From positions 1 to 40,745 of the forward strand of contig JBMFIG010000012.1 of NCBI GenBank assembly GCA_049976425.1: a stretch of 40,745 nt of DNA, written 5' to 3'. Under the pieces are notes generated by a model. The model was not told the DNA's origin. It was given only the letters and a program-made list of their open reading frames with translations, and ran no database searches. A program made the translations under genes and the position numbers. This document shows, in pieces, positions 1 to 40,745 of this stretch. Each line of letters starts with the position of its first letter. Within the stretch, counting starts at the first letter, position 1. The stretch is from Thermoproteus sp. (GTDB lineage Archaea > Thermoproteota > Thermoprotei > Thermoproteales > Thermoproteaceae).

Positions 1-114
1 AGACGGGTACACCGGAGGTGGGTGCAGGAGAAGGGATGGACTATGAGAGACGCCGCATACGTAATAGCCGTAGAGAGGATATACAAGGCAATGAAGGCGA
101 GGGGGTGGATATAG
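1..114 (+). CDS. gdhA: Glutamate dehydrogenase (Glu/Leu/Phe/Val dehydrogenase family), 3' end only, truncated by the window edge
   Basis: My frame-1 translation reads ...[27 protein letters not shown], matching the characteristic GDH C-terminus (MRxAAYxxAVxR...MKxRGW). Confidence 0.85.
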
Positions 115-115
115 G

Positions 116-1021
116 CTAGATATAGTCCTCCCTCTTCGCTATATTCCTCGGCCTCTCGCCCCGGGCCCAGCGTAGTAGATTCTCGACGGCCTCCTCCATC
201 ATGCGGCGCCAGACCTGCTCGTTGCCGTAGCCGCCGGCTATCCACGGCGTCGCCACCACGTTGGGCTTGGAGATTATGTCGGCGTCCTTCGCGAAGTCGT
301 TCCTCGCCCACCAGACGTCCGACGCGAATACGAAGCCGGGCCTCTCGCGCAGTATCCTCTCCACGGCCTCCCTCTCCACGACCTCGGCCCTCCCCACGTT
401 GACGAAGACCCCCTCGGGATCCATGGCGGCCAGGTGCTCGTACTTCACAAGGCCCCTCGTGTGTTTGGTCAACGGGAGGGCCGAGATCGCTATCCTCGCG
501 CCCGACATGGCCTCGAGGAGGTCCGCGGTGAAGGTCCACGGCCCCTCCTTTCTAGTCCGCGAGAAGCCGTATACGCGGGCCCCCAGCGCGGCGAGCATCC
601 CGGCCGCCCTCGTCCCGATCTCGCCGAGGCCCAACACGGCGGCTTTGGAGCCGGCCACAAGGGGTATCCCCACGTCCCTCTTGTAGTCCCCCCTCTTCAT
701 CTTCTCGTTGTAGTGGAGGACCCGCTTATATGCGGCTAGGGCCATAGCCACTGCGAACTCGGCCACCGCATCGGCGTTCGAGCCCGCGTTGCCGGCCACG
801 ACCACGTGCGGAGGTATGGCCTCCCAGGGGAGGTGGTCCAGCCCGGCCGTCACGACCTGTATAAACCTCAGCCTCGGCATAGACCTCAACTCCTCGGCGG
901 TAATCCTGAAACACAAGGCGGCCTCTGCCTCGGCGATCCGGTCCCTCCCCACAACCTCCACGGCCTTCGACAGCCGTTCGGCCAGATCGGGGGGCAGATC
1001 CACCGACACGTACACCTTCAT
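116..1021 (-). CDS. D-isomer-specific 2-hydroxyacid dehydrogenase (NAD-binding)
   Basis: Motifs TAGLDHL, NADAVAE, GLGEIG (Rossmann), LPLT, VNVGR, DVWW, TPWIAG. Start reassigned to ATG 1021 (MKVYVSV), about 25 bp after a TTAAAT box; the longer ORF to 1366 overlaps the next gene. Confidence 0.9.
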   Translation of the reverse strand: MKVYVSVDLPPDLAERLSKAVEVVGRDRIAEAEAALCFRITAEELRSMPRLRFIQVVTAGLDHLPWEAIPPHVVVAGNAGSNADAVAEFAVAMALAAYKRVLHYNEKMKRGDYKRDVGIPLVAGSKAAVLGLGEIGTRAAGMLAALGARVYGFSRTRKEGPWTFTADLLEAMSGARIAISALPLTKHTRGLVKYEHLAAMDPEGVFVNVGRAEVVEREAVERILRERPGFVFASDVWWARNDFAKDADIISKPNVVATPWIAGGYGNEQVWRRMMEEAVENLLRWARGERPRNIAKREDYI

Positions 1022-1150
1022 GGACCCCTCCGCCGACCTGCATTTAAGCATATCTCCGACCGCCCAAGCCGCCGGCGCGTCAGCCCGATCTCCGGAGAGT
1101 TGAGGCAGAAGGCCGCCGGTGTTGATATAAAATGACGTCCACCAATTCGC

Positions 1151-2149
1151 GTGAGGCGTATCAGGCTTAGGCTGGCCGGATTTGCGGTCGACTTCGCCGA
1201 CCGCGAGGCCGCGCTGAGGCGCGTAGAGGAGTGGGCCGACAGAGGCACGGCTCTTCCCCATGTGGTGTACGGACCTGAGGGCTGTGGGAAGACCGCCTGG
1301 CTTAAACAGTCTGCGGAGCTTCTTAGGGAGCTGGGCTTCGAGGTGGTTTACGTCGACCCTCTCCATCTCCAGTTCGCGGCGTATACGGACATGGGGGATT
1401 TCGTGGAGAGGCTCGCCGAAGCCGCCGCGGAGGCTTTCGGGATAGCCCAGCTGAAGCTCGCTACGCTCGCCGTAGAATTCGCCAAGGAGGCCGTCAAGAG
1501 GAGGAAGAGGAAGGTCGCCGTCCTGGTCGACGACGTCTTCTCGGCGATCGGCCTAGATAAAGCCGCGATATATGTCAAGAGCATGTTGGGCCTTATCGAG
1601 CACCCGCCCGGCGAGTACGAGAAAGTGGTGGCCGTCGCGGCCGCGAGCGAGGGGACGAGCCTGCGCGAGATAGGCAGACATTCGTGGGCCGCCACAGACC
1701 TCATGTGGAACATGTCGATGGACGGCTTCAGACAGCTGTACGACCAGCTGCCGGGCGGCAAGCCGCCGCTGGAGGAGGCCTTCAGGCTGACGGGCGGAAA
1801 CCCGCGGATTCTCGAGAGGCTCTACGAAGCCAGTTGGGACGTCGACAAGGTCGCCGCCGATATGGCTAGGGAAAAAGGGCTCTCGCGCGGCTTCGTCGAG
1901 AGGTGGCGAGACCGCCTCGAGGAAGCCGTCGACGACCCCGACAGCCTATGGCACGACGCGCCGGAGGAGCTCGTCGACGAGCTGGTCGAGAGGAACCTAA
2001 TAGTGTACTTCCTCCCGGACAGAGACCGGGATCACTGGGTCGACGCGCCTCCGCCGGAGAGGGATCCCGAGCTGGGGATAGGGAGGTACGTGGCGTGGCA
2101 GACGCCGCTCCACAGGGAAGCCGTCAGGAGGGCTTTGGGCGCGGGCTAG
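1151..2149 (+). CDS. Archaeal P-loop ATPase (ATPase_2-like, Thermoproteales multicopy family)
   Basis: FADRE, Walker A GPEGCGKT, Walker B VLVDD, TGGNPR sensor, C-terminal WQTPLHREAV; upstream GATATAAA box. Confidence 0.85.
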   Translation: MRRIRLRLAGFAVDFADREAALRRVEEWADRGTALPHVVYGPEGCGKTAWLKQSAELLRELGFEVVYVDPLHLQFAAYTDMGDFVERLAEAAAEAFGIAQLKLATLAVEFAKEAVKRRKRKVAVLVDDVFSAIGLDKAAIYVKSMLGLIEHPPGEYEKVVAVAAASEGTSLREIGRHSWAATDLMWNMSMDGFRQLYDQLPGGKPPLEEAFRLTGGNPRILERLYEASWDVDKVAADMAREKGLSRGFVERWRDRLEEAVDDPDSLWHDAPEELVDELVERNLIVYFLPDRDRDHWVDAPPPERDPELGIGRYVAWQTPLHREAVRRALGAG

Positions 2150-2152
2150 GCG

Positions 2153-3766
2153 TCAAGCCCTCGGCGTCAGCCTGGCCCCGACCCCGCCGTGTTGCGTCCA
2201 GCGCTCCCCGACCTTGACGAGCAGAGGTAGCGAGACGGAGACGCCGGTGACCAGCGCCGCCTCCTCGTCGAGCCCTCTGAGCTGGTAGGGGTCGTCGAGG
2301 TGCTCGGCGACGGCGGCCACGTACTTCAGATCCACGGGGTTTATTATCCTCTTGAATATCTGGGTCATGCACTGGGAGAGGGCGTCGGGGTCGAGCTTGG
2401 TGGGCCTCTGCGAGATGAGGCACAGCCCCAGCCCGAACTTCCTCCCCTCCCTCGCTATCTTGACCGCGTAGGGCTTGCTGACGGGGGACTCCCTCGCCGG
2501 CACGAAGTTGTGGGCCTCCTCCACCACCACGAGCGTCGGGATGTTGGCCCTCCTCAAGGCGGCTTTGTACATGCCGTCGAGCGCCACGGCGACGAATATC
2601 CGCTGGTCGAAGAGGTCGAGGCCCGAGAGGTCCAGCACCTTTATCCCTCTGCTCGTTAAAAGCCTGGCCGGCTCGAACAGCCTCACAGGCTCGCCGTTGA
2701 AGGTCTCGCCGTAGCGCTCCAGGAAGATCGGGCTCCCCTTGAAGAGGGCCCTCAGCCTCCCGGCGAGGCCGCCCAGCGCCATCTCGCCCGCGTATCCCCC
2801 CGGGGCCGCCGCCTTGCCGCCCTCCAGCACCTCCTCGATTAGTTGCTCCAGATCGGTCAGCGGTTGCCTGTCGCCGTAGGCCGTGGCGGCCTGCCAACCC
2901 TCCTCCAATATCCTCCGCTGGGCGTCCGTGAGGCCGTAGGTGCCCTCCAGTATCCGCTCCAGGACCCTCAGGGGGAGGGATCGGGGATTCAGCGCGACCC
3001 GCTCGTAGCGTCTGGCGACGCCGAACCTAGCCTCGAAGGCCTTGTCCTGCGCCGACACGTCGACTTTCCCCACGACGTAGACGTCGACGAGGTCGGCCAC
3101 CGACTTGCCGGCCTCGGACCTCGCCACCTGCATGGCCGAGTACTCGCCGTGGGGGTCGAAGACGACGACAGAGACCTCCGCGGCGTCGACGAGGCGCTCT
3201 ATTATGACGCCGGCCAGCCAAGACTTGCCCGCCCCGGTGCTGGCGAGTATTGCGCAGTGTTGCGTCACGAGCCTCGTCGCGTCGACCGAGGCCGGGATGT
3301 CGTAGCCCCAGACCGTCCCCAGCTCGATGTACGGCCCCTCGCCCCGCGGCGCCAGGAACTCGGCGACGAGCTCCGGCGGGGCTCTATAGACGTAGTCCAG
3401 AGGCCTCAGAGGCTTGGAGGGCCTCCTCAGCCTCCCGCCCCTCAGAGCCCCCACGACGACCGCCTTGGCCTCTGTGTAGTAGAGGAGCGACTCGGCGCCC
3501 AGATTCTCCTTTATGTACTTGACAGACTCGACGTCGTCCAGCTGGGCCACGAGCCGCGGGTCGACGACGGCGTTCCTCCTCCTAACCGCCACCACCTTGG
3601 CGAGAACCTGCTCGTCGGAGCCCGCGACGAGGAGAGAGCCGCCCTCGGCCTCGACGCCGATGAAGGTGCGGAATATGAAGTAGTTGGTCGACGGCACCCG
3701 CACGACGACGCCTATCGGGTCCACATAGCCGCGGCTACCCACACTTATTAGCGCTTTGGACAACAA
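2153..3766 (-). CDS. HerA/FtsK-superfamily ATPase (DUF87) with N-terminal HAS-barrel-like region
   Basis: HCAILASTGAGKS (Walker A), FDPHGEY, VVVEEAH (Walker B), REGRKFG arginine finger, ISQRP. Confidence 0.9.
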   Translation of the reverse strand: MLSKALISVGSRGYVDPIGVVVRVPSTNYFIFRTFIGVEAEGGSLLVAGSDEQVLAKVVAVRRRNAVVDPRLVAQLDDVESVKYIKENLGAESLLYYTEAKAVVVGALRGGRLRRPSKPLRPLDYVYRAPPELVAEFLAPRGEGPYIELGTVWGYDIPASVDATRLVTQHCAILASTGAGKSWLAGVIIERLVDAAEVSVVVFDPHGEYSAMQVARSEAGKSVADLVDVYVVGKVDVSAQDKAFEARFGVARRYERVALNPRSLPLRVLERILEGTYGLTDAQRRILEEGWQAATAYGDRQPLTDLEQLIEEVLEGGKAAAPGGYAGEMALGGLAGRLRALFKGSPIFLERYGETFNGEPVRLFEPARLLTSRGIKVLDLSGLDLFDQRIFVAVALDGMYKAALRRANIPTLVVVEEAHNFVPARESPVSKPYAVKIAREGRKFGLGLCLISQRPTKLDPDALSQCMTQIFKRIINPVDLKYVAAVAEHLDDPYQLRGLDEEAALVTGVSVSLPLLVKVGERWTQHGGVGARLTPRA

Positions 3767-3785
3767 AGACGGCGGGGCTTGACGG

Positions 3786-4433
3786 TTATTTGAGCCTCTG
3801 CAGTACGTCGACTATGGCCCGCTCGTGCGCCAGCCTCGTCTCGTTATACAGGCGCTCGATGTACTGCCCGACGTGCTCGGACACAGGCAGTTTTATCGGC
3901 TTGTGCAGATCCACGGCACGCGTTGTCACGACCACCAGCAAGGTCTTGTTGTCCGCCAAGAACACGGTGCTCGAGATGGCGTACGCGCTGTATATCACCG
4001 AGAGGCTATCCTCCGTACTGCTGGAGACTCTGATACTGTTCATATCGAAGAGGACGTACACGTCGCGGTACTTGGACAGAGGCGTCTTCATGTAGAGCCA
4101 CCTCGCCTCCGATACGGGCACGGCGAACTGCCTCCAAGAACCGCCCGAGGCGTACGGCGTGAAGGGTATGCCGTTCACCGTGTAGTTGATCCACATGCCG
4201 CTACCATTGAGGACGAGCCTCACCACTGTGACGTTGCCGTTGGAGCAAGGCCCGGCGAGAGCCAGCACGGAGCCGTTGCCGGCGAGCGGGCACGTCAGGA
4301 CGAACGTGGCGTTGCCCACGGGCGGGCGCCATATAGGCGCATTCCGTGATATGGCCGTAACCGACAACGCGGCCACAACAGCTATAGATAATATAATGGT
4401 AACAACTATATATGTATATTTTTTCTGGATCAT
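3786..4433 (-). CDS. Hypothetical N-terminally membrane-anchored or secreted protein
   Basis: Basic N-terminus followed by a hydrophobic helix (KKYTYIVVTIILSIAVVAALSV); several N-x-S/T sequons; beta-rich remainder. Confidence 0.7.
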   Translation of the reverse strand: MIQKKYTYIVVTIILSIAVVAALSVTAISRNAPIWRPPVGNATFVLTCPLAGNGSVLALAGPCSNGNVTVVRLVLNGSGMWINYTVNGIPFTPYASGGSWRQFAVPVSEARWLYMKTPLSKYRDVYVLFDMNSIRVSSSTEDSLSVIYSAYAISSTVFLADNKTLLVVVTTRAVDLHKPIKLPVSEHVGQYIERLYNETRLAHERAIVDVLQRLK

Positions 4434-4639
4434 ATATTATAACGATATATTGTTGTGGGCATTAATGCCGGAATTCCATAACTCCAAGCCAAAGCGCTAG
4501 CGGCGTCCGAACTCCGGCCAGAGCTATCAACCGCACCCACCCAGCGTGCGCGGTCGCGACTGGCCGTAGTCGGCATAGCCTCCGCGGGCCCTACAGCCGA
4601 TACTACAGCCATTGGAATCACTACGGATTTCGGATTCAC
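4430..4639 (-). CDS. Small hypothetical protein or decayed secreted-protein gene
   Basis: Signal-peptide-like start (MNPKSVVIPMAVVSAVG); its stop overlaps the next start (ATGA overlap at 4430-4433). Confidence 0.3.
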   Translation of the reverse strand: MNPKSVVIPMAVVSAVGPAEAMPTTASRDRARWVGAVDSSGRSSDAASALAWSYGIPALMPTTIYRYNI

Positions 4640-4753
4640 GGTTGTATTTTACTCGCCTTCTTTATCCTTAATTCCCTTTATGTTGAAATTAATATGCCCC
4701 TATCGATCAACGCACTAGGCCCATCTACGGCGCGCCGTACGGCGGGGATCCGG

Positions 4754-5143
4754 CTACCTCACTATGACGCTCCTCACCGGGATCCTCTCCCAGTCTCTGT
4801 CCCTGGTCAAGACAGTTGCGTTGAGCCTCAGCGCCGTCGCCGAGATCAGAGCGTCGCCTGGATTGACCTGCCTTTCGACGATCCACCGGGCGGCTAGCCT
4901 GACGTCGTCTATATCTATCTTGTCGACCAGCTGAAGTCCTAGAGACGTCAGCAAGTCGGGGAGGAGCTCTATGAGCTTGAGGTAGCCCCGCCTCCGGGGG
5001 CCCTCCGCGGCCTCCGCCGACCTCCGGGCCCAGGTCAGGTACTCGAGGACCGCGACGGCTGTCACGTACCTCTCCCTGCACTGGAGGACCGCGTCTAGCT
5101 TCTTCGAGATCAATATCGATGTGTCGACGACGCACCTCTCCAT
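4754..5143 (-). CDS. vapC: PIN-domain VapC toxin
   Basis: PIN acidic motifs VVDTSIL, VLEY, GDALIxA, LTRDRDW; overlaps the upstream antitoxin. Confidence 0.9.
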   Translation of the reverse strand: MERCVVDTSILISKKLDAVLQCRERYVTAVAVLEYLTWARRSAEAAEGPRRRGYLKLIELLPDLLTSLGLQLVDKIDIDDVRLAARWIVERQVNPGDALISATALRLNATVLTRDRDWERIPVRSVIVR

Positions 5144-5385
5144 ATGTCCTCCTCCGCTACCTTCTCGACCTCCTCGGGCGTCGGCTCGCCGAGGAAGTCC
5201 AGAAGCCTATAGTACGTTTCGAGGACGGCATCAAGCCCGCGGCGCCTCACCAGCTCGGCCTCCTCCTTGCTTGGGGTGACGTAGTAGCCGTTTCCCACCC
5301 TCACGACGTACACCTCCGTCCCGGCGTATTCCCTCCCGATGACGACCCTGCCCTTCGAGTCGACCCTCCTCAACATGTCCCACAT
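5110..5385 (-). CDS. vapB: AbrB/MazE-type VapB antitoxin
   Basis: RVDSKGRVVIG swapped-hairpin motif, acidic C-terminus, directly upstream of the PIN gene. Confidence 0.85.
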   Translation of the reverse strand: MWDMLRRVDSKGRVVIGREYAGTEVYVVRVGNGYYVTPSKEEAELVRRRGLDAVLETYYRLLDFLGEPTPEEVEKVAEEDIWRGASSTHRY

Positions 5386-5412
5386 CTAGTTCCCACTTTA
5401 TAACCCTTGCGG

Positions 5413-6339
5413 CTATAGGAGGCGGGCTATGTTCTGTGGGGTGAACCCCTCGAGCTCGTGTAGGTTTATGACGGGGGTCCTCATCCTGTCCTGGTCGTCG
5501 AACCCTATCCGGGGACAGGCAGTGTTGATTATCAGATCGGCGCCTAGATCGTCCAGGAGCTCCGGCGACGCCTCGTCGACCTCAACCACCACGCCGCCGA
5601 CCTCCTCCGCCACCCTCTCGGCCTCCTCCCTCTGCATCTGGCCCGGCTTCCTCGAGACGACGACCACGACCCTCTCCCTGCTCGACATGTAGGCTCTGCC
5701 CTTGAGCCCCATAAGCCTCCTGAACTCGCCCTCCACGGGGAAGGCCTTGCCCTTGAAGGGGTCGTAGCCCCAGACCTCGGCGTCTGGGTAGAAGAGCTTG
5801 ACGGCTAGGGGGTAGAAGTAGCCGGACGCCACGACGACGGCGGAGGCCCCCGGCGGCTCGCCGACCCAGCAGCCGGTTATGGGCTCTCTAGCCGCCTCCA
5901 TGGAGTACTGCAGAGCCAGCTCCTCGGCTATCAGCCGGTAGGGCACGGGGAAGTAGAGCTTGCCGAGCGGGGGCCGGGGGAGGTTGGGGGGAGGGACGTA
6001 GTAGACGGGGACGAAGTAGACCTCGACTCTGTCCGTCTTGAGGAGGTAGGTGTCGACGTCTATCTTCTCAAGAGAGCCGCCCGTGTTCTTCTTGAGGAGG
6101 TAGCCCACGTTGGGGGGAACTCCGTGGCCTAGGTGGACCACCCTCCTGGCTCTCATGTACTCGGCGTCGGCCAAACCCACGTCGCAACTGCCCCAGACCG
6201 GCCTCCCCGACACCTTGGCGCCGGTTCTCCTGGCCAGCTCCACGGCGGCCCACTTGAAGCCGGGCGGCGACTCTATCAGCGCGTCCGGCCCCAAGAAGGA
6301 CAACACCTCGTCGGGCACTATGAGGTTCCCCAGCTCCAC
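5413..6339 (-). CDS. dph2: Diphthamide biosynthesis protein Dph2
   Basis: Three Fe-S ligand cysteine motifs (WGSCD, TGC, TACPRI), plus VHLGH and KPGQ. Confidence 0.88.
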   Translation of the reverse strand: MELGNLIVPDEVLSFLGPDALIESPPGFKWAAVELARRTGAKVSGRPVWGSCDVGLADAEYMRARRVVHLGHGVPPNVGYLLKKNTGGSLEKIDVDTYLLKTDRVEVYFVPVYYVPPPNLPRPPLGKLYFPVPYRLIAEELALQYSMEAAREPITGCWVGEPPGASAVVVASGYFYPLAVKLFYPDAEVWGYDPFKGKAFPVEGEFRRLMGLKGRAYMSSRERVVVVVSRKPGQMQREEAERVAEEVGGVVVEVDEASPELLDDLGADLIINTACPRIGFDDQDRMRTPVINLHELEGFTPQNIARLL

Positions 6340-6365
6340 GGAGATTCCCTATTCCCTATATAATA

Positions 6366-8174
6366 CTATTGTTTTCTATCTAGGCCCTCCTTCAGAGCCT
6401 TGACGAGCTCGCCGGCTATCTCGGCCTTCTTGTCCTCGAGGGATCTGTAGTACTTCTTGAACTCCTCCCTTATCGCCGCGACGACCTTGGAGGGGTCCAT
6501 GCGGCCAGCCGCTATCTCCTGCAACGCGGCCTCCATTTTGGACCTCACCTCTGGGTCGATTATGGGCCTCGCGTGTTTCATGAGGGCTGTGGCGAGCGAC
6601 ATGCCGAGAGGCGTCGGTATGCACTTGCCGCCGACTATCCTCATGTACCCCCTCAACACGTTGGTGTGTATGTGGTCCTGCATGGTGGCGTCGGTCCCTA
6701 TGCCGTACTTCCTCATGAGCCTGAGGAGCTCCGACTCGGTCATGCGTGGCGGTGGCTCGGTCAGCCTCCTCTCTATCTTGGCCGAGAGGAGCTCGGCCGG
6801 GTCGCCTCTCTTGACGTAGGGCAACGGCTCCTCTTCCTCCTCCTCGTAGGGATACACGGACCAGTACCCCTTGGAGATCACCTTCCTCCCCTCGGCCTCC
6901 AGCACCAGGGGCCCGAAGGCGGCGGCTATCCTCTGCCTCTCCACCACGGCCGGAGGGCTCAAGGTGGCCAGGAAGTGCCGAACGACGAGCTCGTATATCT
7001 TCCACCCCCTCGGCCCCAGCCTCGCCTCTATCTCGCCCCTCCCGGCGCCCTTCGTCGGGTGTATGGGCGGATGCGCCCCGTCGTCGCTACGGCCTCTCGT
7101 CGGCGTGAGGGGCCTCCTCAGCAGATCCTCCGCGTACTGCCCGAACGGCGTGCCTCTCAGCTCCTCCAATATGGCCTTCAGGTCGAGGGTGGGCGGGTAT
7201 ATGGTGGTCTCGGTGCGGGGGTACGAGATGTAGCCGAGCCGGTAGAGCTCCTCCGCTATGTCCAGCGCGGCCTTGGCCCTTATGTTCAGCCACCGGCTCG
7301 CCCTCCTCTCCAGCTCGACTGTCTCCAGCGGCACCGGCGGCCTCACCTCGGCCTTCTCGTACCTAGCCTCGGCGATCTTCCCCTCGGCCTTCCTCGCGGC
7401 GGCCAGCGCGGCCTCGGCCTCCTCCCTTCTCTTGAACGGCTTGGAGCGCATCTCCACCTCCCCGCCTCCCGTCCCCACGACGGCCCTCACGACGAAGTAC
7501 TCCTCGGGCTTGAAGTTGAGCCTCTCGAGCTCTCTGGAGACCACGAGGCCCAGGACAGGGGTCTGGCAAGGGCCGTAGCTGAGGAACTTGCCGAAGGGAA
7601 GCGCCGACGAGTCCTCTCTGCGGACGGAGAGCGTGAGGAGCCTGGTGAAGGCGGCGCCTATGGTCAAGTCGCTGGCCATCCTGGCGAACACCTTCTCCAC
7701 CACCTTGAGGTCCAGGTCGACGGGCTTGGCGAAGGCCCGCGTTATCTCGGCCTTGGTCACCGCGTTGAACCGCACTCGCTTGAACCGCGCCGCGGGGTTG
7801 ACGACCCTGACCTGCAGAACCACCTCGTAGGCGATGGCCTCGCCCTCCGAGTCCGCGTCCAGCGCTAGATAGACCACGTCCTGTCCTCTAGCCAGCGACC
7901 TCAAGGCGTAGAGGTACTTCAGAGTCTCGGGCCTCGGCGTGAGCACCACGGCCTCGTCGAAAAGCCGCGCTGGGTCGACAGCCCCCCACCTGTTCATCTC
8001 CTGGGGGAAGTCGAAGTCGAGTATGTGGCCGCTCAGCCCGAGGCTCACCGCGCTGGCCCCGTCGTATCTGAACCTGTAGGCGGAGACGCCCGATACCTTA
8101 AAGCTGGAGTAAGTCCCCCCGAGGTATTTGGCTATCGCCTGGGCCACAGACCTCTTCTCGGCAACGATGAGCAC
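6366..8174 (-). CDS. topA: Type IA DNA topoisomerase (Topo III-like, no C-terminal Zn ribbons)
   Basis: TOPRIM IVAEK...DADSEGE, SYGPCQTP, active site GYISYPRTE, AHPPIHP, GIGTDAT. Confidence 0.95.
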   Translation of the reverse strand: MLIVAEKRSVAQAIAKYLGGTYSSFKVSGVSAYRFRYDGASAVSLGLSGHILDFDFPQEMNRWGAVDPARLFDEAVVLTPRPETLKYLYALRSLARGQDVVYLALDADSEGEAIAYEVVLQVRVVNPAARFKRVRFNAVTKAEITRAFAKPVDLDLKVVEKVFARMASDLTIGAAFTRLLTLSVRREDSSALPFGKFLSYGPCQTPVLGLVVSRELERLNFKPEEYFVVRAVVGTGGGEVEMRSKPFKRREEAEAALAAARKAEGKIAEARYEKAEVRPPVPLETVELERRASRWLNIRAKAALDIAEELYRLGYISYPRTETTIYPPTLDLKAILEELRGTPFGQYAEDLLRRPLTPTRGRSDDGAHPPIHPTKGAGRGEIEARLGPRGWKIYELVVRHFLATLSPPAVVERQRIAAAFGPLVLEAEGRKVISKGYWSVYPYEEEEEEPLPYVKRGDPAELLSAKIERRLTEPPPRMTESELLRLMRKYGIGTDATMQDHIHTNVLRGYMRIVGGKCIPTPLGMSLATALMKHARPIIDPEVRSKMEAALQEIAAGRMDPSKVVAAIREEFKKYYRSLEDKKAEIAGELVKALKEGLDRKQ

Positions 8175-8323
8175 GTCCCGTCACCGCCCCGGCTATAAAA
8201 GCAGATCTGCTAAATCCCAGCCCGTCGGCGGTCTAGGCATCTCGACGAGCCGCAACCGCGATCTCCTCAAGGCGGCCGGCCCGTCATTCGTAACTTTTTT
8301 ATAGAAGGTAATACGTAGGGGGC

Positions 8324-8851
8324 ATGTCTAGCGAGGAGTCCGGAGGCGAGGAGAAGCCCTTGAGGAGGCCGCCTTTGCAGAGACCTCCGGCGCCACAACA
8401 GCCGCCGCCTCCGCAACCCGGAGCCCAGCCCCCGCCGCCGCAACCGCTACAGTCCCCTCCGCCTCTGCCGCCCCCTCCGCCGCCAGCGACCACGGGCCCC
8501 TACCCCTACCCGTACCCGTTGCCCAGGTCGACGCAGAGGGCCTACCCGCCTCCCCCGCCTCCGCCTCTGCCCCTCCAGCCGCCTACCCAACAGCCGCAAC
8601 AGCAACAGACGGCTCCGCCGCCTAGGAGGCCTGCCCAGCCTGCCGGCGGCCCGGCGGCGCCTCAGATGCTCCCCCTCGTCGGCGCCGTTGTCGGCGTGGT
8701 GGGCGCCGTGTTGGGCATAGTGTCGTTCCTCTTCTCGCTGGGCGACGTGGGGAGGGCGGTTGAGATGCTGTCCATATCGCTCGCGGCGACCGACGTCGTG
8801 TTGGCCATAGCCCTCTTCGCCATATGGAGGGCGTTTTTCAGAAAGAGGTAG
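8324..8851 (+). CDS. Proline/glutamine-rich protein with two C-terminal transmembrane helices
   Basis: Own TTTTTATA box about 25 bp upstream; acidic N-terminus, long polyproline tract, two hydrophobic helices, basic tail FFRKR. Confidence 0.75.
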   Translation: MSSEESGGEEKPLRRPPLQRPPAPQQPPPPQPGAQPPPPQPLQSPPPLPPPPPPATTGPYPYPYPLPRSTQRAYPPPPPPPLPLQPPTQQPQQQQTAPPPRRPAQPAGGPAAPQMLPLVGAVVGVVGAVLGIVSFLFSLGDVGRAVEMLSISLAATDVVLAIALFAIWRAFFRKR

Positions 8852-10598
8852 CGAAGAACCGCTCCAGCTCCCTCCTCAGCCCCTCCTCGTCCTCGACTAT
8901 CTTGGCGCCTCTCAGGAGGTCCTTCAGCTGGACGTAGACGTCCGGCTCGAGGAATCTGTGGTCGAGGAAGACGAGGGCCCCCCTATCGCCCGGCGATCTG
9001 AAGAGCCTGCCCACGGCCTGCCTTACCTTGACCACCGCACTGTAGAGATATACGGCGTTCCACGCGGCCTCGGGGCCCAGGCCCGGCGAGAGGTCCTCCA
9101 CCCTCTTGTCGAGGTAGTAGTCGCGCTCCGGGTACGGCACGCCGGCGATGACCACTGTCGATAGGAGGTTGGCCCCGTCCCTGACGTACTCGACGCCCTC
9201 GGCCAGCTTGCCTCCCGCCACGGCGAAAACGGCGAATTTGGAGCCCAGCTCGATCTCCTCGAGGTCGGTGTCTCTGGCCTCCACGTAGAGCGGTATGTTG
9301 AAGGATAGGTACTTCCTGACCGCCTTGAGCAGGTCGTAGCTGGGGAACACCGCCAGGACGCCCTTGGGCGAGGCCGAGACGGCCGCCGCTATCCTTCTGG
9401 CCATCGCCTTGTACATCTCCTCGCCCCTCGCGCTGTACTTGGACGTAACGGACCTATCGACGACGGCGAGGTAGTTGCCGGAGCCTATGTACCTGTCGAA
9501 AGGCACGTCGAAGATCCTCGGGCTCTGTTGGAGGGGCACGGCCTTAGTGAAGAGGTCCACCGGGAGGGAGCCGCTCATGAGCGCGGCGGCCTTGGCCGAC
9601 CCCAACACGGCTGATATGGTCCGCGACACGTCGTAGGGGACCGCCTTGAGCCGTATCCCCTCCTCCGACTCCTCGGCCAGCACCAGATACCGCCCTCCCT
9701 CCCTCAACGTCTTGAGGAACTCGGCCACGGCGACTAGCGGCGAGTAGGGCGTCGACCCCTCGTCGGCCTTCCGCCTGACGACCTCAAGGGCGGCTCTCTC
9801 TATCTGCCCCGGCTCGTCGAAGAGGGAGAGGGCGTCCCCCACGGACACGGGGCCCGGCCTCAGTTCCTTGAGCCCTTTCTGGGCCTTGTACAACGACGCC
9901 GCCGCTTCTCGTTCGCCGTATTTCTCGGCGTCTGCCCTAGCCCTCCTCACCTCGGCCTCGGTGATCGAGACCGAGTTTATCGACGCCACGGCGTCGGGGA
10001 GGGAGTGGGCCTCGTCGACTACGAGGATCGACCGGCCGAGGTCGACCCACTGCTCCGCCCTGGGGCTGAAGGCGTAGAAATACGTGGCGACGACTACGTC
10101 CGCCCAAAGCGCCAGGGCCTTGGCCGACTCGTAGGCGCAGGTCCCCGCCTCGCATGCGGCCTTGACGAAGGACCGAGGCGCCAGCGGCGTCTCCGGCTCG
10201 AAGGGCTTCGGGGGGTAGTACTTGCATTTTCCCAGACCCCTCAAGTAGCGGCATTCGGCGAGGAACTCGGCGTATGGGAGGCCTCTCAGCTCCTTGTAGC
10301 AACACATGTCTTGCTTGTTCCTGAGGAAGGCGTACCTCACCTCGACGCCGCGGGCCTTCAGCCTTGCGAGCTCCTTCAGCGGCTGCAACATCTCGTTTTT
10401 GGTCCTCACGAGGTAGAGGACCTTGGCCCCGGCCTCCTCCGCATACGTCAACGCGGCGGCGAGCGCGGCGGCGGTCTTGCCTAGCCCAGTCGGCGCGTTG
10501 GCCAAGACGACTCTGCCGGACCTGAATCCGTCAAGTATTGCGGCCGCGAGCTCCCTCTGGAAGGGCCTAAAGTCGTCGTAGGGGAAGAAGCGCTCCAC
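8838..10598 (-). CDS. xpd: XPD/Rad3-family Fe-S DNA helicase
   Basis: Q motif RPFQ, APTGLGKT, Fe-S cysteine cluster, DEAH, MSGSL, QAVGRLFR, LDHRF. Confidence 0.93.
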   Translation of the reverse strand: MERFFPYDDFRPFQRELAAAILDGFRSGRVVLANAPTGLGKTAAALAAALTYAEEAGAKVLYLVRTKNEMLQPLKELARLKARGVEVRYAFLRNKQDMCCYKELRGLPYAEFLAECRYLRGLGKCKYYPPKPFEPETPLAPRSFVKAACEAGTCAYESAKALALWADVVVATYFYAFSPRAEQWVDLGRSILVVDEAHSLPDAVASINSVSITEAEVRRARADAEKYGEREAAASLYKAQKGLKELRPGPVSVGDALSLFDEPGQIERAALEVVRRKADEGSTPYSPLVAVAEFLKTLREGGRYLVLAEESEEGIRLKAVPYDVSRTISAVLGSAKAAALMSGSLPVDLFTKAVPLQQSPRIFDVPFDRYIGSGNYLAVVDRSVTSKYSARGEEMYKAMARRIAAAVSASPKGVLAVFPSYDLLKAVRKYLSFNIPLYVEARDTDLEEIELGSKFAVFAVAGGKLAEGVEYVRDGANLLSTVVIAGVPYPERDYYLDKRVEDLSPGLGPEAAWNAVYLYSAVVKVRQAVGRLFRSPGDRGALVFLDHRFLEPDVYVQLKDLLRGAKIVEDEEGLRRELERFFATSF

Positions 10599-10626
10599 CG
10601 GCTAGAACCCGCCTCCCCGATAAAAA

Positions 10627-11724
10627 TTATTTGAACCTAGACGACGGGAACTTCGTCGACTTGATACGGCCCAGCGCCAGGTCGGCGGCCGTCCTGCCCA
10701 GAGCCGGCCCGAAGGTCCAGCCCAGTCTGCAAGCCCCCGCGGCGACGACGAGCCTCTCGCCTATCCTCTCCAGTATGGGGAGTCCGTCGGGCGTGCAGGG
10801 CCGGTAGCCGACCGCCATGTCGAGGACCTCGACTTCGCCCAGTAGCTTCCGGGCGCCCGCCAGCACCTTCTCCGCCGGCGAGTGGTCTTCCGTCGAGTCC
10901 ATGTCGAAGCGCCCCGTCGCCTTAACCCACCCGCTCAGGGGGACGACCGCCACGCCGGTGTCGGCGAGGTCTATGAACATGGACTTAGGCCTCCTCGATG
11001 CCTTGACGCGGAAGCCGTAGCCCTTGAAGGGCGCTACGGGCAGTCCGAGAAGCCTCGACGTCCTCCACCCGGCCGCCACGACCACGGCGTCCGCCTCGAT
11101 CTTCCTCCCGCCGGCCACGACGTAGCCGTCGCCCACGGCTTCGGCGTATGCGGCCACGCGCTCGGGCGAGGCCTCGGCGAGGAGCCTCCCGGCGGCCAGG
11201 TCGGTGGAGAGCTTGGCGGCCTCCAGATACGCGACCGCCTGCCTCCCCTCGAACTCGGCCACCTCGAACCTAGGCCTCAGCGGATCTCGCCTCAGCTCCT
11301 CGACCTCGGCGTCAAGGTCGGCGACCAGCTCGTACAGAGGCTCCTCGGCGTAGTCGAAGTCGTTCTTCTCCTCGGCCAGCCTCCTGTATTCGGCCCACGA
11401 GAACCTCCCCATCTCCCTCACGGCCTCCCAGACGTCCTCGCCTGGGTCCTTCCCGTAGGCCTTGACGTAGGCCAGGATCCACTTGATGTCGACGTGGCGT
11501 ATGCGGGCGGCGCCTTTGGCCAACATGGAGAGGTAGGCGGTGGGGTAGCCGACGACGTTTATCCTGTTTATCTTGAAGCGGGTGAACTCCAATATGCCGG
11601 CGGCGGCCCTCGAGGCCTCTCCGGGCTCGGAGCCGTCGACCAGGACGACGTCTGCGCCCTCCCTCCTTAGGTAGTACGCGGCGAAGAGCCCGACGACGCC
11701 TCCCCCCACGACCAGCGCCCTCAT
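10627..11724 (-). CDS. FAD-dependent oxidoreductase, DAO family (D-amino-acid/D-proline dehydrogenase-like)
   Basis: VVGGGVVG FAD motif, ASRAAAG, GYRPCTPDGLP, GWTFGP; start taken as ATG 11724 overlapping the upstream stop. Confidence 0.88.
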   Translation of the reverse strand: MRALVVGGGVVGLFAAYYLRREGADVVLVDGSEPGEASRAAAGILEFTRFKINRINVVGYPTAYLSMLAKGAARIRHVDIKWILAYVKAYGKDPGEDVWEAVREMGRFSWAEYRRLAEEKNDFDYAEEPLYELVADLDAEVEELRRDPLRPRFEVAEFEGRQAVAYLEAAKLSTDLAAGRLLAEASPERVAAYAEAVGDGYVVAGGRKIEADAVVVAAGWRTSRLLGLPVAPFKGYGFRVKASRRPKSMFIDLADTGVAVVPLSGWVKATGRFDMDSTEDHSPAEKVLAGARKLLGEVEVLDMAVGYRPCTPDGLPILERIGERLVVAAGACRLGWTFGPALGRTAADLALGRIKSTKFPSSRFK

Positions 11725-11885
11725 GCGTATCCCCACCGCCGTAGCTTCTCCATCATCTGCCCCTCCTCGTCCGGCAGAAGTTGCCTCAAGAGCTCGACGA
11801 CGTATTTCTCAACGTCGTCGTAGCCGGCCTCGGCCGCGGCTTTCTGGAGTCGTTTGTACAGATCGTCGGGGATGCGGACGCACAC
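11721..11885 (-). CDS. Small CopG/ribbon-helix-helix protein (54 aa)
   Basis: GTG start gives MCVRIPDDLYKRLQKAAAEAGYDDVEKYVVELLRQLL...LRRWGYA, an RHH pattern; AT-rich box about 20-25 bp upstream. Hidden at the tail of a spurious 405-aa ORF. Confidence 0.8.
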   Translation of the reverse strand: MCVRIPDDLYKRLQKAAAEAGYDDVEKYVVELLRQLLPDEEGQMMEKLRRWGYA

Positions 11886-11911
11886 ATGGCGGCTTCCGGC
11901 CGGCTTAATAT

Positions 11912-13228
11912 TTATTCCTCTTCCTCCTCGCCGACGATCATCTCCCTTATCTCTGCTACCAGAAAGCCGAGCACCAGAAGGGCCATGAAGCCCGTCACGA
12001 TCGGGAGCGGTATGCCGCCTAGGCTCTGCAGAAGGAGGTACGTGGTCAACGCGGTGGCGGCCACCGAGAGGGCCAGCTCGGGCGCCCTCTTGCGGATTCT
12101 CTTGAGCGCTATCCTGAGCAGGGAGAAGTTGGCGGAGACGTGGACAATCGAGTTGGCCAACATGGATATTAGGGCCAGCGCGGCGAAGGCGGCCGATAGG
12201 CCTAGGGAGATGTACGAGGAGTAGAGCGTCAGTGCGTACAGCGCTATTGTCACCAGCGACGCGTATAGAGGCCCAGACCGCCCTTTGACCTCGCTGAGCT
12301 TTCTCGGTATGAGGCCGTGGAACGACATGGCGTACAGCGTCCTGGAGGCGGCTATCATGAAGGCCAGGGTGGCGAGGACACCGTCGTTGACGGCGGCGAA
12401 CAGCACAAACGAGAGGGTCAGCAACCCGAATCTGAGCGCTATGAGGTCCAGCACCGAGCCGCTGGCTCCGCCCAAGTAGATGAAGTGGTCGGCTATTGCG
12501 TACACGTCGAGGGCGGCGAGGCCCCCTCCCATCAATATGACGGCGATTATGGCCAGAGGCACGTTGCGCCTCGGGTTCTTGACCTCGCCGGACACGGGAG
12601 TTATGGAGCCGTAGCCGGTCGGGATGCCCGCGCCGAGTATCGCCGCGGCGGCCAGCGAGCTCGGGGCGACGGCGGTCGCGAGGGGGTTGTAAAACCGCCA
12701 GCCTGTCGACGAGAGGAAGAGGAAGGCGACTGCGGCCATGGCGGCCGCCTCGACCATGCTGGCCACCATGGCGTACCGCGCGGTGGGCTTTATGCCGAGG
12801 ATTAGAAATATCGAAGACACCGCGAAGATCGATGTGAGGACCAACAGCGGAGGTAGCCCCACGACGTTGACGAGGACGGAGGCGGCGGCGATCACGTAGG
12901 CCGAGCCGTAGAGCACGGCGTATATCGTGTAGAGCCAACCGGTCTCGAAGCCGAGCCTCTTGGTGAGGGAGTAGTACGCATATGTGTAGTAGCCGCCCGC
13001 CTGCGTGAATCTGGTGGACAGCCTGTAGACCACCAGCCCATTGACCAGCACCATCAAGGTCCCGAGCAGTATAGCCACAGGGGCGATAGCCCCCACCGAT
13101 GTGAGCACCAAGACGCCGTAGGACAGTATGCTGAGGAAAGGCGACTGTCCGCCGAAACTCAAAAAGACGAGGTCGAGGAGGCCGATCTCTCGCCGCAAGA
13201 CGCGGCGAGTCTCATAGCTGGATTCCAT
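11912..13228 (-). CDS. APC-family amino acid permease
   Basis: About 12 hydrophobic helices, AGGYYTY, GFETGW, GEVKNPRRNVPLA, SRTLYAMS. Confidence 0.92.
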   Translation of the reverse strand: MESSYETRRVLRREIGLLDLVFLSFGGQSPFLSILSYGVLVLTSVGAIAPVAILLGTLMVLVNGLVVYRLSTRFTQAGGYYTYAYYSLTKRLGFETGWLYTIYAVLYGSAYVIAAASVLVNVVGLPPLLVLTSIFAVSSIFLILGIKPTARYAMVASMVEAAAMAAVAFLFLSSTGWRFYNPLATAVAPSSLAAAAILGAGIPTGYGSITPVSGEVKNPRRNVPLAIIAVILMGGGLAALDVYAIADHFIYLGGASGSVLDLIALRFGLLTLSFVLFAAVNDGVLATLAFMIAASRTLYAMSFHGLIPRKLSEVKGRSGPLYASLVTIALYALTLYSSYISLGLSAAFAALALISMLANSIVHVSANFSLLRIALKRIRKRAPELALSVAATALTTYLLLQSLGGIPLPIVTGFMALLVLGFLVAEIREMIVGEEEEE

Positions 13229-13354
13229 ACGGCGCCACTTTTTACATATGTATTTAAGCTTTAAACCATTCAGCTATCTCGACGCCGAGGCGGCCCGGAT
13301 CGCGGACGGCCGGACAGACTGGCGTGCGTCCTCGAGAGGCCGACGCCATGGCCG

Positions 13355-15718
13355 TCAGTCCTCGCCCCTCACTACGCCGACTACGAAAAGCGGCACCTCG
13401 AACTCGCCGCCGTAGTAGTAGAAGAGCAGGATCTTGGCTATCTCCCTCAACATGAGCATGAGGGTGCCTCTCCTTATCTTGACGCTCTCGGCGGCCTCCT
13501 TCCACGGCCTCGCCTGGAGCACCTTCGAGACTAGGGCCAGCTCTAGGGCCTCGTCGAGGGAGGGCCTCCTGGCCTTTGAGGAGTAGAAGTACTGCGCCGC
13601 GAGGAAGTACAACGCGTCGGAGACGTTCTCGAAGGTCATGGGGCCCACCGCGTAGGCCACCAGCCTATCTATCTGGTTGCGGGACAGCTTGGGCTTGGGC
13701 TCTATATCCCAGCCCCAATCCTCCAAGAGCATCCTCGCCTCGGCGGGGTCGAGATCGCTGTAGGGACCCATCAGGGAGTGGAGAAGGCGCCGTCTGAACT
13801 CCACGTTGGCGTACCTCACGTACTCGGCGGCCTTCTCGTTGAGGGGCTTAATGAGGAGGACGCTGTACTCGCCCGATACGGGGTTGCGCTCCGGCGATAT
13901 GTGTATGGGCACGTAGCCGTTCCTTATCCAGAACTTGAGGAGCTTGCCGTAGACGCCGAAGCCGACGCCCACCCAGTCGTAGCCCCTCCTCCTCGCCTCC
14001 TCCTCGACCATCTTCAAGGCCTCCGTGCCGAGCCCCATGTCCTGCGCCGCCGGGTGCGTCGCTATCCTCACTATCCTCCATCCCCTCAGCCTCGCGAAGT
14101 CGGGCAACCGCCAGTATTTCAGGAAGCGGTCGGGCAGTATGTTCCCCGGCAACTTGAGACCCCTCAGCGCGTCGTCTATGAAGTCGTCGCCGAGGCCCCC
14201 CTCCTCCGCCAGCTCCAGAGACACCACTATCTTCCCGTTCTCCAGGGCGACGGCCCGCGCTGTGTGGTGCGGCGCGTCGAGGAGCATCCCCAGATCGTCC
14301 GGCTCGTTCCTGTAGTGGGCCTGGACATATATGCCGAAGAACCTGCGTAGCCTTTCCTCGTCCGAGACTATCTCCTCCTCGCCTAGGTAGCGCAGCTCCT
14401 TCTCCTTTATGAGCTCGTAGTCCTCGTCGCCCAGTTCGTCGGGCTCGGCGTCGAGCAGGAAGGCGTCGAACAGCCACCTCTCTATAGGATCGCCTCTGCC
14501 GTAGCGTATGGGCTCCTCCATCTCGTATATCCTCACGTCCGTGTCGGGGTCCTTCTTGAGGCTCTCGAGGAACCTTATGGAGAAGCCCCTCCCGGCGCCC
14601 TCATAGCCGTGGATAGTGGTCGCGAAGATGGTGCGGTCGAACTTCTTGTGGGCGGCGTAGAGTATCGGGAGGGGCACGGCGGCTGCCTCGTCGACCGCCA
14701 CTATGTCGGCCCTCTCCCGCTTGAGCAACTGGTACGGCGTTATGAAGTCCACGAATATGCCCTTCGCCTTGACGGAGCGGATCTCTCCGCCTTCCTTCTC
14801 CACGCCGGGCTTGTAGCCCAACGCCTTGAGGCCCTTCAGGAGGAACTCGGCGAGCGTCTCCACGTTGGGGTACTCCATCGCGCTGACCACCAGCTGTACC
14901 TGCGACTTGGCCTTCCTCAGCCTATGCCCGAGCCCCGCCAGGCCCAGCCCCAACGCCGCGCTCTTCCCCCTGCCTCTGTCGGCTATCACGACCAAGACTT
15001 GCTTCCGCTTGGGCTTCTCGTAGAGCTCCTCCATCATTCGGAGGACCTCCACCTGGTCTTGCGTGGCGGCGAGTTGGTAGATCTTGACGGGGATAACCGC
15101 CTTCTCCGGCACCTTGACCTCCGGCTTGACCCACTCTGGTGGCTCCGAGGAGGGCCTCTTGAGCACCTCCCCCCTCTCCGCGTCGTACACGACTATGCCG
15201 TCGTGCTCCCACAGCTTCCGCCAGAACCGCTCCTTCATCCTATGCCTCACGTCGTTGGGCTTATACTGCGGCACCAACAACGTTGCCTGGAACTTGGTTA
15301 TGTAGGACTTCCAGACGTCCAGCGGCGGCACCGCGAGGACGTAGAGCCCCCCGCCGGCCACGACGCCGCCCAGCCTCCCCACGTCGTTGGGCTTCAAGTC
15401 GTTGATCAGATCGAGGACGGCGAAGTCGTAGGTCTTGCCGAGCAACTTCGGCGTGTCCTTATACGGCCTGAACTCGACCTCCAACGAGGATCCCTCGAGG
15501 AGATCCCTGACGTAGTTCTGCCTCCTGTTGGCGTCGGCGTACTCCGGCTGGAACATATAGAGCCCCTCCCCGCCGCCTGCGGCTGACTCGAACGCCCTCA
15601 AGGCATCCGCCACCGCCTCGGCGACTTTCCGGTCGTCCACCCCGACGACGGCCACAAGCCTCCGGTGGCGGGCCCTCCGGGCCTTCGCCAACTCCTCCGC
15701 CAGGACCTCTTTCAGCAC
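13355..15718 (-). CDS. tmcA: tRNA/rRNA cytidine acetyltransferase TmcA/Nat10
   Basis: ADRGRGKSA, DEAAA, TTIHGYEGAGRGF, AHYRNEPDDL, GNAT motif IVRIATHP...QDMGLG. Confidence 0.95.
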   Translation of the reverse strand: MLKEVLAEELAKARRARHRRLVAVVGVDDRKVAEAVADALRAFESAAGGGEGLYMFQPEYADANRRQNYVRDLLEGSSLEVEFRPYKDTPKLLGKTYDFAVLDLINDLKPNDVGRLGGVVAGGGLYVLAVPPLDVWKSYITKFQATLLVPQYKPNDVRHRMKERFWRKLWEHDGIVVYDAERGEVLKRPSSEPPEWVKPEVKVPEKAVIPVKIYQLAATQDQVEVLRMMEELYEKPKRKQVLVVIADRGRGKSAALGLGLAGLGHRLRKAKSQVQLVVSAMEYPNVETLAEFLLKGLKALGYKPGVEKEGGEIRSVKAKGIFVDFITPYQLLKRERADIVAVDEAAAVPLPILYAAHKKFDRTIFATTIHGYEGAGRGFSIRFLESLKKDPDTDVRIYEMEEPIRYGRGDPIERWLFDAFLLDAEPDELGDEDYELIKEKELRYLGEEEIVSDEERLRRFFGIYVQAHYRNEPDDLGMLLDAPHHTARAVALENGKIVVSLELAEEGGLGDDFIDDALRGLKLPGNILPDRFLKYWRLPDFARLRGWRIVRIATHPAAQDMGLGTEALKMVEEEARRRGYDWVGVGFGVYGKLLKFWIRNGYVPIHISPERNPVSGEYSVLLIKPLNEKAAEYVRYANVEFRRRLLHSLMGPYSDLDPAEARMLLEDWGWDIEPKPKLSRNQIDRLVAYAVGPMTFENVSDALYFLAAQYFYSSKARRPSLDEALELALVSKVLQARPWKEAAESVKIRRGTLMLMLREIAKILLFYYYGGEFEVPLFVVGVVRGED

Positions 15719-15813
15719 AGCACGGCCTCCCGGTGGGGTTAAAACGTTTCCGGACCGGCGTGGAGACGGGCCTGTGTAACCTCAGAAGTTTATATTTAGG
15801 AGATAAACACTAC

Positions 15814-16544
15814 GTGGGCCTTAAGGAGGAGTTTCTTCGTCTTTTGCGTGAGGATGAGGAGTTTCGCCTAGCTGTGGCCGGCCTTCTAGGCCTTGACGAG
15901 ATTTTGAAAGAGCTCAAACGCCTCCGGGAAGACTTCGCCGCCTTCGTCAAGATGGGGGAGGAGCGCTGGAAGGAAAACGAGCGTAGGTGGCAGGAGAATG
16001 AAAAGCGCTGGGAGGAGAATTGGCGCAGATGGGAGGAGAACGAGAGAAGGTGGGAAGAGAATTGGAAGCGTTGGGAAGAAAACAACAAGAGATGGGAGGA
16101 GAACGAGCGGCGTTGGCGCGAGTGGTTCGAGACGTGGAAGAAGTTCTTGGACGACTATCTAGCCTTCAAGGAGGACACGACGAGGAGGCTGTCTAGGCTG
16201 GAGGAGGGCTTGGGGGCCGTCACGGAGGCCTTGTTCTCGCGCTATGTCTGGGAGGATCTTTCTGTAGATATTAGGACTGCTGGGGAGTCTGTTGTTAGGC
16301 GTGTTAGGAATGCTGATTTTGACGGGGTTGATGTGGATCTCTTGTGGAGACTGACAAGAGGATCTTCGTCGTCGAGGTGAAGGTGAGGCCGAGAATCGAA
16401 GACGTAGGGGCACTCCTAGCGAAGGCGGAGGTCGTCGCCAGCAAGGCCAACAAGCCGGTCGTGCCTGTCCTGACAGGCGCGCTGGTGGGCAGGGAGGTTG
16501 AGGCCTACGCGAGGGGGAAGGGGGTTCTCGTATACGTGTACTAG
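15814..16544 (+). pseudogene. paREP-type coiled-coil protein with C-terminal PD-(D/E)XK-like domain, frameshifted at about 16342
   Basis: N-terminus LKEEFLRLLREDEEFRLAVAGLLG and heptad repeats. Adding one base in GAT CTC TT GTG joins DVDL to VETDKRIFVVEVK, restoring the D...ExK nuclease motif. Confidence 0.8.
15967..16113 (+). repeat. Seven imperfect 21-bp tandem repeats encoding W-x-E-N-x-[RK]-R heptads
   Basis: WKENERR WQENEKR WEENWRR WEENERR WEENWKR WEENNKR WEENERR. Confidence 0.9.
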
Positions 16545-16549
16545 CGCCG

Positions 16550-17080
16550 TCACGCCTCCCTCAGCCTCTCGGCTATCTTCTCCAGCCACCCGCCGATCCT
16601 CTCGTCGACGGCGCCGCTCCGCATATAGGCCTTTAGGGCCCTACGCAACGCGCCCTTGTCGACGGCGGGGATCTCCTCCACGGCCACGACCTTTGCGGGA
16701 TCCGCTATGGGCCCCGCGTATTCCCTCACGGCGCGCCTCACGTCCTCGGGCTGGGCGCTCCCCTTGATTATCAAAACAGGCGCCTCGAACTTCTGCGGAT
16801 CCCTCACGGCGAAAGCCACGGCGTCCTCCACGCCGGGGACCGACAGCGCCGCCTTCTCCAACACGGCCGGCGATATGCGGTACCCGTTGACCTTCATCAC
16901 GGCGTCCGACCTCCCCAGAGGGAATATGTTCATGTCGTCCGCCATCACGGCGTAGTCCCCCACGTAGTAGACGCCTCCCCTCCACCTCTCGGCGTACCAC
17001 TCGCTGTACTCCACCGGCATGGCCGGCCACGGGGCCATTACCACTAGCTGACCGGGGCGCCCCCTCCCGAGGGGCCGCAG
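16550..17080 (-). pseudogene. C-terminal remnant of an acetyl/acyl-CoA synthetase-like AMP-binding enzyme
   Basis: GQLVVMAPWP, YYVGD and GRSDAVMKVNGYRI are C-terminal ANL-family motifs; no N-terminal adenylation core (TSG[ST]TG) upstream. The 5' boundary is approximate. Confidence 0.75.
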
Positions 17081-17589
17081 GAGGGTTAACGCCGCCCCTT
17101 CGGCGGAGCGGTTTGAGGACAGTATCGCCTCCGTTGCCCCCTCGGAGACGGGGCGGGGCAACTATCTGCCATATGCCTACGGACACATCCCTGTATTTGA
17201 GTTGACATGCGGGGCGAGTGGGGCCGCGCCGAACTCGCCTTAGCCGGTCTAAATTAAATTTGGAACTGGCCTCGGCGTATTTCGCCTTCAGCCGCAGCGT
17301 GTGGGCGGTTCTGAATTACGCGTTTAGCCACGCCGAGGGAGCACGCCGGGCGTTTTTCTTTAAACGCCGAGGGGTATAATTTGGAAGAGAAAACGGCGAG
17401 AATCCTAGGCGGGATCTCCGCGTTCACGTCAACATTCGGCATGGGTAGATAGGGCCGACCGGGCCGTTGGCGGAGGGAAAGCCGGAGGCGTTGCCGATTG
17501 CGCAAGCGCCGATCGCCGAGTGGGCCCTCTGGACGTCCCGGAGTAGGGCGGGTATCTAGGGGGCGCCCGCGATCGGGCAACTGGCGTTG

Positions 17590-17988
17590 GGCCGCGAGAG
17601 GGAACCGCCCGGCGCTTGTTCTGACTAGCCTCCTCCTGGCTGTGTATTCCCTGGCCTTCTTGACGAGGAGTTGCCAATAGTCGCCTCTGCCGCATAGCAG
17701 AACGCCGTCGTGGGCTATGTCGAGTATCAACGCGCTTTCCGCGAGCAACTCGTCTATTTGTTGTATGGGCACCCGGACCGATTGTCCGAACTCCTCCTAG
17801 GCCACAACGTAGGCGCCTTCCCGCGAGATCAAGGCGATATCCCAATCGCTCAAGGCGTGGAAATCGCCGCGCGCCCTCGATCCGAAAAGCACGACGTCGG
17901 CCTCGCCGCAACGGCGAGATACGAACTCTCTCAAGATCTCCGAAAGCTCGCGTTCCCTCGCCTTGTTCAGCTCTATCCACCTATACAT
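17590..17988 (-). pseudogene. Minimal nucleotidyltransferase (MNT), interrupted by an in-frame TAG at 17797-17799
   Basis: VLFGSRARGD...SDWDI motif; reading through TAG continues in frame as EEFGQSVRVPIQQIDELLAESALILDIAHDGVLL. The 3' end is approximate. Confidence 0.8.
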
Positions 17989-18334
17989 CGCCACAACGAC
18001 TCCATGCATTTAATACACTCCTCCGCCTCCCGACGCTCGTACTCGCCTATCCTCGCGTCGGGATACCTGGCCTGCAGGAGTGTTGCTCGAGGAACTTGGC
18101 GCATCTGGCAATGCCCTCGTCCAGCCCAATGCCTCTGATCTGGGCGAGCCTTTTCGCCATTTCGTATAGGCTGTGCGTCAACGGCCTGGCGCCGGTCTCC
18201 TTAGCCAAGAACGCCTTGAGCAAGAACTCGGCCGATTGCTGCGCCAAGAAACACACGAGGTCGTAAGCCCCTATCTCCAAATTACGCAACGCGTAATCCC
18301 TATACCGGCTTGCCTTACCCAGCCAGATCTCCAC
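17973..18334 (-). pseudogene. HEPN-domain protein, frameshifted at about 18078
   Basis: YDLVCFLAQQSAEFLLKA and THSL. Restoring one base (CAC T[A]C CTG) gives HYLQARYPD...EAEECIKCMESLWRCIGG*, whose end overlaps the MNT start. Confidence 0.82.
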
Positions 18335-18375
18335 TGATTTTTCTGAGGATTGCTTAAAAGCATTGAGCGGGAGAG

Positions 18376-21562
<3,187 letters not shown>

Positions 21563-21673
21563 GAAGGGCGGAGTAACGGCTATGGTTAACCTCACCGCGT
21601 AAAGAGCTTGACGACTCGGATATGCGCCAGATGCGGCTACTCGCAAAACTTGTACGTCCTTATCCGGCAACTG

Positions 21674-21889
21674 CTATAGGACGACGGGGATCTTGGCCCT
21701 TCTGATCAGCTCTCTGAAATCTTCGTAGTCCATGCCGGCCAGCGCCTGGGCCAGCCTCAAATCCCCCGTCTCCACGTAGTACTTAAGGGCGGCTCTCAAC
21801 TTCGGCGGGAGAGAATCTATAAAGGCCCAGTCAGCCCGCTCCCTCCTAATCCTCCTAGCCTCCTCGAAGGCGTCGAGGATCTCCTCCAC
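21674..21889 (-). CDS. Small crenarchaeal hypothetical protein, HTH-like C-terminus
   Basis: 71 aa; GDLRLAQALAGMDYEDFRELIRRAKIP resembles HTH/UPF0175-like antitoxins; own TTTTAA box upstream. Confidence 0.7.
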   Translation of the reverse strand: MEEILDAFEEARRIRRERADWAFIDSLPPKLRAALKYYVETGDLRLAQALAGMDYEDFRELIRRAKIPVVL

Positions 21890-21943
21890 ATCTAGCCGGA
21901 CCGGGAGGGTTAAAAGGATGATCCCGCGGCCGGACGGCGGCCG

Positions 21944-22291
21944 TCAAGCCAGTTGCCGCACCGACTCCCTCCTCCCGCTCTTGGCCTCCTCCGCTATCTT
22001 GATAACCCTCCACATCTCTTCCTCGATCATCTTGGCGGCCGCCTCGGGATCCTCGCCCGTGGAGGCCGCTAGCTCTCTGGCCATCTGCTTCCACATCTCC
22101 ATGCTCTCCCTCAACGTGGATAGGTCCACCTTCGCTATTATGACCCCTGCGTGGACCATCACGAGATCGCCGGGCTGTAGCGCCCCCTCGTCGATGCCCA
22201 CAATTGCCGGCCTCTCCACGCCGTCTCCTGGATCGACCCAAGCCACGCCTCCCTCTATCTTGGTCACCACCGAGGGGACAGCCCAGCACAT
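21944..22291 (-). CDS. hypC: Hydrogenase maturation chaperone HypC/HupF
   Basis: N-terminal MCWAVP (MCxxxP) and GDLVMVHAG; directly downstream of hypD. Confidence 0.92.
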   Translation of the reverse strand: MCWAVPSVVTKIEGGVAWVDPGDGVERPAIVGIDEGALQPGDLVMVHAGVIIAKVDLSTLRESMEMWKQMARELAASTGEDPEAAAKMIEEEMWRVIKIAEEAKSGRRESVRQLA

Positions 22292-22293
22292 GG

Positions 22294-23573
22294 CTACAAC
22301 GCCCCGACCTCTCTGGCTATCTCCTCCGCGAGGCCCCCGCCGCCGAATCTAGCCCATATAGCGCATGTGCCCTCTACAGACACCATGCACGGGCCTATGG
22401 GCCTATCCGGGGTACACGCCTTCATGAAGAGGGGGCAGTCGGTGGGCTTGGCCTTGCCTAGGTTAACCTCGGCGCATCTGCAGTTGGCCGGGAGGTCGTA
22501 GCGCCAGGTCTCCGGCGTTAGGTCGGGTATGCCGAAATACTCGAGGGCGTCGTGCGACCTGAACTCGTCCCTCAAGGCGAGTCCGCTCTTGGGGATGTAC
22601 CCTATCCCTCTCCAGGCGGAGTCCACGGTCTCGAACACGGTACGTATAGAGGACTGCGCTTTTAAGTCCCCCTCCCAAGTGACCGCCCTTGTGTATTCAA
22701 CTACCACCTTGTGCTCCCCTCTGGCCAACTGCCTCAATATCTCGGCTATGGCCATGAGGACGTCGTTGGGCTCGAAGCCGGCCACAACAACCGGTATCTC
22801 GAACTGCTCCGCCACGGGCCGCCAGGCCTTGCCCCCCACGATGGTGGACACATGGCCGGGCGCTATCACGCCGCTTATGGGGAAATCCGTCGGCTTCTCC
22901 CTCACCACCTCCAACGTGTAGAACATGGCTGGGGGCGTCAGCTTGACGAGCGACATGAGCTTGAGGTGGCCCGGGACGAGGCCCTTGAGTATGGCCTCGG
23001 AGTACCCGGGCGCCACCGTCTCGAAGCCTATCCCGACGAAGACCGACGGCTTGTTGTGCCTCTTCGCGTCCATGATGGCGTGGAGGAAGGAGTGGACTAT
23101 CCTGACGTCTCCCCCAACGCCCTCGCCTCCGCCAACGTGCGCGCCCCCTTGACGGGCCTCAAAGCGGGGACCTTAAAGACGTCGCCGTAGGTGTATACTA
23201 CGACGCCCTCCAGCGCTAGTTTTATGGACTGCTCTATGTAATACGACGGCGTCACGCAGACGGGGCAGCCGGGCCCCGCCACGAGCTCCACGTTGTCCAC
23301 CCCTGCCTTGCCCAAGAGGCTCCTCAAGCCGAAGTGGACTATGGTCCACTCGTGCGTACCGCAGAAGTCCATCACCTTGTAGACGTAGTCCCTATCCCTC
23401 GTCTTGAGCTCCTCGGAGTATTTCTTTATGCTACGGAGGAGCGTCGAGGTGACGGCGGTCTTGCGCCGGAAGGCGAGCTCTATAGCCGCCATCTCCCGCC
23501 TCATCACGGGGCACTTCCAGCAGTCCAAGGTAGGCGGCACGGGGAAGCTCTCGGGAAGCGAGACGCACGACAC
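22294..23573 (-). pseudogene. hypD: Hydrogenase maturation protein HypD, frameshifted in a G5 run at 23111-23115
   Basis: CGTH and GPGCPVC in the 5' ORF; GFETVAP, PGHVS and C-terminal CxC...CP...C...GPCMVS-EG-C in the 3' ORF. One extra G gives ALGGDVRIVHS. Confidence 0.9.
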
Positions 23574-23636
23574 GGATCCGTTGGCGGTGTTGTACTAAAA
23601 AACCGTTTTCATTTTGGTGAAAAATCGAGGCCTCCT

Positions 23637-24704
23637 CTAGGTCTTAGGTATAGATATGGTTATATTATTTGACTTTATTTTAAATTTATATATTATAATA
23701 GATGTAATCCATGTTACTGCGAATATAGAGACTATTATTATCCCTATATTGCCCCACCACACGTCTCCGTTCACGGCGGCTATCCAGTTCCAGAACGGCC
23801 CGGAGAGGTCGAGCTCGCTCTGGACAAGGCCCAGGAGCTCGAGCGTCCCGACCACCCACGCGACCATCACCGAGATTATAGTGGTCGTGAGGTTGTACCA
23901 CACCTTCCTCAACGGATCGCTGAAGGCCCAGCCGTAGGCCGACGACATGAAGAAGCCGTCTGTTGTGTCCACCAACGCCATCCCAGCGGTGAAGAGGAAC
24001 GGGAAGACGAGCAACATATATAGGCATCCTTATGGTGGCCGACGCGATTGCCGATATGGCCAAAAGCGCCGTCTCAGACGCCGTGTCGAAGCCCAGCCCG
24101 AAGAGGAAACCTATGGGGTAGAGATACCACTGCTTGTCGACTATCTTGAACAGCTTGCCGAAATATCTGCCCATGAAGCCTCTCTTCAGCAAAAGCTCGT
24201 TGAGCTTAGCCTCCTCTAGCTCCCCGCTCCTCATGCGCTTGAATATCTCGTATATCTCAAAGAAGACCAAGAAATTGAGGAGCCCGATTATGTATAGGAA
24301 CCCTCCGCTCACCAAGGTGCCCACCACGGAGCCCACGTTCTCGAGCTCGGGTATGGCGGAGGTCACGGCCCTTACGCTGAACATCAGAGCGACGGCGAGG
24401 AGCACGACCACCGTGGAGTGCCCCAGCGAGAAGAACAGGCCGGTGAACCTGGCGTCTTTCCCCTCCTGCACCAGCTTCCTCGTGCTGTTGTCTATGGCTG
24501 CGAGGTGGTCGGCGTCGAGGGCGTGTCTGAGGCCGAACATATAGGCCAGGACGCCGAGCGCGAATATCGTCATGGGATGTCCCTTGTACTTCACGGTCCC
24601 CACAAGGGACGCAAGGCCGTTCAGCCACAGAATCAGAGCCGCGGTTACCGCCGCTATTGCAACGTAAAACAATACGATTTGCCAGATCTTCTTGGGGCCG
24701 CCAC
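23637..24704 (-). pseudogene. hoxN: HoxN/NixA (NiCoT) nickel/cobalt permease, frameshifted
   Basis: GLRHALDADHLAAID, FSLGHSTVV, FGLGFDTASE, LFTAGM-LVD--DG. Clear shift in an (AT)n tract at 24016-24022; probable second shift in a C4 run at 24694-24697 after a GTG start. Confidence 0.88.
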
Positions 24705-24830
24705 GGACCTACCCCGATATATTGTATGTTATTAATAAATCTTGCTTTCAGTATTACGGAAAACGATTACAATGGACCGATCAGGTGGGGCACAGATAGC
24801 CTTTGCGTAAGCCGCGAATCCAGATCGGGG

Positions 24831-25586
24831 CTAGAACAGTATTGCCCTATGTTCCCTCAGTATCTTGGGCCTCACCTCGTACACCTTCTCTATCACCTCC
24901 TCGGCGAATACCTCCTCGGCGGGGCCTATGGCGTATATCTCGCCGTTTTTCATAAACACGGCGTAGTCCGCATACCTATAGGCCATGTTCAAGTCGTGCA
25001 GAACGGCGACGACGGTGGCTCTGCGGGATATCTCCTTGAGCAGATCCATGACCTTTATCTGGTTCTTGACGTCTAGGTTGTTGAGAGGCTCGTCGAGGAG
25101 GAGGACTCTCGGCTCCACCGCCAGCGCTCTGGCTATGAGCACAAGCTGTAGCTCGCCGCCGCTCAACTCCTCCAGGAACCTGTCTCTCAGGTGGAGGGCG
25201 CCCACGAGCTTGAGAGCCTCCTCGGCCTTCTGGTAGTCCGCCTTGGAGGGGTAGAGCCCCATGAGAGGCCTCCGCGAGCTCACCACAAGATCTATCGCCC
25301 TAAGCCTCCCAAAGGGGGCGGCTCTTTGGGGGACGTAGCCGAGGACTCTGCGTAGCTCCCTCTCGGCGGCGGCTTTCCCGTCTAGATACACCACGCCCCT
25401 CCTAGCCTTTAGGACGCCGGCCATCAGACGGAGCAGGGTGGTCTTCCCGGAGCCGTTGGGGCCCAAGACGGCCGTCAGAGAGCCCGCCGGTATCTCGGCC
25501 GTTATCCCCCTGAGGACAGGCCTCCCGGGGTAGGAGAACTCCAGCCCCTCCACCCTAATCCTCACGCCCTGCCCCGCCCTCACCAC
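24831..25586 (-). CDS. ABC transporter ATP-binding subunit (FepC/BtuD family)
   Basis: GPNGSGKT, LSGGE, LLLDEP, LHDLN; start taken at the GTG overlapping the permease stop. Confidence 0.92.
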   Translation of the reverse strand: MVRAGQGVRIRVEGLEFSYPGRPVLRGITAEIPAGSLTAVLGPNGSGKTTLLRLMAGVLKARRGVVYLDGKAAAERELRRVLGYVPQRAAPFGRLRAIDLVVSSRRPLMGLYPSKADYQKAEEALKLVGALHLRDRFLEELSGGELQLVLIARALAVEPRVLLLDEPLNNLDVKNQIKVMDLLKEISRRATVVAVLHDLNMAYRYADYAVFMKNGEIYAIGPAEEVFAEEVIEKVYEVRPKILREHRAILF

Positions 25587-26596
25587 GCCTCTCCCCTCTT
25601 CCTCGCCTGCAACAACAACGCGATTATCCAGAGGGAGCCTATGAAAGACATGGTTATCCCTACCGGGATGATGACGGGGGGCTTCACGAGCCTCCCAGCC
25701 ACGTCTGCGGCCAGCAGAAGCCAAGAGCCGGTTAGGGCAGAGGCCGGGAACAACGCCTTGTGATCCCCGCCGATAGCCAGCCTGGCCATATTCGGCGCCG
25801 CCAGCCCGACGAACCCTATGACCCCCGTGAAGCTGACGAGGACCGCGACCGAGGCGCTGGAGGCCAGCAGGGTCTCCAGCCTAAGCCTCCTGGGGTTCAC
25901 CCCGGAGGCCTTGGCTATCTCGTCGCCCGCCGCCATCAAGTTGTAGTCTACAGAGCGGAGCCAGAAATACGCCAGCGTGGCGGCCGACACGGCCAGCAAC
26001 AGGTAGCTCTCCTCTAGGCTGGGCCTCCCCACGTCGCCGAAAGTCCAGAAGACGACGGCCGCCGTCTGTAGGTCGTTGAGGAATAGGTACTGTAGTAGGG
26101 CCAGCGCCGCTTGGTATATCGAGGACACTGCTATCATGGCCAGTATTATAGCCGATAGGGAGAAGCCCCCCATGGAGGCCAACAACAGTACCAGAAGCGC
26201 GTCGCTGAAGGCCGCCGCGAAGGCCATCGAGATCATGAAATAGGGATTCGACACTGCTATGAAGTCTCTATATACGGCCCCGGCTCCCCCCAGGAATAGG
26301 GCCAGCGCAACGCCGACGGCAGCGGCTTGAGGTATGCCGAGAGTGAAGGGGGAGGCCAGCGGATTCCTAAGCGCAGACTGCAGAGCGGCCCCCGCCGCGG
26401 CCAGCGCCGCGCCCACGGCCACGGCCGTCACGGCTCTGGCCAGCCTTATCCTGGCAATGAGGCCCTCGGGTCCCTGCGAGGCGGCCGATGCCAGTACGTC
26501 TAGAGGGGACATATGGACTATCCCTATCGCTAGGGAGTAGAAAAACAGGAGTATTAGGGCTGTTGCGGAAGCCGCTAGGTATAGGCCTACCCGCAT
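25580..26596 (-). CDS. ABC transporter permease (FecCD/BtuC family)
   Basis: IRLAR, LQ--LRNPLASP-TLG, GVIGFVGL-AP, IPVG. Confidence 0.93.
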   Translation of the reverse strand: MRVGLYLAASATALILLFFYSLAIGIVHMSPLDVLASAASQGPEGLIARIRLARAVTAVAVGAALAAAGAALQSALRNPLASPFTLGIPQAAAVGVALALFLGGAGAVYRDFIAVSNPYFMISMAFAAAFSDALLVLLLASMGGFSLSAIILAMIAVSSIYQAALALLQYLFLNDLQTAAVVFWTFGDVGRPSLEESYLLLAVSAATLAYFWLRSVDYNLMAAGDEIAKASGVNPRRLRLETLLASSASVAVLVSFTGVIGFVGLAAPNMARLAIGGDHKALFPASALTGSWLLLAADVAGRLVKPPVIIPVGITMSFIGSLWIIALLLQARKRGEAW

Positions 26597-27831
26597 GGGA
26601 AGCTGAGCTGTCTGAAGCCCCCTCCGAAGTCTTTAGCTATTTTCTGGTAGAGGGGCATTCCCAGAAACTCCGTATATATCTCGTCGGCCATCTTGGCCGG
26701 ATCGACGTCGGCGAAGCGGTCGGGATACAGCACCTTGCCCATGTAGTAAGCGTCGGCGAATATAGTTGCTATATTCGGCCCGAAGTAGTCAACCATCAAG
26801 ATCCCGTACACCTTGCCTTGCTTAAACGCTTTGAGAGAGCAGTATAGATCCTTGGATTTGTTGAAGTCCTGCGTCACAAATGGGTAGTTTGACAGATCTA
26901 TGAACACGACGTCGGGCTGCTCCTGGAGGAGGACCTCCCAGCTTATCTGGCCGACGGTCTTGATGTTGTACTTGTCGGCGATGCTGGGCGTGTTGAGTAG
27001 GACTAGCGGCAAGAAGTAGGACTGTGTGCTGGTGAAGGGCTGTCCGCCTCTAGCCGATATAGCGCCGACGTATACCTTAGGCCTATTTGTCACGTTCGCT
27101 GTACGTCTCTCGAGGTCTTTCATCAGCGATTGCATGTACGCGATTAGCTGGCGGGCTCTCTGTTCTCTATCCAAGATCTGGCCCAATATCTTCAACGAGT
27201 AGAACAGTTCCGTGAAGTTTACGGTGCCCGCGGTGCCCCAGTAAGACACGACCACCACAGGGATGCCGGTCCTTCTCTGCACCTCGTCCGGCGTGTTCGC
27301 GAGAGTCGGCGTCATTATTATCACGTCGGGTCTCGCCTCGATAATAGCCTCGAAGTTGACGGGGCTGTCGGGCCCTCCCTGGCCGATGACAGGGAGATCC
27401 GTGAGGTTTTTAGCCCACAACACGTAGCCGTAGTCCCTCCCTTGAGGAGGCCTTTTCTCTTTATACTCTATCCCCACCAATTTATCTGTTGCATTGAGGT
27501 ATACGATTAGGCGAAGCGCCCCCGGACCTATGGCCACCACTCTCTTGACTGGTAACTTAATCCGTACCTCCCTCCCCAGGGCATCTCTGATAGTTATATA
27601 CTGGGGCGATGTGGTCGTAGACTGCGGAGATGTCGAGCTCTGAACCGGCACGATACTCGCCGTCTGCTGGACCGAGGTTTCAGACGGAGTTGGCTGAGAC
27701 GCGGCAGTTGGAGAGGGAGCTTGCTGTGGCGTGGCGGCCGGGAGTTGGGGCTTTAATGAAGTAAATACAACTGCCAATACCGTCACGACCGCTACGATTC
27801 CAATCGCTAAGAATAACCACTTCTGCGACAT
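26587..27831 (-). CDS. ABC transporter substrate-binding protein (iron-chelate/cobalamin class)
   Basis: N-terminal membrane anchor, Ser/Thr/Pro/Gln linker, DALGREV, KRVV, EAII--RPDVII, YPDRF. Confidence 0.9.
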   Translation of the reverse strand: MSQKWLFLAIGIVAVVTVLAVVFTSLKPQLPAATPQQAPSPTAASQPTPSETSVQQTASIVPVQSSTSPQSTTTSPQYITIRDALGREVRIKLPVKRVVAIGPGALRLIVYLNATDKLVGIEYKEKRPPQGRDYGYVLWAKNLTDLPVIGQGGPDSPVNFEAIIEARPDVIIMTPTLANTPDEVQRRTGIPVVVVSYWGTAGTVNFTELFYSLKILGQILDREQRARQLIAYMQSLMKDLERRTANVTNRPKVYVGAISARGGQPFTSTQSYFLPLVLLNTPSIADKYNIKTVGQISWEVLLQEQPDVVFIDLSNYPFVTQDFNKSKDLYCSLKAFKQGKVYGILMVDYFGPNIATIFADAYYMGKVLYPDRFADVDPAKMADEIYTEFLGMPLYQKIAKDFGGGFRQLSFPCG

Positions 27832-28165
27832 AGTAAGGGAGTAGGAGAAATTATTTAACCATTTTCTCTAAATAAAACTATATAATTATTTCATATTTCA
27901 CATAGAAAAATTTATTAGACATATACAGGAATTTCTTGATAAACTTCTACATATACAGAATGTTTTATAATCTCATGTAAAACATATAAAACTACTTATG
28001 ATTTAATTTTTTATGATTCTATTTATTTGATAACAAGTAAATCTTTTATGAGGGGTCTATGGGCTCTACGTTCCGGCGTTGCTTGTTATCCTCTTTATGC
28101 TTCATGAAGAAGCTAGCGTTGGCGGCCTGAATGCGTCGGAAGGGCCCAAGCCGCCGTCACAGAGA

Positions 28166-28909
28166 TTAAGAAGTAGCACGTAGATCTATGGCGTATGGGA
28201 AGCCTAGATCTTTACGTATAGCCAGGGAGATATAGCCGCCTTGTTTGAGATGGTCAACGGTTTTGCCTATATCAAGCTTCATGGAGGCGAGGATATGTAT
28301 CTTGGTCCCCCTAGCCAGCTCGGGGTGGATGCCGGCCGTGGATCCTGTCAATATATTAAGGCCGTTGGAGAGCTCGAGGACTCTGTCGAGGGTGAAGTTG
28401 AGGAGCGTCACCCCCGTGATCACTAGGACCTTGCAACGGGGGAGCAAGAGCTCCTCCTCCACATCGGAGTAGGCGCGCCACCTCAACTCCCTCGACCTCT
28501 CGAAGACTAGGACCTCCCGCCCCTCTCTCCTCAGCCTCTCCGCCAAGGGGCCTATGTTGCCCACGAGACATATCGGCTCGTCCCTCAGATATAGATCCAG
28601 AGAGCCCGGAGGCGAGTCTAGATGGTACTGCGACACCGCGTTGAGCATGGCGACACCCAACACTCTGTTCAGGGGGTTGAGATCCACGACGAACTCCGGC
28701 ATCTCCTCCAGCCTAGGGCGCCTTACCTCGCCCAGCTCGTGGAGATCCTCGTGCGGGATGTGGGCGAAGCCGAGCGCCCTCCCCCGCGGCCCCTCGACGA
28801 CTACGTACCCGCCTCTGAGGCAGAGGCAGTAGTCCGCTATCTTGAGCCCCTCCGCCATCCCCGCCGCCCTCTCGGCGAAGAGCCTCACCAAAGGCCGTCT
28901 AGACGCCAC
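28166..28909 (-). CDS. DUF364-family Rossmann-like protein (putative metal/cofactor handling)
   Basis: LGVAMLNAVSQ, LVGNIGP, VFER, ITGVTLLNFTLDRVL, LTGST. Confidence 0.8.
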   Translation of the reverse strand: MASRRPLVRLFAERAAGMAEGLKIADYCLCLRGGYVVVEGPRGRALGFAHIPHEDLHELGEVRRPRLEEMPEFVVDLNPLNRVLGVAMLNAVSQYHLDSPPGSLDLYLRDEPICLVGNIGPLAERLRREGREVLVFERSRELRWRAYSDVEEELLLPRCKVLVITGVTLLNFTLDRVLELSNGLNILTGSTAGIHPELARGTKIHILASMKLDIGKTVDHLKQGGYISLAIRKDLGFPYAIDLRATS

Positions 28910-29011
28910 GGCCCACGTCGCGGAGCGCCTTATAAGTATTCTGTCATTCGTATTAAGGTAACACGGAGATCGCAGGGGGCAACGGCTTAATAATTACATC
29001 GGCAGGAGTCT

Positions 29012-31249
29012 GTGGACGCGTTTAGGATATACGCCGTCGGCATAGTCCAGAGGGTCGGCTTTAGGCCGTACGTGAAGATGCTGGCCGACAGCCTAGGCGT
29101 GAGGGGCTACGTGAAGAACCTAGGAGGCGGCGAGGTGGAGATATTCGTCGAGGGGGAGAGAGCCCGGGAGTTCGTAGACGCCCTTAGAGAGAGGAGGCCG
29201 AGGGCCATAGTGCTGGAGGAGCTGGTGGTGGAGAGAGCCGAGCCGCGGGGCTACACGGCCCTCGAGATACTGAAAAGCGGCGAGGAGGCGCGGGCCCCCT
29301 CGAACATACCGCCCGACATGGCCATATGCGACGAGTGCCTTCGGGAGGTCCTCGAGGGGGGACGAGAGGAGGCGGGGATACTACTTCAACTCCTGTAGCT
29401 TCTGCGGCCCCCGCTTCTCGGTGATAAGGAGGCTCCCCTACGACGGGGAGAACACGAGCTGGGCGGCCTTCCCCATGTGCCCCCGCTACAGGGAGGAGTA
29501 CTCCACGCCGTCGGTGGGGGGCCTGCGCCGGTATTTCTACCAAGGCATATCGTGCAAGCGCGACGGGCCGCGGGTGAGGCTTCTGGAGCCCTCCGGCAGG
29601 GCCGTCGACGCCGACGACCCGGTGCTCAAAGCGGCCGAGCTCGTGTCGAGGGGATTCATAGTGGCGGTGAAAGGCGTCGGCGGGTACCACATATTCGCCA
29701 AGGCGAGCGACGACTCTGTCGTGGCGGAGCTGAGGCGGAGGAAGAGGAGACCCAGCCAGCCCTTCGCCGTCATGGCGCTCGACCTAGAGACGGCGAGGCG
29801 TTTGGTCGAGGTCGACGAGAGCTCGGCGGAGCTCTTGGCCTCTCCCCAAAGGCCCATAGTCCTCCTCCCCAAGAGGAAGGACTCCCCGGCGTCCCCCCCG
29901 TCTCCCCCGGCCTCGATAGGGAGGGGGTCTTCCTCCCCTACACAGCCCTCCAGTACATCCTCTTGTCAAACATAAAAGACAAGTTCGCGATAGCCACCAG
30001 CGGCAACATACACGGGGAGCCTATGTGCACCACTCTGAAATGCGTCTTGGAGAGGCTGAGGAGCGTGGTGGACTTCGTCCTAGACCACGACCTAGAGATC
30101 GTGCACAGAGTAGACGACAGCGTGGTGAGGTTCACAAACGGCGTGGCGACGTTCATCCGCCGGTCCCGCGGCTACGCCCCGGCCTGGATCAAGATGCCGA
30201 GGAGGCTCGGAAAGCCGGCGGTGGCCTTCGGCGCCGATCTGCAGACGGCGGGCGCCGTGGCCTTCAACGACAAGGCCGTCTTGACGCAGTACATCGGCGA
30301 CCTCGACAGCTTCCAGGCGCTGGAGGAGCTGGACAGAGAGCTTAGGTGGTTCGCCGACGTCTATAGGCTAAGGGACTTCGTCTTGGTCTGCGATAAAAAC
30401 CCGGCCTACAACAGCGTGAGGCTGTGTAGAGAGTGGGGGGAGGAGCTCGGCGCTGAGGTACGCCAAGTCCAGCACCACCACGCCCACGCGCTCGCCGCCG
30501 CCGACGGAGGCGTCGATGAGCCCTTCGTGGCTGTTGTTATAGACGGAGCGGGGTACGGCGAGGACGGCGCGGCGTGGGGCGGGGAGGTGCTCTACGTCGA
30601 GGGGACGCGCTACGTGAGGGAGAGACACCTTCCCTACGTCCCCATGCCCGGCGGCGATCTGGCGGTCCTCCGCCCGGCGAGGATGGCCGCGGCGTACTTC
30701 CACAAAGCCCTCGGCGAGATCCCGCGGGGCCTGGCGCTCTACCTACCAGGCGGCGAGGCCGAGCTGGCCCTCGTGGAGAAAGAGTTGAAGAGCCCCAGGG
30801 CGTGGACATCCAGCGCGGGTAGGTTTCTGGACGCAGTCGCCGCGGCGCTCGGAGTAGCTTGGGAGAGGACATACGAGGGGGAGCCCGCCATAAGACTCGA
30901 AGCCGCCGCGCGCGGAGGCAGTGGCCTGCAGTTCCACGCGGAGGATCAGGTGGAGCTTTTCGCAGAGGCTGTGGAGGCGGCGAGGAGAGGCGCCTCGGTG
31001 AGAGATGTGGCATACGGCGTACAGCTGAGGCTCGGCCAGATACTGGGGACCTGGGCCTGCGACGCCGCGGCCAAGAGAGGCGCCGGCGTGGCGGCCGTCT
31101 CCGGAGGAGCCGCTGTAAACGACATCATCTTAAGGGGTATAGCGGAGGAGGTTTCCCGTTGCGGGTTGCGCCTTGTCCAGCACAGGAGAGCCCCGCCGGG
31201 CGACGGGGGGATAGCCCTCGGCCAGGTCTACTACGCCACCTACCTCTAG
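29012..31249 (+). pseudogene. hypF: Carbamoyltransferase HypF, split by two frameshifts
   Basis: Acylphosphatase GIVQRVGFRP, Zn fingers, KGVGGYH, TSGN, QHHHAH, DGAGYGEDG--WGGE, SAGRFLDA, PGDGGIALGQ. Shifts at G6 (29356-29361) and C7 (29893-29899). Confidence 0.92.
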
Positions 31250-32013
31250 CCGGAGGCCCTTGGCTCCACCTGCTCCGCCGGGCTCACGATGTCTATACCC
31301 AAAGATCTGGCCAGGGCGCGTACAAAGTCGGGGTTCTTGTCGTGTATAAACGGCGACACTAGAATCACTCTCTCAACCCTCCTCCCAGACACCTTTTCAT
31401 ACAGCTCCGCCTTCCTCTTTACATATGGCAAATCGCCGCGCCTAACCGCCGAGGCGATCTCCACCACCACGACGACCCCGTCCCTCATCACCACGTCAAG
31501 CTCCAGCTCGCTCGGGTATCCGTAGACCTGGCCTTTCTCGTCGAAGTACGTCCACCGCTCCACCACGTAGCCAGCCTCCCTAAACAACTCCCTAACCCCC
31601 TCCCTAAAAGCCTCCTCACTCCACACACCCCACCTAGCCCCCAGGGCCATAATCTGAATAGACAACTTCCTAATCTCAGCCCGCAACTCCTCCTTAGTGG
31701 CCAGCGCCTTCAAATCCTCCTTTGTGGCCATTCTGCTTTCTACCTCTTCTAGCCTTTTCTCTAATTTCTGTAGCTCCTCTTTTGCGGCTAGTTGTTTTAG
31801 ATCGTCCTTTGTCGCCATTGTGTTTCTAATCTCCTCTAGCTCTCTTTTGGTTGCCATGTTGTTCTTAATCTCCTCTACTTCTCTCAATAGCCTTTCCCAG
31901 GGTAGTAGCTTGGCGAGTGCTTCGTACACAATGTGAGGCCTCGCGGTTAGGACTTCCACTAAAATCTCCGGATGCTCCAGCAAAACACGCCGCACCTCCT
32001 CAGCAATGGACAC
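31246..32013 (-). CDS. paREP-type coiled-coil PD-(D/E)XK-like protein (DUF3782/DUF1626-like)
   Basis: MATKxDL repeats, ALGARWG, EEAFREG, ELDVV...VEI, KAELYEKV-G; start GTG 32013 (or ATG 32028) after a TTTATA box. Confidence 0.85.
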   Translation of the reverse strand: MSIAEEVRRVLLEHPEILVEVLTARPHIVYEALAKLLPWERLLREVEEIKNNMATKRELEEIRNTMATKDDLKQLAAKEELQKLEKRLEEVESRMATKEDLKALATKEELRAEIRKLSIQIMALGARWGVWSEEAFREGVRELFREAGYVVERWTYFDEKGQVYGYPSELELDVVMRDGVVVVVEIASAVRRGDLPYVKRKAELYEKVSGRRVERVILVSPFIHDKNPDFVRALARSLGIDIVSPAEQVEPRASG

Positions 32014-32271
32014 AGATACGTACGACATGGAAGTATAAATACTATATTTAGGACTCCCCTCTCCCTTCTTCCGAGCGACTGAGGCCATCTCGCGTCCACT
32101 GCTTGACGCGTACTTTCTACTATCCGGACGTCTTGAGATCCTCCGACGCCTCGCCGGGACTTATTGAGTGAGGCTACATCTCTGACAACGGCGGCTACAA
32201 ACCTCGCCCTTCAGATCAGAGAGAAGATCGGCCGCGTATAGGCGCGGCTCCTGCGGGCGTAGCTGAAAACC

Positions 32272-32287
32272 GGTAAAGCTTTTAAAC
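32272..32287 (+). promoter_or_regulatory. BRE/TATA promoter of the tRNA gene
   Basis: GGTAAAGC-TTTTAAAC: purine-rich BRE followed by a TATA-like box, 60 bp upstream of the mature tRNA 5' end. Confidence 0.6.
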
Positions 32288-32346
32288 AGAGGAAAAAATA
32301 GAGGCGGATGAGCCGCCTCTGGACCCCGGAGGCGGCGAAGGCCGCG

Positions 32347-32464
32347 AGCGGGGTAGGCCAGCCAGGTAGGCCGCGGGGCTCATAGGGGGGACATCCCCCT
32401 GTGAGACCCCGAGGTCCCGGGTTCAAGGACGTCGAGTCCGACTAGAATCCCGGCCCCGCTACCA
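32347..32464 (+). tRNA. Initiator tRNA-Met(CAT) with two introns (32386-32406 at 38/39; 32426-32445 at 57/58) and encoded CCA
   Basis: Acceptor stem AGCGGGG/CCCCGCT (A1:U72), anticodon stem CGGGG/CCCCG with consecutive G:C pairs, anticodon CAT at 32381-32383, T stem CCGGG/CCCGG, terminal ACCA. Both inserts fold as relaxed bulge-helix-bulge motifs. Confidence 0.95.
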
Positions 32465-32502
32465 ATAGTTTGACCAAGAACCTCTCTAAGAATCTCAAGA
32501 TA

Positions 32503-33855
32503 TTAATAAAATTTTAATCTCATTATAAGTTTCTCTATTATGCGTTTTTGCCGCTCAGTAGCCGCGCAGACAAGCTTCCCGTTCAAGAACTCGAATACCG
32601 CGATCTTGATGTCGTCGCGTTGTGCAACCAGCTTTTTCAAGTCCCTAGTTGAAATATAAACAGTATATCCCTTCGTCTTGGCTATCTTGGGCTCGAGGCC
32701 ATGTTTTCTCAGCTTCTCTGAGAAGTCTCTAGCAGAGGCCGCGTCTGGAAAGTACTTCGTAGCCCATAGCGAGCCGCCTTCGTTGAAGACGACCCTCAAG
32801 CCCATGATTAGCCCCTCTCCCGGCGCGATATCGATATACTTTGCGACGGATCTCCCTCCGGCGTAGTCCGGACGCTTCCTCCGCCTACGTGGCGCCTCTG
32901 CAGACTTTAGATAGAGCCATTTGTGGGGGCTCAATACATCGAGAAGTTCCCCGTATCTTCCCGCCGACTGAATTATCTTGAGGAACAACTCCTTCCCGCC
33001 GGTTACGTATATGTAGTTCTCGCCGGTTTCCGAGTAGCTGGGAAACATGCGGGAGAGCTCTTGCTTCAAATTTCCGGCGACTGCGATCCGGAGCTTGTAA
33101 TGCCTACGCCGTACAAACGACCACTTGACCGAGCCGTCGCCGAGCCACCACGTGAGCAACGGCCTGTAATCGCCTCTGTTGAAGGCCTCTACGGCTAGCT
33201 TAATTGCTTCCCACTTGCCCATCCTCTGGCGCCACGTCGTGCTCTTGACGAAGAAAATAGGCGATATGCCTCTCTTAGTGAGGTTCGCTCCTCGTATCTC
33301 CACCTCTGCACCTCCAGGCCTTGCGGCCAACCAAGCAAAGACTTGCCATATCTGCGTAGTGCCCATCGCCGCCATAGAGCCCTCACGGGTCTCGTCTGAG
33401 GCCCTCCACCCAATGCTAAAAGATATAAGATCGTGTGGATCCATATCGAGTATATTTGGGAAGTATATAGAGGCCCGCACGCCACTTATTTTTATGGTGT
33501 AGACCGCATGGCCCTCGTAATTCTGTATATACATAAAGTCGTCGACGCCCCGCCCCTCCTCCAATAGCCTAGCCACGATCCTCAGAACTGACTCCGCCTC
33601 GAGCTTACCCTGTTCCAGAACTCCTATAACTCCGTCGGCCGCCTCCCCTATCTGCCTTCCGTATTGCGGCGACAGCTCGGCCAGCCTTCCCGCCACGTGG
33701 TGGACGTACAGCCTATAGCCCTCGAAGACTCTGCCTACGCTTCCGGCCGCCACGCCCCTCCTGCCGATCTCGGCAAGGACCTCGCCCAACGTCGGCGTCG
33801 GCTGGGGGCCGAGAGCGGCCTCCACGCGCCTAGCAAGCTCGGCGACGCCCTCCAC
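32503..33855 (-). CDS. PaRep2b-like protein with LAGLIDADG-like motifs
   Basis: YFPNIL...GWRASDE, MGTTQIWQVFAW, LTWWLGDGSV and YTVYIS resemble, from memory, the Pyrobaculum PaRep2b family; basic protein with lower GC than its flanks. Confidence 0.7.
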   Translation of the reverse strand: MEGVAELARRVEAALGPQPTPTLGEVLAEIGRRGVAAGSVGRVFEGYRLYVHHVAGRLAELSPQYGRQIGEAADGVIGVLEQGKLEAESVLRIVARLLEEGRGVDDFMYIQNYEGHAVYTIKISGVRASIYFPNILDMDPHDLISFSIGWRASDETREGSMAAMGTTQIWQVFAWLAARPGGAEVEIRGANLTKRGISPIFFVKSTTWRQRMGKWEAIKLAVEAFNRGDYRPLLTWWLGDGSVKWSFVRRRHYKLRIAVAGNLKQELSRMFPSYSETGENYIYVTGGKELFLKIIQSAGRYGELLDVLSPHKWLYLKSAEAPRRRRKRPDYAGGRSVAKYIDIAPGEGLIMGLRVVFNEGGSLWATKYFPDAASARDFSEKLRKHGLEPKIAKTKGYTVYISTRDLKKLVAQRDDIKIAVFEFLNGKLVCAATERQKRIIEKLIMRLKFY

Positions 33856-34054
33856 GTCCTCCAGCGCCTCCGAAAGTTATAACGATGCTGTAGATCGCCT
33901 AGGAGTAGGGTGTCTTGAAACAATCGGCTAACTCTCTGGCCCCCGGCGTGGGCATGCCTCACGGCCGTTCCCAGACCGCGTTGCGGATCGCGTGCGGCGG
34001 GCTTTCGGCCAGCCGCCCGGCGCAATCTATTTAACTCGGCAGACGTCGGCGTAT

Positions 34055-34603
34055 GTGGAGAGGTTCGAGGCGGCGCCGGGGGTCTCTGTGGAGCTGGTCG
34101 TGGGCGATATAACCGAGCTTGAGGCCGACGCCATCGTGAACGCCGCCAACTCCTATCTGGAGCACGGAGGGGGCGTGGCGGGGGCCATAGTGAGGAAGGG
34201 CGGCTACGAGATCCAGGAGGAGAGCAGGGAGTGGGTGAGGAGGCACGGCCCCGTGCCTGTCGGCGGCGTCGCCGTCACGGGCGCCGGGAGGCTCAAGGCC
34301 AAGTACGTCATACACGCGGTGGGGCCTAGATGCGGCGTCGAGCCGGTGGAGAAGATAGGGGAGGCCGTGGAGAACGCCATAATGAAGGCCGAGGAGCTCG
34401 GCCTCAGAAGCGTGGCTCTGCCCGCCATAAGCACCGGCATATTCGGCTGTCCCTACGGCGAGGCGGCCAGGCTGACTGCCGAGGCCGTGAGGCGCGCCGC
34501 GCCTAGGCTGAAAAACATCAAGAGGATTATAGTCTGCCTGTACGGCGAGGAGGCCTATAGGACATACGTCGAGGCCTTCCGGCGGGTTTTCGGGACAAGG
34601 TAG
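34055..34603 (+). CDS. Macrodomain protein (MacroD/YmdB-like, ADP-ribose binding or hydrolase)
   Basis: [37 protein letters not shown]; start GTG 34055 after a TTTAA box. Confidence 0.93.
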
Positions 34604-34631
34604 GCTTTTAAGGCCGGGCGCCGGAGCTGTC

Positions 34632-34862
34632 GTGAACCCGATCAGGAATATCTTGAACAAGCTCAAGTGGACAGGGCAGAGGGGCTCGATAGTCTACATC
34701 AACCGCGGCTCCCCCGGAGACGTCGCCGAGATCTCCACGGAAGACCTAGAGGAGATAGGCCGCGGCGGCTTCACCACCAAGTCCGGCGCCTACATACCCT
34801 ACCACAGAGTGGTCGAGATAAGGGACGGCGAGGGCAGAACCCTCCTGAAAAGACGCCGTTAA
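34632..34862 (+). CDS. DUF504/MJ1316 RNA-end-recognition domain protein
   Basis: IRNILNKLKW, YINRG, IPYHRVVEI signature. Confidence 0.88.
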   Translation: MNPIRNILNKLKWTGQRGSIVYINRGSPGDVAEISTEDLEEIGRGGFTTKSGAYIPYHRVVEIRDGEGRTLLKRRR

Positions 34863-34967
34863 CAGCCGCCGAGGCCCGGACAATATTTCAACTCCGCCTG
34901 CATTAACACACGCCGGAGTTCCAGGTAAACGGCGCCGCGCCGAGAGAATTGACGCTGTGTAGCAGAA

Positions 34968-35027
34968 CGCCGTTCATCTACGCCCAGTGTTAGCTGGGAC
35001 CAGCTAACACGGCGGGATGAGACGGCG
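34968..35027. other. Long intergenic hairpin (about 27 bp stem), candidate structured RNA or palindromic element
   Basis: CGCCGT/ACGGCG, TCATCT/GGATGA, CGCC/GGCG and a perfect GTGTTAGCTGG/CCAGCTAACAC. Confidence 0.7.
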
Positions 35028-35247
35028 GCCGGACTTGCAGATGCCTCTGTACATGCCGCCGAGAGGCCCGGCGCAAAATACGCCGAAGAAACGCCGCCGT
35101 GCGGGACCCCAGACAGGACGCCTCAATTCGTTAACTTATTCGGACCAGATATGCGTATTTTCTTGGTATTTTATATCTAGGCAATCGCCTATCTCGTAGA
35201 AAGTTATAAGATATTATATCTTAAATATGTATTTATACCGATTATTT

Positions 35248-36243
35248 TTATAGTGTCCTTGCTATTCCTGCCATGAACTTGTCTACAACCTCGTAGAGGC
35301 CTCTATCCACTTCCCTCACTAGGTACATGTTGGCCAGGGCCTTTAGCCCGACGCTGAAGGTCTTGTCGTCGAGCGCGTGTCCTATCTGCGCCTCGACGAA
35401 CTTCTTTATCTCGGCCCACCTGGCCTTCCCCAACGCGGCCAGGGCCTTGTATATGGCGAGCTCGTGTCTGCCGAGCTTCCCCAGCTCGCTCCTCACGAGC
35501 TCTCTCGCCGTTTCGGAGAGGGCAGCCAGCGCTTCCCTATGCCTCTTCCCGCCGGCCCTCAGGCTTCCGTAGTAGGTGAGCCAGCCGACGATGCCGTCCA
35601 GCTCCTCGACCGCCTCCTCTATCTCGGCATCGCCGACCTCTACCCCGCATTCCTCGAAGCCTCTTCTCAAGAACTCCGCGGATTCCTCCGGGCTGAAGGG
35701 CCTCAGCTCCAGCTTGACGAGCGGCCTCCCCAGAGATTCGGGGCTCTTCATTATGAGCTTCATGGTGCCTACCAGAGATCCGCTGAATAGAAACCTCACC
35801 TGCGCCTCGTTGTAGAGGACCGACAGGAGGGCGGGCAACCGGGGGCTGACCACGTTCTGGATCTCGTCGACGGCTATCACCACGTCTCCGAGCTCCTTGA
35901 TGATCCTCTCCAAAGTCGCCGAGGGCCTCCTCTCAATCTCTATCTGGAGGACCGATAGGTTGAGCTTGATCCTTATGCCCACGCGCCTCGCCTCGTCGAT
36001 GAGCCTCAGGCCCAGCGCCTTGAGGCTCGGCGCGGTCGAGGCGTCTATATATATCCCGCTCAACTCCTTCACGGCCACCTTCATCAGAGTCGTCTTGCCG
36101 ACTCTCCTAGGCCCCAACAAGACCGGCCAGAAGCCGGCGTTCAGGAGGCGCTCCAGCTCGTCTATCTCGCGGTCCCTCCCGAAGACGTACCTCCTGTCGG
36201 CTTTCGGACGTATATCGAATAGGCCGCAGGTAGCTGGTGCCAT
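35248..36243 (-). CDS. Archaeal AAA/P-loop ATPase with C-terminal winged helix
   Basis: FGRDRE, GPRRVGKT, IAVDEIQ, FSGS, LRPFS, GIVGWL; start taken as ATG 36243. Confidence 0.88.
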   Translation of the reverse strand: MAPATCGLFDIRPKADRRYVFGRDREIDELERLLNAGFWPVLLGPRRVGKTTLMKVAVKELSGIYIDASTAPSLKALGLRLIDEARRVGIRIKLNLSVLQIEIERRPSATLERIIKELGDVVIAVDEIQNVVSPRLPALLSVLYNEAQVRFLFSGSLVGTMKLIMKSPESLGRPLVKLELRPFSPEESAEFLRRGFEECGVEVGDAEIEEAVEELDGIVGWLTYYGSLRAGGKRHREALAALSETARELVRSELGKLGRHELAIYKALAALGKARWAEIKKFVEAQIGHALDDKTFSVGLKALANMYLVREVDRGLYEVVDKFMAGIARTL

Positions 36244-36266
36244 ACCAGTAACTGGTGGGGCACCAG

Positions 36267-36557
36267 TTAAAAAGCGTAGTAGTCGTACTTCTCTATCTTG
36301 GGCCTCCCGGTCTCGAGGGACTCCTTCACGCACATAAGGATCTCCTCGGCGATCGGCTCGGGAGGGGGCAGGCGCTTCGACACGCCTCGGCGGCCTTTGA
36401 CGACCTCCACGCGCTCCATCTCGTCGTTGAGGACGCCTATGGTGCATAGGTAGACGTAGTACAGCGCCTCCTCCAGGGTGGCCCCCCTGGCCTTCGCAGA
36501 TCTGGCTATCTGCCTGGCTAGGTCCTCCGCGAACTCGGCGAGCTCCTCGGGGATCAC
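36267..36557 (-). CDS. Hypothetical protein (96 aa)
   Basis: Host-like codon usage, helical composition, AT-rich promoter region upstream, lies 23 bp before the ATPase start. Confidence 0.7.
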   Translation of the reverse strand: MIPEELAEFAEDLARQIARSAKARGATLEEALYYVYLCTIGVLNDEMERVEVVKGRRGVSKRLPPPEPIAEEILMCVKESLETGRPKIEKYDYYAF

Positions 36558-36707
36558 TGGCCCTTAAAGTTTCCAAAATAAATATATTTCTTTCCCGACA
36601 AAAACGGTTTTTTACTAATATTTGAGAAATTATCTAAGGAAAATAAAAATAAATAATAATATATGTTTATTGAAATTGAGCTTGACCTGGAAAAGAGGAG
36701 GTAGCTA

Positions 36708-36974
36708 TTAGATCAACTCCTCGGCCCTCAGCTTCACCATGTGGTGGACGTCGCCGAACCTCATCTTCAGTATCTCCAAGCCTCTACGGGTCAGCGCGAC
36801 TTGATTGTTCTGGACCTTCACCGCGCCTAGACCCTCCGCCGTGTTCAGTACGTGGTACAGCTCGTCCAGCGTCAAGTGCAGGCTCTTCGCCAGCTCGCCT
36901 ATATGGACCCTCCCCCCGAAGTCGAGAACGACCTTTAGAAGGCCTAACAGACTGTCGGCGTCTACGTTTTCCAC
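36708..36974 (-). CDS. Stand-alone winged-helix protein resembling the AAA-associated C-terminal domain of nitrate/sulfonate ABC ATPases
   Basis: LGLLKVV-DFGGR...LA--L-L-LDELY-VL--AE-LG-V-V...LT--G pattern. Confidence 0.72.
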   Translation of the reverse strand: MENVDADSLLGLLKVVLDFGGRVHIGELAKSLHLTLDELYHVLNTAEGLGAVKVQNNQVALTRRGLEILKMRFGDVHHMVKLRAEELI

Positions 36975-37125
36975 GTAATGGTGTCGATATTATCTTTATA
37001 AGCTTATGCCCGACGTATGCCCGACGGCGTGCGGAGCCCCCGGCGCGTCGATGGACAAATTCCCGGCCGCCCTCCCGCCTCAGCGTCTGGCTAAGTCGAT
37101 ATTTTTATAGGGTTTGTATATCTCC

Positions 37126-38340
37126 ATGGGCCTTAGGATGGAGCAGTACGGCATGGTCCTCAAAGAGGTCGAGGCAGGCCCCGGCGGCAGGCGGACCTTG
37201 GAGCTGCTCTTCGGGCCTCAACACCCGACGTCGGGCCATATCCGCTTTTTCGTGGAGCTTGACGGCGATATAATAGTGGATATAAGGCCTGACCCCGGCT
37301 TCGTCCACAGGACCATGGAGAAGCTGGGCGAGACCCGCCACTTCATGATGAACATACCTCTGTTCGAGAGGCTGTCTCTGCCCGACGCCATAAATGTGAC
37401 CTGGGCGTACTCCATGGCGGTGGAGAGGATGCTGGGCTACGACGTCAGCGAGAGGGCCGAGTACCTCAGGACCCTCTTCGGCGAGATGAGCAGGATATCG
37501 GTCCACCTATACGACCTGGCCCTCCACGCCATAATGATAGGGTCGTCCACGGGCTTCATGTACGGCTTCGGCCTCCGCGACCTCCTCACCAACCTCTGGG
37601 CCATAGCTACGGGCGCCAGGACGACGCCGACTTGGGTCCTGCCGGGAGGCGTCAGGAGGGCGCCGCCCAAGGTCTTCTACGAGAGGCTGGCCGGCTTCCT
37701 GGACTTCCTGGAAAGGAAGATGGACGAGTTCTACAGGCTGGTCGTCAAGAACCCCGTGGGCTATTATAGGCTTAAGGACGTGGGCTACCTCAGCAAGAGC
37801 GACGCCGCGGCGTACCTCGCGACGGGGCCCGGGGCGAGGGGATCTGGGGTGGACTGGGACGCGAGGCGCGATCTGCCCTACGGCGTGTATAAGCAGGTCG
37901 AGTGGGAGGTGAAGGTCCGCGACGAGGGCGACTCGTTGGCCAGAACTCTCGTCAGGATCGACGAGGTGAGGGAGAGCGCCAAGATCATAAGGCAGTTGCT
38001 CAAGTCGATGCCCATGGACGGTCCCTTGGTCGGCCACAACGCCACGCACAAGATACCCCCCAAGGAGCGGGAGATGCTCAACGAGATGGTGAGGATGAGC
38101 GGCTACTACGTCACCACGACGAACCTAGCCGAGGGCACCGGCATGACGGAGGGCGGCAGAGGGCGGTACTTCTTCCAGGTCTTCGGGGCAGGCACCGAGA
38201 GGCTCTTCAGGGTCAGGATCTCGACGCCCTCTTGGCAGAACCTCAGGGCCTTCATGAAGGCCACAGTAGGCGCCAGGCTCATGGATCTGCCGACCATCTA
38301 CGGTAGCTTCGGGTTCTTCCCGCCAGAAGCCGATAGATAA
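37126..38340 (+). CDS. nuoD: NADH:quinone oxidoreductase-like subunit D
   Basis: FGPQHP, G-VHR--EK, GPGARGSG--WD-R, GDSLAR, C-terminal EADR; no Ni-binding CxxC pairs. Confidence 0.92.
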   Translation: MGLRMEQYGMVLKEVEAGPGGRRTLELLFGPQHPTSGHIRFFVELDGDIIVDIRPDPGFVHRTMEKLGETRHFMMNIPLFERLSLPDAINVTWAYSMAVERMLGYDVSERAEYLRTLFGEMSRISVHLYDLALHAIMIGSSTGFMYGFGLRDLLTNLWAIATGARTTPTWVLPGGVRRAPPKVFYERLAGFLDFLERKMDEFYRLVVKNPVGYYRLKDVGYLSKSDAAAYLATGPGARGSGVDWDARRDLPYGVYKQVEWEVKVRDEGDSLARTLVRIDEVRESAKIIRQLLKSMPMDGPLVGHNATHKIPPKEREMLNEMVRMSGYYVTTTNLAEGTGMTEGGRGRYFFQVFGAGTERLFRVRISTPSWQNLRAFMKATVGARLMDLPTIYGSFGFFPPEADR

Positions 38341-38368
38341 CTTAAAAAGGGATTCTTTACGTAGGGCT

Positions 38369-39382
38369 ATGGAGATCCCCTCCTGGCTCCTTTCCCCGCG
38401 TCTGTGGGATTTTCTCTTCGACGCGGTGATATCCACGGTAATACTCCTCACTATAGTCTGGGCCGAGAGGAAGATAGCGGCGAGGGTCCAGATGCGCGTC
38501 GGTCCCTTCCACATATCGCCTAGGCTGGGCGGCTACTTCCAGCTGATAGCCGACGCGGTGAGGTTCGTCATGCAGGAGGTCATAATCACCGTCGACTCCT
38601 ACCGCGTGTTGTTCGTGGCGCTCCCGCCGCTCTTCGTGGCTCTGGCCCTCATGCCGTCCTTCATGGTGCCGCTCTCGCCCTACCTCGCCCTCCTCTCCAG
38701 GCCCTCGTTGCACTACGGCATAGTGATGGCCCTCGCGATCCTCTTCTACCTCTTTATAATAGTGGTCGGCATGGGCTGGGCCGTGAACAACCGCTTCGCC
38801 TACATAGGCGCCGCCAGGGAGGCCCTCATAATAGCCGCATACGAGATACCGCTGCTCGACGCCTTCGCCAGCATGTTCCTCACCTACAAGACCATAGACC
38901 CCATAGAGATCGTGGCGAAACAGACCTATATAGTAGGGGCAATCTACAACCCGCTGGCTTTCATCGTCTACATCATAGGCGTGGCGATGGCCACAAGCCG
39001 CTTCCCCTTCGAGATAGCTGACTACGAGGGGGATGTGGCCACGGGGCCCTACAGCGATTTCTCCTCCATATTCTTGGCCTTGACCTACGCCGGCGGCATC
39101 TACATAGCGTTGTTCTCCTACTCGCTCCTCGGCGCCCTCGTGTTCCTCGGCGGATGGGCCCCCATAACGCCCGGCCCCTGGCCCGCCGACGTGTGGGGCA
39201 ACTTCGCCGCGGCGGCCTGGGTCATGATCAAGACGTTCGCCCTAATGCTCTTCTTCGTCTTCCTACGCTCCGTCATGCCGGTGGCTAGGCTCGACCACAC
39301 GCTGTCCTTCAGCTGGCGCTGGCTTCTGACGATCGCGCTCGCCGCAACCGCCGTATCTGCAGCCGAGTACTTCCTGTTGTGA
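38369..39382 (+). CDS. nuoH: NADH:quinone oxidoreductase-like subunit H
   Basis: ERKIAARVQMRVGP, QLIADAV, YEIP, RFPFEI; about 8 hydrophobic helices. Confidence 0.93.
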   Translation: MEIPSWLLSPRLWDFLFDAVISTVILLTIVWAERKIAARVQMRVGPFHISPRLGGYFQLIADAVRFVMQEVIITVDSYRVLFVALPPLFVALALMPSFMVPLSPYLALLSRPSLHYGIVMALAILFYLFIIVVGMGWAVNNRFAYIGAAREALIIAAYEIPLLDAFASMFLTYKTIDPIEIVAKQTYIVGAIYNPLAFIVYIIGVAMATSRFPFEIADYEGDVATGPYSDFSSIFLALTYAGGIYIALFSYSLLGALVFLGGWAPITPGPWPADVWGNFAAAAWVMIKTFALMLFFVFLRSVMPVARLDHTLSFSWRWLLTIALAATAVSAAEYFLL

Positions 39383-39384
39383 CC

Positions 39385-39921
39385 ATGGCGGGCCAGAAGA
39401 TCGGCGAGGCAATAAAGGCCGTCCTAGACGTCATAGGGCTTGGCGTTAAATACACCGTAAAGCCCGAGAGGCTGACCATATACTACCCCTACGAGGTGCC
39501 CGACTACATGGGCAGGGTGAGGGGCTGGATCGGACTATGGACCGAGCGGTGCACCTCTTGCATGATATGCGCGAGGATATGCCCCACAAACGCCATAAAG
39601 ATGTACATGGAGAAGAACGGAAGGCGCTACCCCGGCATAGACTACGGCCGTTGCATAATGTGCCACTACTGCATAGACGCCTGCCCTACCTACGCCCTCT
39701 ACCCCACCGACATCAGGGACTTCGCATTCTACAGACACGAGGACATGATGTACACCCCCGACATGATGAGGAAGCCGCCCCAGGTGCCCAAGCTAGTTCC
39801 CCACGTGGTGAAGGTAGTCCACGAGTACTCCAAAGGGCGCGTGGTCAAGGTAAGGGTCGGCGAGCTCGGCGAGCACAAGCCGCTTCCGCCGGCCCCCTCT
39901 GTGCCCGTCGTGGAGAGCTAA
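39385..39921 (+). CDS. nuoI: NADH:quinone oxidoreductase-like subunit I
   Basis: TIYYP and two CxxCxxCxxxCP ferredoxin motifs, IDYGRC. Confidence 0.93.
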   Translation: MAGQKIGEAIKAVLDVIGLGVKYTVKPERLTIYYPYEVPDYMGRVRGWIGLWTERCTSCMICARICPTNAIKMYMEKNGRRYPGIDYGRCIMCHYCIDACPTYALYPTDIRDFAFYRHEDMMYTPDMMRKPPQVPKLVPHVVKVVHEYSKGRVVKVRVGELGEHKPLPPAPSVPVVES

Positions 39922-40154
39922 CCTTTTGGCTGAGGCGATCCCCGACGCCTCGGTCTCCGGACCCCGGCAAGATCCTGCCGGAGATCGGTATTTCACGGAC
40001 CCACAATGATGTGTCACGAGGCCGTAGCCATATGCGACAGTAGGCGTACAGGCCGGATGGCCGCGCCTCCCAGCGAGTGTTCGCGCCAACCGCATCTCGG
40101 AAACGGAACGACATAGCCAAAAGCTTTTATTTCATCCACTCCACGAATGTTGAC

Positions 40155-40706
40155 ATGGTCTCTGCCGAGGTTCTTGAGAAGCCCCTCCCCAAGCCTTCCA
40201 CCGAGGATTACATCTCGGCCCGCCTCCTGGAGGCTTTGGTGGAGGCTGGGCTGGCTTTGAGATTTCTGAGAGAGGGCCTTGTGAGGAACGCCGCTGGGAA
40301 GGCCTTCCAAGCGTGGAGAGCGCTGATGGCGGCTCTCCTTAGACTTGAGCTCGATAGGCTGAAGGCTTTGGCCAGAAGCGACGAGGACAGGCGTTGGCTG
40401 GAGACAACCGCCGTACCGCGCGTGCCCACCAGCAGAATGACTGCACTGTCGCAGATGCTTGAGGAGGTGGGGTACGCCAAGATATCTTTCGCCACCGCCA
40501 TGGCGCTTAAACTACACGACTACCAGTACCACGGCCCGGACCCCGACATGGCTCTCTCGAAGTATAGGGGTAGGGGGGAGGCGGCTTACGACGTGGTTCT
40601 GCTCTTGAGAGAACTCGCCGAGAGGGCAGAGGCCTTGAGGGGGAGAGTCAAGTGGAGCGAGGAGCTGGAAAAGGCGCTGGAGGAGCTGAGGGGCGCGGCC
40701 CGGTAG
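40155..40706 (+). CDS. PaREP1-family protein (HEPN-like fold)
   Basis: EALVEA-LA--FL-EGLVRNAAGKAFQAW, VPT, ALKLHDYQYHGPD; ATG 40155 after a TTTTATT box. Confidence 0.88.
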   Translation: MVSAEVLEKPLPKPSTEDYISARLLEALVEAGLALRFLREGLVRNAAGKAFQAWRALMAALLRLELDRLKALARSDEDRRWLETTAVPRVPTSRMTALSQMLEEVGYAKISFATAMALKLHDYQYHGPDPDMALSKYRGRGEAAYDVVLLLRELAERAEALRGRVKWSEELEKALEELRGAAR

Positions 40707-40745
40707 TCGGTTGCGTCGGCCGGGGCGTTGTTGGCGGCCCGGCTC

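Follow-up and report, generated by a model that had tools for sequence, protein, structure and literature searches.

An intact ORF facing a doubly interrupted tRNA gene

In the Thermoproteus sp. window (the whole stretch of DNA that was analyzed, 40,745 nucleotides), a lone ORF runs tail-to-tail into a tRNA gene that appeared to carry two introns. The arrangement raises the question of what the encoded protein is and whether it has any part in the interruption of the neighboring tRNA. We lean toward reading the ORF as a free-standing, double-motif selfish gene of the LAGLIDADG homing endonuclease type, which targets tRNA genes, is coupled to introns of the T-arm, and is predicted to cleave DNA.

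The first-pass annotation had described an intact, basic ORF of 450 aa with lower GC content, ending 38 bp from the tRNA CCA, with no intein termini and no integrase nearby, and each of these points was confirmed. The ORF begins with GTG and contains zero internal stops. Its GC content is 0.553, compared with 0.609 for the window, and the protein has a pI of 9.74 (K+R, 69; D+E, 50). The tRNA ends at 32464 and the stop codon of the ORF begins at 32503; the gap is thus 38 bp. The ORF lies outside the tRNA and on the opposite strand, and Pfam retrieved no Hint/intein domain from the 450-aa protein, so that it is not an intron- or intein-encoded endonuclease gene. Pfam searches of the 15 neighboring ORFs between 22 and 40.7 kb retrieved no integrase or transposase. 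The coordinates of all features are collected in Table 1.

As it stands in the window, the tRNA was retrieved neither by ARAGORN nor by Rfam at the gathering score. After in silico removal of about 20 nt from the T-loop, ARAGORN called tRNA-Met(CAT), i(39,21), with a canonical intron of 21 nt. An A1:U72 pair together with A73 is the mark of archaeal initiator tRNA; the tRNA-Met of the window has both, and we take it to be the initiator. In the minimum-free-energy fold of the pre-tRNA (-72.3 kcal/mol; z, -5.8), the T-loop insert forms a hairpin of its own. A strict bulge-helix-bulge could not be drawn for the T-loop intron from this fold. The call after excision and an insert-free copy in a relative, G026, both support the two introns that had been proposed for this gene.

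Table 1. Positions of the tRNA gene, the ORF, and the parts of its product in the window
Feature	Position	Strand	Basis
Initiator tRNA-Met(CAT) gene, two introns, encoded CCA	32347..32464	+	Sequence read; ARAGORN after in silico excision
tRNA-Met 5' exon	32347-32384	+	
tRNA-Met canonical intron, 21 nt	32385-32405	+	
tRNA-Met middle exon	32406-32426	+	
tRNA-Met T-loop intron (about 58/59), ~20 nt	32427-32446	+	Boundaries ambiguous by 1-2 nt
tRNA-Met 3' exon	32447-32461	+	
tRNA-Met CCA	32462-32464	+	
Spacer, tRNA CCA to ORF stop codon, 38 bp	32465..32502	.	Sequence read
Gene for LAGLIDADG-fold protein, free-standing, 450 aa	32503..33855	-	ORF call; fold search
C-terminal domain, residues 338-450	32506..32844	-	Beta-alpha-beta module; weak profile/structure likeness
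Beta lead-in and predicted double LAGLIDADG core, residues ~105-325 (core ~135-325)	32881..33543	-	Domain model; VIA-align; Foldseek
Motif 2, LLTWWLGDG, residues 233-241 (LTWWLGDGS from 234)	33133..33159	-	End of helix 231-240
Motif 1, SIGWRASDE, residues 147-155	33391..33417	-	End of helix 140-152
N-terminal long helical hairpin, residues 1-100	33556..33855	-	Secondary structure; no specific fold match
Segment absent from G026, 1508 bp (CCA, spacer, ORF, and upstream region)	32462..33969	.	Genome comparison

G026 is a near-identical relative whose flanks are 93-97% identical to the window. At the position of the absent segment it has about 170 bp of unrelated sequence, and its tRNA-Met is otherwise identical and is without the T-loop intron. 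The difference between G000 and G026 thus amounts to 1.5 kb with a single ORF, and gene and T-loop intron differ together.

A predicted double LAGLIDADG core

Sequence searches of Pfam, NCBIfam, and the PDB with the 450-aa query returned no match, in Pfam even at E values up to 10, so that none of the curated LAGLIDADG_1, LAGLIDADG_2, and LAGLIDADG_3 models was hit. A profile search of the PDB gave generic helical matches to the N terminus alone. When Pfam was run on 38 family members, LAGLIDADG_3 appeared in one (E, 0.048) and LAGLIDADG_WhiA in one (E, 0.019), both below the cutoff; long paralogs and homologs from genus g3 had no named Pfam family at threshold.

Structural comparison of a domain model of the core (pLDDT, 92.1; pTM, 0.87) placed LAGLIDADG proteins at all of ranks 1 to 18 in VIA-align (Z, 9.9 to 3.9). 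The first unrelated row scored a Z of 3.9, and ranks 1 to 15 (Z, 6.5-9.9) were well above it. The core matches I-WcaI, I-Tsp061I, E-DreI, PI-PfuI, and I-DmoI over 147-170 residues at Z scores of 7.8-9.9, headed by I-WcaI (Z, 9.9; 170 residues; 4.3 Å), I-Tsp061I (Z, 9.4), and E-DreI (Z, 8.8). In Foldseek, the 13 best matches of the same model were all LAGLIDADG proteins (probability up to 0.98), and the full-length model recovered the same families as the domain model. As modeled, the protein would have two tandem alpha-beta-beta-alpha-beta-beta-alpha domains forming a DNA-binding saddle, and we assign the predicted core to the double LAGLIDADG fold with high confidence.

The annotation had also pointed to two motifs resembling LAGLIDADG helices. 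In alignments of 38 and of 33 family members, which take in the distant genus-g3 homologs, G149, W150, A152, S153, and D154 of motif 1 and L238, G239, D240, and G241 of motif 2 are invariant; R151 is invariant in the 33-member alignment and at least 90% conserved in the 38-member one. Because of this invariance across both sets, the motifs exceed chance resemblance. Each of the two LAGLIDADG-type helices ends in a conserved acid (D154 and D240), and this, together with the two-domain fold, bears out the earlier reading of the motifs. Outside the core, the C-terminal module weakly resembles a LAGLIDADG half-domain of WhiA (8dy9_I; VIA Z, 7.2 over 85 residues) and is repeated two to three times in long paralogs. 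The family forms a divergent branch, about 450 residues long and from hyperthermophiles, of a protein family used in genome engineering, and one missed by every sequence model tried.

A patchy family beside many tRNA genes

The family is confined to Thermoproteaceae, where 16 of 29 genomes contain matches and 13 contain none. Five genomes have 25, 11, 9, 7, and 6 matches, and several copies carry stops or are fragmented. Relatives are also encoded by 536 of the 601 pattern-matching stretches from metagenome contigs, and none were found on viral contigs. The genes are under purifying selection (median dN/dS, 0.25; 105 of 120 pairs, dS < 1.5). Paralogs inside one genome are old (dS, 0.4-0.8), and there is therefore no sign of a recent burst. 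Remnants of the family adjoin tRNAi-Met in G020, G021, and G011, and in two genera a clade-A gene is found at the same tRNAi-Met locus. The family shows a homing-type pattern, with scattered occurrence, a site occupied in one genome and empty in another, and decayed copies.

Of the 36 family loci in genomes, 24 have a convergent tRNA no more than 260 nt from the end of the gene, and these tRNAs read as Met, Thr, Arg-like, Leu, Ile-like, and Ala-like. A tRNA adjoins the family gene at no fewer than 35 of the 67 evaluable metagenome loci. Hence the family shows strong enrichment next to tRNA genes, with a single, constant orientation, as the first-pass annotation had anticipated. Loci with no detected tRNA number 12 of 36 in genomes and up to 32 of 67 in the metagenome. 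In group C, the gene end falls -4 to +7 nt from the tRNA 3' end at five of six loci, the sixth being a partial copy (L002) at 27 nt. Because ARAGORN and Rfam miss tRNAs with multiple introns, detection relied on a custom scan for T-arm and acceptor. The scan made false calls (L187, L197, and long "introns" in the G000 census), and five missed loci were recovered by eye; all tallies are therefore approximate lower bounds.

This distribution bears on the possibility that the ORF encodes a domesticated, immobile DNA- or RNA-binding protein of LAGLIDADG descent, similar to WhiA or to a maturase, that acts on the neighboring tRNA gene or its transcript. WhiA, a bacterial transcription factor derived from LAGLIDADG proteins, shares the double scaffold with added domains and is among the structural matches (Z, 7.9; Foldseek, 0.97-0.98). 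The N- and C-terminal additions of our protein, the purifying selection, and the recurrence of the clade-A gene at one tRNAi-Met locus in two genera would also fit such a role. WhiA, however, has lost its catalytic acids, whereas the 450-aa family retains both without exception. A domesticated class defined by acid loss and a C-terminal helix-turn-helix does not accommodate it. Furthermore, the family is patchy, missing from 13 of 29 genomes and from this very site in G026, varies from 0 to 25 copies per genome, some of them decayed, and flanks many different tRNAs. We consider domestication improbable.

The "PaRep2b-type" label of the first-pass annotation did not hold up, because the query has no match to Pfam PF07775 (512 positions) and PaRep2b forms an abundant family of its own at other places in the genomes. 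Among the 38 members, two matched the model, at E values of 0.0066 or weaker. What likeness there is lies in a C-terminal module of about 70 residues, which aligns with positions 105-175 in the N-terminal region of PaRep2b (hhalign, 50.8%; E, 1.6e-4; 71 columns). The two families share genomes, and the same tRNAs have some PaRep2b-like ORFs upstream. PaRep2b differs in that it occupies other loci in far more copies (45 matches in G001), and the LAGLIDADG core is not part of the PF07775 model.

Another explanation is that a different enzyme moves a larger transposon or integrating element (such as one of the PaREP2 type) into tRNA genes and that our ORF is carried in it as cargo or as an accessory gene. 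Long paralogous ORFs, like the PaRep2b-like ones, occur upstream of some of the same tRNAs; the sequence shared by clade-B copies extends beyond the ORF by about 330 nt on the upstream and about 165 nt on the downstream side; and of the 27 metagenome loci evaluated, 5 have a mini tRNA-like repeat at the far end. PaREP2b elements are termed putative transposons in the genome paper of P. oguniense (PMC3558965). In contrast, the 1.5 kb that distinguishes G000 from G026 holds this ORF only, the 15 neighboring ORFs are free of integrases and transposases by Pfam, and the search of viral contigs found no relatives. We therefore regard a cargo role as very improbable. An integrative element as such was likewise rejected, as no displaced tRNA 3' end was found at the far side of the 1.5-kb segment in the window and the mini repeat was confined to the 5 of 27 metagenome loci and one genome locus. 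The latter, G020:C67, was noticed by eye.

Association with T-arm introns

A T-arm intron interrupts 14 of 24 family-flanked tRNAs in genomes and 33 of 35 in the metagenome. Counted as distinct tRNA types, the metagenome figure is 14 of 16 (P = 6e-4 against an assumed background of 45%). A typical genome has about 46 tRNAs, and on that assumption the background in G000 is about 11-13 of 46, or about a quarter. The annotation had suggested that presence of the gene might track the T-loop intron, and this was seen both between G000 and G026 and statistically, with the intron in 4 of 8 tRNAi-Met loci that have the gene or a remnant and 1 of 15 that do not.

At the level of genomes, all 16 sites of the type-C intron fall within the four genomes holding group-C genes, and 21 of 23 sites with the type-B intron pattern fall within five genomes that have clade-B genes or fragments. 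Two intron types are thus nearly restricted to genomes with the matching protein group, across two genera. The number of split T-arms per genome correlates with the number of family matches (Spearman, 0.61; P = 4e-4; control pattern, -0.17), although P values here are overstated because related genomes are not independent samples. Separately, pairing with the near-universal T-arm sequence may in part impose the likeness seen among type-B introns.

Gene and T-arm intron are not strictly linked, because there are flanked T-arms without introns, introns in genomes without the family, and introns that differ beside the same protein. Intact genes stand beside uninterrupted T-arms at tRNAi-Met of G001 and G004 and at L027, L042, L186, and L205; if the T-arm is the target, a site open to cleavage would lie next to each such gene. 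Some genomes that lack any family match contain T-arm introns (about four in G013, two to three in G005, and that of tRNAi-Met in G003), and in G000 a T-loop intron family of four members has no family gene next to it. The proteins encoded by L148 and L149 are identical, yet they adjoin two different tRNAs whose T-loop introns differ; hence the intron is not in every case carried along with the gene.

These exceptions agree with an account in which a selfish LAGLIDADG element targets the 3' flank of tRNA genes while the T-arm introns are causally unrelated to it, the two co-occurring in lineages rich in both. An adjacent family gene or fragment is found at just 6 of 16 type-C sites and 6-8 of 23 type-B sites. 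The high intron background of G000, the introns of family-free genomes, and the identical proteins of L148 and L149 point the same way, as does the count of intact T-arms of the common type, 15 in G008 and G009 and 26-29 elsewhere. Set against this are the near-universal interruption of family-flanked tRNAs in the metagenome, which holds by tRNA type, the correspondence of intron types with protein groups in two genera, and the joint difference of gene and intron between G000 and G026. We find a causally unrelated origin of the introns rather unlikely.

A proposed route for gene and intron spread

In the reading we favor, that of a selfish endonuclease gene coupled to T-arm introns, the protein would cut the DNA of tRNA genes, within or close to the T-arm or the 3' end, in alleles without the element. 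When the host repaired the break by recombination with an occupied allele, the gene would be copied in, and the short T-arm intron may be co-converted with it or be retained for breaking the recognition site. Where a conversion tract was short, the intron could arrive without the gene, and orphan introns could also remain where the gene decayed later.

A broader extension, which we put forward tentatively, is that the family drives large-scale gain or "transposition" of tRNA introns in Thermoproteales. Endonucleases would attack the near-universal T-arm, and repair would copy the intron with or without the gene. Interrupted T-arms would be immune to cutting, and introns would thus accumulate over many tRNA genes in step with the endonuclease groups hosted. 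If true, the family would be a tRNA counterpart of the endonucleases encoded in archaeal rRNA introns, with the gene lying outside an intron that has no room for it.

Those endonucleases are the closest parallel in fold. According to PMC4496867, introns in Thermoproteales rRNA genes encode LAGLIDADG homing endonucleases and are spliced by the same enzyme as tRNA introns. I-DmoI and I-Tsp061I, from rRNA introns of Thermoproteales and Desulfurococcales, share with our protein the fold (Z, 7.8 and 9.4, respectively), two motif helices ending in acids, the host lineage, and association with introns removed by the tRNA splicing endonuclease (PMC4496867). In contrast, our ORF lies outside the intron, the tRNA introns being just 16-30 nt long, and the 450-aa protein is about twice as large, with a helical hairpin added at the N terminus and a further domain at the C terminus. 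The 450-aa family stays below threshold with every Pfam LAGLIDADG model.

For the placement of the gene, phage T4 mobE with I-TevIII and cyanophage F-CphI beside the psbA intron offer a precedent, since there too an endonuclease gene adjoins the interrupted gene, and co-conversion of flanking DNA with a site-protecting intron is the proposed logic (PMC2790892 and PMC6083498). Those phage enzymes are of the HNH or Endo VII type and accompany self-splicing group I introns, whereas the present family is of the LAGLIDADG type, resides on archaeal chromosomes beside tRNA introns removed by a protein enzyme, and is known here from computation.

Nowhere are tRNA introns at unusual positions on record as numerous as in Thermoproteales, and introns of related sequence turn up in different tRNA genes. 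A 2014 review calls the mechanism of tRNA intron transposition unknown, and the words "homing" and "LAGLIDADG" are absent from its accessible text (PMC4090602). The literature we searched, Fujishima et al. 2010 lying outside its scope, contained no paper tying LAGLIDADG or homing endonucleases to Pyrobaculum tRNA introns. Because the family sits tail-to-tail at tRNAs that mostly have a T-arm intron, it may help explain how archaea of hot springs gained so many tRNA introns, and a nuclease-type selfish gene exactly at tRNA genes is a concrete, testable candidate for their spread.

A mobile element has been proposed as a driver of intron gain before, by Sugahara et al. 2012, who report a 1.87-kb insertion with a single ORF at tRNA-Thr(GGU) in a Caldiarchaeum population (PMC3293823). 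That insertion, compared here by description, resembles ours as a small, multicopy, one-ORF element adjoining a tRNA, and it coincides with the gain of an extra noncanonical intron and a displaced tRNA fragment. It differs in belonging to another phylum, in its 813-bp ORF with no assigned fold, in the position of that ORF on the same strand at the 5' side of the tRNA, and in the intron location at 24/25 (PMC3293823).

The query gene and its initiator tRNA

The query ORF is intact, as described in the first-pass annotation. It is lower in GC than the whole window (0.553 vs 0.609) and encodes a basic protein (pI 9.74; 69 K+R vs 50 D+E) with the two motifs originally noted, at residues 147 and 234. 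Its stop codon lies 38 bp from the 3' end of the facing tRNA gene. ARAGORN and Rfam called no tRNA over the whole window. Once ~20 nt had been cut out of the T-loop, ARAGORN reported tRNA-Met(CAT) with a 21-nt canonical intron; A1:U72 and A73 presumably mark it as the initiator (tRNAi-Met). Thus, the double-intron tRNA and its geometry relative to the ORF are real. The reported lack of a nearby integrase also held, with none among the 15 neighboring ORFs scanned. Pfam places these neighbors in ordinary families: HypD, NicO, ABC transporter, HypF, a PD-(D/E)XK/DUF3782 protein, a Macro-domain protein, archaeal ATPase, NADH dehydrogenase subunits, and a PaREP1 protein. The DNA encoding the DUF3782 protein is partly matched at several further sites in its own and related genomes, so the protein may represent another repeated family.

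Locations of features in the window and at related loci (G, genome; C, contig; L, extracted locus; G000, the window's own genome)
Feature	Location	Strand	Remarks
Query ORF, 450 codons, uninterrupted	window 32503-33855	-	GTG start
tRNAi-Met gene	window 32347-32464	+	encoded CCA at its end; read from sequence
280-aa protein, DUF3782 and PD-(D/E)XK_10 nuclease domains	window 31246-32088	-	just upstream of tRNA
PaREP1/PaREP8 family protein	window 40077-40706	+	near window end; Pfam E 6e-27
T-loop introns GGGC(G/A)(T/C)AGCCGCC	G000: C1 ~313210; C1 ~313557; C1 contig end; C5:17330		four tRNA genes
Long paralog	L051 (G008:C1 ~863280-864917)
Long paralog	L052:1-2653 (G020:C67)
Long paralog	L053 (G020:C2)
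Mini tRNA-like repeat	L052:4540-4610; L164; L172; L178; L203		~300 nt upstream of family gene
Pyrobaculum H/ACA-like sRNA 204	L050:2215-2271 (G004)		Rfam RF02802, 74.6 bits

Predicted LAGLIDADG fold

The query matched nothing in Pfam, NCBIfam, or PDB sequences. Relatives at E <= 1e-3 numbered 116 among 8,000 candidates scored and, where the source gave a name, were "hypothetical" proteins of Pyrobaculum, Thermoproteus, or Thermoproteaceae. Ten residues are invariant in a 38-member alignment (G149, W150, A152, S153, D154, and E155; L238, G239, D240, and G241). When 33 core domains were aligned, including distant homologs of a third genus, G-W-R-A-S-D and L-G-D-G were invariant and E155 was not.

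AlphaFold2, run on the alignment, gave a pLDDT of 91.7 for the whole protein and 92.1 (pTM 0.87) for residues 92-327 alone. When this domain model was compared with 48,161 chains by VIA-align, LAGLIDADG proteins filled ranks 1 to 18. Matches included I-WcaI (Z 9.9; 170 residues aligned, 4.3 A), I-Tsp061I (Z 9.4; 163 residues), E-DreI (Z 8.8; 163), PI-PfuI (Z 8.3; 160), PI-SceI (Z 8.0; 163), WhiA (Z 7.9; 162-172), and I-DmoI (Z 7.8; 147), and the first unrelated chain scored Z 3.9 over 50 residues. The first 13 Foldseek rows for the domain model were likewise LAGLIDADG proteins (best E 7e-3, probability up to 0.98), and the full-length model returned the same protein families with lower scores. 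Metal-binding acids of LAGLIDADG enzymes sit at the C-terminal ends of the motif helices; the conserved motifs of the query lie at the C-terminal ends of predicted helices 140-152 and 231-240. Taken together, the models and the conserved acids support the query as a LAGLIDADG protein, as its motifs had suggested.

In the model, residues 1-100 form a long helical hairpin at the N terminus, and the core is further extended by a beta lead-in and a C-terminal domain (residues 338-450). Structurally, the C-terminal domain comes closest to a WhiA half-domain (Z 7.2, 85 residues aligned); it also aligns weakly with a portion of PaRep2b (hhalign over 71 columns, probability 50.8%, E 1.6e-4). PaRep2b is a different, far more abundant family found at other loci (17/29 genomes, with 45 matches in G001); thus, the earlier label "PaRep2b-type" is not supported beyond this one shared module.

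Distribution and selection

A profile search matched the family in 16 of 29 Thermoproteaceae genomes, with 25 matches in G020, 11 in G008, 9 in G009, 7 in G012, 6 in G004, and 5 each in G011 and G027. No match was found in the other 13 genomes, of which five are complete and in a single contig. Several matches are fragments or carry stop codons; G000 itself holds the window copy and a C-terminal piece at the start of one contig. The distribution is therefore sporadic and decaying. On metagenome contigs, relatives are encoded by 536 of 601 pattern-matching stretches; none was found on the viral contigs searched.

A tree of 100 sequences resolved clade A (6 rows, SH-aLRT 99, every row beside tRNAi-Met), clade B (84 rows, support 100), and group C, a basal grade. 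Purifying selection is evident among 16 clade-B copies (median dN/dS 0.25, range 0.17-0.39; 105 of 120 pairs, those with dS < 1.5), and copies that share a genome are old (dS 0.4-0.8). A domesticated binding protein, a reading that purifying selection would fit and the sporadic, decaying occurrence would not, seems improbable to us.

Position beside tRNA genes

The 29 genomes yielded 36 distinct loci of the short family for evaluation. At 24 of them, a tRNA gene on the opposite strand has its 3' end no more than 260 nt from the end of the family gene; no tRNA occurs within that distance at the remaining 12. A tRNA adjoins the family gene in at least 35 of 67 evaluable metagenome loci (32 were called by script, L187 and L197 were dropped as false, and L152, L153, L166, L168, and L200 were added by eye). 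Archaeal genomes typically have ~46 tRNA genes. Assuming that number in ~2 Mb, we estimate the chance of a random gene end lying this close to a convergent tRNA at well under 1%. The family is thus associated with tRNA genes, and the enrichment envisaged in the first-pass annotation is borne out.

The flanked tRNAs are varied (initiator Met, Thr(UGU), two or three Arg-like, Leu, Ile-like, and Ala-like; all but Met are our reading of anticodon loops), and the geometry is fixed. In five of the six group-C loci, the distance between gene end and tRNA 3' end is -4 to +7 nt; it is 27 nt in the sixth, the partial copy L002. In several clade-B copies, a shared ~165-nt tail stops exactly at the tRNA 3' end.

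Some loci also carry, at the element's far end, a repeat of the flanking tRNA's 3' part in the form of a mini tRNA-like sequence (acceptor 5' strand, short linker, intact T-arm, and acceptor 3' strand). It was seen in 5 of 27 evaluated metagenome loci and, by eye, in one genome locus, and may be a displaced or duplicated target. Separately, sRNA 204 of G004 lies just upstream of the tRNA-Thr adjoining a group-C gene.

An empty site in a close relative

G026, a genome of the same genus with flanks 93-97% identical to the window, aligns as far as the tRNA T-loop (32426) and resumes at 33970. Between the equivalents of these positions, it has the last 15 nt of the tRNA and then ~170 bp of unrelated sequence. 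Three features of the window are thus absent from G026: a 20-nt T-loop intron, the encoded CCA, and a 1508-bp segment whose sole ORF is the query gene. The canonical intron is retained in G026, and no second copy of the tRNA end was found at the segment's far end. The pattern resembles replacement of one allele by another across homologous flanks rather than an insertion of the integrase type. With the query gene as the only ORF of so short a segment, we regard the reading of the gene as cargo of a larger element as very improbable.

Coupling with T-arm introns

Introns in the T-stem or T-loop (T-arm introns) interrupt the tRNA at 14 of the 24 tRNA-flanked genome loci, and 10 T-arms are intact. 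In the metagenome, 33 of 35 tRNAs have such an intron (including L177 and L182, mis-called by script and read by eye) and 2, at L186 and L205, do not; these loci often resample one tRNA locus, and distinct tRNAs number ~14 and 2, respectively. As background, G000 has ~9-11 T-loop introns by scan and 2 T-stem introns by pattern search, or about a quarter of its tRNAs if ~46 are assumed.

Three intron kinds accompany the three protein groups: a hairpin intron at ~58/59 of tRNAi-Met (clade A); introns GGGG..AACCCGCC after TTC, or a variant at 53/54 (clade B); and a 29-nt intron TCA(A/G)GCCCCCGC...GGGATAA at 53/54 (group C). Across the 29 genomes, all 16 type-C sites fall within the four genomes with group-C genes (G000, G026, G004, and G011), and a group-C gene adjoins 6 of them. 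Of 23 type-B sites, 21 are in genomes with clade-B genes or fragments (G020, G008, G009, G010, and G012); a family gene or fragment adjoins 6 to 8 of the sites, and the tail motif of the element is present at several others. The type-B intron holds a complement of the T-stem, and part of the type-B likeness may therefore be forced by splicing pairing.

The expectation that gene presence tracks the T-loop intron held in part. It agrees with the G000/G026 difference and with tRNAi-Met at 23 loci of 22 genomes, where the intron occurs in 4 of 8 loci with a family gene or remnant vs 1 of 15 without (Fisher p 0.03). Over the 29 genomes, the number of T-arms split by 13-27 nt correlates with the number of family matches (Spearman 0.61, p 4e-4; reversed control pattern, -0.17); these p-values are generous because related genomes are not independent. 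Intact common-type T-arms number 15 in G008 and G009 vs 26-29 in most complete genomes. On the other side, intact family genes adjoin uninterrupted T-arms (tRNAi-Met of G001 and G004; loci L027, L042, L186, and L205), and T-arm introns occur with no family gene detected (tRNAi-Met of G003, ~4 sites in G013, and 2-3 in G005). No family gene was detected beside the four G000 tRNA genes sharing one T-loop intron family.

The canonical tRNAi-Met intron is also polymorphic: the gene lacks any intron at loci L072-L078 and L082 (G019, G018, G009, G017, G006, G005, and G008), other genomes have it in several sequence variants, and the gene in G011 has three introns (D-loop, canonical, and T-loop).

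A selfish element at the tRNA flank with no causal tie to introns would accord with the unpaired genes and introns but less well with the statistical coupling; we think this rather unlikely. We lean, by a modest measure, toward a selfish homing-endonuclease-type gene that cuts tRNA genes and is coupled to T-arm introns. In alleles without the element, the protein would cut the tRNA gene within or close to the T-arm or the 3' end, and repair from an occupied allele would copy the gene in. The T-arm intron would be co-converted, or retained because it disrupts the target. Introns without genes would result from short conversion tracts or from subsequent gene decay, in keeping with the excess of introns over genes. 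Genes beside intact T-arms remain unexplained by such cutting and copying. The proteins of metagenome contigs L148 and L149 are identical over aligned columns and lie beside different tRNAs with different T-loop introns; this speaks against a simple link of gene and intron and points to a recent move of the gene. Mobilization of introns by the family is a plausible and testable hypothesis.

Relation to known systems

Among known enzymes, the closest are LAGLIDADG endonucleases encoded within archaeal rRNA introns; such introns are common in Thermoproteales and are spliced by the tRNA-intron endonuclease (PMC4496867). In its logic, the proposed system comes closest to free-standing phage endonucleases that mobilize a neighboring intron (PMC2790892, PMC6083498). 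Of published phenomena, the closest is a single-ORF element of 1.87 kb at a Caldiarchaeum tRNA-Thr, whose presence coincides with an extra intron (PMC3293823). What is new here is that a gene of the homing-endonuclease type occupies a novel genomic setting and carries extra domains; the literature searched contained no paper linking such a LAGLIDADG gene to tRNA introns. The route of intron DNA into or between tRNA genes is stated to be unknown in reviews (PMC4090602, PMC4033280) and in a 2026 preprint (10.64898/2026.10.13.758758), and the parts of these three sources considered here mention neither homing nor LAGLIDADG. The family bears directly on this question of how tRNA introns enter and move between genes.

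Long paralogs and shared upstream DNA

Three long paralogs (833-1050 aa) match the family profile piecewise, with the C-terminal module repeated two to three times; Pfam named none of the three. They lie upstream of tRNA genes on the same strand, and on G020 contig C67, a tRNA-like gene with a T-loop intron stands between the long paralog and a short family gene. In the clade-B copies of G020, the gene is accompanied by ~330 nt of shared upstream DNA and by a conserved perfect palindrome, ACAGGGGGCTAGCCCCCTGT, ~250-300 nt upstream of the start codon. Its role may be that of a promoter, an operator, or a structured RNA.
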